DNA of 63,467 bases, counting the filler, from Pelomyxa schiedti (Eukaryota > Protista > Evosea), in NCBI GenBank assembly GCA_020536535.1. It is 6 parts of 6 records of this genome, joined end to end, with 100 filler letters (N's around TTAATTAATTAA, not from the genome) between each part and the next. Parts side by side here need not be neighbours in the genome. Positions count along the whole stretch, not along the records: positions 30,109 to 45,976 come from JAHLWZ010000415.1; 5 more parts are not named here. The stretch is one strand, 5' to 3'. The notes under the pieces are model-generated. The model was given only the letters and a program-made list of their open reading frames with translations, did no database searches and was not told the DNA's origin. The translations under genes were made by a program, and so were the position numbers. This document shows positions 1 to 63,467 of the stretch, piece after piece. Numbering within the stretch: position 1 is the first letter of the stretch; each line of letters starts with the position of its first letter.

Positions 1-1625
1 ATTTGGTGCCAGATACATGGTGTCCCACACATCAGCCAGTTGCCCAGGGCACTTGAGCCCAGGGTGGAATGGGACACCTTCGTTGCTCGCACGAGGAAGT
101 ACAACTGGAACCCCTGCAAGGAGGAACTGTGTGGTTTGTGCACTTTTAGTTCTTTTAACTTCAAACCAACTCTGAGTAGAAGTAGAAAACCCCAATACAG
201 TGACCCTACGCGATTTCAACGAATTTTATGAGTCAATGCTGCAGAATCGCACTACACGGCACTCCTATTCAGCATCATAGGACCATCATACTGGCACAAC
301 GTCACACAAACTCTTGCCCTTCATCCCATCCACACACTATACATAAGCCACCTGTTGTTATCAGAATCAGAAACATACAAAGAACCAACAACAATTTTTT
401 TTTGCATTTTTACACTGGCCATCAAAAATTGCACAGCGATACGGGGGCGACGCTGTGTCGTCTGGACGGAAGATCTAGATTCGTTGTTGGATGCGGCATT
501 CGCACTGAGGCACGGTTCCTAGCGGAAGTCGTTACCAGAAACCTACCTCAGTTCGAACGACGGAACTCGTGCATCAACCAACCGACTGCTGGATCTGGGG
601 ACGACCACCACCTGTTATGGCGGGAATAGGACACCGACGATGTCGGCGGACAACGGCAACACTAGATCTAAAGTCTGCGACTACCTAGATTTCCCAAACT
701 CCAACTTTTTCGGTTCGTAACGGCACAGACATAGACACCTGACGATTACTGGCGAACTAAACGTGCCGAGGAATCAGTCAACGAAACTCTACAATTACGC
801 AACTACAAAGTAGCCACAAACAAGCGACACTCAAGGACTTTGCGAGGTTGTTGCAACAGTGGTGATAGTATGGCGAGCAACATGCGTACTTGTGGGAGAT
901 GTGGTCTGTTCTACGCGACGGAGGTGTGCCCAACTTGTTTCCCCGCTGCGGCCGCGGCCAGTCTTTTTGGGCCTGGGGGAACGGGAAGTTTCACCAGCTC
1001 AATCGAAGTCACTGACGGTGTGGCTGTGTGGTTTTTGATTAATGCATATACTAACTCAGGAGCTATTACATTGAGCTATTAACTCAATACATACAACAGA
1101 AGAATGCATTCGCGTTTCTCTTTACACTCCTTGCATGTGACTAATTGACGTGTTATTAGCCAGTGGAAAGTACACTGGGCAATTCCAGACCGTTCGACAA
1201 GTGCCTGCTGTCATTGCCACAGTTCCTACAATGACTGGCCAAACCAGTGGACAAGCCCCTGGAGCGGCGAGTGTCAACAACACTGAGGGAGCTTGTGGTG
1301 AGGGTGCTGCCAATGTGAATGTGGGAGGTTCTGGCAGGGAACAAGAACAGCAGGACAAGGACAGGAACACGGGGCTTGGTGTTGGGACTGAGACTGGGAA
1401 AAATGCATCTGAGAGTGAGTTTGGGAAGCCTGAGGAGCAAGGGGGAAAGGCCAATTTGCGCGATGAGGGAGAACGTGAAGGTGGTGCTGCTGAGTGGTGA
1501 CGTGAGTGTGAGTGACTGGGATTCTGTGGTTGCGATTGGGATTGTGGAGTGAAACCATGTGAATGCATAGTGGGGAAAAAAAAAGCGAGAGTTACTTGCT
1601 AAAGCTTGTTTTTCTTTGTTGGTTT

Positions 1626-2838
1626 TTAGCCAGAGGCGGATAGAATTGAGATAGAGGGTGCTATGTAAGTTGGTTTATGTCTCATGAGTGGCACGTCATC
1701 AGGCTTTGTAACACCTGTAAGTACAAGCATGGTTTGTATCCCGCAGCTTGTTCCAAACTCGATGTCACTCTGTGCGGAATTTGAGGAGAATTTATTTGAA
1801 GGGAGTAAGTTTACGCATGCATCTCCAATGAAAAGAACCCGAGATAATGGAGTGCCGCTGCCCACAGAGTCCAGAAAGAATCTTGCCATTGGTTGTTCTG
1901 GTTTCCCAATTATTGCAGCCTTGCGTCCTACTGAGGATTCTACTGCTGCCAGTATACACCCAACATCTGGGTACGTTGTATCACCATATTGATTGTGTAC
2001 TGGAAATACCTTGTCACTAGACATGTCAGGAGAAAGGAATAATTCAGGAAAGTACCAATTGGTGGCAAAGAATAATGTTGACTCGTTTCGTAGGTACTGA
2101 GAGGCATATACAAGTTTTGGATAGGAGAAATTTGGGTCAAACCCAACCAGCACCGCTGATACTGATTCTACACTTGAGAATTACCATAGAAGTGAGACCC
2201 GTGATTGGGTGATGGAAATTACGGCAGAGTGAAGTCTCTCCAAAATTCAGGCGTTGCTTTTGGTTCTGCTTCACTGTAGCATACAAAATTGTTTTGCATT
2301 AACTGATCTCTTATCTCATCAGAGCCCACAAGAAACACCGTTTTTGGTCCTGGACACAGTAAGGGTAACGAAAATGGGTTGCAAGCACTCTACCGGTTAT
2401 TGTTTTAGAGAGGTGCCACATTGTGGCTCTTGCTGCAGAAATGTAATCCTGTTCCTCAACTTTGAAAAATCAGGAGTTGGACCTTTGCAAGAAGCAATAC
2501 CATTGATATCAAAAACACTTGACATTATGCTTATGAACCCAGTGGGTCTTTCTATTCGGTTGGATACAAACATTACTCTTTTATTCAGTTCTTTAACCCT
2601 ACGTAACGCTTGGTTCATTGATGAGAATGGAGCAATACGTGTACAGCACAAACCTTCTTTAGCCCCAGGAACAGGACTCCTCCCAATGAATAGAACTCCA
2701 TCCAAATCAAACGCCTGTGAATTCATTTCAATCAACAAACCATCAAGGCCTAAAGTTTACCACAACGTCAAATTGATTCAAAAATTCCGTGGTTTCCTCA
2801 TACGACATGTCCTTCAATGCCGCAGTGCCGTGGCTCAT
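1626..2838 (-). CDS. HAD-superfamily subfamily IIA hydrolase (phosphoglycolate/pyridoxal phosphatase-like), multi-exon
   Basis: Spliced reading MSHGTAALKDMSYEETTEFLNQFDVV/AFDLDGVLFIG gives motif I (DxDG). Later exons give VMFVSN (II), GKP (III), VLFIGD..SDIEFG (IV) and LVLTGVT. GT-AG introns; stop TAA at 1626-1628. Confidence 0.9.
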
Positions 2839-2922
2839 CACTGATAATAAATATTAAAGATCCAGTTGATTTTCCCATAAAAGAGCCAGAAAGAAATTCC
2901 TTGTGAGTTTTTCCTGCCAGCA
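2839..2922. promoter_or_regulatory. 84-bp divergent intergenic region (putative bidirectional promoter)
   Basis: Lies between the ATG of the HAD gene (2838, minus) and the ATG of the carbonic anhydrase (2923, plus). AT-rich. Confidence 0.5.
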
Positions 2923-3999
2923 ATGAAAACTGTTCTCTGTGCTGCGGTTGTGGTGTTGTGTTGTGTTGTCGGTTGCAAGGCCGGTGCCGGGTTTGGTGTG
3001 GACTGGGGTTATGAGGATGATGGGGATATTTTAGGTTTGTTGTGGCGGTTTATTTATCAGTTCGTTCAGTAACTTCCTTTTCTATAAGGTCCAGAGAATT
3101 GGTACAAAGATTATCCCGCGTGCGGGACAGGTGCTCCTAGTGAACACCAGTCTCCAATAGATATTCCTACGAAAAAAGCTGTGGAAACAAAACTGCCACC
3201 TTTGAATTTCAGGGATACCAATCCTGGAAATTCACTTCAGGCATCAAACTTGGGGTCCACAATTCAAGTTGATGTACCTGATAACCGTATGTGAGTACTA
3301 TGGCTATCCGAGATAATGAACGAATACCCTCAGAACAAGGCTTCTTCTCTTTCTTGGATCCAAGAAACTCCTCGAACGTCTATATTTTGGCTCAGTTTCA
3401 TTTCCACTGGTCTGACGAAACTCTTTCGGGATCAGAACACACTATAAATAACCTCTACGTACAGTTTAGCCACTGCTCCTTTTTCCATTCTTTTCTTGGT
3501 ACTGACATTTATTCAGTTCCCTGTTGAATTGCACATGGTTCATTATTTGTCAACGTTTCCAGATATTTCTACAGCAATAGCCTCACAACTTCCCAATGCA
3601 TTGTCAGTGGTGGGGGTTATGTATGGGATAGGCGCGCAAAATACTGCACTCACGCCCCTCACCGACATTATACCCTCCTCGCTCCACTATGAGTACGATT
3701 CCTCAGAAGTATCCGGGATCAACCTCTCCGCGCTCCTTCCACCGCTTCCAGTCCCTCAGTACTTCGACTACGATGGATCTCTCACAACTCCCGGCTGCGA
3801 CGAAGTTGTGCAGTGGTTGGTTCTACCACAGGCAATGACGATCTCCCAGTCCCAGCTAGATGCATTCCGCTCCATATCACACAACCCCAATCCCGACCAC
3901 ACCAAAACGCGAGATCTCGCAACTGAAGTCGATGTGATCTGCAACGCCAGGCCAATACAACCCCTGAATGACCGGACCATAATCTCCCCCCTTCTGTGA
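2923..3999 (+). CDS. Alpha-class carbonic anhydrase, secreted or membrane-associated, 4 exons
   Basis: Signal peptide MKTVLCAAVVVLCCVVGC; W-G-Y, GPENW and QSPIDI motifs; Zn ligands in QFHFHW and ELHMVH; GSEHT; YDGSLTTPGCDEVVQW; NARPIQPLNDR. Three GT-AG introns restore the frame. Confidence 0.93.
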
Positions 4000-4185
4000 C
4001 ACCCCTTCGCACGCGTGGCTTCGCGATGGTTTAATTAATAAATTATAAGATCTGCGGTACGTTCTTCCAAGGTGGTACACTTTTGTTGATTTTTTCTCGG
4101 TCTGGCGTTAATTCCCTGCAAGCAACGAAATTGAAGACCAACCATTAAAACAAAATAAAAAAATAAAAAAACCCAACAAGGCGAG

Positions 4186-6113
4186 ATGAGTGACACGAAG
4201 AGAAAGCACAGGCATAGGCACCATTCTGACGAAGAGACGGAAGAGCGACCGGAGCCCGTTGAAGAACACGACGGACACGGCGGTGAGGAGGAAAGCACGG
4301 AGGAAACTGAATCACACCACCACCACAAGCACCATCACAAAAAGCACGCTGATGGAGAGGAGGAGACCGCTACTACTACGACTACGAGTGCAGCTGCTGC
4401 CACGCCCCCAGAGGACCCACCTAAAAGAAAGGGAAAAAGACACCATGAAGAAGAGTCTGCAGGTAAGGCTTCCGAATTGATGTTCCAAAATCCTAACTTA
4501 CTCAGCTGCTCCTGTTGATACTACCCCAAAAAATCATGACGGTTCGCGCAACACTTTTCCAGTAAATTAATTGATTTTTCCTCCTCTCTTATTCAGAACA
4601 TACGCTTGAAGCTCTAGTAGCGAAATTGAATAGTGATATTGGAAGTGGAAAAACCAAGCACATGCAGGGATTCTGCCAATATTGTCAGGAGTACAGTGCA
4701 GCTCTAAGTAAAGCTGCAGCACTGGGTCCTGCTGACGTAGAAGGTTTTGATAACTAGTAGAATGCTTGCAAGTTCCTTCTCTTGCGACTGACCTTCAAAA
4801 GGCTTGATAAAAAATCTTCGTAGTGGCACCAATGTCACGTTATCGTTGTTGTCACTCAACTTTGTCACTAGACAACGTACGCCCCTACCCTAATATAGGG
4901 TATTCCAACATTCACAATAGAAACAACGCATACACCTCTCGTGGAGGGTGACGGACTGGAAGTCATTGTTCATTTACTCAATGAGTCTACTGGTGAAGAT
5001 GCTATCCAGTCTGTCACAAGTTGTACCAGAGTGTTATCAAATCTGGTTCAAACTCGTATGAATCGTCATGCCAGTACTTCCGGAATAACACGTAACACCG
5101 ACCACAGAGAAAGGGCAAACAGTTCTTAAAAAGGATATTTCACTATGCAACACAATACTACATGTATTTGCTAGTCATGCTCACAATATGGATATCCAAC
5201 AAAATTGCATGAATGTAATGTCAGTGTTGGTCTCATCAGTTGGTATCCTAATCAACCTGAAATCAAGTAATAAAAAAAACAGAGGCAAGAGCACTTATCT
5301 TGGAACCGGCTGTTATTTCCCAAGTTATCTCCACTTTGGGAGAATTTAAAACCGTTCAAAGAACCCAAGAGATTGGAGTGTGGTGCATTTATTCTATAAG
5401 CATCCCCGGTAAATTTATTCTATTTGTAAAATCTTTTTCTGAGAGCTGAAAGAAAAGGGACAGAGACTCTTACTAGATTCTGAAGCAATCAATTGTGTGA
5501 TTTCAGCGTTGCAAGCTTTCCCGAAGCTTGAATCCCTTGTTGCGCGATCCATGACGGCGTTGCAACAACTCACTTTTCAAGCAGGTTGGGTTTTTAAAGA
5601 AACAAAAAACTAAGGTTACTTCACAGCCCCAAACTATTTGCGAACTTTCCATCAGATAGGAGGATTAAGTTACGTTGTCACTGCACTTAAAGACTTCAAG
5701 ACCAACGCACAGATTCAGGCGCGATGCTGCTCCATAATAGCCAATATTGGAAAAGACAGTAAGTTCAATCGACATAGAAAACATCTCACGCTTAAAAGAG
5801 AATGCTAGAACCGAAATGCAGGACACGGGATGCATTGATTTGATTATTGAATCCCTCAAAGCACACGAAACTGACCATGATGTTGCTGAAGCAGCTATTG
5901 TGGCTCTCTCGGTTCTTGTCACCACTGGTTGAACCCTATGTAGAATCTAATGTCAAACTAATCACTGCCTAAGACCAAGCCAAGCAGAAGTTCTACGAGC
6001 TTGATGGGCATATCCGAGTAAGCGATGCAATGAAGCGGTTCAGTGATTCTTCCCGGCTGCAATCCTTATCCCAAAACCTGATCAAGGGAACTGGTTCCTG
6101 TTCCCTAATGTGA
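4186..6113 (+). CDS. Armadillo/HEAT-like repeat protein with His/Glu-rich N-terminus and C-terminal CaaX (CSLM)
   Basis: First exon MSDTKRKHRHRHH..ESHHHHKHHHKKH. Helical repeats such as GLEVIVHLL..CTRVLSNL and GCIDLIIESLKAH..AEAAIVALSVL. Last intron (about 5929-5972) gives TT/DQAKQKFYELDG..KGTGSCSLM*. Confidence 0.6.
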
Positions 6114-6286
6114 CCCTTGTAAGAGGAAAAGCAATATGTAAAGATTAACCGGCTTCCTCATGAGGCCACAAAAGAGTTGCCCTCAAAGAAGTGTTTTCGA
6201 GATAGTTTTTGGGTTTCAGGCACACTTCAGAGGTAATGCCAACCAAATAACAAGGGTTGTATTGACAAAATGAAGTACAACACTAT

Positions 6287-9200
6287 TCATACAAGAACTT
6301 CGGGAATGTGGAGGTACAAAACTGTCACAACAGGCAACAACATGTCGGGAATTGCGGCAACTGTTGTCCATGAAGGCATGGAATCAATTATGCCTGACAG
6401 TGCGTCGTCAGTGTCTGGCGATTGTGTCCATACCGTGACGTTGCAGGATTTCATGTTGAGTGTGGTTGCAGATATCGTGTGCGTGGTGAGCTGCGGGTTC
6501 CCTCCAGAGAACTTGGATGAAGTCAGAGGTGAGCTGTGTGTATGGGTTGTAGAGAGTTGAAAGTTAGTGCTTCTCTGTGTATGAAAAGTAATGAATGCAG
6601 TGCAACTTACTTCGCCAGAACACCATTTATTGTCAAGTTCTTTAGTGATGTACCAAGTTCGCAATTGAAACTGCAGTTGAAGCGGGGATGCCTTGTTTTG
6701 TCAATATGGAAGTTAATGGCCCGGTAAGAGCCATCGTGGTGCCATTCGTTGTGATCGAGCTAAAAATTGTAGTTGTTACACGGAAAAAAAGAGAGGGATG
6801 TGAACCATGATAAGTTCTGGTGGGTCAGAGTACAGAGTACGGTTAACACACACACCTCTGCTATCTGACCAGAAAGACTTGCAGTAAAATGCATCTGGAT
6901 ATCCATTGCTGTGTAGGTGGGACATTATTTCATCAACTCTCATGCCTTCTTCTGGTACAATTGAAATCTTGGTAGAGTCACTTGTAATTTGTTATGGATT
7001 GGAGCATACAAAAGAGCTATTGGTGGAACTGTCAAATATATAGTTTGGTACGTAGCGCAAAGGCATGGAATTGGTGAAAGCAGGCAGAAAAATAGATGCA
7101 ATCAACAAAGCTATCAATGGAACCAGAAGAATGATAAGGACCCAGTGTCGACCTATACTTCTAGCCCCTTGAATCCGGTCTCGATCATATTTCTATTCCA
7201 GACAATATGAGAAGTGAAAGACAAAAAGGAAAGCGCACTTGGGTCCTAAACAAGGGCCACAGTGGCCTGGAATATAGGTTTGGTAAGTAGTGATCCGAAG
7301 AAAAAAGGCTACTTGCCAACTTGGCATAATAATATCTTTTCCACCATATGAAAACGCCATCAAGCACTGAATGGATACCTTACTGTGTGAGCTGTGAGCA
7401 GAGCGAGTGAGAGAGTACCAAGAAGAAAAAAGCAACAGCAACAGAAAAAAAGATTGATCCCGGAAACTGTCTTGCTATCAGCCTTGGCCCTAAAGCAGCC
7501 ATAGAGAAGATCTAAGAGGGATAAGCGCTTTACCAAAGAAAGAGAAAGGGAGATACCACAGATGGGAACCCAAAGAAAAAAGGGTACCACACTAAAACTA
7601 AAAATGGCACCCAATCCAGCAAAAGAGGTACCCATAGCTGAGTTTTCCATTTCTTTAGGGTATAACTAGTTAGTCACTATGGAAAGTCAAGATACTTTAA
7701 GTTTATTGGTAACTTGAGTTGAACTACCTTCAAGTTCGATTTAAACAAATATTTTGTAAAAAAATGAATAGAAATAGCAAGTGGACATCCAATGATTGGG
7801 TATAGAAAGATAACGGAGAATCTGAAATCACATAACATGAAAACAAGGAATAAAACGGAATATTTTCGAGGCAGTAAAGGAAGACAGTTGTGCAGCAAAA
7901 AACGGTGACGAAAAGGATATAATAATGTATATGCCGCTAAAGTTGACCAGAGCAAATAATCGCCATTTACCTTTCTCAGAGTGTTGTGCTGGTGAAATTT
8001 CCACATGCAATAGCTGAAAAGTAACTGAGCACAAATAATGCCAATACAAGATGCTAATATCGACCTTGGTACAACTCAATTTGCTACCCAATGAACCACA
8101 AGTACATACATGGAACCGACTGCATAGTGATTGGCATTAAAGGAAGTTGCATTTGTGCAGACCAATATCGCAGATAAGATGACAGGAAAACCAATCCCAA
8201 GGAGTACTTCCAATAAAGCAAACATGAAACTCAAGGTGAACATCACTGCTTGTTGGGCCACTCGGAGAAGTGGTTTGCTTGCTCTCTTTGCAGTTATAAT
8301 GATGTACAAAATAACACCAGTGACTGTGAATCCCATGGAACACAATGCGACAATCCAGGTGCTTTCTATTGATACTACAAACTGCATTCCTGGACCAGAC
8401 AAAGCAACATAAGATCTTGACTGGTTGACTCGACTAAGATCCGATGTAAGAAGATTATTGACCACATGCCTGAAGAAGAGATAGCACGGAAGTCAGGACA
8501 AATTAGAACTAAGAAACAAACTACATAAGGGTGTCCCCATCATGTTGAATGGCACCTTCAACAACAGAATCCAGGGTGTCGGATTCTGTGAAGAATACCT
8601 CAGCGTTCAGTACATGTGTAAACTCCAATCCAGGGATCCCAAAGCTTCTGAACACTTCCAAAATAGTGAACAATAACTCATGTGAAGACTAGGAACCTGA
8701 TAAATCTGTGTTTGTGCCCACTAGGCGTTTTCTAATAATAACGCAATAAGGGTGAAAAGTGAAGCAGGGCAGGGCAGAAAGGAGTACCGTAAGAAATCAT
8801 CTAATATGGGAACGGAGAGTAAACGAGGTGCATCATCGCAAAAGGAAGAGAGCCCCTTTAAATTTGTCTGTACTAGTACAGCACCCTGAGATGCTGCACC
8901 AACAGAATCAATATTGATTACAGCGCGAACATCTCTGCCCACAGTAAATAGTTTAGATACCTAAATGGATTGGAGGTGAGTAATAAAACTTACTTGTTCC
9001 AACCACTGCCAGTCATGAAGTTGTAAGCACCCATTTGTCCTTCGACATCCACACCAAATACTGCTATTAAGGACGACTTGGTTTTTGTGAAGGAAAATAT
9101 TGTGTAAAGGGAAGAAAGTTGGACTAATTTGTCAGTTATTGTGTTGGATATCTCAATGTAGCCTTGGGATTGTTCACTATTGTTCGCACAATTTCAATAA

Positions 9201-10256
9201 TTTCCACAACTCCAACAAGATCATCAGAAATTCCAGGACTGTTTCCGCTTGGAATAAAATTAAAAAAAAAGAGAAGAGACCTTCCTATTGCTGAGTCTGA
9301 GGTTTTAAATTAGCAGGCACTTTTTAAAAGTTATGAGAAGGCGGTACCAAGGTGAGAGCACAATAGGAGGGCATCACTTAGAGAATCTATGTGGAAAGAA
9401 TTTAAAAGAATGAACCACTTGGTTTGAGGAGAACCATTTGTGGAAATGTGGGCTGCTATTAATGGGTAACTTGACCAAAGAGTCTGAGTAAAAGGGGATC
9501 CCCCACCAGAGGTGTTCCTACAGCCAAACGGAATAAGGATTTGTTGCCATGGTGCCAACTTACCAAAATTGTATTTCCATCTTTACACCAGGGTTTGTTT
9601 TCTCCTGGTCAATTTTATACAACTGTGATACTATATAATCAGCAGTGTCCAGAAGCTCTGCTGTCCCAGCATAACGTGTTGGGGCGAATGCTTGAATTTA
9701 TTTCAAAGATGAGACAACGCGCATTAAAGTGGCTTCACTCTCCCCACAATCAACCTGAAATTGTGTGCAACATGTCCCTCGCTCTGCCCTCAGAAAAGTC
9801 ATCGACGGGCGCGCTGCTGGAGCTTGCGGCAGGGAGGCACCACAGCCACGCCCAACAAGAGCACGCCGCGCAGACGGCGACGACGGCGGCGAAAATGAGC
9901 CACCACAAGGCGGCGTTTCCGAGGAAATGGCGCCCCGGCGACGCGCGCGGAGTCGCGCCTGACGACCACAGCAACAGGGGGTCGTCCTCGTGGTCGATGT
10001 CGATGTCGTCGTCCAGAGACGGGGATCTCGACACCGAGATGACGCTGTCGTCGAAAGATCTCAGGGACGGCGGCGCGGGGCCCTGCGTCTTTTTCTTCTT
10101 TTTCGTTGTGTTGTAGGGCGGTTTCGAGGCTGCTGTGCCCCCCGCCGACGAAGTGGACTTTGTCGAAGATACGGCAGACCTGCGACCACTGGGCAGCAGC
10201 TCCAAACTCACCAGCAACGATTTCGACGTCAACGATGGAGGGTCCCCTTGGAACAT
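6287..10256 (-). CDS. M28 family ER metallopeptidase (ERMP1/FXNA-like), multi-pass membrane protein
   Basis: N-terminal TM helix then FSEGRARDMLHTIS. Spliced DALLLCSHL/DSAIG/SPGISDDLVGVVEIIEIVR; VRAVINIDSVG; several hydrophobic exons at 7000-8460; C-terminus PSWTTVAAIP..EVLV* at 6287. Start codon uncertain. Confidence 0.82.
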
Positions 10257-10681
10257 TTTTTCGTCTGTTCCGGCCTCTTCCGGGAATCCCCATCACCAAG
10301 ATCATGTCAATGCAAGCACACAGTTTCTACTCAATCCTCCTTACCTCCATATCTACCTCCCTCTCTTGTGGGGGGGGGGGGGGGGGGGGGCGCCAGTTAT
10401 GACAATGAACTGGAGACAGTTCTCAGGCGCCGCGATGGTGATAATTAAACAAGTGCCTCTCTCCTGCTTACAGCCCTGGATTCTAAGTGGCTAAATTTTT
10501 TCAATACCAGACCGCGAGGTTTTAGCTTAGAAAAAATTCGACAGCCTCCCCCCCCACACGCACTGGGCAGCAGCTCCAAACTCACCAGCAACGATTTCGA
10601 CGTCAACGATGGAGGGTCCCCTTGGAACATTTTTTCGTCTGTTCCGGCCTCTTCCGGGAATCCCCATCACCAAGATCATGT
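10187..10681. repeat. 121-bp exact direct repeat (10187-10307 and 10561-10681) at the contig end
   Basis: The sequence cactgggcagcagctccaaactc...accaagatcatgt occurs twice; the second copy runs into the spacer. Confidence 0.9.
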
Positions 10682-10781
10682 NNNNNNNNNNNNNNNNNNN
10701 NNNNNNNNNNNNNNNNNNNNNNNNNTTAATTAATTAANNNNNNNNNNNNNNNNNNNNNNNNNNNNNNNNNNNNNNNNNNNN
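10682..10781. other. Artificial contig-joining spacer (44N-TTAATTAATTAA-44N)
   Basis: Six-frame-stop linker flanked by Ns; identical at five positions. Confidence 0.97.
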
Positions 10782-13013
10782 TCTCCAAGTCAGTGCCAGT
10801 GCCAGGGAGTTTGAGTTTTTTGGCGGGGGACAGAACTGTCCCACCGCCCTCCCCCGAGTCTATGCTTCCTTCCGCGAGGTGCAATAGTCTTTCTTCCACT
10901 GGGACATTGTCACTTCGAAGGATCTTGGAAATAGTTACACAGCACGCAGGTTGGTGTGTTTTCGACGAGGAGTTTGTGTTTGCGTTACGGGGTTGGGTTG
11001 GTGTTGGGTTTGTGTTGCGTACCGGGTTGTTTGCCGCGACGCGTGTCAGCCGGGGCGATTAATTTGTAAAAAAAATGAAAGAAGTGGGTCTGCCCTTCAA
11101 AAGCATTATTACAATTATAATTTTGGAAAGCAATTGCGCAACTGTTAAGACTTTTGAGAGATCTCAATGGAGTGTTTCTAAAAATCTATTTTAGCGTAAG
11201 ATGCCACATTGAAAAAAACGGCCTGTTCTGTCTACCACGAGATTGGTTGTTTTGTTGTGTGCGCAACAATTCATTTTGATACAATCAAAAAAAAAAGACA
11301 ATCATACGGTCGGTGTCCACTGCTGAAGATCCGATCTTGTGGTCGTGGCCGACGTGTGTGCGGTTTGGAAAATCAAAATTCTTGCCGAACGGAACGGAAC
11401 AGGACGTTCGACCAACAAACTTGTGCTTGCTTTTCTCGTGTGTAATCGCATCGTGTGTGCACGACAAGAGGTCGGTGCCTATTGAGTGGCGCTGGGCAAT
11501 CATCACGTAACGACTGTGCGTTTTGTTCTCCTCTTAGCAGCAACAGCGGGGCAACAGCGGGGGAATTATGGGAAGCTGGTTGTGCCGCTAATGAAGGGGA
11601 TGGGGCGGCAGTGGGAGGGGTTAGGGAGTCCTTGTGGTGCTGCTTGTTCACTGTCATCTGGTGTGTGTTGGTGGGATGGCAGTTACAAAATAACAGCGTT
11701 TTCAAGAGAAAACGGAAAAATATTGATTAGATTTTGAACTGAATGGCAGAGTAAAACCACCCAAAGTACTACTGCATCCGGATGGCAAGCACAAGGTCAC
11801 ATTACTCCCAGACTTGGTACAGCACGAACCGGCAACCTGGATATCCCATAATGAATCACACAGGAGTTTCTTTGTTTTTATCAAGGTGCCTGGGGGAACA
11901 GAAGCTTACCCTCGCCATCGGATGGCGTTGTGAATTGATACTTTGGGGTAACTCGTATGATACTTCTCAACAACAAAAATGGGGAGCCGCTGATGCACCA
12001 AAGTGGAATCAAGGCAAAAATGATACCAAGCACAATGAGTGGGTCCGACACCCTCCGAGGGTATGACAAATTGTTTTTTTTTTTTTTTTGTTGTTGTTGT
12101 TCCTTACAATCAATGGTTGGTTGGTTGGTTGGTTGGTTGTGTGTCGCGCCTTGGGCATCCGGTTCAGCCCAATCGAGTTGTGGATTTGGATTTGGATTTG
12201 GAGCAAATAACCAAAATGGTGGAACATGTCTGGACCCAGGTCCAATTTCCCCTCCACAGGGAACAGAGAACAAGCTTGAGGCTGCTTTATGGTAAATAAT
12301 GTGAGTCCAAATTGGAACCGGCAACTTGCAGCAAAGAAGAATTGTTCCCTTCAATTCCAAGCACTATTGGATCGATATGTGGAACAAGTGGAACCCCACT
12401 GGTGTCAGGCTGAAGTTGGTTCCTTCCTTTGCTTCTTGGGCACCGGGGGAGAACTCTTGTTGACATTCATGACTTCTTCTGCTCGTTGATTCCTGCAGTC
12501 TGAACCATGTTGTGGCTTCTCTTCACCATTAGAGAACAGCTTTCTTGTGAACTTGGGGAGCCTGTGGTCTCAGAAGAAGGAGAAGTGGAGAGTGATGTGG
12601 TTGAAGTGTGGGCCACAATGGGTGCAGTGCAGAAGCCAAGTTGACAGGTTGTGAGTCTTCCTTTCCTTTTCTGCAAAGTAAGGATTGCATGCAGCTTACT
12701 GGGGTGTGAGCACCTTCTGGGATACTGCCTGCACTAGAATGCCCTGAAGTATATCTGGTACACCAGTACATCCATTGTCGCACCCCAGTGCCAAGCTCCT
12801 TGCACAAGAGGTCGCATTGGCATTCCACTGGATTCTTATGTCATCCATACATTTGTGGCATGCACACTCCACTCGTTGCCAACAGAGTGGGCAGTGATTT
12901 TCCCTGACTGGTATGGATGCCTTTCACAAATTTTTTCCCCTGTAAAAAAAATTTTTTTTTCCCACCAAGCAATAAGTTTTGAGTAATGAGGGAGTTTGGC
13001 CTAAATCTTTTTT

Positions 13014-14170
13014 TTGTTTGTTCAAGTGAGGAGGGATGTGGGAGGTGCTGATGAAGTGCAGCCGCCCGATTCTCAGCAGGCTCCCCCACGCCCCCACCAG
13101 CAGCATCCCCATGGTCCCCAGCAGCACGGCCGCCGCCTCAGCGATAACTGGCCCCCGCCCCATCAAAAGCAACAGCAGCAGCAATACAGGCAACAGCAGT
13201 CCAGGAGCCGGCAGCACCATCAATCCCAGCACCACCTCGCATCCCCACCGTGTGCTCCCGCTGTGGCAGCGGCGGAGCCACCTGCTCCTGCTCCGCCACA
13301 GATGACTACATCGTCCTCCTCCTCCTCCATCACCACCAGCTCGGCGGCGTCATCATCTGCTGCTGCTGCTGCCGTGGCTGTGCCCTCCCTCTGTCTTAAT
13401 GCAAAGCAACAGCCTCCACAACAAAGCAGTTCGTCTGACGGATCAGGGTTCATATCCCTCAGACGCTATGAGGGACCCGCTGTGCATGTGCCGCCACGAG
13501 GTTGGTCTGCGCCCGTGCTCCCAAGAAGCATCAGGAGGATCACTTTCGACGACCTCGAGGTAGACTACCAACTTGGAATATCTGAGGGCACCTATGGCGC
13601 GGTATAACATCAGTCTTCAAGAACACAGAGTAAGACTGGCTCAACTAAAGAACTTCTGCCTCTCTGAGGAACGTTTGATACCTCATCTCATCATCATCCT
13701 TCCAGAACTCTTTTGTCAGTTGGACTGCAACCTTCCCACCAGGGTATACCGCGCCATAGGTGCCCTCAGATATTCCAAGTTGGTAGTCTACCTCGAGGTC
13801 GTCGAAAGTGATCCTCCTGATGCTTCTTGGGAGCACGGGCGCAGACCAACCTCGTGGTGGCACATGCACAGCGGGTGCCTCCAGTGCTTTGTTTGAGAAC
13901 AAGTCATTGACTAACACCTTAATATATAATTTATTTTATCACAGGCACAAGGTCTTATGTGGCTGCACTCTGTGGGATTTTTGCACAAGTATGTAAGTCA
14001 TTTCCTTCCTTCTCGTGTTGTGTTCCTCAGGATTTTTTGCTAAAACAACAAAAAAAAACCCAGTGATATCAAACTTGCCAATTTTCTCATAGACCAGTAC
14101 TTCAATTGCGTGGTGAGTCACTCCCCTCCCTGTGCCTGTCTGTGGGTGGCCATTAACCCTCATCCGTCCG
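13014..14170 (+). pseudogene. Protein kinase (TKL-like) with Q/S-rich N-terminus, disrupted by an internal inverted duplication and truncated at the contig end
   Basis: RRITFDDLEVDYQLGISEGTYGAV (subdomain I). Subdomains II-III (VAVQL..FLREAEVL) appear only on the minus strand at 13607-13744. The plus strand resumes with exon AQGLMWLHSVGFLH (about 13944-13989) and N-DIKLANFLID (from 14064). Start uncertain. Confidence 0.7.
13475..13876. repeat. 132-bp inverted repeat (13475-13606 / 13745-13876), 1 mismatch, 138-bp spacer
   Basis: acccgctgtgcatgtg...ggcgcggtata and its reverse complement, read directly. Confidence 0.93.
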
Positions 14171-14270
14171 NNNNNNNNNNNNNNNNNNNNNNNNNNNNNN
14201 NNNNNNNNNNNNNNTTAATTAATTAANNNNNNNNNNNNNNNNNNNNNNNNNNNNNNNNNNNNNNNNNNNN
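14171..14270. other. Artificial contig-joining spacer
   Basis: 44N-TTAATTAATTAA-44N. Confidence 0.97.
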
Positions 14271-14913
14271 AGCAACCAGTAGGAATGACATCTGAGTGTA
14301 TTGTCTCTGTGAACAGCTGTATAGCACCAGTGTGTTCCCCATGCACAACACTACAGTTATCACCAATCACAGAATATGCCCTGTTTGCAGGAAGCTCACA
14401 TTGATCTAAGGCTTTTTGCAGTGCTAAAAGGAGCCTTTGAGAATAAGCTAAAACAAATCAGAGCCTCCACAAAGGTGATTAAATACATACAGAACTCAAG
14501 GCTAGCACCTCAGGAATCTTGTTGATGCTCACCATCAATGAAAGGTCTCTCAAAGCACAAGCTCTCATCTGAGAGAAATCACACTTGAGCAATTGTGTCT
14601 TACATACCAATTTCTTTTTCTGTTTTGCTGACAATGTGGATTGGACTTGGCAATGATCCTGCAAGAGTCCATTCACCAGTTGGGTCAATTGTCTTACTTG
14701 TTTCTTTGAGGAGATGTGATGCCCTAGGATTTTCTCACAAATCCCTGTTGGTATTCTTACTTGTCGGCCTATAAAAAGTCAGAAAAAGGATGAAAGTGTA
14801 ACAGAACTCTTTCTGGTCTGTGAATTATCTGTTTTCCGTGTTCTTCTTTTTGATGCTTTTTTCCCTGAGCTTGGTTTCTCAACATTACTCAGACTCTCAC
14901 TATCACTAACACC

Positions 14914-14983
14914 CTCAGAGTCACTGCTGGAACCCTCAGAGTCACTGCTGCCACTCTCAGAGTCACTGCTGGCACTCTCAGAG
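14914..14983 (-). repeat. 21-bp tandem repeat x3.3 (ctcagagtcactgctg-core) encoding S/D/E-rich SSDSE repeats on the minus strand
   Basis: Units start at 14914, 14935, 14956 and 14977. Confidence 0.85.
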
Positions 14984-16777
14984 ATGATGGTTTTTGATCC
15001 ACAATAGGAAAGGCTCTCTCCCATATCACTGTGGGTTGCCTTAGAGTGTGTTGGTTATGTTAGCATTCCTATCTTAAATAAACCTTATCAGTCATTGCTG
15101 TGACACTTTTACATTTCATTAATTGTTGTAAAAGTTGAGTTCTTTCTGGCATTTGAGGAATATTTTGGTGACTCAAACAGAATGCAAGAACTTCATGCAA
15201 TTCATGACAGTCAAGCTCATCACATTTCAATGTCAGAAGTCTTTCCTCAGGTGCACATTCTTCAAATTGGAAAGAGTGCTCAAACAATGCCACACAATCT
15301 GGTGAGGTAATTACATTCATTACTGTTCATGTAACAAGTTTAACCTTGAACTTTGGTCTTCTGTGGATGCGTGTTAGACCTCAAAACCATCATGCCACAA
15401 CTTCGAATGCACTACCACATACCACAACAGTTTGCCCACAATCAAACAGGTTTTTCGTAATCAATTTAGGAGAATGATACAATCTGGTCCGGGTGCTGGA
15501 AAATTGTACTTTTTTTTTCCGGCACCCGTCTGGTTACCGCCACTTTTTGGGTTTTCTCAGTCCCAGTGCCTCCTTTTTCACTGGGAACCAAGGGAAACAC
15601 TGCTCACAGCTCTGTACTACCTTCTCCCCCTGGTTCGACACGATTTTGACACCATCCGGACCAGATCCAGAATTTTCTTGTGTTTTTTGGGTAGAGTTGG
15701 TTTGACCCCCAAATGTGGGAGGGAGTAGGCTTTCCTACTTAGGGGTTAGTCCGACTGTGGGCAGTGCCCACACCTACCAGAAGGTCACAAAGTGCTGGAA
15801 ATGAGAAAAAGGGCAGGGACAGTCTTTGCATTTACCTGTCATGGGTTTAGTGGGGTGATCATACAAAGAGAGGATTTACCTTGAACAGATTCAAGGTGAT
15901 GACAGGCTTTCATCTCTCAAGTGTGAGAAATCGAAAAAGAAAAACAGAGAAATACCTCAGTGCAAGTCAGTCTTGGATGCTGCAGAAATTGAAAAAGAAA
16001 AAAGGAGTCACACACCAGTGCCATAAGGTGCCAGAAACACAGATTGAATGCAGGAAAAAAGAACTGTGTGAAGTGTGGTCTCAACTGTTCGAGAAAAAAA
16101 AAAACCCAAAACAAAACAAAACTGAGAAACAAGACTGGTGTGATCTCAACAAACAAAATACAACTACCAACAACTGAATGCCGGCAATGACTCCTCATAC
16201 AGGTTGATGGAAAAAGACCTAAAGGAATTTAAAAAGTTCATAAGATAACGAATTAAAGTGCATAAATTGTTAAAATAATTTATTATTTAACACCACTCCA
16301 TGCATTCAGATATAAAATAAATAAAACAAGTGTGGAAGTGAGACACAACAGGAAACGAGGGGTACCTGGGAAAAATCACATAAGCCATCGAATTCCCCTG
16401 TGTGTCCCCTCAGTGCCAACCAGGAACCCCTGGCAGCAGTTACTTAGAGGGGAGGGTAAATTGAGCACAATACCTGAAAGATCGTGACCACTTGACACCA
16501 CCTCCCTTGGCAGGCCACTGACGCGGTTCTTTTTTATTTTATTTATTTATGGTCCAGGGCCAGCCTCCCCTGCAACAAGTGGCAAACAAAACAAAATTTA
16601 AAACAAGTCCAGAGAGGGCCGTATGTACATGTTATGTTCCCGGTGCAATGATGGTCGTGAGTGTCAAGAGGCGAGACAGCAGGGGATGGGTGTGAGGCCA
16701 AAATAATGGTGTTGCGCTGTGGTGCGTCGCGTTGCTTTCCGTTGCGTTGCATTGCCCTCATCACACGTTCCATTTCG

Positions 16778-17006
16778 ATGGCGAACCAAAAAGACGGAGC
16801 AACCCACTCGGCAGACACAGAGAACAAACAACAGATCTTGGGGATCGCACGAGTCGTCTGGGAGCAAGTTGTGGTGCCGTGGGTCCTGCGGCCCGCGGTG
16901 GCTCGCCGCGAGTTGGGCAGCGAGCTCCAGCCCACGATTACGTCGTGCGTGCTGGCCACAGCGGAGGCCATGTTCCCCCTCGTGGCCCTGGCCTCCCGCG
17001 CCGTCG
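16778..17006 (+). CDS. 5' fragment of an expanded ankyrin-like repeat family gene, truncated by the contig end
   Basis: MANQKDG..IARVVWEQVVVPWVL..VLATAEAMFPLVALASRAV aligns with the N-termini at 46808(-) and 60807(+) (VSHVVWxHVVPVW..VGEALWPLVxLACRAVVG). Confidence 0.7.
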
Positions 17007-17106
17007 NNNNNNNNNNNNNNNNNNNNNNNNNNNNNNNNNNNNNNNNNNNNTTAATTAATTAANNNNNNNNNNNNNNNNNNNNNNNNNNNNNNNNNNNNNN
17101 NNNNNN
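17007..17106. other. Artificial contig-joining spacer
   Basis: 44N-TTAATTAATTAA-44N. Confidence 0.97.
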
Positions 17107-17451
17107 TACCGGGGGGGGGAAATGAAAAGTTGAAGGCCTGGAACCCGGTCTACAAAGTGAATATACAATCTGAAGGCAATGAACATACAGCACAACTGAA
17201 TCACAAAGAATGAGCTCAATACTCCACTCATGAGTGGAGGCATCTGATAGTTAAATGCCATTTTGGGTGGCAAAGGATATTTTGGCTGGTAGTACTATTC
17301 CCTGCAATTCTGTCAATGTAGGAATGGAGATTCGTGGTTTACAAGTCTGGCAATCACAGGAATGGAGAAATACATTGCGGAGTTGTACAAGCCTCACAGG
17401 ACTTGGACCTAAGTCAAGTGACCAGCGATACTGTAAGAGCTCACAAATACC

Positions 17452-19244
17452 TTGGCCATGACAAATACACAGGCTCTTTCAATGATTGAAGCAACAGGAA
17501 CAACAATGAAACCGCTGGATCAAGGTGTTCAGTGTGATAACTCCAAAGAAATCAAAACTGAAAATATCATAGAGGGAAAAAAAGGGCTGCAGGGACACAA
17601 GTGTCACCCACAACAACAAACTCCCCCAGCCAGCCACTCCCCTACTTACACCACCACCGCAAGTTACACTCAGCTCCCCTCAATGGCGTCAGTTCTAACC
17701 AATCCAGTCCCCACAGTCCGGTCCATCAAAACATCTCTCTTCCCCCTGCTCAAGAGGATCTGGGACCCAGTCTTCAGGCGGATTGCTGCTGGAGACGCAA
17801 AGGCATGGGAGGATCTTGCAACCCTCCCATCCCACCTCCTTGCTGCCACCCCTAGGGGTGGTGCAAGGGGTACAGCCACCCTAAAATACCGAATGGAGTC
17901 ATTCCTGAAAAATGAGGCAATCCCTCCCCCCCTCACCACCCACAAAGATCAAAAACCCTTTGACAAAGTGGAGAAGGCGGAGGCCTCAGCAAAGGCAGGA
18001 CGGCTCTCCCTGGCAGCTAAGCATCTCTTCAAGAACAACACTCTCCTCCCATACTCTCACAGTGTTATCAAGAATCTCAAGCGGAAACACCCAGCCAGGG
18101 AATATGACTCTTTTGGCTCCCCTCCATGCTCCCCTACCCTCACCCTTGGAGATACAATGGGAGCCATTGAATCAGCCCCGCGAAGCTCCTCACAAGATCA
18201 ATGGGGGTACAGGTATGAGCATTGGCAGGCCCTACTGAAGGCAGGTGCTAGTTTGCATGACTTCATGAAGGGTGTCCACTGTGGATCCATACCAATCCCT
18301 GCCTCAATACAACCCACATGGTCTGGAGGGAACCTCCTCCCTTTCGCCAAACCACAGCAGCCTGATGATGTTAGGCCCATAGTCATTTCCCTAACCCTCC
18401 GCAGACTAATCTCCAGGGCAGCCTTGGTGCACATTCAGAAGTCAGCCAAGGACTTCTTCCTCCCCTTCCAGTTTGGTGTAGGGGTGAAGTGGATGATCTT
18501 CTCTGCACCCTTCTTCATCACCAGAGATGCCGCTGAGACTGTCTGAAGGCCTTTACATACCTTCAGAATGCCCTTCCCAAACTGGGTCTCCACCTTAACC
18601 CTGCCAAATGCACCATCTTCAACAAAGACACCACCCTCATGCAGAACAACAGGGGACTGACCCTCTCCCCAGAAGGTATCAAAGTTCTCGGTTCTTTCAT
18701 TGGAGAAGAGGACTTTGTGGCAAGGTCAGTCAAGCTGAAGGTCAACATGTGGGCTGGCAACATCCACACGCTGGAGCAATTAAAATCATTCCAGCTCCGC
18801 CTCCTCATGTTGAGGCACACCCTAGCCCAAAACCCAAACTACCTCTGCCGAACTACCCCAACAGAGGGGTCTTGGTTTACTCCACTGAACAGCAGCATGT
18901 ACAATCTCCTCCAGGGCATGCTGAAATCGGCAATTCCACCAAAAAATCAAGGCTTGGTTCACTGGCCTGCAAAGCAGGGAGGCCTGGGGCTTCCCAATTT
19001 CCAGGCAATGCACAAGATCTGTATCCAGAGTTCATGGCATGAAACCCAGCACCTTCCCCCCAGCATCAGCTCCCAACCCCCTTATGTGGATCCCATCCCA
19101 GAGAAAATTGTGCAGGAACTCCAAGGAAAACAACTGACGGCAAAACTCCAAGGCACACATGGCCTCAAGATGGACCAAGGTCATTCCCTCAATCCCTCAG
19201 CTCAACACACAACTTGCGTGGAATCAAGTCACTGTGCATTTTAA
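17452..19244 (+). mobile_element. Degenerate non-LTR retrotransposon, CRE/SLACS-like clade, internally deleted RT
   Basis: AGRLSLAAKHL; DQWGYRYEHW; LLPFAKP..DVRPIVISLTLRRLISR..PFQFGVG. A deletion then joins this to (Y)VDD at 18489-18497, followed by GLHLNPAKC, GIKVLGSFIG and WPAKQGGLGL. Frameshift and in-frame stop present; no C-terminal REL endonuclease visible. Confidence 0.8.
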
Positions 19245-19532
19245 CCACTCTTCAGAACAAATCTACGCTCACCTGCTCTTAGTGTATTTTTTTCCCACGA
19301 GTTTGATCTGAACTTGCACCAGGAGGGGGAACATGTCTACTTCTGTTATTGACAGCTACTACTTTGGATTGAGTGATGCTTAGAATAGCGGTTCTAAATC
19401 TAATGCCAAGTTGCGGAAAGCTAAACAGCGTTGACAGCATTGCCCTGTGTGCCACACGTTTAAACGCACTTGATCTTTGTAACCAAAGAGGAAAAAAATA
19501 ATTTGTTTTGTTCATAGTAGTGCACTAGCTTA

Positions 19533-19546
19533 TGGTGGAGGTGCTG
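19533..19546 (+). promoter_or_regulatory. Putative primer-binding site (tRNA-Ala-like) of the Gypsy element
   Basis: TGGTGGAGGTGCTG is complementary to a tRNA 3' end CAGCACCUCCA-CCA, typical of eukaryotic tRNA-Ala. It lies about 80 nt upstream of gag. Confidence 0.6.
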
Positions 19547-19931
19547 TTTTGATACCTGGTATTAAGCAGCCATAACATCTTCGGTGAGCATCTAAGGTAT
19601 TATAACTCTCAACCAAGATCTAGATGAAAGGAGCGAAGTCTAGCAACAAACATGCGCCTGCACCTGTGTCGAGTAAGGACAAGGGCAAAGAAAAGGCTGA
19701 CGGCAAGGCCGATGATGAGGGTGAAAAGACTGGCGATGATGTGTCAGATCCACAGAAGTTGGCGAGCTTGCTACAAGCACAGCAACAAGCCAAGATTGAA
19801 AGCGGGAAGAGAATCCCTGCATTGGAGGACACACTCACTCAGATATTGCACAGCTCAAGGGAAAAGAAAATACAGATGGCGCCAATCATGGTAATTCCCA
19901 AGTAGAAGCTGATAATGCCATTGAGGTTGTA

Positions 19932-20080
19932 AATAATTTGAAAAGCAACTGCTGAGCATCGCCGCGCTTCACAGTAAGCTTATGCAACGCAAGTAACGCA
20001 TCCTCCACTGTTCCATCAGCAAGTCCTTGTGCATCAAAGAATGACTGCATGATATAGGGTATCCTGCTTTTCAAATTATT
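19932..20080. repeat. 16-bp perfect inverted repeats (19932-19947 / 20065-20080) flanking a 117-bp inverted gag segment
   Basis: aataatttgaaaagca and tgcttttcaaattatt. The inner segment is open only on the minus strand. Confidence 0.85.
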
Positions 20081-23000
20081 CAAAGCAACGAATCCATAAT
20101 AACTTACGCAGATTATTTCCAGAGAAGCAGCATTGCTGGAGATGGATTTAGGACCCGATGTGATACGCAAACTATTCATTGGTGGATTGCAGCCACGCTA
20201 TTACAAAGCTGCACTGAATGCACCAATGCACCAGATACAGACATAACCAGTCCAGTGCAAAAGCTTCAAGAGGTGGAAGATCACGATAAATCGTTCCCTG
20301 GATTTCAAGGCCATGGTTACCAGCACAGACAATATACTAATTACAATCATGCCCCACATACTATTACAATCAAGACTAAGGGAGGTGGTAGTACCACGAG
20401 GACTACTGGAGGTTCTAGTCAGTCTGGTCAATCAAATAGTACTACGCCAAGTAAGAGTGGTGGCTCAACGCATGGAACGAGGGAACCTGAGGGCAAGGGA
20501 TCACACAAGTCAATCCAGTGTTACAATTGTCATGGATATGGACATACTGCGAAGAACTGCAGAAAGCCGAAAATGTGTGGATTCCAACCAAAGAGTAAGG
20601 GAAAGACCAAAAAGTCACAAAGTCGTGGTGGGAAGCCTGAGAGTAAGTCGGGAAGTAGCACTGTCTGCCCTGCCAAGGTGGATGGTAAGGAGAAGGTGGA
20701 AGAGCCGGCAAGTTCTTTACCTTCGTCTGCTGCTCCTACTGAGACTAAGCAGACCAAGCACGCTTTTGGTGAGAAAACAAGCTGTTGGTTATCCTCACTC
20801 CTTGGGAAAGTAAATGGTAAGCCAGTGACACTGATGATAGATAGTTGTTCGTCTATTTCAGTGATCAGCGAAGATGCACTCAAGCATATTGTGCCAAACG
20901 CAGAAGTAACAGAAATGCCCAGTTTGGTGAAAGCCGAGGCTATCAATGATACATTAGTCGAATTATGGGGAAGAATTGACCTACAATTGCCTTGCCGATT
21001 ACTTATACTTCTACTTATTACCACACAAGTACCGATTAACAATTGGAAAGTTGGAGAACATTTGACATCTCAACAGAAAGAAGAGCTCATATCTCTGTTG
21101 AATAGTAATTGCAAAGTATTCGCCACATGTGTGGAGGAACTTAGAGAGATGAAAGGAATTGAACATGAAAACAAGCTAACGTCTAACATACCTATTAACA
21201 ACAGATGTCATACGGCAAATCCGGCCAAGAGAGAGCTGGAAAAGCAGGAAGTGCAGAAGTTACTTGATACTGGTGTAGCAAGATGGAGCAAGAGCCCATA
21301 CTCAGTGCCAGTAGTACTTGTCAAGAAGAAAGATGGATCAATACGTTTCTGTGTTGATTACAGGTGACTAAACGCCATTACTATCAAAGATGTGTTTCCA
21401 ATGCCAGATGTGACTTCCACAACTCATTTGCTAGGCGAAAATCGCTGGTGGTCAAAGCTAGATGCCTACAGTGGTTATTGGCAAGTGAAGGTGAAGGAAG
21501 AGGACATACCAAAGACTGCATTCAGTTGTGCTCTTGGACATCTCGAAATGGTTCACATGCCATTCGGTTTGGTAAACGCTGGTGCAACCTACCAACGCGG
21601 CATGAGTCATGTTCCAAGGCAAACAATGGCAGTACATACTTACATACATTGATGACATAATTGTTTTTTCGCATACATTTGAAGAGCACATGCAACATTT
21701 GCAAGAAGTCTTCAATTGTCTGAACAACACTGGTGTGAGGTTGAAACACACCAAGTGTGAATTCTGTATGGAGAAGATTAACTTTCTAGGTCACATAATT
21801 AGCAAAGAAGGAATCAGACCTGATCCTTCCAAGATGGAAGCCATTACGCAGTTTCCATCCAGTCCCAAAAGGCGTTGAGGAACTGAGACTATTTCTGGGA
21901 ATGACAGGCTACCATCAAATATTTGTGAAGGACTACACAATCAAGCAAACGCACTGGTAAAGAGACTATCAGGTGATTGGCAATGGAGTCGGAAGGAGCA
22001 ACTCTCTTTCGAAAACCCGAAGAAGGAATTGTGTCAAGCACCTATATTAGGACATCCTAATTGGTCCCTACCGTTTAACTTGGAAACAGATGCTAGCACC
22101 CGTTCTTGATGCAGAGAACGAGGTAGTGACTGAGGATCACGCAATTGAGAACTCTGTATTATTTGCCTGTAAGGAGTTTACACCGAAGGAGATGTATGAC
22201 TTACAGAGAGCGGACCCTGAATTGTATTTCATCATCAATTGTCTGGTGGGTAGAGACAAACCATCACCAGAATTGGCATGGAAGTTGCCATGGTATTTCA
22301 TCGATGAGGATTATCTATTGAAACATTTTCAGAAAGATCAGAAAAGAGATTCCATTTTGTCTTGTGTAGTTGTACCTAAAGACAAGAGATGGGGAGATTT
22401 TCGCATATTATCACAATAACGATCTAGGAGCACATCTGAACACTGATCAAACACTCGCTAGGATACTCCGAACGTTCTGGTGGGATACCATAGTCAGCAA
22501 TGTGCACAAGCAAGTAAAGTGTTGCCCAGAATGTCAACAGTGTAATACGTTGCAGCACTGTATCCATTCCATACTATCCAATGGGACCATGCTGGATCAT
22601 TTGGTAAGAAAGCAACCGCTAATGGAAACAGATTCATACTCAATGTGATTGATGTATTTTTAAACTACTGGATATGTATTCCAACTCCGAATGAGGAAAG
22701 TGCTACAACAGCTAAACTGCTGTGGGAACATGTGTTCGAAGTTCGGTATACCTCAGATTGTGATGACTGATGGTACCGTAAGGAACACAGCTCAAGTGAT
22801 TGAACAGTTACATACATTCATGAACATGGTTCATAATGTCAATGCACCGTACAGACCTCAAACAATAGGAAGAGTTGAACAAGTTAATTCCGTTCTCAGA
22901 AGAGCACTGAAGAAAGCTGGTGACAAAAGTGCCAAGTGGGATCAAATCATACCTGCTCTCACGTATGCGCACAACACAGCGCCGAATACTGCAACTGGAT

Positions 23001-23529
23001 TAGTACTGTTTACACTCGAATTCGGAGAGAACCTATTGAACTAATTGCAGCACCGTTTATGCGCATTGAGTGCAAGGAGGCCCACACTTGCATCAAGCAG
23101 ATACAAAAAGGATGGGAATTTGCTAACCCTCACATCTACAAAGTCAAGTTCCGGGGATACTCTGGTGGAACCAAGTGGATTCATGGTAGCAAGCTGGTGA
23201 CAACAGCATCACCGATTTCACATCATGTTGATTAAACACTATATAAAGGCTAGAGTGACAATAATTTTTTTTCCTTTGTCCGCCCGGTTGGCCCAACGCC
23301 CATGAGCCGACCAGCCAAAACAACGGAACAGGTGCATTACTATGCAGTATGAGGAGGCTGTGAAATTGGTCATTGTTGGTGGGGTCTTCGAACATCCAGA
23401 CAAACATCCACACAAAACCATCAACATAACAGAAAAGAACACAAAAAACCCCGAGTGACGCTGGACTGGCGGAGCCCTAGCACCCCCACAAAAAAAAATC
23501 CACCATCCCCCTGTCCTTGACCCTCTCCA

Positions 23530-24371
23530 CATCATTTACAAGAAATTTTTTGGAGATAGTTCCTTTTCCTGTTGCGGAACCTCCGTTGTGTGACTGAATC
23601 TTAACAATTTTTTTTTCATTTCTTATTTTTATCCACGAATTACATGCACTTGAAGTTATTGATACCTTTTTACAATCCTGTCACAGTCATAGATCAGATT
23701 ACTCTTGTGCATACAATGGTATTAAACTTCACAGCAATCAAGAACTCCGAGTTTTACTGGCAATTTTAGCTGTGGATGGTGCCCCTATTGCTGCTTTATT
23801 TGAAACACACCATGTGCTTCTTGCTTCTGATCTGGCAACCAACTTGATTGGCACTGTTGATGATGTAACTGCGAGAACTAATTTGGCTGACAGGCACCTG
23901 TGCAGAATCCTTTGGGAAATATTTGCTTCATATGCAGACCACACGACAGCACACTGTTTCTTTATTCAGGCCAAAGCAGGATGTGGGAAGACATTCCTGG
24001 CTCAGTATTTGTTATCCTCCTTGAGATTAGAACACCAAGTTGCTTCTACAGCATTTGCTGCTTGACAGTATGAACGTGGAGGTACAGCACACATGGTTTT
24101 TGGAATTCCAGTGCAAAAAAAACTGGATATTGTTTCTCCTGACAGAATAACCTCCAACATAGCACTCAACAGTCAGAGGGCAGCATTGCTTCGAGCCACA
24201 ACAGTGATATTTTGGGATGAGATGCCCATGGCAAACAAAACTACAAGAGCCTCATTGTTAAGGCACAATATTCTTCTTTGTACAACCACTGACATGTTTC
24301 CCAAGTCAGGAAAGGCAAAAGTCACAGACTTTACCCAGAGCAGCCAAATAGAAGACAGTGTCTTCAACTAA
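23530..24371 (+). mobile_element. Helitron-like (PIF1 helicase) relic
   Basis: FIQAKAGCGKTFL (Walker A), STAFAA*QYERGGTAHMVFGIP and IFWDEMPMANK (Walker B) match the PIF1/Helitron helicase. Stops and deletions present. Confidence 0.72.
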
Positions 24372-24446
24372 ACAGTGTGCACTTCACATCAAGCTGGGGA
24401 CACTATCAGTAACAGCAAAGATGGAATAGTGACTGCTGCTTTAACC

Positions 24447-24525
24447 AGAGGACAAGGAAGAGGAGGACAAAGAGGAGCAATACAAGGAAGAGGAGGACAA
24501 AGAGGAGGAAGAGGAGGAGCAGACA
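24447..24525 (+). repeat. Purine-rich imperfect tandem repeat (RGG/QRGG-encoding)
   Basis: caaggaagaggaggacaaagaggag occurs twice, plus partial copies. Confidence 0.7.
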
Positions 24526-25025
24526 ATTACAGGGAATTTGCCTTTAGACATCAAACACACAGTCGTTTTTTGATGCCTCTACTAATTGAAGCATTACATT
24601 TGGGGGGTGTGCACATCATCTCACCCAGAACAATGGGGTGATCCAAATCAGTGGTGACATGGTTTCCACATTGGCAATTCTGGGCACAATCTTGGTTGAT
24701 AACAACCCAAACTTGAGGGGAGAGGGTGGAAGTAACCTGGTGCAAGGTTGCATCTTGGTGAATGCCTTTATTTTCCTGCACAGCTGCAAGATCAGTTCTA
24801 TGACAATTTACCTGAGGACATCCAACTTGAGCTGGACCAAGCTGGATATGTAGCCACAGCAGCACATTTTCAGTTTCCACAAGCCCAAAACCCTTAAAAT
24901 CAAGACACCAATCTTCCTTAATCTGTGAACAACAAAATTTTATTGGATTTTTTTTGGACTCACTGTCCGCGGCGCAAGCCAGGACCCCATTCTTGTCATC
25001 TAAAGTTCTATTTCTATCCATACCG

Positions 25026-27655
25026 CTAACACCAAGACCACGAAAAGGTGCCACAGTCCTGGAAGTCAGCCAGGATCTCAGTGCCATCCTCAGACAGGAT
25101 CACCACACGCCCAGAGTGCCCGCCCTCGCACGAGCACGCGCCGTGCCCGGCCCTGCTCCTCGGCACCTCCTCGTCGCCCTCGTTGGCCGGCTCCGCCCGC
25201 CCGCTCGCCGCGTCCGCCGTGACGATGCTCCCGGCCTCCAGCCCCGCCGTGCTCCCGCCGCCCCCTCCGCCTCCCCCCACCGCGAACTCCGCGTCCCGCG
25301 AGTTGCTCTCCCCTCCCGCGCCGCCCCCGCACGCCCCGCTCCTGGCGCTGCTGCTCGCGCTCCCGCCCTCGCCCCCGCCGTCGCTGCTCCTGCCCCCGGT
25401 GCCTGCCCCCGCGCCGCCGCTGCCTCCCCCGCCGTTCCCGTCGATTCCGTCCCCCCCGGGGCTCTGGTAGGCGCCCCCGGCGCCGCCGCTCCCCAGGTGG
25501 CCGCCGCTGGCCCCGCCTCCCCCGCCTCCGCCGCCGCCTCCGGGGTCGTAGCGGCCTCCGCCTCCGCCGCCTCCGCCTGCCGCTGCTATCAGCCTGGTGG
25601 TCTTGGAGTCCAGGATGAACGACCTGTCGCCGCCTCCACCTCCTCCACATGAGGTGCCGCAGCCGCCGTGGCCGCCAACGGAGATTATGAGCGCTCCGGA
25701 ACCTGGTGGGAGCCTCACGATTCCTTGGACGAAGCCCCCACCTCCGCCACTTGTTGCTGTTCTGCCGTAGACTCCTTCTCCACAATCTCCACTTCCCCCA
25801 CCGGCACCCCACAGCTTCACCATCACACCAGGTGTCGACATTGTCTTCACGGCTCTTGTTGGTTTGGAGAATGGTGACGATGAGCCTGCTTTCGTGATTG
25901 CACGTACCGCAGCTTTGTATTCCGTTCCCGGCTGCACTCCCTCGCTCAGTATTGCCTGGTATTTGTGGGGTTCTCTCCTTGAGATGCAATCTGATGGCGG
26001 CAGTCTCTTTGCGGAGCACAAATTGCCACTGTTGGATTCCATAATCTGCACCTCGTATTCTGTGATGAGTGCACCACTCCCTCCACCAGCTGGTGGGTCC
26101 CACGTCACTGTCACTGATGTGGCAGTAACAGCAGCAATGTCAACTCCAGTGATTTCCACCGGTGGCTCTGTGAACATGGATAAGAGAGAAATGAGGCTGG
26201 GGTGTGGCTGAATACCAATGAGAGTTATTGATCCAATCTTGGCCAGCTGAGTGAGGATTTCCTGTGGCTCAGCAATTCGCACATCAAATCTCAGAGGGTT
26301 CCATGACGTGGTTGCAGTGTCACTGCTGACCCCCTTGTAATTCTTTTTTGGTTGTTTCAAATTATTAACCGGATGAATGAATTTCACATTCACTCATCTA
26401 AACAGAGCAGCATACCTTTAACAGGTTTTGGCACCGCTGAGTTGTGTCTGTCAATACCTGCAATTCTGTTCCTTCTGACAGAGATTGTGCAAATTTCTGT
26501 GACGCAATCTCAATCTGTGATGATACACATTTCAGGTGCCTCATCCTCTCACCAGTCTTGGATTCTGAGATTGCCGTTAATAGGTTTTATGAAAAACATC
26601 ACAGACAACAAACCACAGTCTGCTTTCAACTTCTCTGCAGCCTCAATCAATGCCGCTCTTTTTTTCTCTGCTTCCTCAATGATCATTGCCAACTGGGCAG
26701 TGATATCCTTCTCGAACTTGGTGATTATCTTTGGAGGAAATATTGTTGGAAAATCAGTGGGAGATATGAAAGAAAATGTGGGAACTACCTCAGTGGTGCA
26801 GCGAGACTCAGCGCAAAGTTCGTTCTGCAGCAAAGAGAGACACTTGGAGTGCCCATTGAGTTCCTGAATGCAACCAGATAGTGTCTTCTGGCACTCGGCT
26901 CTCCATTTGTTGATTGGAACAACGTTGTGCCCTCTGTGTGATCCAAACTGTGCACACGCAGCACACACTGCATGTTGACATGTCTGGTGCTGAGGATTAT
27001 TCCCACTGGATGAAGAAGATGACGATGACTTGCAGAACAAGTCCAGGGGTAGGTTGTGCTCTTGGCATTGATTCATCATTTGGTGGGATGTGCCTATTTC
27101 ATAAACGGAGGTGGATTTGACAATTTGGGGAAGCAGAGCGTGATTTACAGGAAGCGCCGTGCTCGTTGTCAATGAGATTTGCACTTCTCCAACGGTTCCA
27201 CACAAGAGGCACTTGATTGGATCAGTTGGGGGGTTCACATCAGCAAAATCCTTGCTTTTTCTTGTTCCACATGTCTGTGGTGTGATTAATGTCATGTCAA
27301 ACCCAACCCACCCAAACAAAAAAAAAACAAAAAGAACACCCAACAAACATACAAGAGAACATATTTTGGCCAGGGATCTGCCGGCGTCGGCACATTCCAA
27401 ACACACCGTGTGGCCACACCCTGGCATCACAACAGGACACGCTGGCCCACAATTCATTCTTTCCGTTGCTTCTGCTGCTGCTGATGTGCAGGGAGTCGTG
27501 GTGGCCGGCGTGGGTGTTGTGGAGAGAACACCCACCGTCGCGACGACATCATCGTAGAGCCTCCCGCACACACCGCAACACACCACGGACTCCTCGTGCT
27601 CTCCACCTCCTCCCGCCCTGCCGACCTTCATCAAATTAGAAATGATGTTTTCCAA
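25026..27655 (-). CDS. TRIM-like protein: RING, B-box, coiled coil, FN3 and a glycine-rich C-terminal domain
   Basis: CGVC..CGHTVCLEC..CLLC (RING with insertions); CQEHNLPLDLFC..VCAACAQFGSHRGH (B-box); helical AKFEKDITAQLAMIIEEAEKKRAALIEAAEKLK; FN3 VTATSVTVTWDPP..ITEYEV..PGTEYKAAVRAITKAGSS; then VKLWGAGGGSG..GGGGGFVQG..ISVGGHGG..GGDRSFI..AAAGGGGG (ALK/LTK-type Gly-rich domain). Confidence 0.78.
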
Positions 27656-28049
27656 GAACCCGGCTGAGCAAATGAAAGAATTGTGAAACGGAACGATTCA
27701 GAATTCCAACCGCCAGAGCCGGTGTTGTGGTGGACTGAAGTGACAGTTTTTTTTTATGCTCATGAGTAAATATTCATGGTTTTGGTTATGGTTTTTCAGT
27801 GGACAGGCAACAGGAAAAGGGAAGGGTCATGAGGTCGAGGCAACTGAACCCAGTAAATTTGATTGCAAGGATGCTCCATCAGAACTCTTCCTTCTCCTCC
27901 TCATCACAACAGAACCAAGAAACGAGTGACCAACAGGAAGAGGCCACGTCGTTGTGCTCACAACCACCAGGCTCCTACTTTTGTATGTCTGCTCCAAGTC
28001 CACAACAGACATCACAGCCCTCTTCGCCGTGCCCTGTGTGATGATTGCC

Positions 28050-28629
28050 TCACTGCACATTCACCACTGCATTGGAAAGCACCTTCATGGTCACAAAAAC
28101 GAAACATCCACCACTCTCACCATCACCGCACTCAATTTCTTCGCTGCCGACAGCAGACCTGGAAACAACTGCAATCACGGCACACATGGACACAACACCA
28201 ACGGTGACACACCAGCCTGAGTCCCCGTCATCATCATCATTGTGGGAGGAGGAGGAAGAGGAGGAGTACCACGGCACCACGGACGTCAGCGACACGCCCC
28301 ACTTGGAGTTTGCACCCCACTTCCTCGCGGGTGGGGACTGTGCGTGCTCGGCGGCCGCACGGTCACCGTGGTTCTGCTCACCGGCCGCTGGGGCCGTCGT
28401 GGGGCGCCCGAGTGGGCGCGCGGAACACGCTGAGGAGCACCGGGGAGAGTGACAGAGTGAGGGTGGAGAGCACGAGGCCGGACCACACAAGGTAGCGGAC
28501 GAGGTGGTGGGCGTGGTGGGGTCCCATAACCGCGAGCAGGGCGCCTCGGCTGCCGCACCTGGGGTGGATCCCCGCGGCCAGTGCCGCCATTTGGTCCCGT
28601 GTCATGAGAGTGGCGTGGCTCTGCGGCAT
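28050..28629 (-). CDS. Hypothetical protein (GC-rich first exon, MPQSHATLMTRDQMAALAAGIHPRCGSRG...)
   Basis: ATG lies 35 nt downstream of the kinase stop, in CpG-rich open frames. Exon structure unresolved. Confidence 0.35.
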
Positions 28630-28663
28630 CTAGCCGTTGAAAAAATTCAAAACAATTTTTGAA

Positions 28664-30008
28664 TCACGAGGTGATGGTGGTGGCCACAAGTGGGGCGATT
28701 GTGGTGATTGCCTGCGCAGCTGACATCCTCAGAGACTGTTGTGGGTGCATCATTCCCAGCATTACCCGCGTGAGGCACTCCACTCTCGGGTCTTCGGGTG
28801 CATTGCTTGCTGTGGATGATGATCGTGCTGATGTGGTGGTGTTGCTGGTGGGAGGGGCAGAGAAAGGAGGGGGCAGAGGGAACGATGCAGCGAGGGATTC
28901 GGCGGTGAACCTGGCCATGTCGCCATTCAGCCTGCTCCCGATGAACTTGTGGGATGGGGGAAGGAGGGCATTCCAGAACGTGAGGGCGAGGCTGAACGAG
29001 TCACACTTGGACAGTGAGAACAGCTGTGCCGAACCGCGGGAATTGCCGATGAATGCCATAACCTCCGGCGGAATGGTTCCGAGGTTTCCCCATGTGTTGC
29101 CGGTGGGTGTGAGGAGTGCTATCATGTTGTTGCTGTGGCCTTGGTTGTCTGGAACACATTGCTGCGCCATTCCGAAGTCGATAAGAGTGAGCCGGTTGGT
29201 TTGCGGGTCCACAACGATGTTATCTTCCTNNNNNNNNNNNNNNNNNNNNNNNNNNNNNNNNNNNNNNNNNNNNNNNNNNNNNNNNNNNNNNNNNNNNNNN
29301 NNNNNNNNNNNNNNNNNNNNNNNNNNNNNGTGAGGAGTGCTATCATGTTGTTGCTGTGGCCTTGGTTGTCTGGAACACATTGCTGCGCCATTCCGAAGTC
29401 GATAAGAGTGAGCCGGTTGGTTTGCGGGTCCACAACGATGTTATCTTCCTTGATGTCTCTGCTTTCGAGGTTAGAATCCAGGATGGAAATGAAAAAGCGG
29501 CACACCTGTGGACAATCAAATTTGACTCGAGGTGGTTGACCGCGGAAAGAGCTTGGTGGAATGCATTCAGAGTGAGCGGAACCTGCTGTTGTGGGGGCAA
29601 GGAGGGCAAGAACGAACGCGGGGAACCGGACAAGCAAACACCACCACACGGCATGAAGAACACGAATGACTTGTGATTCTTGGCCCACTCCTCATAAGCT
29701 GGCTGGTCATGAATAAGGTCAAGGAATTCTTGCGGTAAACTTGTTTGGGTTAGGTGAGGGAAAAATGAGGTGGTTGACACACACACACCTCGGGATGACG
29801 AAGGCACCAAGAGGGTGGATGATGTTCCTGTGATGAGGAATCAACGACAGAGTCTCACACTCGGTCATGTATTTGTTCCTCAGCTGTGTTTGTGTGGAAA
29901 TATTCTCCATGTTGAACTGGAGCTTCATGACCATCATCTGCGGGTCTGGGGATGCCTTGCTTCCACGAAATTGCACCTTGAATGCTGCTCCGTATGAGCC
30001 GGTTCCAA
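28664..30008 (-). CDS. Lineage-expanded Ser/Thr-type protein kinase, 5'-truncated at the scaffold end
   Basis: VMKLQFN..ECETLSLIPHHRNIIHPLG; spliced VHR/DIKEDNIVVD; LIDFG; GNLGTIPPE; CDSFSLA; RMSAAQA. Spans a 100-N gap with an overlap duplication. Confidence 0.85.
29230..29329. other. Scaffold gap (100 N); flanks overlap by about 120 bp
   Basis: gtgaggagtgctatcatg...ttatcttcct is present both before (about 29109-29229) and after (29330-29450) the gap. Confidence 0.9.
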
Positions 30009-30108
30009 NNNNNNNNNNNNNNNNNNNNNNNNNNNNNNNNNNNNNNNNNNNNTTAATTAATTAANNNNNNNNNNNNNNNNNNNNNNNNNNNNNNNNNNNN
30101 NNNNNNNN
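30009..30108. other. Artificial contig-joining spacer
   Basis: 44N-TTAATTAATTAA-44N. Confidence 0.97.
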
Positions 30109-30491
30109 GATGTCTTGTCTCCAGATATCAATGGAGCCTTGGTTTTGAATACCTTGTTGGTTTGCCCAAGAGAATGTAGGGTAGTTGACTGGAGGCAAAA
30201 CTCAAAAATTGGTTGTGAGTGTGATGTTAGAAAGCAGGTCTTGCTCAGGATCAGGCAAGTCCTCACAAGGAGCAGAGAGGCCCCTCTGCAAAAAAGGTAC
30301 AGGTGTATGCAATAGCTTTTTTGCCTTTTTACCTCCCTATTGTTGTACTACACCGTTGTTTGTAACTGGGACTTTCCAGCCAGAACAAACACCCACTTGG
30401 GGTGACTGTTTTGCACATCCAGATATGAGGTTGTTCGGCACTGGCACAACACTCGAAGGCACCACACAGTGTTTTGGCTTTTTTTTGTTCG

Positions 30492-31063
30492 TTAATTGGT
30501 TGTGACTGTGAGCAAACCATAAATCTCAAATCCACCAACCATGAGGTAGTTGTTGCTACTTGAGTTGAGACCAGTGATCACCACACGAAACACACTGAAC
30601 GACGAGGTTGGAGTGGGTGGAGCAGCATCCCACGACCCAACTCCGTATTTTGCAACAATTGTCTGGTCATTTGCATGCCTCGTGATGGTTGTCCATGTTG
30701 TGCCGTCGTTTGATCCCCTCAGCTCCCAGTTCCGAATGTAGTCACTGCCGTTGTAGTCGTGCCTGATTGAGTACTTTGACGGCCTCACTGACCCGCCACA
30801 TGGTCTCAGGTCCACCTGCCACCAACTGTTCGCCTCATTGGCGGTGTAGCTGTAGCTATTGTAGTCACGTTCGAGTGCGTTCTGTGGTGCCCCTTCGTTG
30901 GCACAGGACCACGAGGCGATGACGAGGCCCGAGGTGTGGGGGTTGACATAATTGGGAGTGTGGTTGCCGGGGTTGTGCCTTGGATCGGGAGTGGTTCCCA
31001 ACCACCACATGGCACCTTGATGGTCCCAGTTGCTGCTGAACGTGAACTCGACCGTGGTGGGAC
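30492..31063 (-). CDS. Discoidin/galactose-binding-like (F5/8-type, HECTD1/BTB-associated) terminal exon, copy 1; upstream exons not visible
   Basis: CAG acceptor at 31064-31066, then ..FTFSSNWDHQGAMWWLGT..NSWWQVDL..RPSKYSIRH..IRNWELRGSNDGTTW..FRVVITG..YLMVGGFEIYG..TN*. About 95% identical to 44886-45457. Confidence 0.8.
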
Positions 31064-31143
31064 CTGTGGGCCAATTTTAGTTTGATGCACAATGCCACAA
31101 TGAACAAGCATCTCTTTGCAAAAAAAAAAAAAAAAAAAAAAAG

Positions 31144-31243
31144 NNNNNNNNNNNNNNNNNNNNNNNNNNNNNNNNNNNNNNNNNNNNNNNNNNNNNNNNN
31201 NNNNNNNNNNNNNNNNNNNNNNNNNNNNNNNNNNNNNNNNNNN
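31144..31243. other. Scaffold gap (100 N) inside an intronic poly-T tract
   Basis: Plain N run after a plus-strand poly-A tract. Confidence 0.9.
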
Positions 31244-33309
31244 ATTTCCCTAGAGTGCAAAGAGATCTGCTACGCCTCAGGCGCAAACACCTCGCAATGC
31301 TTCGTCCTGCCCCCCATCCCCTTGTTGTGTTTTGATTTCGTTTTAGTTAGTCAAAGTTGTGTGCCACAAACAAGAGCCATCATAGTCATATTAAAGCCAC
31401 TGTTTCTCGCAATGCTATTAAAAATACACAAATGGATTTATGGTGAGTAGGGCACTTACAGGCACTTAGAAAAAACATGCAAATGCAATGAAGAGAAATG
31501 ACGATACCTGTGATGCTGCGGATACCGTGGGAGATCTGGTTTATTCGGTTGTTGGCTTGGCATACGCCACCATGCAGTGCGGCTTTGTTTTTTTTCCTGT
31601 TATTAACGACGCCTAGCACTTGTTTCCCAGGCCCAATTTTTGGGAACGAATTTCCGTCCCACCAACTTGAGGATTTTGGAGACTGGAGTTTTTTCACACT
31701 TTCTCTCACTGAAACATGTTGTACCCCATGTAATTGTGGGGTAAGAACCACAGTGTAATCTCAGGGACAGAGTACAGACAGTCCAAAGAAGTGCACAAAA
31801 CAAACCTTTTCGGAAATTTTCGAAGTGATAGACCCGCGAGCGGCACCCGATCGCCTGCGTATCTTTCTTCATTTTACTACAACAACCACAACAACATGGG
31901 ATCTACCGGCCCGGATGGATTCCGAGTAAATGACACGGGCCTCGTATGGTGTGCCGCGTTGGTTGGTAGCCCTGGCTGGGACCCACCGGTGGGACAAGAA
32001 GGAACCCCCATTGGGGGGGCCGGGGGGTTGGTTGCTACGAGTGCCAAAAAGCACGCATAACAACCACCCGCTGTAAATACGCAGAACGCCGTTTGGGTGG
32101 TGAGCCGTTGCGTGTGGTTTTGCTTTGTAGAAAAGGGATGTAATGGGAAATGTATTTACCTGAGTTAAACTCAAACCTACACATGCGAGCAGTGACAACA
32201 AGAAGTGTTCCAAGTGGTATACACATACTCAATAATCTTTTGACATGTTTATCTAGATTCGTGGTCGTCCCTATCTTCCATTGATAAAATGCACATCAAA
32301 AGCTTGTCAGGAAATGCACACCCTGGATTACTTACTAGCCTCTCAGCTAACACAAAGGAAACCTTCTTCTTTTCGCCATCCATGGCAACAACATCCTCAG
32401 CACCTCCTGGTCTCACAATAACATAAACCCACATTCCATCCATGTAATAGACAAAAAGAAAGAACGAAGAAAAATTTGTACAAAAAAAAGTGCTTTGCTT
32501 TATTGAGAGTTCAAACAGCATGAACATTGTTGCCAAAGGCGGCCAAAGAGATACTGTCCTTTGCGATGCCAGAGCCAATTCGCAAGCCGGTAGACCAGTA
32601 AAGCAAAGCAAAGCAGAAGCCAAGCTGGGACGGGAATCCAGAACAGGATCAATTGGCAACACCAGAAGTGGGAGCAGGGGTTTGGCTAGAAAGACCCTCA
32701 ACCAGATGGCCAGACTGAAAATATGTTAGTGTAAGACGAAATGTAAGGAGAATGTGTTTACCGGGTACATAATCTGTGCTTGTTCTGATGGATCTCCGAT
32801 CCATTTAAAAGGCTTGGGCGTTGTCCGAGTAGGAGAAACAGGCGTCGTAGTGGTAGGTTCAATCGTCACAGGCCTCGTTCGAGGAGTACGGCGTATGAAA
32901 GGGACCGTACTTGTGTGGTTGTTGCTAACTGGGGCCTGGGTTTGTGGTGTGCCAACCGGTCGCGGAGCTGCGGTTGTTGATATCATCAACGTGGTTGAGG
33001 GTCTTTGTTGTTTGGGGACCGTGGCAGTTGTTGGAGGCGTCAGAAGTGACTTGGGCAGCACCACATTAGCACCTCTAATAGGAAGTGACTTTCTGGTGCT
33101 GGATCCTAAGGTACTAATTTTAAGGAGTGCCTCCCTAAGAGTTTCTGTTGGCACTACTTCGACTGGTCTTGGTCCCTAGAAGGTCAGAACAACTGGTGCG
33201 GTCAGTGTTGATGTCGATCCTGAGGCTGACGTTGATGGTGGAGGTGGAATTGGAGCCTGGGGGGGGGCTGTTGTTGCTCATCGGGATGATAGGGGAGTAA
33301 CGGTACTAG

Positions 33310-33720
33310 GAAGGCATTGATAACAGCGGCAGCCATGTGCCTAATGCAGTAGATACAAGACAAGGTAATTTGCACTGAGGCACCCAATGCCGCATGGATA
33401 TACAATGCTACAGTGGCAAAAAGCCAGGAAGGGATGGCGTGGATGACGGTGGTAGACAGTTTCCAGCTGCATGTAAAGCAAGAGCAGATCATGGGCAGTC
33501 TGGTACCCAATACCACACGGATATCCAACGCTACTGTATGTATACGAGAGCAGGTTGAGGGAATAAAGGATCGTGAAGCATTGATAACGGCGACAGCCAA
33601 ATGCCGAGTGCAGTGGAAGCAATAACATGTCCTTAGCACTGCAGCTTCCAAGTCGCACGAATATCCAATGCTACTGTACGCACACGAGAGCAGGCAGAGT
33701 AAATCAACAACGACAGCCCC
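33310..33720. repeat. Degenerate tandem repeat, about 125-135 bp period, 3+ units
   Basis: Recurring blocks gcattgataac(a/g)gcg(g/a)cagcc and (g/a)atat(a/c)caa(t/c)gctac(a/t)gt, about 125-135 nt apart. Confidence 0.55.
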
Positions 33721-34806
33721 AAGACAATAGATCGTCGTCGGCGGTACAGGTGCACCAGTCCCTGTGCCGTCTTGAACAAACATATGGCCAATAAGGCCAG
33801 CTAGTGGAACCGCACACAACGCAACATTGATAGAGCCAGGCGGCCAGTATCCCAGAAAACTTGGCTCGGGTCTTCGAACCAGGGTATTGTACGTGGAAGG
33901 CGCCATCCCCCGACGGCCACGCGGTAGCCATTTTGATCGTAGACACTCCAGTCATCAGAAAGCCATACGTGACGCAGAGCGTTTTCCAGGGCAGTCGAAC
34001 TCGACGTAAACAAACTCAAGACTGCCCTCCACTAGCAGTGTACAACAACCCAACAATACAAGCGTGCGAAAACCGCAATACGTGCTCGAGAAGAAATTAC
34101 CAGTCCTAGGTTAAAAGATACTTAGTTTGAGAACAGGTAATAGATTGATACACAGCCGAAAAAGAAAAAACGGACAAGCACAGGATGAGTGGACAACATA
34201 CCGCGACAGCATAAATGTTTGCGATTATTCCTGGGTGCCTTACCGGCCTCCCCCACAACGCGGTCGATGTAATTGAAACGCACAAACACCTGCGCATTGC
34301 GGTTAAGAAAGTTTGTTTGCCTGATGCTCGTATCTTTTCTACACACATCCCACCCCGACTCCTCGGTAATCATCACCCATAATAATCCGCTTCCCCACTA
34401 ACACCTTAGCATCTTGCCATGGCCGCAACACTCCACCTATTTGTGTGGTTACGCACCACGAAAAATATAGGTTTTTGTTTTTCCCCCCAAGGCGGCACCT
34501 TGGTCGAACATTTGATGAGGTTTAGAAGAGGAACAAGCCCAAAATTGACCCACAAGTACACTTTGGAGAGAGTTCTTCTTCAAATAGCGGAAATTTTAAG
34601 TTTTCTCGTTTGTGGTGCATAGTTGAAGTTGTTCATCGAAGGAGGAGGAAACTCTTCTGGAGAACAAGGGCCTTCTTGATTCAAGAAGAGCCCATGACCC
34701 CCTTTCAATTTATCCATCGAATTCTATGTTTGTGTTGTGTTGCTGAACCTCAACTCGACGCGTCCACCACCCCGTTCTTTTTTTTTTTGTAATTCCCCAT
34801 TTCGTT

Positions 34807-36865
34807 GTGAGCAAGCTGTATCCCATCAGTGACTTTGTCGATTTGCCTTGTGTTGGGGGTGGATCGTCGTCCCCACCAGGTGCTGGGAGGAAGGGTTGCT
34901 GTTGTTGTGGGGGATACAACTACGTCGAACAGCACGGGGAGGATGATGACGGTGGTGCGTCGATCAACAAGGGGAGGAGAGGGAGGATCGTGCATTTCGT
35001 GCACTTGATGGAGCTCAGCCTCGCCCTGTCTTTGGTGTTTTTGGCGTACAACGGTTCGTTTTTGAGTCGTTAAGCTTAGTCTAATGAATTATCGTTACTA
35101 TGAATTTTGCGCAGTGTGGGTGTTTTTTTTTCTTTTTCTATCCCCTCGAAGTAATTGGGTGTGTTGTGTAGGTACACAGGCTATAATGTCCAGTGTTATT
35201 TCGGGTAGTCTATCTTATTGGACATTGGCGACGATATACATATCACTGGGACTGAGTGCCATGTTTGCTTCGTCGGGGATTGTGAGCAAACTCACTCCAA
35301 AGTGGAGTATATGTGCTGGTGGTGTAGTCTATGCCGCATTCATATGTGCCAACTTGTACCCGAGGTATTACACACTTATTCCATGTGCCATTGTGCTTGG
35401 ATTTGGGGCTTCCATTTTGTGGGCAGGAGAAGGTGATTTAGTAACGACCCACTCTGCTGTGGAATTAATGGTTTCTCAGGTTCATATGTAGCCTATGCCT
35501 CTGGTGCTTACTCTGCAGCTGGAAATAATGCTCCACAGAGCTCCCTTGGACTGTTCAATGGCATCTTTTTTTCAACCTTCCAGGTTTTTCTCCAAACGTG
35601 GATGCTGTTGGTTTCAACACTTATTTGCAGGGGTCTACAGTAATTGGTTATCTTATTTCATCACTCGTTTTGGGGTCTGAGCCAAGTACAGATGTATTTG
35701 GGGGTTCAACATTAAGTAAGATTCCTCTTTTGAACTTGGTATCAGTAACACTCTTGCAGTACTGTTCATTGTGTATGCTGCTATTTGCATTGGAGGTCTT
35801 GCAGGGTTGCTTATCCTGCCACAAGAATATTCACTTGCTGCACCAGTAGCAGTGGAACCTCGACCCCCGACTCACAACAAAATACTTGAAGTGGTGAAGC
35901 ACCATACACTTGAAACTCTTATGCTGAACCGTGATAGGCGCATGGCTCTTCTGATTCCAATGATGTTGTATGATGGGCTACAGAGAGGTAATTCTCGCAT
36001 TCCTTGTATTAAACGCTGACTTGGACGTACTTCTACAGGGTTTACCTTTGGCGATTTTACCGCAAGTGTAATCAAGCCGAATCTCGGAGTTGATATGGTC
36101 GGCTATGTTCTTGCAGTGTATGGTATTTCTTGACCTGTCTTTTTTTATATTTCTTACGTTATCCACAGCTGCTGTAAATGCTGTTTGCTGTGGTGTATTT
36201 GGTTTGTAGATACTTTCTTTCCTACCTACTAAGTCTATATCCAGGTAAAATCGGTGATTTGATTGGCCTTCGAATAATACTTTCCGTTGGTATTGTACTG
36301 CAGGGACTTGTGTTCATATTTAACGTTTGTTGGTGTGAGGTAACTCTTTTCTTCTCACTAATGGAACTATCTATTCTAATATCACCAACAACACACATAG
36401 CTATTTGGCATTACAACTCTTGGAGATTCCAACTGGGGAATTGCTGTGGTCTGGATTTCTTCAGTAATGCTGGGAATCGGCGATGCCTTCATTTACACTG
36501 TGTTCTCCAACACAATAATTGGAACGTTCCCCTGCAAGCCCACGGCGTTCTCCAACTTCAAATTGTGGGTGAGCCTCGGCTACACTGTTGCCTTTGTGTG
36601 GGGTCCCTACATTGGGATAGAACTCAAGAGCGTTCTAATTGCTGCCTTGCTTGTTGTGGCTGCCTATTTCGTTTTCATTCTGGACAGAATGGTACAACCT
36701 ATCAATATCCCCAAATCAGGAGCACCCAAGCCACCACAACAAGAAAGCAAAGGAAAGAATGACAATGGTGGTGGGGATGACAATGATACTGATGATACAA
36801 ACACCACTGAGATTGACCCTTCAAAAAACCAATTGTTGATGGAGAAAGTTGGAAAGAGAACCTGA
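34807..36865 (+). CDS. UNC-93-like MFS transporter
   Basis: HLMELSLALSLVFLAYN/GTQAIMSS..LATIYISLGLS..IVSKLTPKWSICAGGVVYAAFICANLYPRYYTLIPCAIVLGFGASILWAGEG; later MLGIGDAF..FSNFKLWVSLGYTVAF. Start uncertain. Confidence 0.85.
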
Positions 36866-36949
36866 ACCCTCTTCACAATGAGCAAATCTCTTATTAGGTT
36901 TGTTTGACTTGTTATTTACAGAGTTTTTTTTAGCCTTAGGGTGCGTGCT

Positions 36950-39900
36950 CTATGATATCTTTTGGAATGTGAGTTCAAGAAATAGTTCCACTTGGGGAAT
37001 ACATGACATACCATTAATTGCTGTGACAATTGCTGGAAAGTCCGGTCTTTCATCAGGATTATTTGCCCAACATGCTGTCATTAGGTCAGTCAGACCAGGA
37101 GGCATTTCTGTTGGAATGGCCGGCCGTCCTCCACCAATCACGTGATGAAACAAGCCTGAAAATTGGTGAAAAGATTAACCCAGTGCATTGGGTGGGTGAT
37201 ACCGAATGTGCTTTCTATCTCCAGGAAAGGTGTTGTGTTTGTTGCAATGCTCCAGATTAACAGAGCAAATGAATAAACGTCTGCTTTTGTGGAGTATGTC
37301 TTGGCATCGAGAATTTCTGGTGCAGTGTCTGGGCCACTTAGAACTTCAAATAAATTTTTTTGGTCATACAGGAAGGGGTCCCAACACCAACGGTATATGT
37401 TCCTTTCTCTTTGTTCTCTGTAGTGACTCGAGCGGAACCAAAATCACCTAATAGAAAAAGAGAAGTTGTGACTCTGTGGGAAGAAAAAAAATGCCGTACT
37501 TAGTTTAATGTGGTGGGCAGCCTTTTTTGCAAGAGACGACACCAGGACCTTCAATTCAATTCAGGAAAGAACAAGATGAGAATAAAGCTTCATACATTCG
37601 CTGGCTGAGTTGAGGGGAAACAAATGTACAAAGTAAATAAAATGCTGGTGATATGTGGGAGAGGTTACTTTCAAATCACGATGAATCACACGATTACAGT
37701 GTAGGAAAGTAACTCCCTGTGCAATTTCTTTTATGAACCGTAACTAGTAAATGTAAATAAACAGGTTTTTTGTTAAAAAGAAGTACCTTCAACCACCAGT
37801 TAATGGTGTGCTTCTCCAAAATTCCCTCTAAACTGCCAAGCTCAACAAATTCCTAGGAGAGTGTTGGCGAGATTCAGGGAACATACCCAAATTCCACAAT
37901 AATTTTTACCATAACAATAAAACATCCTGTTGGTGACATTGATGAACCGTAGAATGTTCTGATTGGTTTGAGTACTGCACCGGGTTTGGGGTGTAGCTTA
38001 CACAACATTGGGCGACTTTAGGAGCACACACAAGTCTATTTCTCGTTCTATCATCTCTCGGAAAGCATTATCTTCATACATGTAAACAGGAAATGTCTGA
38101 TAAAATAAGTTTGTGGAGAAAAGAGGAAGGTACGACTTTAAGGGCAACATCAAGACCCCTCCAAGTAGCACGAAAAACACTTCCTGAAGAAATGAAGTAA
38201 GTCTGACATATTGATTATCATATTTTCGTACCTGCTGCACCTTGCCCTATTTTTGCCCCTAGACATGGCTCAGTTTTAACGACGGAATGAAGACCTCACA
38301 AACCAACTTGTATTTCATCAATATCCAACCGGGAAGATAGCTGTACTGCCGCCACCAAGGGCAGAACCACCTGATATGGGCAGTCTAGAATTGGGAATTT
38401 ATTAGTCACCATAACAATAGCCTTATGTCTGACTTGTTATTGACAAAGGTATTTCAAGGTTAATATCAGCTGTGCACTTTGCCCTGATTGAAAACACAAC
38501 TTTTACAGTTTCTCCCTACAGAGATGTGAAAACTTCATTCAACGTGAGTAGAACTCCATACCACACCAATTACAACGTGCAATGGTGATATAGAGAGAAT
38601 AAACTTATGGGATGCAGCAGGGAGTTTCATTGTTAATGTCACACTTTCATGAACTGTATTTGTAATATTGAGGACTTCCTCGCATCCAGCTTCCACTTGA
38701 AGGGGTTTGAGGTTCGTTCCGAAAGTAATGGATGTGACAGAGAAGTTCAAAGGCAAAGTATTATCGTTGCAGACCAGCTTCCTGAATAGAAGTGAGTCAA
38801 CAATCAACCGATAGGTATTTACCTCAAGCTTGCGGCATCTCCAACAGGTTCAAGTTGAAGGTGGGGTCTGGGCTTTGTTCGGCGCTTCACGATAAGTGCG
38901 GCAGCAACAGTACCAACAACGACCAGAGCACAAAAGCACACAACGATGAGGGGGATATACCAGTCCTTTGCGGAAACTGAAGAGAAGAGTAAGTTATGCA
39001 TGAAAATTAAATTCACTGTTTGCCAACCTTTGCATGACTTTGATGGTGGTGAAGTGGGCACATATCCAGTCTCACAGACACAGTTAGATGAGCACCTGTG
39101 ACCTCCATCGCATTCCTCCTTTTGATCAACAACTCCGTCTCCACAAGCTTGAGTGTAAGGGAGTAACCCCGTGAGTGGAAGTAATCAAAGGAGGGATTGG
39201 ACAACCTAGCATGCACCCCACATCTCCATCTGGCTTGTACAAAGCACTGCAAGTGCAATCGATGCAGTGTTCGAGTGCATCACAGTTCTCACCAAAGTCA
39301 ATGTCCACCACTCCATCTCCACAGGCTTCGTGTGACAGTCAGCTAAAGGTTTGAGTTTGAAGTTGGGCCAAAATACCCAAGGCTTTATCCCGCCTGAAAA
39401 AGGCACAGGTTGGAAAGATAAATGGTGCCAATATCCGAGAGCAATTCGGCGGTAACTTTTACTGGGTGAGCAGGAGGCAACTACTAAATACCGTGGGAAA
39501 TACTTGGGACAGAGGGTAGGGCAAAACAGTGATCTGTGTAAAGTAAATCAGAAGGAACAACGTTCGAAAGTGTTTGGTAGGAAGAATCGTTTGAAGCAAA
39601 TACCATAAATGGGTCAGAGAAGAGCTCATCAATAGCTTCTTCAGAAGTGGTGAAATCTATGATGGTGGCCCAAGTACCAAACATAGTTGCCATTATCTCA
39701 CAATTTGCTTCTCCAGTAGCTCCAACCTGCTTTATTCTTAAGATGATGTTCTCGTCTAAACTTTAACTGGGGAGCGACCTTGTAACCCGCATTTTCACTG
39801 AGAAACTGAGTAATTTCCTGCAGTGATTCCAATGGGCTCGACATCAGAGTGTATAAATACAGCGGAATGGCACTTGTATAGCATGACGAAGCGAACTCTT

Positions 39901-41900
39901 GTGTGCTTGGTTCCTCCGCAGAGTATCTTGCACTCAGCAGGAAAGCAGACGTTGCTTTTGTATTTAAAAAAAAAACATTTGATGCTCGACTTAAAGCAAC
40001 TGGACATACTGTCAATTGATCCTGATCTTAAAGCATCAAAAACTTCATCCTCTGTATCAAAAATTGTGTATTTGGCCATGATGGGTTCGGTTGTGATGAA
40101 CATATGAGAGAGGCTGTGCCAATGTTAGTGGGGGAAACAGATCGAGCCAGTACTAGGTTGCAACTGCTCGTTCTATATCTGGTATAGCACCAGTTGGAAT
40201 TGCTGCCTCTGTGTCCAGCAAAGGCCTGGCATTTACTCTGGGGGCCCCGATTCGGAGCTGGTTTGAATTTATAATATTCTGCAGTGTTCCCTCTATTTTC
40301 AATAAGACAAAAAGCAGAGCAAGTTACAAGAACCAGGGTAAGGTGTGACAAACGCTCCAGGTTTTGCAACACAGTCCTTTTTAAGTGATGGAGCGGTTAA
40401 AAAACGGCCTATTTGTCAAGAGTCTTACCCCGGTGCTGAGTACAGTAAGGTTATAGCTGTTGAAGATTTCGTCTTGCTTTTGGGTATTAACAATCCACAG
40501 AATAGAAGCATCATAAGCTTCCAAGAGTCCAGAATTACCAGTGTCATACACTGAAGTGTCATTGAGGGAACTCACCTGTTGTTTTGTTAAGTCCCACTGA
40601 GAGGTTTTTTTTTCTGACTTTTTCTTCCTCGGGTGTTTCCAATCTGAAAAAAGAAACCCGTGGGAGGATGTAGTTGAGGGGAATCCATTTGAATTCCTCC
40701 GATTGGCTCTGAGAATATATGATCGATTGTTTTGATCAAAATCTGGCAAGTCTGATGAAGCAAAGGAACAAACATGATTTGAAACTGCAATAGCGAGCAG
40801 GGCCGAATCTGTTCTCAGAGCTTCAAATGCCTCTTCATCATTCTCAAATAGAATTGTTACCTTCAGGCACATAAATCAGAGACGAAGGCTTCCCAACAGT
40901 TCAAGAAATACAAAACTGCATCCATGAAGAGCTCTTGAATGGCTTGGAAAAGGACTTGGGAAACGGCACCCACTTTTGTTTGTGTGTACCGATTCATTGT
41001 CTCAATCGAGTGGTAGAGCTCAGCTTGACTTTCAAGGTAATTTGAGGCCATGTACAGTTTTTGTCCAAAGGTGGTGCAAGATGCTCTGTATATAAGAGAA
41101 GCACGGTTGGTGCCACTTTGAGAAAATGTGCCTGTGGAAATTCAAACCCTTAGAATTGCACAGACCCCAAAACTGGGAACCTGCTCCATAGTCACAAGTT
41201 GTTGCTGTGATAATATGGTTAAAAAGAGTAAGAACGGGAGAGTAGTAGGTATACCAGATATCAGACCGTTTTCTAAGGCATCAAACACCTCATCAAGGGT
41301 GTCAAAATTCAGCCTTTTTATTTTAGTGTGAAATGGAGATGGGGTAGGGGTGGATCACATGTAGGTGACATTTATTGGCCGTCCTATGTAGAACATTCCA
41401 ATTCTTCACGAAACACCAATATCAGAATCGCATGGTAAAGGGGGAAAAAAGGGGAAAAAGGGGGGAAAAAAAATTGTGAGGAGTTTGTAACCAAACCTGC
41501 TGTAAATTTCCCTCTCCAAGGAGGGAGCAGGACCAACAGGACTTTCAACAGTATAGTCCCCGTAACCATAGCTCAAATTCCCACGTGCTCCAAGAACGAC
41601 CACCTCGTTCTCCAGGATTGCCTCCAAAACCCCCACGGGCTCGTCAGGAAACACGAAAGCATCGGTCACAGGGGCGCACTCATAAAACGTGATGCTGTCG
41701 GCCAAATTGTACGGCGCCATCATGGAGTCGTAGGATCCATCGGCGTATATCGACGCCAATGCGGAGTCGAACGCGCGGGCCAATTGTTCGTCGCCGGTCT
41801 CGGCACACTGTATCACAAGATCCAGATCCAAAAAGAACAATGATACCGAGAGAAGCGAAACGAACGAGCGTATAAAAACCGGAACTGCGACACGTGACAT
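36950..41900 (-). CDS. Transmembrane receptor kinase (Entamoeba TMK-like, TKL) with tandem type-2 periplasmic-binding-protein-like ectodomains
   Basis: Signal peptide MSRVAVPVFIRSFVSLLSVSLFF; repeated ectodomain units; Cys-rich linker; TM WYIPLIVVCFCALVVVGTVAAALIVKRR; TMK-like juxtamembrane domain ITFG..EEVLNITN..ISPLHV; kinase LKSPNVV, EFVELGSL, IAQGVTFLHCNRVIHRDLK, GVGTP, RPAIP..CWANNPDERPDF. Confidence 0.82.
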
Positions 41901-42122
41901 TGCACCAAACCCACCAACAACTACCAAAGGTTACACAACTCAAAAACGATCTCCAGATCGTGTGGTGTTTCTTCGGTTTATTTTCTGCTAAACGGGAAAG
42001 ATGAAGAAGAGTACGGAAAAAGATGCAGAAAAGGGGGAGAAGAAAAGAAGAAAATCTCCCCCAAACACAACTTCCACACGACGTCCAGGGTACGTAGCGG
42101 GAAAAAAAAACTCCAAGTTTTC

Positions 42123-42890
42123 TTAAGGTTGGGTGTGGTGATTGTGAGGGTGCCATACACCTCGAACCCAGAGATATGGAGGGAGTACCCCTCCGAGCTC
42201 GGCCCAGTCACAACCAGGCGTAACACGCTGAACGGCGACGCCGCGGCCGACGCCTGCGGCACGTCCCACGTGCCCACGGCCCGCAGGCGCGTCCAGCGTC
42301 TGTGGTCGTTCTTGTGCGTGGCCAGCGTCGCCCACGCCGCGCCGTCGCTGGACCCGTCGCAGCTCCCACGTCCGGAGCGCCGCCGCGCGGCCGTGCTGCG
42401 TGTGCCTGACCGAGTACTTGGTGGGCCGCACCGAGCCGCCGCAGGGCCGCAGGTCGACCTGCCACCAGCTGCTGTTGTTGGGGCCGCGGTCGTTGGTGCA
42501 GTTGGCGCTGTTGCAGTCGCGGTCGAGCGGTGGGGTTGACGTAGTTGGGCGTGTGGGAGTCGGGGCTGTGGGCTGGGTCGGGGGTGGTCCCAAGCCACCA
42601 CATGATCCCATTGTGATCCCAGCTGTTGATGTATGTGAACGTACGCGTGACAACTGTGTTTTTTTTTTTTTTTGTTTTTTTGGGATTGTCAACAGTCAAA
42701 GAGCAGTCAAGCACACATTACACATTTGAGAGTGAGAGGAATAGGGATAGGCATACCGATTGGAGTTGAGAGAGTGGAGATTGGGGACCTCCCTCCGTGC
42801 ATTCCGTTTGACTCTGCCCTCACGCTCAGCATGTATGTGGTTCCCATTGACAGGCCTCCAACTGTGATCCTGGGGTCACTTCCACAGTGG
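42123..42890 (-). pseudogene. Diverged third FN3 + discoidin-like paralogue with frameshifts
   Basis: CGSDPRITVGGLSMGTTYMLSVRAESNG (FN3 3' half), intron, then WDHNGIMWWLGTTPDP..NYVNP. A deletion of about 60 bp with frameshift precedes SSWWQVDLRPCGGSVRPTKYSVRH; a second frameshift precedes GSSDGAAW..GFEVYG. Confidence 0.8.
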
Positions 42891-42896
42891 AAATTG

Positions 42897-43095
42897 GTCC
42901 TCGATAGAAGGAGGATGGAAAAACCACTCTTCGATAGCAGGAGGAGTTGCTCCTCGATAGAAGGAGGAGGTAGGAGAAGTAAACTGGTCCTCGATAGAAG
43001 GAGGATAGGAAACCACTCTTCGACAGAAGGAGGAGTTGCTCCTCGGTAGAAGGAGGAGGTAGGAGAAGTAAACTGCTCCTCGATAGGAGGAGAGG
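42897..43095. repeat. Minisatellite, about 89-90 bp unit x2.2, built from a ctcgatagaaggagg subunit
   Basis: tcctcgatagaaggaggat..aaaccactcttcga..ggagttgctcctcg..gtaggagaagtaaactg occurs twice. Confidence 0.85.
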
Positions 43096-43639
43096 GACAT
43101 TGAGGACCCAGCACATGGAAATCACAGCAAAGGGACCAAGGATGAGGACGAGGAGGCAAGCACACAGGAACAGACTGTGGACCAGAACAATAGAGCAGTG
43201 AGCAAGGGAAGAGTTGGAGCAGGGCACTCCCATGCAGCATCAAGGCTGAGCAGAATTGAGGAGCAGGTCATAGCCCGAGAGACAGCCCCTTCTGAGGACT
43301 CTGTTGCCAACAATCAACTGAGAGCAAGAGCGGTAATTACAGGCAATCCCACTCTGGAGGGTGAGGGAGGGCAACATTGGGAGAGACGGAAAAGGAAGCT
43401 AGTAACTGAAAGGAGGGCAGCCCAAAATTCCCAACCCACGTGCAGCACTGGAGGAGAGACATAATTCTGGCTGGCGTGAGACCCCACTAATTTAGAATGT
43501 GGGAGAGCAGGAGCCGGCTCAGACCAGGAAGCACCCATGACATACAGACACTTGTCGATTCGATCTCATGCCAATCTGCACCGCAATCATATTTTGCACT
43601 AATTCACGTACGCCTATCCACGCCAATCTGTGCTGACTG

Positions 43640-44500
43640 CACCGGCAATGACCTGTCAGCCCCACTCCCTCTGGTTTGCTTTGATTGTCCTGACCGCGAT
43701 AGTCTACTCCTGTCCACTCGGTTTCACTGCGGCTCACCCTGGTTCACCCAGATCCACTGCGTTTCACCCCAGTTCACCCCGTTTTGCTCTGCTCAATCTG
43801 ATCCACCCTGAACCGACCTGGTTCAGTTCTGGTTTTCCCCAGTGGCTCACCCACCCATCCCAGTTTGTTGTGTTCCACCGGCTCACCCTGTTTCGCTCCA
43901 CTTAGCTTCATTCCATCCCGACCATCCAGAAGGAGACGGTATACACTGACAATCAACACCAACCTGACGGAATACAGCAGACCAACGCTGTTTACTCTAT
44001 TCTACTCCGGCTTCACTCCGTTCCGCTTCGTTTTACTCCATCCCACTCCACTCTGCTCCGCTTCGCTCCGTTTTCCCCCGTTTTGCTTCGCCTTACTCAG
44101 CTGTACATCGCTTTACTCTATTCTGCCCCGTTTACTTTGCCTTCTCCAATTCACTACAATTGCTGCGATTTACTCCGAACTACCTGAACTATCCCACACC
44201 AACCCAACTATATCAGGCTATGCACATACACCCGCGCAAGCACAGTCCACCCCACGTTTGCGTTCAGAGAGGGAGTGGGCTGATGGGTCTCATGAAGGAA
44301 CAGAGCAGAGAGAGAAGGCTAGTCAAGTGGGAGGGGATGGGAGATAGAATTTCCGGCAGCATCCTTGAGGATTACTGTGCAAGAACCTCGTCAACCGAAT
44401 CACTGAGTACCACATTGTCACTCCAGTTTATTACGATTACTCCAGTTCAGCTCGATACTCTCCGATTACCCCGGCTTACTCTAACTTACTCGGTTTACCT
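43640..44500. repeat. Degenerate pyrimidine-rich pentamer satellite (YYYRC-like periodicity)
   Basis: For example ttcac-tccgt-tccgc-ttcgt-tttac-tccat-cccac-tccac-tctgc-tccgc-ttcgc around 44010-44070. Confidence 0.65.
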
Positions 44501-44885
44501 GGATGCACTCTGAGCCATCCAGAGAGGGAGGAGCCACGCAACCCAAATGCAGGACCTGCAGGACCCCCTTGATACCCAGAGAGCGTTTAAGAGAAGGAGG
44601 GAATGTGTGGTGTCCCACCCAACCCAGTGACCAATCACAGTCAAGGTCACCCCAACCTGGAACTGTACTCAGGCCTCTGATCTCCCATCACACACACAAT
44701 AGCGCTCATTAGCTCACAAACTTCTGCTTATTGGCCGAGGTTCATGAGTACTCGACCAAAATCCACCCCTGAATTGCAAACCGTACGGAACCGGCACAAC
44801 ACTCGAAGGTTTACACAGTATTTTCGCTTTTTTTGTTCGAAGGCACCACATAACTTTTACACAGTGTTTTGGCTTGTTTTGTTCA

Positions 44886-45976
44886 TTAATTGGTTGTGAC
44901 TGTGAGCAAACCATAAATCTCGAATCCACCAACCATGAGGTAGTTCTGGTTACTTGAGTTGAGACCAGTCATCACCACACGAAACACACTGAACGACGAG
45001 GTTGGAGTGGGTGGAGCAGCATCCCACGACCCAACTCCGAATTGTGCAACGATTGTCTTGTCATTTGCATGCCTCGTGATGGTTGTCCATGTTGTGCCGT
45101 CGTTTGATCCCCTCAGCTCCCAGTTCCGAATGCAGTGACCGCCGTTGACGTCGTGCCTGATTGAGTACTTTGACGGCCTCACTGACCCGCCACATGGTCT
45201 CAGGTCCACCTGCCACCAACTGTTCGCCACGTTGGTGGTGTTGTTGCTGCCGTTGTGGTCACGTTCGAGTGCGTTCTGTGGTGCCCCTTCGTTGGCACAG
45301 GACCACGAGGCGATGACGAGGCCCGAGTCGTGGGGGTTGACATAGTTGGGAGTGTGGTTGCCGGGGTTGTGCCTTGGATCGGGAGTGGTTCCCAACCACC
45401 ACATGGCACCTTGATGGTCCCAGTTGCTGCTGAACGTGAACTCGACCGTGGTGGTATCTGTGGGCCAATTTTAGTTTGATGACAATGCCACAATGAAGCA
45501 AGCATCTCATTGCAAAAAAAAAAAAAAAAAAAGTTGATGAGCGATGAATAACAAACAACAGTCACACATAATACATACAACACACTCACTATATGGGGTT
45601 GAGAGCGCCTTGAAGGGGGAGTTCCTTCCATGGATTCCATTTGACTCTGCCCTCACACTCACCATGTATGTGGTTCCCTTCGTCAGCCCACCAACTGTGA
45701 TCCTGGGGTCACTCCCACATTGGTGTTGTTGTGGTTCTTCTTCTTGTTGGTTGTTGTTGTTGTTGTTGCGTTGTTCTTCCTGCTGTTGTTGCCTGGACAC
45801 AAACACTGTGTATCCTGTCACTCTGTTTCTTGTTGCTTTTGTTGGTGGTGGTGGAGGAGGAGGAGGGTCCCATGAGAGAGTGAGGGATGTTGGGCTCGCT
45901 TGGCATATCTTAGGTTGCCCTGGTGCACCGATTGCTTCTTCTGTCGGCATTATGTCAGTGTTTGTTTGGTGGAATG
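44886..45976 (-). CDS. FN3 + discoidin-like domain protein, copy 2 (5' end lost at the contig edge)
   Basis: FN3 PGQPKICQASPTSLTLSWDP..VTGYTV..(Q/N-rich loop)..ITVGGLTKGTTYMVSVRAESNG. Donor gtgagt, intron, then terminal exon 45457-44886. Confidence 0.85.
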
Positions 45977-46076
45977 NNNNNNNNNNNNNNNNNNNNNNNN
46001 NNNNNNNNNNNNNNNNNNNNTTAATTAATTAANNNNNNNNNNNNNNNNNNNNNNNNNNNNNNNNNNNNNNNNNNNN
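45977..46076. other. Artificial contig-joining spacer
   Basis: 44N-TTAATTAATTAA-44N. Confidence 0.97.
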
Positions 46077-46808
46077 CGGAAACTCATCGTACAACCACTG
46101 TGCAACGCCCAGGTTCCCGTGTGACAATGCGCCCAGCAGCGGCTCCACGGCCTCCCACAATTCGGTGATCCGGAACCTCTCCACCACCCACTTGGCCATC
46201 TCGATGTGGCCTCCCTGGAACACCCTGTACAGCAGCGAAGTCCCACCCGTGCGGCTCTTGATGAGCTCCACAATGTCGCTGTCGTCGTCGGGCCACACCA
46301 GCCCGCACTCGTCCCTCCACCACCTCGAGCTTCCACTTCCCCTTTCATCTTCTCGTAGTTTGCCATCGCCGACAAGTGCTTTGGCCAACTCGAGGTGCCC
46401 GCCAGCGCAGAGTCCCATAACCGCCGTGGCCAGATCTTTTTCGTCTCCTCCCCCGGGACCGCTACGCCAATTGCTGGTGGCGGGGCCCGACCGTTGCCTG
46501 TTCCTCAGAAACCACCTGACGCACGACTTGGCGCCGGCCGCCGCCGCCATCTCCAGCCTGCTGCTGTGCTTGGGCACCCTCGTCCGCAGCCCCACGACGG
46601 CGCGGCAGGCGAGGGCCACGAGGGGCCACAGGGCCTCCCCAACCCCAACGAGCCACGACGCCGAAGACTCGTACGTGGGGTGGTACCTCAGCCACACGGG
46701 CACCACGTGCACCCACACAACGTGTGACACGTGCACTGCGTGGTTCAGTTGGTGGATGTGGTTGATGCTGGCAACGTGGGGTGGGGCTCTTGTCTCTTCG
46801 GTGGACAT
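46077..46808 (-). CDS. Expanded ankyrin-like repeat family gene, 3' truncated at the contig edge
   Basis: GLCAGGHLELAKAL, QGGHIEMAKWVVERF and SHGNLGVAQWLYDEFP. A close paralogue of 60807-63079. Confidence 0.78.
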
Positions 46809-47096
46809 TAGATTGAAAAGGAAAACGTGGCTGAATAAAATAATTAATCAACAGACCGGAACGCTGTCCTTTTGTCGCTCAGGATCACCGGTCTGGTGTT
46901 TTTTCTTTCCAGCCACATTGGAATTTGATCGGTTTCGGAAAAGGGTTGGTGTAACGGTAAAAACAATTCAAAGGGGGTGGCATGTCGGACTTTGAGGACT
47001 TTTTCCTTCTTGACACCTCGTAAGCAAATTGAGAACCGTTTTCCAAGATGACTGTCAACTCAACGCCCGTCTTTCTTATGTCAGTGTAGGGGAAGT

Positions 47097-50000
47097 ATGT
47101 CACTTCGTGACATATTTCAACCCGACGAACCGACTTCGGCAGTAGAATCTATGTCCAGCTTCAAGTACGTCCCGCTGAAACGACCAGCACAGCAAACCTG
47201 CTCGCCCACAATGTTCGGAATTCCCGCCAGCCCGGCTACATATAAACCCACGGTGACAGCAAGCACTGCTGCTTCGCCTGCCCCTTTGCCTGTTTTATTG
47301 ATTTTCTATCAAGTAACTGCAACAAAATAGTGTGTAACCCCTTTGCTGCCTCTTCTTTTTTTCACCTCACCTTGTTTTATTCAACTTCATTTTTAAGTGA
47401 GGGAAATTCCAACCAAAATGTTGGAGCCATGGGCTTGGCACTTGTGGCAAATACTCCAACTGCTGTTCAACTTAACTTGTATAAGGACCCCAAAGACCCA
47501 CTGGTCAAACTGGATGTCACAATGAATTTACAGTGGCAGGTAAATCCAAAAAAGTGACCTACTTGGAAATTATGTAATACACCAAAAGCCACAAGAAAAC
47601 GGTACTGCCACCTTCACTGATCACTCGACAACATGGTCAATAGCTTTTAAAAGTGCTGATGATGCAAGACAGTAGGGGCTTTTTTTTTGTATTTTTTTTA
47701 GTTTTCTTCAATTATTTCATTTAGGTTTTTCATCTATCTCTGCATTTCCAAGTTTTTAGTGGCAGGATCCCAGTTTCTTGTCTCTTCTGACTTTCTCCCC
47801 GGAAAAGGCAAGGTACTTATCCTTCCAAAATGGCAGTGAGCTCATCACACCAGGGCCTTAAAACAGGGGACTTACTTGGCATAAAATACACTGGGTGGAT
47901 ACTGAATCCCGACGGTAGACTTGGTGAACTTGTTGAGACAAACACAGACCAGGACACAGTCTATAAGGTGGACCTTGGCAGTGACACAGTATTCCACAAC
48001 AAAGAAACTTTGATCTCAGCTATCCTCAAAGAACCTCCCTGGGTGGAATGAAGGACTGATTGACGTAAAACGAGGAACGAAACGAGTTTTAGTGATGCCC
48101 TCCTCTCTTGCCCTCGGTACGTTAAGCTCCTTTGCATTGCACTCTTATGGTGGATAGGAAAGGCAGGAAAGGGCAAAATTCCTCCCAATGCCAACCTTGT
48201 TTATGAGGTACTGTCACTTTTCTATGTGAACTCATTTTCCCCTAGGTAGAAGTGTTACGAGTGAAACGAACTTCGCGAGAGATTGATCCCATTTTTACTC
48301 CCCTCTCCACAATGCCAGACGACATTGCCGTTGCACCTGTCACTTCCATGTATGTCTTTTAGTTTTACTCGGCAGTTCTGCAGTTCTGTTCCGTTTATGT
48401 TTTTCCTCTTCCTCTTCTTTTTTTTTTTTTCTCAAACAAGGTCCTCAACACCTGAGCCAGTCCCTGCCTGGCCGCCGTATATGTCTACTGTGGAGGCAGT
48501 GAAGGCTCTTGTTGAAGAGAAGGAATTCCGTTATGACGTGAAATCCAACATGCAAAACGTGATGGCCAAACTTGAAGATGTGCTCCTGTCCTTATCCACA
48601 GTTAACAAGAAAGTGGATGAAATTCGGAGTATAAGGATACTTCCTGTTTTCTACATTTAACATAAAACACATAGCTACTGCATCACCCACAACGAATGGC
48701 CACTGTTTCACCGGTACTAATGGTATTACTGATACCTTGATTTCTCACGTTCTAACACTGTATAAAAGAAAGAGAAGAATTGGAGATAACAAAGAAAAAA
48801 TTGCGCGAAACGGAGAGAAAATTGCTTGTTGTCACAGGCAAGAAATTGAAGGGCGATTTCTGCCGGTTCCGTGGTGGGGAATTGGCACTTGCCGACCTCA
48901 ATATGCTGGACCTCAGCTCAGCAATATTCCATGGAGGTGGACAAAGTGGGTGTGTAAACAGTGTAACTGTACTGCCACAAGTCACCAGTACTGCAATGAC
49001 ACTGACACCACAACCAGTGGAGCCGGGGAGAAGGGTGGCTCTCAAAATGATGCTCAATTATTCTGCTGGGATACAGTCCAAGCAGCAAAAGGCGTTCTTT
49101 GACAGGGAGGCTGAGGTTGGCCTCATATACCCGCACTGGTGCTTCTGCAACATCTTCAGCGTCTTCCGAGCTGATACAAAGTTGAGCCTCATTCAAGGCA
49201 AGCACAACTATGTTCTCGTGGATGACAACCTGCATTATGTTGATGCTTCACACTCCTATTACCCAGAGGAAGTGCCAGTTTTCAACCGAACCACTTATAT
49301 CACTATGGAGCTTGGAAAATACACCCTAGAGCGTGCAGTAGCACATACATTCAACAGGTGCGGAGCCCAACAAGCCTTGGATGTACAACCGCTGAGCCAT
49401 TCTCAACTCCTGCAGCTTTCCTTTTGCTTGTTGTGTGCCTGCGGGCACCTCAATTCCAAAGGCTGGTACCATTGTGACATCAAACTCGACAATGTACTTG
49501 CAATGGAACGGCCTGGTGTTGCTGGCCAGTTTTGGGCACTCTGCGACTTTGGGACTTCACTCTACTCCGCAAATGGGGAATTTGTGTTTCCCCCTGGTGA
49601 ATCCTTTTCAGGCAACGCAGCTAACCGGGCACCAGAGTGTCACACCCCACAGTGGATGCCTTCAGGCTCCAAGAAATACATTCTGGGAAGGAATGATGTC
49701 TGGGCCATTGGCTGCGTTCTATATGAGGCCATATGTGGACAACACCCATACTTAAGAGCCAACCAAATTGACCTCAACCTACTGCAGTCCAAGTCAGTGG
49801 GGTCCTTTACTGTTCCATCACCCAGCAGAGAGCCCAACTTGGGAGTATCTGCACTGGCATCATACCTCCTTGAAAGGGACTATACCAAAAGGCCTTCTGC
49901 AAAGCAGGCAATGCTCATTAGTGGTGCTCTAATGTTTCTCCCACCACAGGCACTCTCCCAGTTCGCAACAGACAACAACAAATCAGCCATTCACTCTCAT

Positions 50001-50246
50001 ATATGGAGCACACATGAAGCCAATGTGTCTGCAATGGAGGCCGGCACCACCAAACACACACCACCTACTGTCACCCAGCTGTCATCACTAATCTTCACAA
50101 ACAAAGCCCTGAAGGACTTGGAACTGTGCACATCCTCCTTGCGCAGTTTCCTCAAAGTTTACAGCAATTCAACTCCATGTCATACAACTAACCACAACCC
50201 ACAGAACACTGCACCCCGCACCTCATTGTTTGACGACCTTTTTTAA
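47097..50246 (+). CDS. FKBP15-like protein (PH/WH1-like + FKBP PPIase + coiled coil) fused to a C-terminal protein kinase
   Basis: QLNLYKDPKDPL, STTWSIAFKS; FKBP GDLLGIKYTGWIL..GWNEGLIDVKRGTKRVLVMP..IPPNANLVYE/VEVLRVK. In-phase splicing EIR/TTASP..CFT/EREELEITKKK leads into a 1.47-kb exon with VALKMM, HCDIKLDNVL, CDFG, NRAPE and DVWAIGC. Confidence 0.75.
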
Positions 50247-50457
50247 AACCCCTTTGGTTTGAACTTTCATAGCAGATTTCTTGTGCACACGAACACCTTT
50301 GTTTGGGGTACCCATCTTTTCCGACAGAAGTTCCTTCCCAAAAGAGCGGTATTGTCATCTGGATCTTTTTCCGATAAGTACTTACGAGCGCGGCTGTGCG
50401 TGCGTGCCCAAACACCAAAGGAAAGGGGAGCTGCTACCACACAAGAAAACCAGAAAG

Positions 50458-53058
50458 ATGTCGTCCGAGAGCCAAGGACTGATCGTCAACCACAACGGCA
50501 AGAACAAAGGTGGGCACAACCACAACCACAACAGCGCCTGCTGCGTGGCCGGGTGGACCACAACCGCCCTCCTCGCGGTCGTGCTTTCCGCGGTCGTGGT
50601 GGTTGTCGCGGTCGGGTGGGTCCAGAACCACGACGACGGCGGCGACGGCTCCACGTCGGGGTTCGTCGCGGACGACGGGTGCATATACACAAGCGAGACC
50701 GTTGTGGACATCGCGAAGAAGGCGATGGAGTTCTACGAGTGCGGGCTGTGGCACAACGACTTCTTTTCTAGTAACTACCTCTATGACATGCCTGGCGACT
50801 TGGGTTTCCTAAACGGGTGCTACTGGGACCTGGTGCAACTTCCCTCCTCTAATTTCCTTTGTTGGAGATTTTTGGTGTTATTTTGTTGGGTCTCTATTCT
50901 AATTTGATGTGTAGAATAGAGACCCAACACCTTGTAATTGCGTTATGTGTCACTTTATAAATTGAAAGAAGATTTTCTAACAAAAAAAAAAAAACCCACA
51001 AAAAGACTACCTTGCCGTTAGAGGATAACGCAGCTTATGCGTTGTTGTTGGATCTGAAACAAGACCTTTTGGATGCATTCAGTGACACTTCTATAAAGAC
51101 CACTGAGAAGCTGCGGTTGAGGTACATTGACAATGAGGTCACTCTCGTGCTAGAGCTGGTAGAAACGGGGCACTTCTTCAGTACTTTCGCTGATTTCTAT
51201 GATGACTCTTCGTGGTACGATGAGCCAGTTCTTGATGCTTACCGCACAGTGCAGTCTCTTCTTGAGTACACTGATTTGTACACTGTGCAAGACGGATACT
51301 CTGATATTGTAATGAAGTGGATGAGAGCCTGGAACACTGAACTACCACTGTGGAGAGCGGCAATGGTTCGGGCTGTGAGTGAAAAGAAGGTTCATGGAAC
51401 GGTCGTAATGGATGTTCAGTCTCAATATTATTTGGCAGCTTTGGAAGGGCTTGACTATGCTCCAATATGCCCAACACTGCAGGCTTCATACCAAGATGAA
51501 TGCAAATCACTAGCGCAGCAGCTTAACACTGCTACGGAAGACTTTCTATCATATTACACTGGCACATACCTTCAAGCATGTGCAGATATTAGGCCAGATG
51601 AAAAGTCAGGACTGTGGTCTGTACCTGAAGGTCCTGAGGTGTACCAAGCGTGGCTAAACTATCACCTTGGATATGTCGAGACTGCCAAGAATATCTACAA
51701 TATCGGACTGGAAAGAGTTGCTCAGAATAAAGATGATCTGCTGGCAACAATACAATTAATAGACCCAACTATCACTACATTTGAGGAAGCATCTCTCGCA
51801 CTAACAGACCCCAATGATTCCCGGTGGTTCATCTGCAACAATGACACCACCGAGGTTTTGAACTATGTTAGGCTATTGATGGGTGAGATTGAAGACCAGC
51901 TTATACCAGAGTTTGGATACTTTGCTGGAGTTCGCGTTCAGCCTCTTGTAACTGGATCTCCCCAAACTGTTTCAAGCGCTGGGGCATACGATCACCAAAG
52001 AAACTTCTGGATTGTTTCTCCATTGTATATCATAGGGCAATATCAATGGTGTAATCCAGACAACACATCCGTGCAGTATTATTATGATCGCCTACAAATG
52101 GCCACAGTGGGACATGAGGCAATGCCTGGTCATGGCAATCAATTGCAGGTTTTTGTTTACCTATTTTACTAATACAAGTGCTTATATTATCCAGATAGAA
52201 GCCGAAGTTGACTGCCCCATAGCAGGGCCTTATTCCATGGGTACAACTTCATACTATGAGGGATGGGCGCTGTATGTGGAAAGTGACCTGTATGTGATGG
52301 GAACTGATGACCGCGGACCCAAAGGGCTGTACTCTGACCCCACTGATGAACTTAGCTATTTCACTGGCAGCATGCTAAGAAATGCCCGGCTTGTTGTTGA
52401 CCCCGGGATGCATGGAGACATATCACCAGATGATAACTGGTCTTGGTCAGACTGTGTAACAGAGCTAATTAATGATGGATTCAGCCCAGCTTACTCTGAG
52501 AATGAATGTGAGAGATACGTCCAAATGCCTGGACAAGCAACTGCATATATGATTGGAGGTACCCATTATCTCTTTCCCTTTATTAAATGATATCGCATAT
52601 ATTTTCACAAATGAACAACACCCACTGTTTACACTAACTTTTTTTTCCCAGGCCTGTCCGTATCAGGACTCCGTAACAGCACCGAGCAGGCCCTGGGTCC
52701 TCAGTTTGATCCCGCGGAGTTCCACAATGCTCTCCTCAGGTGGGGAGCCATGAACTTCGACGAGCTGGAGCAGCTTGTTGACACCTACATTGCATACACA
52801 CTCAACCCAAATGACCCAGCCCTGGACTCCATGTTTGCAAGTGACCTCATACAGAACGAGATGTACTCCCGCACAAGGCCATGTGTTGGACTTGGCCGGT
52901 ACGGCGAGCAACACACTGACTACCCAAATGTTGATGTTGATGATGACAATGGCAGCAATGCCGGCGGCAAGGAATCATTAGTACCAAGTGTTGCTCAATT
53001 GCGGCACTCAGTACTGAGGCAGAGGGATTTGGCTATGCCATTTGGGAGGGCTATGTAG
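50458..53058 (+). CDS. DUF885-family protein (putative metallopeptidase) with N-terminal TM anchor
   Basis: TM ALLAVVLSAVVVVVAVGWV; GLWSVPEGPEVYQAWLNYH; HEAMPGHGNQLQ; EGWALYVE; RNARLVVDPGMH; ERYVQMPGQATAYMIG; FDPAEFHNALLRWG. Confidence 0.88.
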
Positions 53059-53183
53059 TTCCTTGTTGGGTGTGAATCGTTTTGTGTTTGAGCCATTTAA
53101 TTTTTGGGGAGAGGAAAATGAGAATTTGGCAAAAACGACATTGGTTTTTTTCTCCAGACATACAACATAGAATTTTATGTGTT

Positions 53184-55029
53184 TTAGGATTTTCCTAAGA
53201 GGTCTCTGTAAAGTGCAACCACTTTCCTTGGTGTAGCTGTGTTATCTGGGTTTGTTTGGAAAGCCCCAAATTTGGAAGTGAACCCATAGCACCTGTCAAT
53301 CCTTGAGTGGCACACCTAGTAATCCAGTTCAGTACTTACCACTCAAAGTTGTCCATCAGCGTCCACCAGTAGTATCCACGCACATCCACACCCTAAAGAG
53401 TGGTAATTGCATTGAATCTCCCTTTAAACTTACTTCTTTCATAGCACGTTTCATAGCCTCAACATAGCCTCGCAGGAAGAATACCTGGCAGTGTTCAGGT
53501 AACGCTGATGCCCCATGGCAGAGAGATTACCTGAACATCATCACAAAGGTGGGGTATGGTATTGGGAGTTTCCGCCGGCATTCCGTTCTCTGTAACATAG
53601 ATAGGAACGTTCAACTTTGTGCCTTCCTTCAAGGCACGGTAAAAGCTGTCTGGGTTTGTTGCCCACCCAAGTTGAGTTTGAATTTCACCAGGATTGCAAG
53701 TTGGCAACTGCGAAAAAGCTGACATTAACACCTTTTTTGTTTGTTAGATGAATTTTTGATCTTGAAGACTTACTCTGGAGTAAAAGTTTAGGCCATAGAA
53801 ATCAATAGTTCCGGAATCTATGTGTAGTGAATTTGCAGGATATGTTGAAGGTAATAATTACTTTCTAAGAAATTGAATACGTGGTTGTGGAAAAGGTCTG
53901 TCATTTTCGAACAAATAAAAGAGGCAGGAGTGTGAGCCATTGTAGATTCAAATTTCAGTGCATTGTGAACAAGACCAATCTTGGCATTTGCTCCACCTGA
54001 GGGTAATTCACTGGGTAACAAAGGAACCGCGGAAGAGGAAAGGGGTACCCGGTGATTCTTTCAGGGTTTTGAAAGCTAGAGCATGAGCAGCAAGCAAATG
54101 GTCAAGTACTTTGTACGCAAGGCCGAATTGCATTATCCTGGCTGGAGGGTGCATTCCTATTACTCAATTAATTTCCTTGCCTAAATTTGCCAGGTACCAA
54201 AAACATATCCCAATGCGGCAACGACTCCTGGTTCATTGATTGTGCACCATAAGTTAACCTGTTTTCAGGTTTTGTTGGTCTCTTTCTCTAGGTGTGTCTG
54301 TGTGTCTACTCCGAAGTGGGGAAGTACTTTAGAGTGGTACTCCTGGAAGACTCGCACTGCAAATTCTACAAACTTGTTGATGTTTCGAGGAAGTTCAAAG
54401 CCTCCTTTTGCAGAAAACCACGTTGGAATTGTAAAATGCAGTAGTGTGACCATGGGCACGATGTTGGCTTCATTCAGCGCGTCAATTACCTCTGTATTCG
54501 ATGTAACCATCGGGCATTAAAACATTTGATACCATGGTAGTGTGCAATGGCAGACTCGTCGATTGTTCCTTCTACTGGTTCAACTTCGCTCCACTCAATG
54601 GAAAAGCGGAGGGAATTAGCACCAGCAGTTTTGAGAAGGGCAATATCTCGTCTGTTTAGCCGAAGATATTCAGCGAACTTAGATTTGAAAAGGAGTACTT
54701 GTAGTTATGCCAAAAGTCACACGATTTGCCAGAATTTGGACCAGTGATGGTGCTTGAGCCCGTTAATGTCTTTTGGTACTCAAAGCCGATTACTTTGGAG
54801 CAGTCATTGGCAGGCGAATGGAAAAGGTGTGTCAAATACCCGGAGCACCCCAGTTGTTGTGTGGGCAATTGACTGACCCAGAATTTTGGTACTCGCATAA
54901 GGCAAATCCAGACAAAAACGTGGCACTCCTCAGGCGCTCCTCCACAGATCCAGTACTCATTGTTTGGCTCGTAGTTGTTGTCGCAGATGTCGTAGTCGTT
55001 GCCGGCTCCATACTCGGTGACGCGGCCAT
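53184..55029 (-). CDS. Glycoside hydrolase family 1 (beta-glucosidase), multi-exon
   Basis: FLSGFALCEYQNSG..NW; CDFWHNY; ANSFRFSIEWSEVEP; PMVTLLHFTIPTWF; WCTINEP (acid/base E); IYVTENG (nucleophile E); VRGYYWWTLMDNFEW; ends RDLLGKS*. Confidence 0.93.
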
Positions 55030-55382
55030 GTGCGTCTTCAAGATCCAATTTGAAAGTAAGTTGAAGGTGTGAACCTACGAAAACTTCAAGCATTCTTCTC
55101 GGGGTCATCAGAGCCGGGGAATGGTGCCAATCACTCGTTCAGAGATGTCAAATTGTGTCACATTTCGTCAACTATTGGACGTTTCAGTCAAAAAACGGCA
55201 TAATGAATGAAAAATAAAAACAACCAACAAAAAACAAGTTTATCCACTGGGCGCACCCAGTGCATTTCGTTTGATTTTGATGATAGTTCTCGTTTTTTGT
55301 TTGTGTGGCGGGTTTTTGACTGAAACGTCCAATAAACGAAAATCACAACGCGTTGTAAAAAGCAAGATCCACTCCACGTGGG

Positions 55383-57179
55383 ATGGCGGACCAGGGCCCA
55401 CCGGCTGCATCTGTTTTCTCGCAGACCTTCGCTAGAACTGCATCAAGGGTACTGTCGGCCACCGTTTCTGTCGCATCTACGGCTGCTACTGCTGCTGTAA
55501 GTGTTGCATCTTCAGCGGCATCTGCTGCAGCAAACACTATCGCTAGTAATGCAAGTAGTTTGACGTCTTCGAGTTCGACCACTGAGCCGAGCTGCGCCGC
55601 GGTCGCGTGCGCTGCCTGCAGTGAAGTTTTTGCACCTTCGGACCAGAAGGTAGCTTCCCGAGAGCACTTCGATGCTCTCAAACTTCGTTCTTCATTCTCA
55701 TTGATGTGCATGTGAAGAGGATGTGTGCCAGCTGCTCTGAGTGGTTTCATGCGAAGTGCTGTTCTCATGAAGTTCACTCGTCCAAGACTCCAACATTTGT
55801 ATTTATCACAACCACTTACACTTGCACACTATGCTTTTATAAGCTCCTTGGTATGCACATTCCCTCAAGCCACTTGTTGACCAATGCTAGGGGAGTACTC
55901 TGAAGCTGACCCGTTCGCACTACCTAGTGAAGGTATTTTTTCCAGTATTCCATCTTTCTTCGTGTCTGTGGCGTGATAGTCAGTGCCAACCACATCTCCT
56001 TTTTTTTTTTTTTTATTAATATTTGTTACTAATCCTGCAGTCCAAAATGAGAGTGAGCCACAGGTCCCCCGTATGAGTATTTTTGATTATTTTTAACCTC
56101 ACCCCCATCTTAAGCCCCTGTACCAGAACGACCTTCAAAGCCTGAAACTCGCCGTATACCTCGTGTGTAGTTCCTGTATTTTCCTTCAAACTGAAACCCA
56201 ACAAAAGCACCTCCACCGGAAAATCCGCCTCCTATTCCACCCAAAACCCAACAAGCATCTCCACTGGAAAATCCACCTCCTATTCCGCCTAGACTGAACA
56301 GGCCACAATTATCAGAGTCACAAAAACCGAAAAACTTAAATATATGTGAGTACAATGCACAGTCTCTTGTAATTCCCTAAATATTCCCCAGCTGGAAGTA
56401 TAGCCAAAGAGGCTTCTCAAGCTGCTGTTGCCATGATAGATAATACCCGTGTACAACCACCTCAACCTCAACCAGAAAAATCTACACTATCACTCTCTAC
56501 TCTAGCAAGTGAGCTTACAGAAGCAGCAGAGGAGTGGAAAAATTTTTTCAGCCCCGTGCAGTTTGGCTTGTGTTCCCCTCTCCCCTCTCCCGCACTACAC
56601 TCACTAAGGGAAAAAACTTAAATCTAATATCCTGCTAATTAATATAGAGGGAATGCCATGCAAAGCCTGTGGAAACCCGCTAGGTTCAACTGACACTATC
56701 AATTTCGAAAATTGGTATTTCACTTTTTTTCCCCAGTCTGAAATCACTTTTACAAGTTTTTATCATCGATTATGTTTATGTTGTTCCGTTTGCAATACTC
56801 TTCTTCCTCTGGAGAGGTGCCTTTCCCCTTTATCAATCCACAGGAACAATAACAAGAATTAGAGTAATTGAAAGTGACTCTAAGTTTTTCTGTTTGGAGC
56901 ACTATACCCAAATGAGAAGAAGCAAAATGCAACAGCAACCAGCTTCTCCAGAAGAAGCATTACCCACGTATGAATACTCTTTCAAGCCCATATAGTGATC
57001 TCCTTATTAGCTCTGCTGACCCTGATGCTGAGGGGTACGATGAAGATGCCGATCATAAACAACGAGCCGCAAGAATAAAGGAATTTATGGCCATCCCGTG
57101 GAAACCACTCAAGTGGTATTCCCGAGACGGCACGGGTATACCCCAACTCTCGGGTTTTTACAACCAAAACTCAACTTAA
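55383..57179 (+). CDS. Zinc-finger (PHD/FYVE-like) + proline-rich + LIM-domain protein
   Basis: CAAC..CASCSEWFHAKC..CTLC; tandem PENPPPIPP repeats (about 56205-56295); LIM CKAC..YHRLCLCCSVC. Exon joins are partly unresolved. Confidence 0.55.
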
Positions 57180-57660
57180 TATAGGAAACAAATGGAACAT
57201 AGTGTGGACAAAGAAGTTCTGGAAAGAAGAGCCACCCGAAACAGCTGCGGACACGCCAAATAAATCAACGAGTTGAGAAGAGACCATTTCCGGGGGGAAG
57301 TTGCCTCCCCGGCGCCCTTGTTCAGCTACACTCCTACGCTTTAGTTCAAGTACACCAGACTGGTGTGCTGGACCAAGTTGATGTTGATGTTTTCCCAAAC
57401 AGTACATGATCAAGGAGGTTGTTCGGGCGTGCAATTTGGCGTTGGGTTTTTCCTACTTTTGAAAAACCAACATCAAACATCCAAAAAAAAAAGAGGGAAA
57501 GGCAACACAAGTATACCGCGGGGTAGGTGTCACAACCGCGGAACACCAACATCCAAACAAATTCCCCGGCCGACCCAGCACCAACAACACCAAGCACTAG
57601 TTGCTTCCGATAGCAACAGCAGCAGCACCCTCGGCACAGCGACTACGACTACCGACGGGC

Positions 57661-57962
57661 ATGGAGGTACTTGGCAGCGCGGCAAGAAGCGGCACCGGAG
57701 GCGAGGCAGACTTCCCTGCGTTGGCGTGCGCGCCAGCGCCACCGCCGCCGCAGGGGACGGCGTCGTGCCCCTGCCCGTCGCCCCCCGCGGCGACCCCCGA
57801 CTCGTGCGGCAGCGACGCATGTGGAGGAGGTGGAAGCGGAGGAGGAGGCGGAAGCGGAAGCGGGGGAGTGCGGGCGTGCGTCGAAACTGACCCAGAGTTT
57901 GCTATTTCGGCGAAGATGATTGACAACAACACCTACGTGGTCCATGTCAGGGCTTCGGTGCG

Positions 57963-57993
<31 letters not shown>

Positions 57994-60724
57994 CTCTTCC
58001 TTTCTTATCTTATCTTTTCTTTTCTTTCCCCCCCCTCTTTCTCTGAGTCAAATTTGTAGGATACAATTGCTGATGTCAAGAGAAAGTTGGCAGGCATAAC
58101 CAATGTTGGTTTCGCCTCACAAAGATTAATTTTCCAAGGAAAAGTCCTGAAAGATGATAACACTGTTGCATTTTACAGTATAGATACATCTTCTCCATTT
58201 TTCATAAATAGCACATAGATATCCGTGAGGGCCATGCACTTCACTTGGTACAAAAATGGGGACAGCCTACAGCACCACTAGCAGTGCCCCCACAGCTACT
58301 TGTAGGCCAGATTACCGTCCCGGCATCATCTGCTGATGTATTTCAGGTTGACAGGAATTTCGTTAGCAACTTTGGTCTCGTTGAGCAACAACTTGGGCCC
58401 CAGCAGGCTACTTCAACGTCTCATGCTGTCATCCAACCTGGAGGTGCAATGAGCTTGTCTATTGGAAGGCCTGATGCCCCATCAGCTCCAACAGGCAATG
58501 CAAGCCCAACACAAATTGCATCGGCAGTACCACCCCCTGAGGTACCAAGTAGAGAAGCAAACAGAAGTACCACTAGCGCTACCCCTTCGACTGCTGAAAC
58601 TAGCAGTGACACTGCAAGTGGTAGTGGAAGCACAACGGGGAGCAATAGGGCAACCCTAGGCACAGGATCCTCAACAATAAGAGGACGGCAGGTTGGAAAT
58701 TTGCGCAAGCGGGGCAATGTACTGAGTTTCTTAGGTCTCTTTGGAGCATATTAAAAACCTTGTAGACTCAGTCCAGCAGCTTACTCAATATGCTGCATCC
58801 ACTCAACCGCAGTTTGATATGAACTCTCTTCATAATGGTCTGAGACAACCAACTTCCATTGTTGAGAGCATAGGTTTTCCTTACTAAGGTTCCACTACAT
58901 TTCACGAACAATACAGGAAACTTTTCTCAAGAAATTGGCCTCATAGCCCAAATTTTGGCGCCAATGCTGCAGACTATTGGCTTAGCCATGAGACAAGAAT
59001 CCGCTCTACAGATTCCCGATCAAAGGTGGAAAGAAGTGTGTTTCTTTTGTCGTACTGAATGCGTTTCAGAAACCGTGTCACTCAACAAGCTCGTGCACTT
59101 GGAAATATATCTCAACAACTTGGAGTCCTGCTCACAGTCGTAGCACCATACCTTAATCTTTTAGATATGGGGGCTGCACCCGGTCTAGCTCAGCCTGTCG
59201 AACCTCTTACATCAGCCAGATTGAGACATGTAATCACACCAGATGGGAACATGTTCACATACCAGATCTCTAATTCTCCAGCACCTAACCCTCAGGTGGG
59301 AGGGCAACATAAACCTTCATTCCTTTCGCCATGTTCTAACCTTTCCTCAGGCACCCCGAGCTCAGCCTTCTATTCAGGTGAACCCAGTTCCCAGGTTTCC
59401 CCCACTGCGTGGTATGATACCACAGCTGCCCCTTCCTCCACAACAACTGTTCCACCTCCAAGGGCCATTTGGTTCCCTCAGCCAACCATCAGGGTTGGTA
59501 ACATATGACAACAACCCATTGGTCAGAGCTCTGACAAATAATTTGCAAGTGTCTGCAAACATGGGCAATCTGAATATGGGATCTTTACCACCACAACTTT
59601 TGCAATGTCCATCCCTCCCTAGACCAACCACACAGCAGCTACTTCCTTCAAGTCAAGCTCCAAGTCAGTCCCCAAGTCCTGCCTCACTTCCGGCTCCATC
59701 TTGTAAGGACGCACCCCCAGACCCTGCTTTGGAGCAAATTGCCCAGCAGGTTGACAGTACATTTGTCTCAAATCAATCTCATCTTAATTAGGCGGAGAAG
59801 AATCCCGTGTTTTCCTCGGTAATTGCATTTCCCCTTTAACATCTTTTTATAACGTAATCAATCAACACACCAAAGATTATGTCCAACTTTTCCATGACAC
59901 TTGGAAATTCACTAATCACGGCGGATAAGTTCGCAGGATGTGTTGAGAACATCCTACAGATTCGTTGCCCTGAAGGTTAGTGACAAAGGGAAAAACCTGG
60001 AAACTCACACAGGAATCTAGGTTCTGCAAATAGTGGTCCCAGTAGCCTCATTCAGGAAGTGCTGAACATATTTATGAATAACCTAACCACAAGTGATCTG
60101 ACTTCCATCATGTGGGGAGATTGGAATCCCACTCAAAGTCTTCACGTGTTTCTTCGTACATGGCTGAAAAACCAAACTGGCACGCCAACTCCAGAAAAAA
60201 TCCAGATCTTAGAAACAAAGCTGGCAGAGGAAATTTCACAGTTTGTTACTGGTGATCTAATGTCAGAGGCGAGTACATAAACCATCCTATAATATGGGAT
60301 CAGAACTCACCTTCACAGCAGACAGCAAGTGAATTGCCAAATTCTGCGGTAATATTGCAGACTACTATTGTTCCACTGACTAGTGCCTTTTTGCGTATAA
60401 TAAGCTGTACACCTTTCCCGTCACAAGCTAATAAAGTACCCTTTGCACTGGCTTTGAAGGTTTTCCCTGAATGTGTCTGCATTTTCCTTTCAACCTTACA
60501 ATTTGGGTAAAAGGAGTTCTGCAACCAGGCAATTACGTTGTTTACGGGCTCATTTTCAAGCAAGCTCTCTGCAAAAACTGTTGTTCAAGCAGTTGTCTCC
60601 AAGGCAAACAGCCCTTTCTCAGCTTTTCCATTTGTTTACAAATGGTGCACAGATTGTGGGTATACTGGGACCTGACGTAGCGCAAATCGTATCTGCCACA
60701 ATACCAGGACTTATTTTTGCCTAA
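57661..60724 (+). CDS. Ubiquitin-like domain protein, BAG6/Scythe-like
   Basis: FAISAKMIDNNTYVVHVRAS/DTIADVKRKLA..QRLIFQGKVLKDDNTVAFY/..GHALHLV; long P/S/T-rich middle; DLTSIMWGDWNPTQSLHVFLR resembles the BAG6 conserved block. The 3' end is approximate. Confidence 0.6.
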
Positions 60725-60806
60725 CTTGTCCACACCACCTTGTTCATAATTTTCGGGCTAAAAATAACAAGTCAATCAACCTCCAGCATCTCCCACCTCC
60801 AAAAGA

Positions 60807-63079
60807 ATGAGCCGAGGTGCCAACCAAAAGGCGATGGATCACGCGGTGTTCGTGTCGCACGTTGTGTGGGCGCACGTGGTGCCCGTGTGGATGAGGCACT
60901 CCAAGAACGAGAAATGGACGACAACGTCGTGGCTCGTTGCGGTGGGGGAGGCCCTGTGGCCCCTCGTGCCCCTCGCATGCCGCGCCGTCGTGGGGCTGCC
61001 GATGTGGCGCTCGGGGCGCAGCACGAGGCTGCGGTTGGCCTCGGCGGTCGGCGCCAGGTCGTGCGTCAGGTGGTTCCTGAGGAACATGCCTCGGGCGGAA
61101 GAGGAACGTGGGGCCACCGACGGCGACGACGGCGCCAGTTGCTGCAATTGCGGCGGCGGTGGCGGGGCGAGGGGGCACAAGGAAAAGGAGTTGTTGGCGG
61201 TGCTCGCGGGGCTGTGTGCTGGCGGGCACCTCGAGTTGGCAAAGGCACTTGTCGGGGAACGCTCACTGCAAGAAGGAGGAGATGGAGATGGAGATGGAAG
61301 TGGCGGCGTTCCGGTTCCCGCCACCGGAATTGTGGGAGGATGCTCGCAGCAGCTCACGAGGTGGTGGCGGGACGAGTGCGGGCTGGTGTGGCCCGACGAC
61401 GACAGGGACGTGGTGGAGCTCATCAGGAGCCGCACGGGTGAGAATTCGCTGCTGTACAGGGTGTGCCAGGGAGGCCACATCGAGGCGGCCAAGTGGGTGG
61501 TGGAGAGGTTCCGGATCACCGAATTGTGGGAGGCCGTGGAGCCGCTGCTGGGCGCATTGTCACACGGGCACCTCGCTGTTGCACAGTGGTTGTACGATGA
61601 GTTCCCCGGATGCGGTGAGTTGATGCAACGCGTGGGTGTTGATGCGAGGTCGGTGTTTCACAGCGTTGAGGTTGTTGAGTGGGCTATGGAGAGGTTCCCT
61701 CGGTGTCTCCAATGTGAGGATCCGAAGTACTTGATTCCGGTGGTGTGTGCTGGCGCGCATCCTGACGATCGTGAAACATTGGGGCTTTGCAAGTGGGTGA
61801 AGGAGAAGTTCTCACTGGATAAGGTTGACATACGCTACCTCACTCACCTCACAGGTGTGCTGAAGTGGGCAGTGTCTGCCTTCAATATCGAGCTGACCAC
61901 CGAGACTGTTCTCAGTTTCTCGTCAAGGTTCAATCCTGATTTCATTCAGTGGGCTGTGATTGAAAAGAACATCTCTCCGACCACCGAGTTGTTCAGGAAG
62001 ACATGCAAAAACCACTATTGCACTGTTTCACATGTGAAGTGGTTGATGGAGAGGACACCACCACTCACAAGGGAACAACTCCAAAAGTCGTTGCTTGGTG
62101 CTCTGGAATGCAACAACTTGGAAGTTGCTGTGTGGTTGGATGATTCATTCCACCTCATGGAAGAGATCAGTGCAGACAGCAAGTCTCTGGTGCCTTCTTT
62201 TTTGGAAGTGTGGAAGAATGCAAGAGGAACCACAGGCACCAAGTGGTTTCTTCAGCACATTTCGTCGTTGCAAATGATCCCTGAATCCTCAGTTGTGCAA
62301 GTACTCAAAGAGTCACGTGACTTTGAGCTTATTTCACTGTTGCTGGAGACATTTCACCTCAACTCCTCACTCCTGAAGCACATATGGAAACAAACAGAAA
62401 TGAACGTTCGCCTGGGAGAAGCTTCTGTGTGGGGAGGCATACCAGAAATCAAGCAGTGGATTTCGTGGATGGGAGAGGATGCTATCACCAAAGAATACAT
62501 CTCTCAATTCCTTGTGGTTGATGACATGTGGGTGGGTGTTTCCAGCAAAGTTATGAAGTGGTTCATTGTTCATTATGCACTTGAGAGCGAGCAAGTCAAG
62601 GCAAACGACAACTTGGTTCTCTTCAAATTGATTTACAAGGGCAAGAACCATTGTGCAGAGTGGATCATAAAGAACTTTGGTGTCACGTACCCTGAGGTAT
62701 TCACAACAGCTCCTTTCTGAAAAACAAACAAAAAAAAAAAATCTACCCACACAAAAAAAAAAAGGTGATCAAGATGATAGCGAAGTGGGGAGGAAGGTCC
62801 CCTTTCAGAGTAGACCTGAGAACGTGGCAGCTTCTTCTGAGGAACTTCCCGAGCCTGACTCCTGACGTTGTAAGGGATCACTTTTTGACCCTGGCACTGA
62901 GCTCGCCAGCCACTGCAAAGTTTGTTCTGCGAACCTTCCCAACCATCACAAAGGCTGACATGAGAGTCCACGCATCCACCTGCACAAGCCTTTTCATCAA
63001 TTTCTCCAACGAGACACTCTTGTGGCTTGATGAGGATTCAAGGCGCGGGGTTACAGGAAGAGTGTATCGGCATCTTTGA
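60807..63079 (+). CDS. Expanded ankyrin-like repeat family protein (one intron, about 62697-62763)
   Basis: 637-aa first-exon ORF with GGHLELAKAL, GGHIEAAKWV, HGHLAVAQWL and CNNLEVAVWL. The GT-AG intron continues into VIKMIAKW..YRHL*. Confidence 0.78.
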
Positions 63080-63467
63080 ATACCAACTCACTCACTGCAA
63101 TGCCGATGCGACCGACCACGCAGAAAATTGCTAGGCTGGCTGCACAAGGGAGGAGAAAGAGCCAAAAACGGGAAGAAAGAACCATTTCAGTTTCTTTTCG
63201 GTCCGCATGTTGTTACATTCTACAGTTTAAGTACAGGAATGGAGCATGACCACACATAGTCAATAATCATCTGAAGGAGGGGAAGAGGAAGACAATTGAG
63301 CGGGCTGTTGCTGTCTTTCCACCCAATCAGCAGCGGTTTCAGCTCTTGCACCCTAAAGTCAAAGTGTTCCCACCCTCCAGTAAATGGGTCCACTTTGGGA
63401 GAAAAGCCCCACAGTGGTTACGCTTTGAGCAATTTGGAGAGCCACAGATCGGGATCACCCTGTTCCA

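Follow-up and report, generated by a model that had tools for sequence, protein, structure and literature searches.

Two exons of the anaerobic amoeba Pelomyxa schiedti, both on the minus strand of scaffold JAHLWZ010000415.1, encode nearly the same discoidin-like domain and differ mainly in a few short patches, which raises the question of what generated variation so narrowly confined. The initial annotation of the window (the whole stretch of 63,467 nucleotides analysed, filler included) proposed adenine-directed mutagenesis resembling that of diversity-generating retroelements (DGRs), with patchwork gene conversion and strong positive selection as alternatives. We aligned copy 1 (Pelo_5067, 30492-31063) with copy 2 (Pelo_5074, 44886-45457) and confirmed that they differ at 29 sites with no indels: 24 differences, including one in the split first codon, are non-synonymous, and five are synonymous, four of these involving CpG/TpG. 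The four patches described previously held 22 of the differences (10 + 5 + 4 + 3), compared with 3.6 expected by chance (binomial p = 7e-15, the patches having been chosen post hoc), and four further copies vary in the same patches. These four near-identical copies were found on other scaffolds, and five divergent ones were also recovered.

All gene parts and patches given here lie on the minus strand. In copy 2, the last exon codes for a BTBD9/CBM32-like discoidin domain, as indicated by Pfam, AlphaFold, Foldseek and RNA contigs, and its coding part closes with a stop codon at 44886-44888. RNA contig X2 record 9 spans 44808-45228 with 0 differences from copy 2 and extends the 3'UTR at least over 44808-44885; the 572-bp "terminal exons" therefore hold as an indel-free pair, but the 572 nt are only the coding part up to the stop. 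Upstream lies an intron of 132 nt that has GT-AG ends and a poly-T tract (45458-45589; CT..AC on the plus strand), and the joint 45457 -> 45590 is present in an RNA contig, showing that copy 2 is expressed and spliced. The FN3 exon (45590-45976; Pfam fn3 E = 9e-9), truncated by the scaffold end, has 76% identity to residues 366-667 of the relative P0152 (tblastn). Copy 1 also has an intact last-exon coding part (Pfam), followed by the 3' part of its intron (31064-31143; acceptor and poly-T), which aligns with the copy 2 intron. Besides these two real copies, the window holds a third that the two-copy picture had left out: copy 3 (about 42134-42700; sequence comparison, tblastn) is divergent, 59% GC, about 17 codons shorter and spread over three reading frames, with 1 nt missing at 42357 in the X3 contig, and is a probable pseudogene or the product of assembly errors. 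The C-terminal half of its FN3 exon (42764-42889) was recognised as direct repeat D2, 82% identical to 45594-45723, and by a tblastn match.

The domain order of the proteins, with the RING predicted, is RING–B-box–B-box–long helix–FN3–discoidin, which is TRIM-like, and they are presumably cytosolic E3 ubiquitin ligases. In P0152, zf-B_box matched in two stretches (E = 4e-13, 49.7 bits, cut-off 24.1), and the B-box was also present in P0154 and P0011. Residues 17-49 matched zf-C3HC4, zf-C3HC4_4 and zf-RING_UBOX at 18-21 bits, under the cut-offs, in a region where the AlphaFold model is poor and the Cys spacing of the RING was read off the sequence. The predicted coiled-coil region is modelled as a helix at 185-307 and a second at 313-336 (pLDDT 58-79), and the architecture search also returned Pfam matches to fn3 (1e-9) and F5_F8_type_C. 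For the discoidin exons themselves, copy 1 scored 35.1 bits with F5_F8_type_C (cut-off 28.2) and 36 bits with F5_F8_type_C_2 (cut-off 27.8), and copy 2 scored 29 bits with F5_F8_type_C (cut-off 28.2). The AlphaFold model of the copy 2 domain reached a pLDDT of 96.3, and Foldseek matched it to CBM32, fucolectin, APC10 and the galactose oxidase N-domain with probability 1.0, pointing to a CBM32/F5-8C/APC10-like beta-sandwich.

Across the six close copies, variation was concentrated in five loops, while the rest of the domain was almost identical. The initial annotation had missed one of these patches, P0 (codons 51-56; 45285-45302, copy 1 30891-30908), since copies 1 and 2 agree there while the others vary; its other four recurred. 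P1 (codons 63-75; 45228-45266, copy 1 30834-30872) falls in the modelled loop from H59-63 to E80-84, and P2 (codons 102-107; 45132-45149, copy 1 30738-30755) in the hairpin loop from E90-100 to E112-117. P3 (codons 129-138; 45039-45068, copy 1 30645-30674) occupies the loop from E124-129 to E141-145, and P4 (codons 161-175; 44928-44972, copy 1 30534-30578) that from E157-162 to E177-186. Along the strand order of the model, every patch occupies a loop and these loops alternate with invariant ones, which would put the patches together at one end of the sandwich; fold topology places them at the canonical ligand-binding end, where the five loops may form one surface. Paralogue alignment and model thus bear out the description of a variable recognition-domain family whose members differ in loops of the ligand-binding type, binding itself being putative.

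We then compared rates among the six close copies. The patches had pN 0.19 and pS 0.12, the latter inflated by patch limits drawn from the variation itself, compared with pN 0.005 and pS 0.027 in the domain scaffold. Between close paralogues, the intron and the exons upstream showed about 1-3 differences per 60 nt. Third positions varied at 12 of 50 sites in patches and at 5 of 127 in the domain scaffold (6-fold, p = 2e-4), and purely synonymous variants were mildly enriched beside hypervariable codons (6/11 vs 30/144, p = 0.014). Neither this synonymous clustering nor the third-position excess in patches is predicted by uniform mutation combined with selection.

The adenine signature was examined in the same alignment. 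A was involved in 19 of the 29 differences between copies 1 and 2, as claimed. As in the DGRs of Bordetella phage BPP-1 (Mtd) and its relatives, variation is limited to the C-terminal, here putatively ligand-binding, part encoded at the 3' end of the gene, and the variable codons are Asn/Ser/Tyr-rich and mostly of the NNC type. However, an adenine-directed mechanism failed each of the following sequence tests. The As were divided 10 to copy 1 and 9 to copy 2, indicating no template polarity. Loop sites with consensus A varied as often as those without (15/41 vs 19/53, odds ratio 1.03), in loops with 44% A at codon positions 1-2. At 22 of 61 variable sites (36%), no copy had A, whereas 121 As never varied, 32 within patches and 89 in the domain scaffold, the latter including 22 at third positions. 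The five patches extend over about 375 nt with A-containing invariant tracts between them, and the spectrum showed no base or strand bias. No copy behaved as a template: at most 47% of any copy's mismatches with another fell on its A. Blastn of the exon against the JAHLWZ010000415.1 piece and four other loci found exon copies and no separate template repeat, and no reverse transcriptase was found among genes called on five scaffolds (about 58 kb of the 52-Mb genome) or in the scanned ORFs of the piece. Pelomyxa further differs from DGRs in its discoidin rather than C-type lectin fold, its eukaryotic host, and variation stored across many germline loci instead of being rewritten at one.

Taken together, the locus probably belongs to a germline multigene recognition family in which ordinary point mutations have been fixed by diversifying selection, with some exchange between paralogues. 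Recent duplication and/or homogenisation would have left close members only about 2-3% apart at neutral sites, while amino-acid change in the five ligand-end loops of the C-terminal discoidin/CBM32-like domain has been about 7 times faster than at neutral sites. Selection for binding specificity would fix the point mutations, and paralogue exchange would mix the resulting loop variants. This reading of selection draws on pN/pS proportions in six close copies. The A-richness of the differences would be a by-product of loop codons rich in Asn, Ser, Tyr, Asp and Thr. Of the processes named by the initial annotation, both positive selection and patchwork exchange agree with the data; adenine targeting is not supported. 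The ligands may be glycans, or else the surfaces of microbes or viruses inside the cell; Pelomyxa hosts several intracellular prokaryotes.

Exchange could also carry more of the process. Short-tract gene conversion as the main generator would copy loop-sized segments among paralogues, divergent ones included, with concerted evolution keeping the scaffold uniform and selection keeping the loops diverse. In favour of this, the nearest relative of copy 2 shifts from L3b (P0/P1) to L5a (P2), L5b (P3) and copy 1 (P4b), a global mosaic run-length test gave p = 0.001, and 252 of 528 informative site pairs (48%) were incompatible with a single tree. The grouping of synonymous variants beside hypervariable codons points the same way, as do some loop states shared with divergent paralogues and the end of inter-copy homology 28-59 nt past the stop codon, beyond which the 3' flanks are unrelated. 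However, the PHI test was not significant (p = 0.15), which means that recurrent mutation may account for much of the incompatibility; Sawyer-type runs were not strong in any single pair (best p = 0.04), and the many scaffold synonymous differences of the divergent copies were not co-imported. Mosaics could also be mimicked by MDA chimeras or mis-phasing, although k = 121 exceeds the identical tracts of 69-109 nt. We regard conversion as unlikely to be the main generator.

A dedicated non-DGR mutational mechanism focused on the five loop-coding tracts, whether templated conversion of short tracts or error-prone repair with local targeting, seems decidedly improbable; if real, it would amount to a self-diversifying intracellular recognition repertoire in a single-celled eukaryote. 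Slightly less credit is due to targeted hypermutation of these tracts in the germline or among the nuclei of a cell, by error-prone repair or deaminase-like targeting. The third-position excess and higher pS of the patches agree with it, as does homoplasy independent of distance (PHI not significant, yet 48% of pairs incompatible). Against it stand the unbiased spectrum and the boundary effect on patch pS, and to our knowledge no targeted mechanism of this kind is known in Amoebozoa. Moreover, independent single-cell RNA contigs from other cells matched copy 2 exactly in patches 2-4; its loops were the same in DNA and RNA contigs, a contig-level comparison in which rare variants are dropped, and variant contigs over the copy 2 patches corresponded to the assembled paralogue L3b.

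An assembly artefact was given an equally small chance. Seven MDA-amplified cells were pooled for the assembly, and scaffolding relied on RNA read pairs (P_RNA_scaffolder), the origin of the gaps, so what look like copies could in some cases be alleles, strain variants or chimeric contigs misplaced on one scaffold. Among the six close copies, three (W1, L5b, L3b) border 100-N gaps, and in L003 and L005 the sequences on either side overlap in homologous coordinates, indicating that the joins there mix paralogues. In the window, the block carrying copy 1 (30109-31143) stops within the poly-T run of the intron at an unstranded 100-N scaffolder gap (31144-31243), a join without homology support; from 31244 onward there was no gene body and no likeness to the intron, the FN3 exon or other gene parts. 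Continuity and reading frame across the gap are therefore unsupported, and with copy 1 on a 1-kb block joined to unrelated sequence, its linkage to copy 2 is unproven. Nevertheless, every copy runs gap-free into its own unique 3' flank, indicating distinct loci; P0152 and two L004 genes, the latter in tandem, are gap-free and full-length, and RNA contigs reproduce the copy 2 loops exactly. An artefact would thus bear on linkage and copy number, not on loop-restricted variation. Finally, a DGR-like retroelement, whose error-prone reverse transcriptase would copy an A-rich template into the exons, has next to no chance of being the source and is already contradicted on its defining feature.

The preferred reading, a germline family under diversifying selection, has parallels elsewhere. 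Antiviral TRIM families of the finTRIM/TRIM5 type have hypervariable B30.2/PRY-SPRY loops (van der Aa et al. 2009, PMC2657112). Like these, the Pelomyxa family combines a RING–B-box–coiled-coil ligase (RING, coiled coil and ligase activity predicted) with a C-terminal recognition domain, and comprises many recent, partly tandem paralogues with near-identical scaffolds and amino-acid changes in a few surface loops. It differs in having FN3 followed by a BTBD9/CBM32-like discoidin domain instead of B30.2, and in its host, an anaerobic amoebozoan in which function and positive selection are putative, judged from sequence. The domain itself belongs to the same subfamily as that of BTBD9, HECTD1 and plant and parabasalid BTB-BACK proteins with F5/8 type C; its closest structural neighbours in the ESM Atlas reach TM 0.79-0.88, and some Pelomyxa paralogues carry the annotation HECTD1 or HECT-domain protein. 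Both groups attach the domain to ubiquitin-ligase modules, but the BTBD9/HECTD1 proteins are mostly single-copy and conserved, with BTB/BACK or HECT partners, whereas the Pelomyxa family has a TRIM-like partner module and loops hypervariable between paralogues. CBM32, discoidin and fucolectin modules share the beta-sandwich (Foldseek probability 1.0, TM by target up to 0.76) and bind ligands through loops at one end, to which the Pelomyxa patches map by modelled topology; in contrast, sequence identity is only 10-24%, and most of these modules are secreted bacterial or extracellular proteins.

These results remove a candidate for the first DGR in a eukaryote and provide a worked example of an adenine signature mimicked by Asn/Ser/Tyr-rich loop codons. 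If the preferred reading is correct, Pelomyxa would possess an enlarged set of TRIM-like ligases whose lectin-type recognition domain is hypervariable, and the family may represent, by analogy, a protist convergent counterpart of the vertebrate antiviral TRIM families built on another recognition fold.

The 572-nt terminal exons of copy 1 (Pelo_5067, 30492-31063) and copy 2 (Pelo_5074, 44886-45457), both on the minus strand, aligned without gaps and differed at 29 sites. As the initial annotation had reported, 24 of these differences are non-synonymous and 5 synonymous, and 22 of the 29 fall in four patches (p=7e-15 under a uniform distribution). Adenine was likewise found to be involved in 19 differences. 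The As lie in copy 1 at 10 of these sites and in copy 2 at 9, indicating that neither copy acts as template for the other. CpG/TpG accounted for 4 of the 5 synonymous changes, also as described. At these four sites (30528, 30657, 30837 and 30858), copy 1 invariably carries TpG and copy 2 CpG, and most other copies also have CpG at three of the four, which suggests from base context a CpG decay particular to copy 1.

Using blastn and tblastn on fetched scaffolds, we found 11 copies of the terminal exon on five scaffolds, together with further gene bodies. Six copies are close, with at least 93% nucleotide identity (copies 1 and 2, or W1 and W2, and L5a, L5b, L3a and L3b), and five are divergent, with about 70-75% identity (copy 3, or W3; L3c, encoding P0009; L4a, encoding P0011; L4b; and L1, encoding P0002). 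In every close copy, a unique 3' flank begins 28-59 nt past the stop codon, indicating separate loci. The six close copies together are variable at 61 of 531 sites, affecting 44 of 177 codons, and almost all of these sites lie in five patches, P0 to P4 (codons 51-56, 63-75, 102-107, 129-138 and 161-175). Mean Nei-Gojobori values were pN 0.19 and pS 0.12 in the patches, and pN 0.005 and pS 0.027 in the rest of the exon. The upstream exons and intron of close paralogues showed about 1-3 differences per 60 nt, in line with pS in the rest of the exon. Loop amino-acid change is therefore about 7-fold over neutral divergence, an excess that relaxed constraint cannot account for.

The discoidin domain model (pLDDT 96.3) matched CBM32, fucolectin, APC10 and galactose-oxidase modules at probability 1.0, and the closest predicted structures belonged to BTBD9-type eukaryotic proteins (BTB/BACK–F5/8C). 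An exhaustive HMMER search, which reaches the distant family but collapses close paralogues, returned 2,967 relatives, in many of which domains are repeated. All five patches are located within loops of the model. Successive antiparallel strands are connected by P1-P4 and invariant loops in turn, so that by topology these four patches would share one end of the sandwich, the one opposite to the C-terminus. The ligand site of CBM32 and discoidin domains lies at the sandwich end to which the patches would map.

Three full-length relatives, P0152 (672 aa), P0154 (666 aa) and P0011 (703 aa), contain in order a RING-like Cys pattern, two B-boxes, a long helix, FN3 and discoidin, and this domain layout is TRIM-like. 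The RING part consists of the Cys pattern and weak RING matches below threshold, and the two B-boxes were matched at E=4e-13. The long helix (185-336) was seen in a low-confidence model (pLDDT 47) that AlphaFold produced from 3 sequences for the N-terminal 375 residues; the model was used for the helix only. Nothing at the N-terminus of the full-length relatives indicated a signal sequence.

The copy 2 exon product is 100% identical to Pelo_5074, a hypothetical protein of Pelomyxa schiedti, and the piece under study corresponds to the entire scaffold JAHLWZ010000415.1 (15,868 bp) in assembly GCA_020536535.1. Upstream of the copy 2 exon lie a 132-nt GT-AG intron (45458-45589, minus strand), which is removed by splicing in RNA contigs, and an FN3 exon on the same strand that is truncated by the scaffold end; 44808-45228 exactly matches an RNA contig. 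In the 3' flank (44527-44792), contig depth is 3-4 times that of neighbouring sequence and many contigs branch at 44657, 44701 and 44770, so that this segment resembles a dispersed repeat. RNA contigs contained at least two letter combinations that are absent from the assembly, indicating that the family is larger than assembled. Over 45258-45457 of the window, letters resembling copy 2 or copy 1 occurred in RNA contigs from runs X2 and X4 together with the codon-16 and codon-36 states of other copies, and in one expressed variant from these runs the FN3 exon end joined by splicing was of L5a/L3a type. The assembly lacks two or more close paralogues or alleles that are expressed. Variant DNA contigs on the copy 2 patches corresponded to the assembled copy L3b and revealed no new variants.

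Copy 3 (42134-42700, minus strand, 59% GC) is divergent, is missing about 17 codons, patch P0 among them, and is spread over three reading frames. In a DNA contig from run X3, 1 nt is absent at 42357, the exact position of one of the frame breaks, and an assembly error or a polymorphism may account for that break. The upstream sequence at 42764-43092 (minus strand) comprises one half of an FN3 exon and an 89-nt tandem repeat in two copies (83 nt matched), with no B-box or coiled-coil part. Genes for a 1,109-aa protein kinase (36936-41900, minus strand) and a 466-aa UNC-93/MFS transporter (35008-36865, plus strand) lie between family copies. Similarly, an LRR-kinase gene (1,129 aa) lies between two family members in the cluster on scaffold L004, and a gene for an NHL-repeat protein (527 aa; L003 1863-3723), annotated as 'tripartite motif-containing protein 2/3', adjoins the family cluster on scaffold L003.

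The P. schiedti assembly derives from a pool of seven micromanipulated cells whose DNA was amplified by MDA; it was built with SPAdes in single-cell mode (k up to 121) and then joined by RNA read pairs with P_RNA_scaffolder (PMC8887013). Copy 1 lies in a 1,035-bp block (30109-31143) that ends in the poly-T run of an intron. The sequence past the following 100 Ns resembled neither the intron nor the FN3 exon nor any other family gene part, and the far side of this gap had no match in L001, L003-L005 or the rest of the piece. Continuity and frame over 31144-31243 are therefore unsupported, and linkage of copies 1 and 2 is unproven. Pfam gave no match on ORFs past the gap or in the copy 3 region, and the annotated Pelo_5067 model is a short unrelated ORF spliced onto the copy 1 exon. 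RNA-scaffolder gaps abut three of the six close copies (W1, L5b and L3b). The 100-N gaps seen, each inside or adjoining a family member, are L003 1394-1493 and 14510-14609, L005 591-690, 1753-1852 and 3445-3544, and window 31144-31243. At L003 14510-14609 and L005 1753-1852, the latter mid-gene, the flanks overlap in homologous coordinates, indicating that those joins mix paralogues. RNA-pair scaffolding appears to have chained together pieces of different paralogues, so that Pelo_2659 (P0154), among other gene models, may be a chimera. One idea, that W1, L5b and L3b serve full genes lying upstream of them as alternative 3' exons or donor cassettes, was unsupported and was dropped, because all three abut such gaps and the gap sides on L003 (L3b) and L005 overlap.

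Among informative site pairs, 252 of 528 were incompatible with a single tree, and the nearest relative of copy 2 differed patch by patch. A permutation test on runs of identity was significant overall (p=0.001), with single pairs weak, and the PHI recombination test was not significant (p=0.15). Inter-copy exchange and recurrent change probably both contribute. MDA chimeras are a possible source of the mosaic pattern. Purely synonymous variants were mildly enriched beside hypervariable codons (p=0.014), and third positions were more variable in the patches than in the rest of the exon; both observations fit short-tract conversion or local mutagenesis, and a targeted process retains a small probability. 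Mosaics from assembler mis-phasing are unlikely, since k=121 exceeds the identical tracts of 69-109 nt.

Diversity-generating retroelements (DGRs) are described from prokaryotes and phages, whereas the family here belongs to a eukaryote, an amoebozoan. The initial annotation had proposed a DGR-like, adenine-directed mechanism, citing A at 19 of the 24 non-synonymous differences; this excess is not significant given loop composition (expected 62%, p=0.065). A makes up 44% of loop codon positions 1-2, and 15 of 41 consensus-A loop sites were variable, compared with 19 of 53 non-A sites (odds ratio 1.03, p=1.0). At 22 of the 61 variable sites, none of the six close copies has A, and 32 As in the patches and 89 in the rest of the exon, including 22 at third positions there, never vary. 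In every ordered pair of copies, the putative template had A at no more than 47% of mismatches, and neither a template copy nor an extra template-like repeat or reverse transcriptase was found on the five family scaffolds. The DGR-like reading fails on the very feature that defines DGRs and is rejected. The surplus of A/G changes is consistent with exchanges between codons for Asn, Ser, Asp, Gly and Thr. The copy 2 loops had the same sequence in DNA contigs as in RNA contigs that came from single cells of another sample, which argues against ongoing diversification as far as Logan contigs, in which rare variants are invisible, can display it.

These results demonstrate that the loop-restricted differences between copies are real and that the DGR interpretation is not supported. 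The finTRIM and TRIM5 families combine duplication with positive selection on hypervariable loops of the C-terminal domain (PMC2657112). By analogy, a family of this type appears to be the nearest functional counterpart, although the Pelomyxa family has another recognition fold and occurs in an amoebozoan. The Pelomyxa family is a variant of the known diversifying multigene recognition families.
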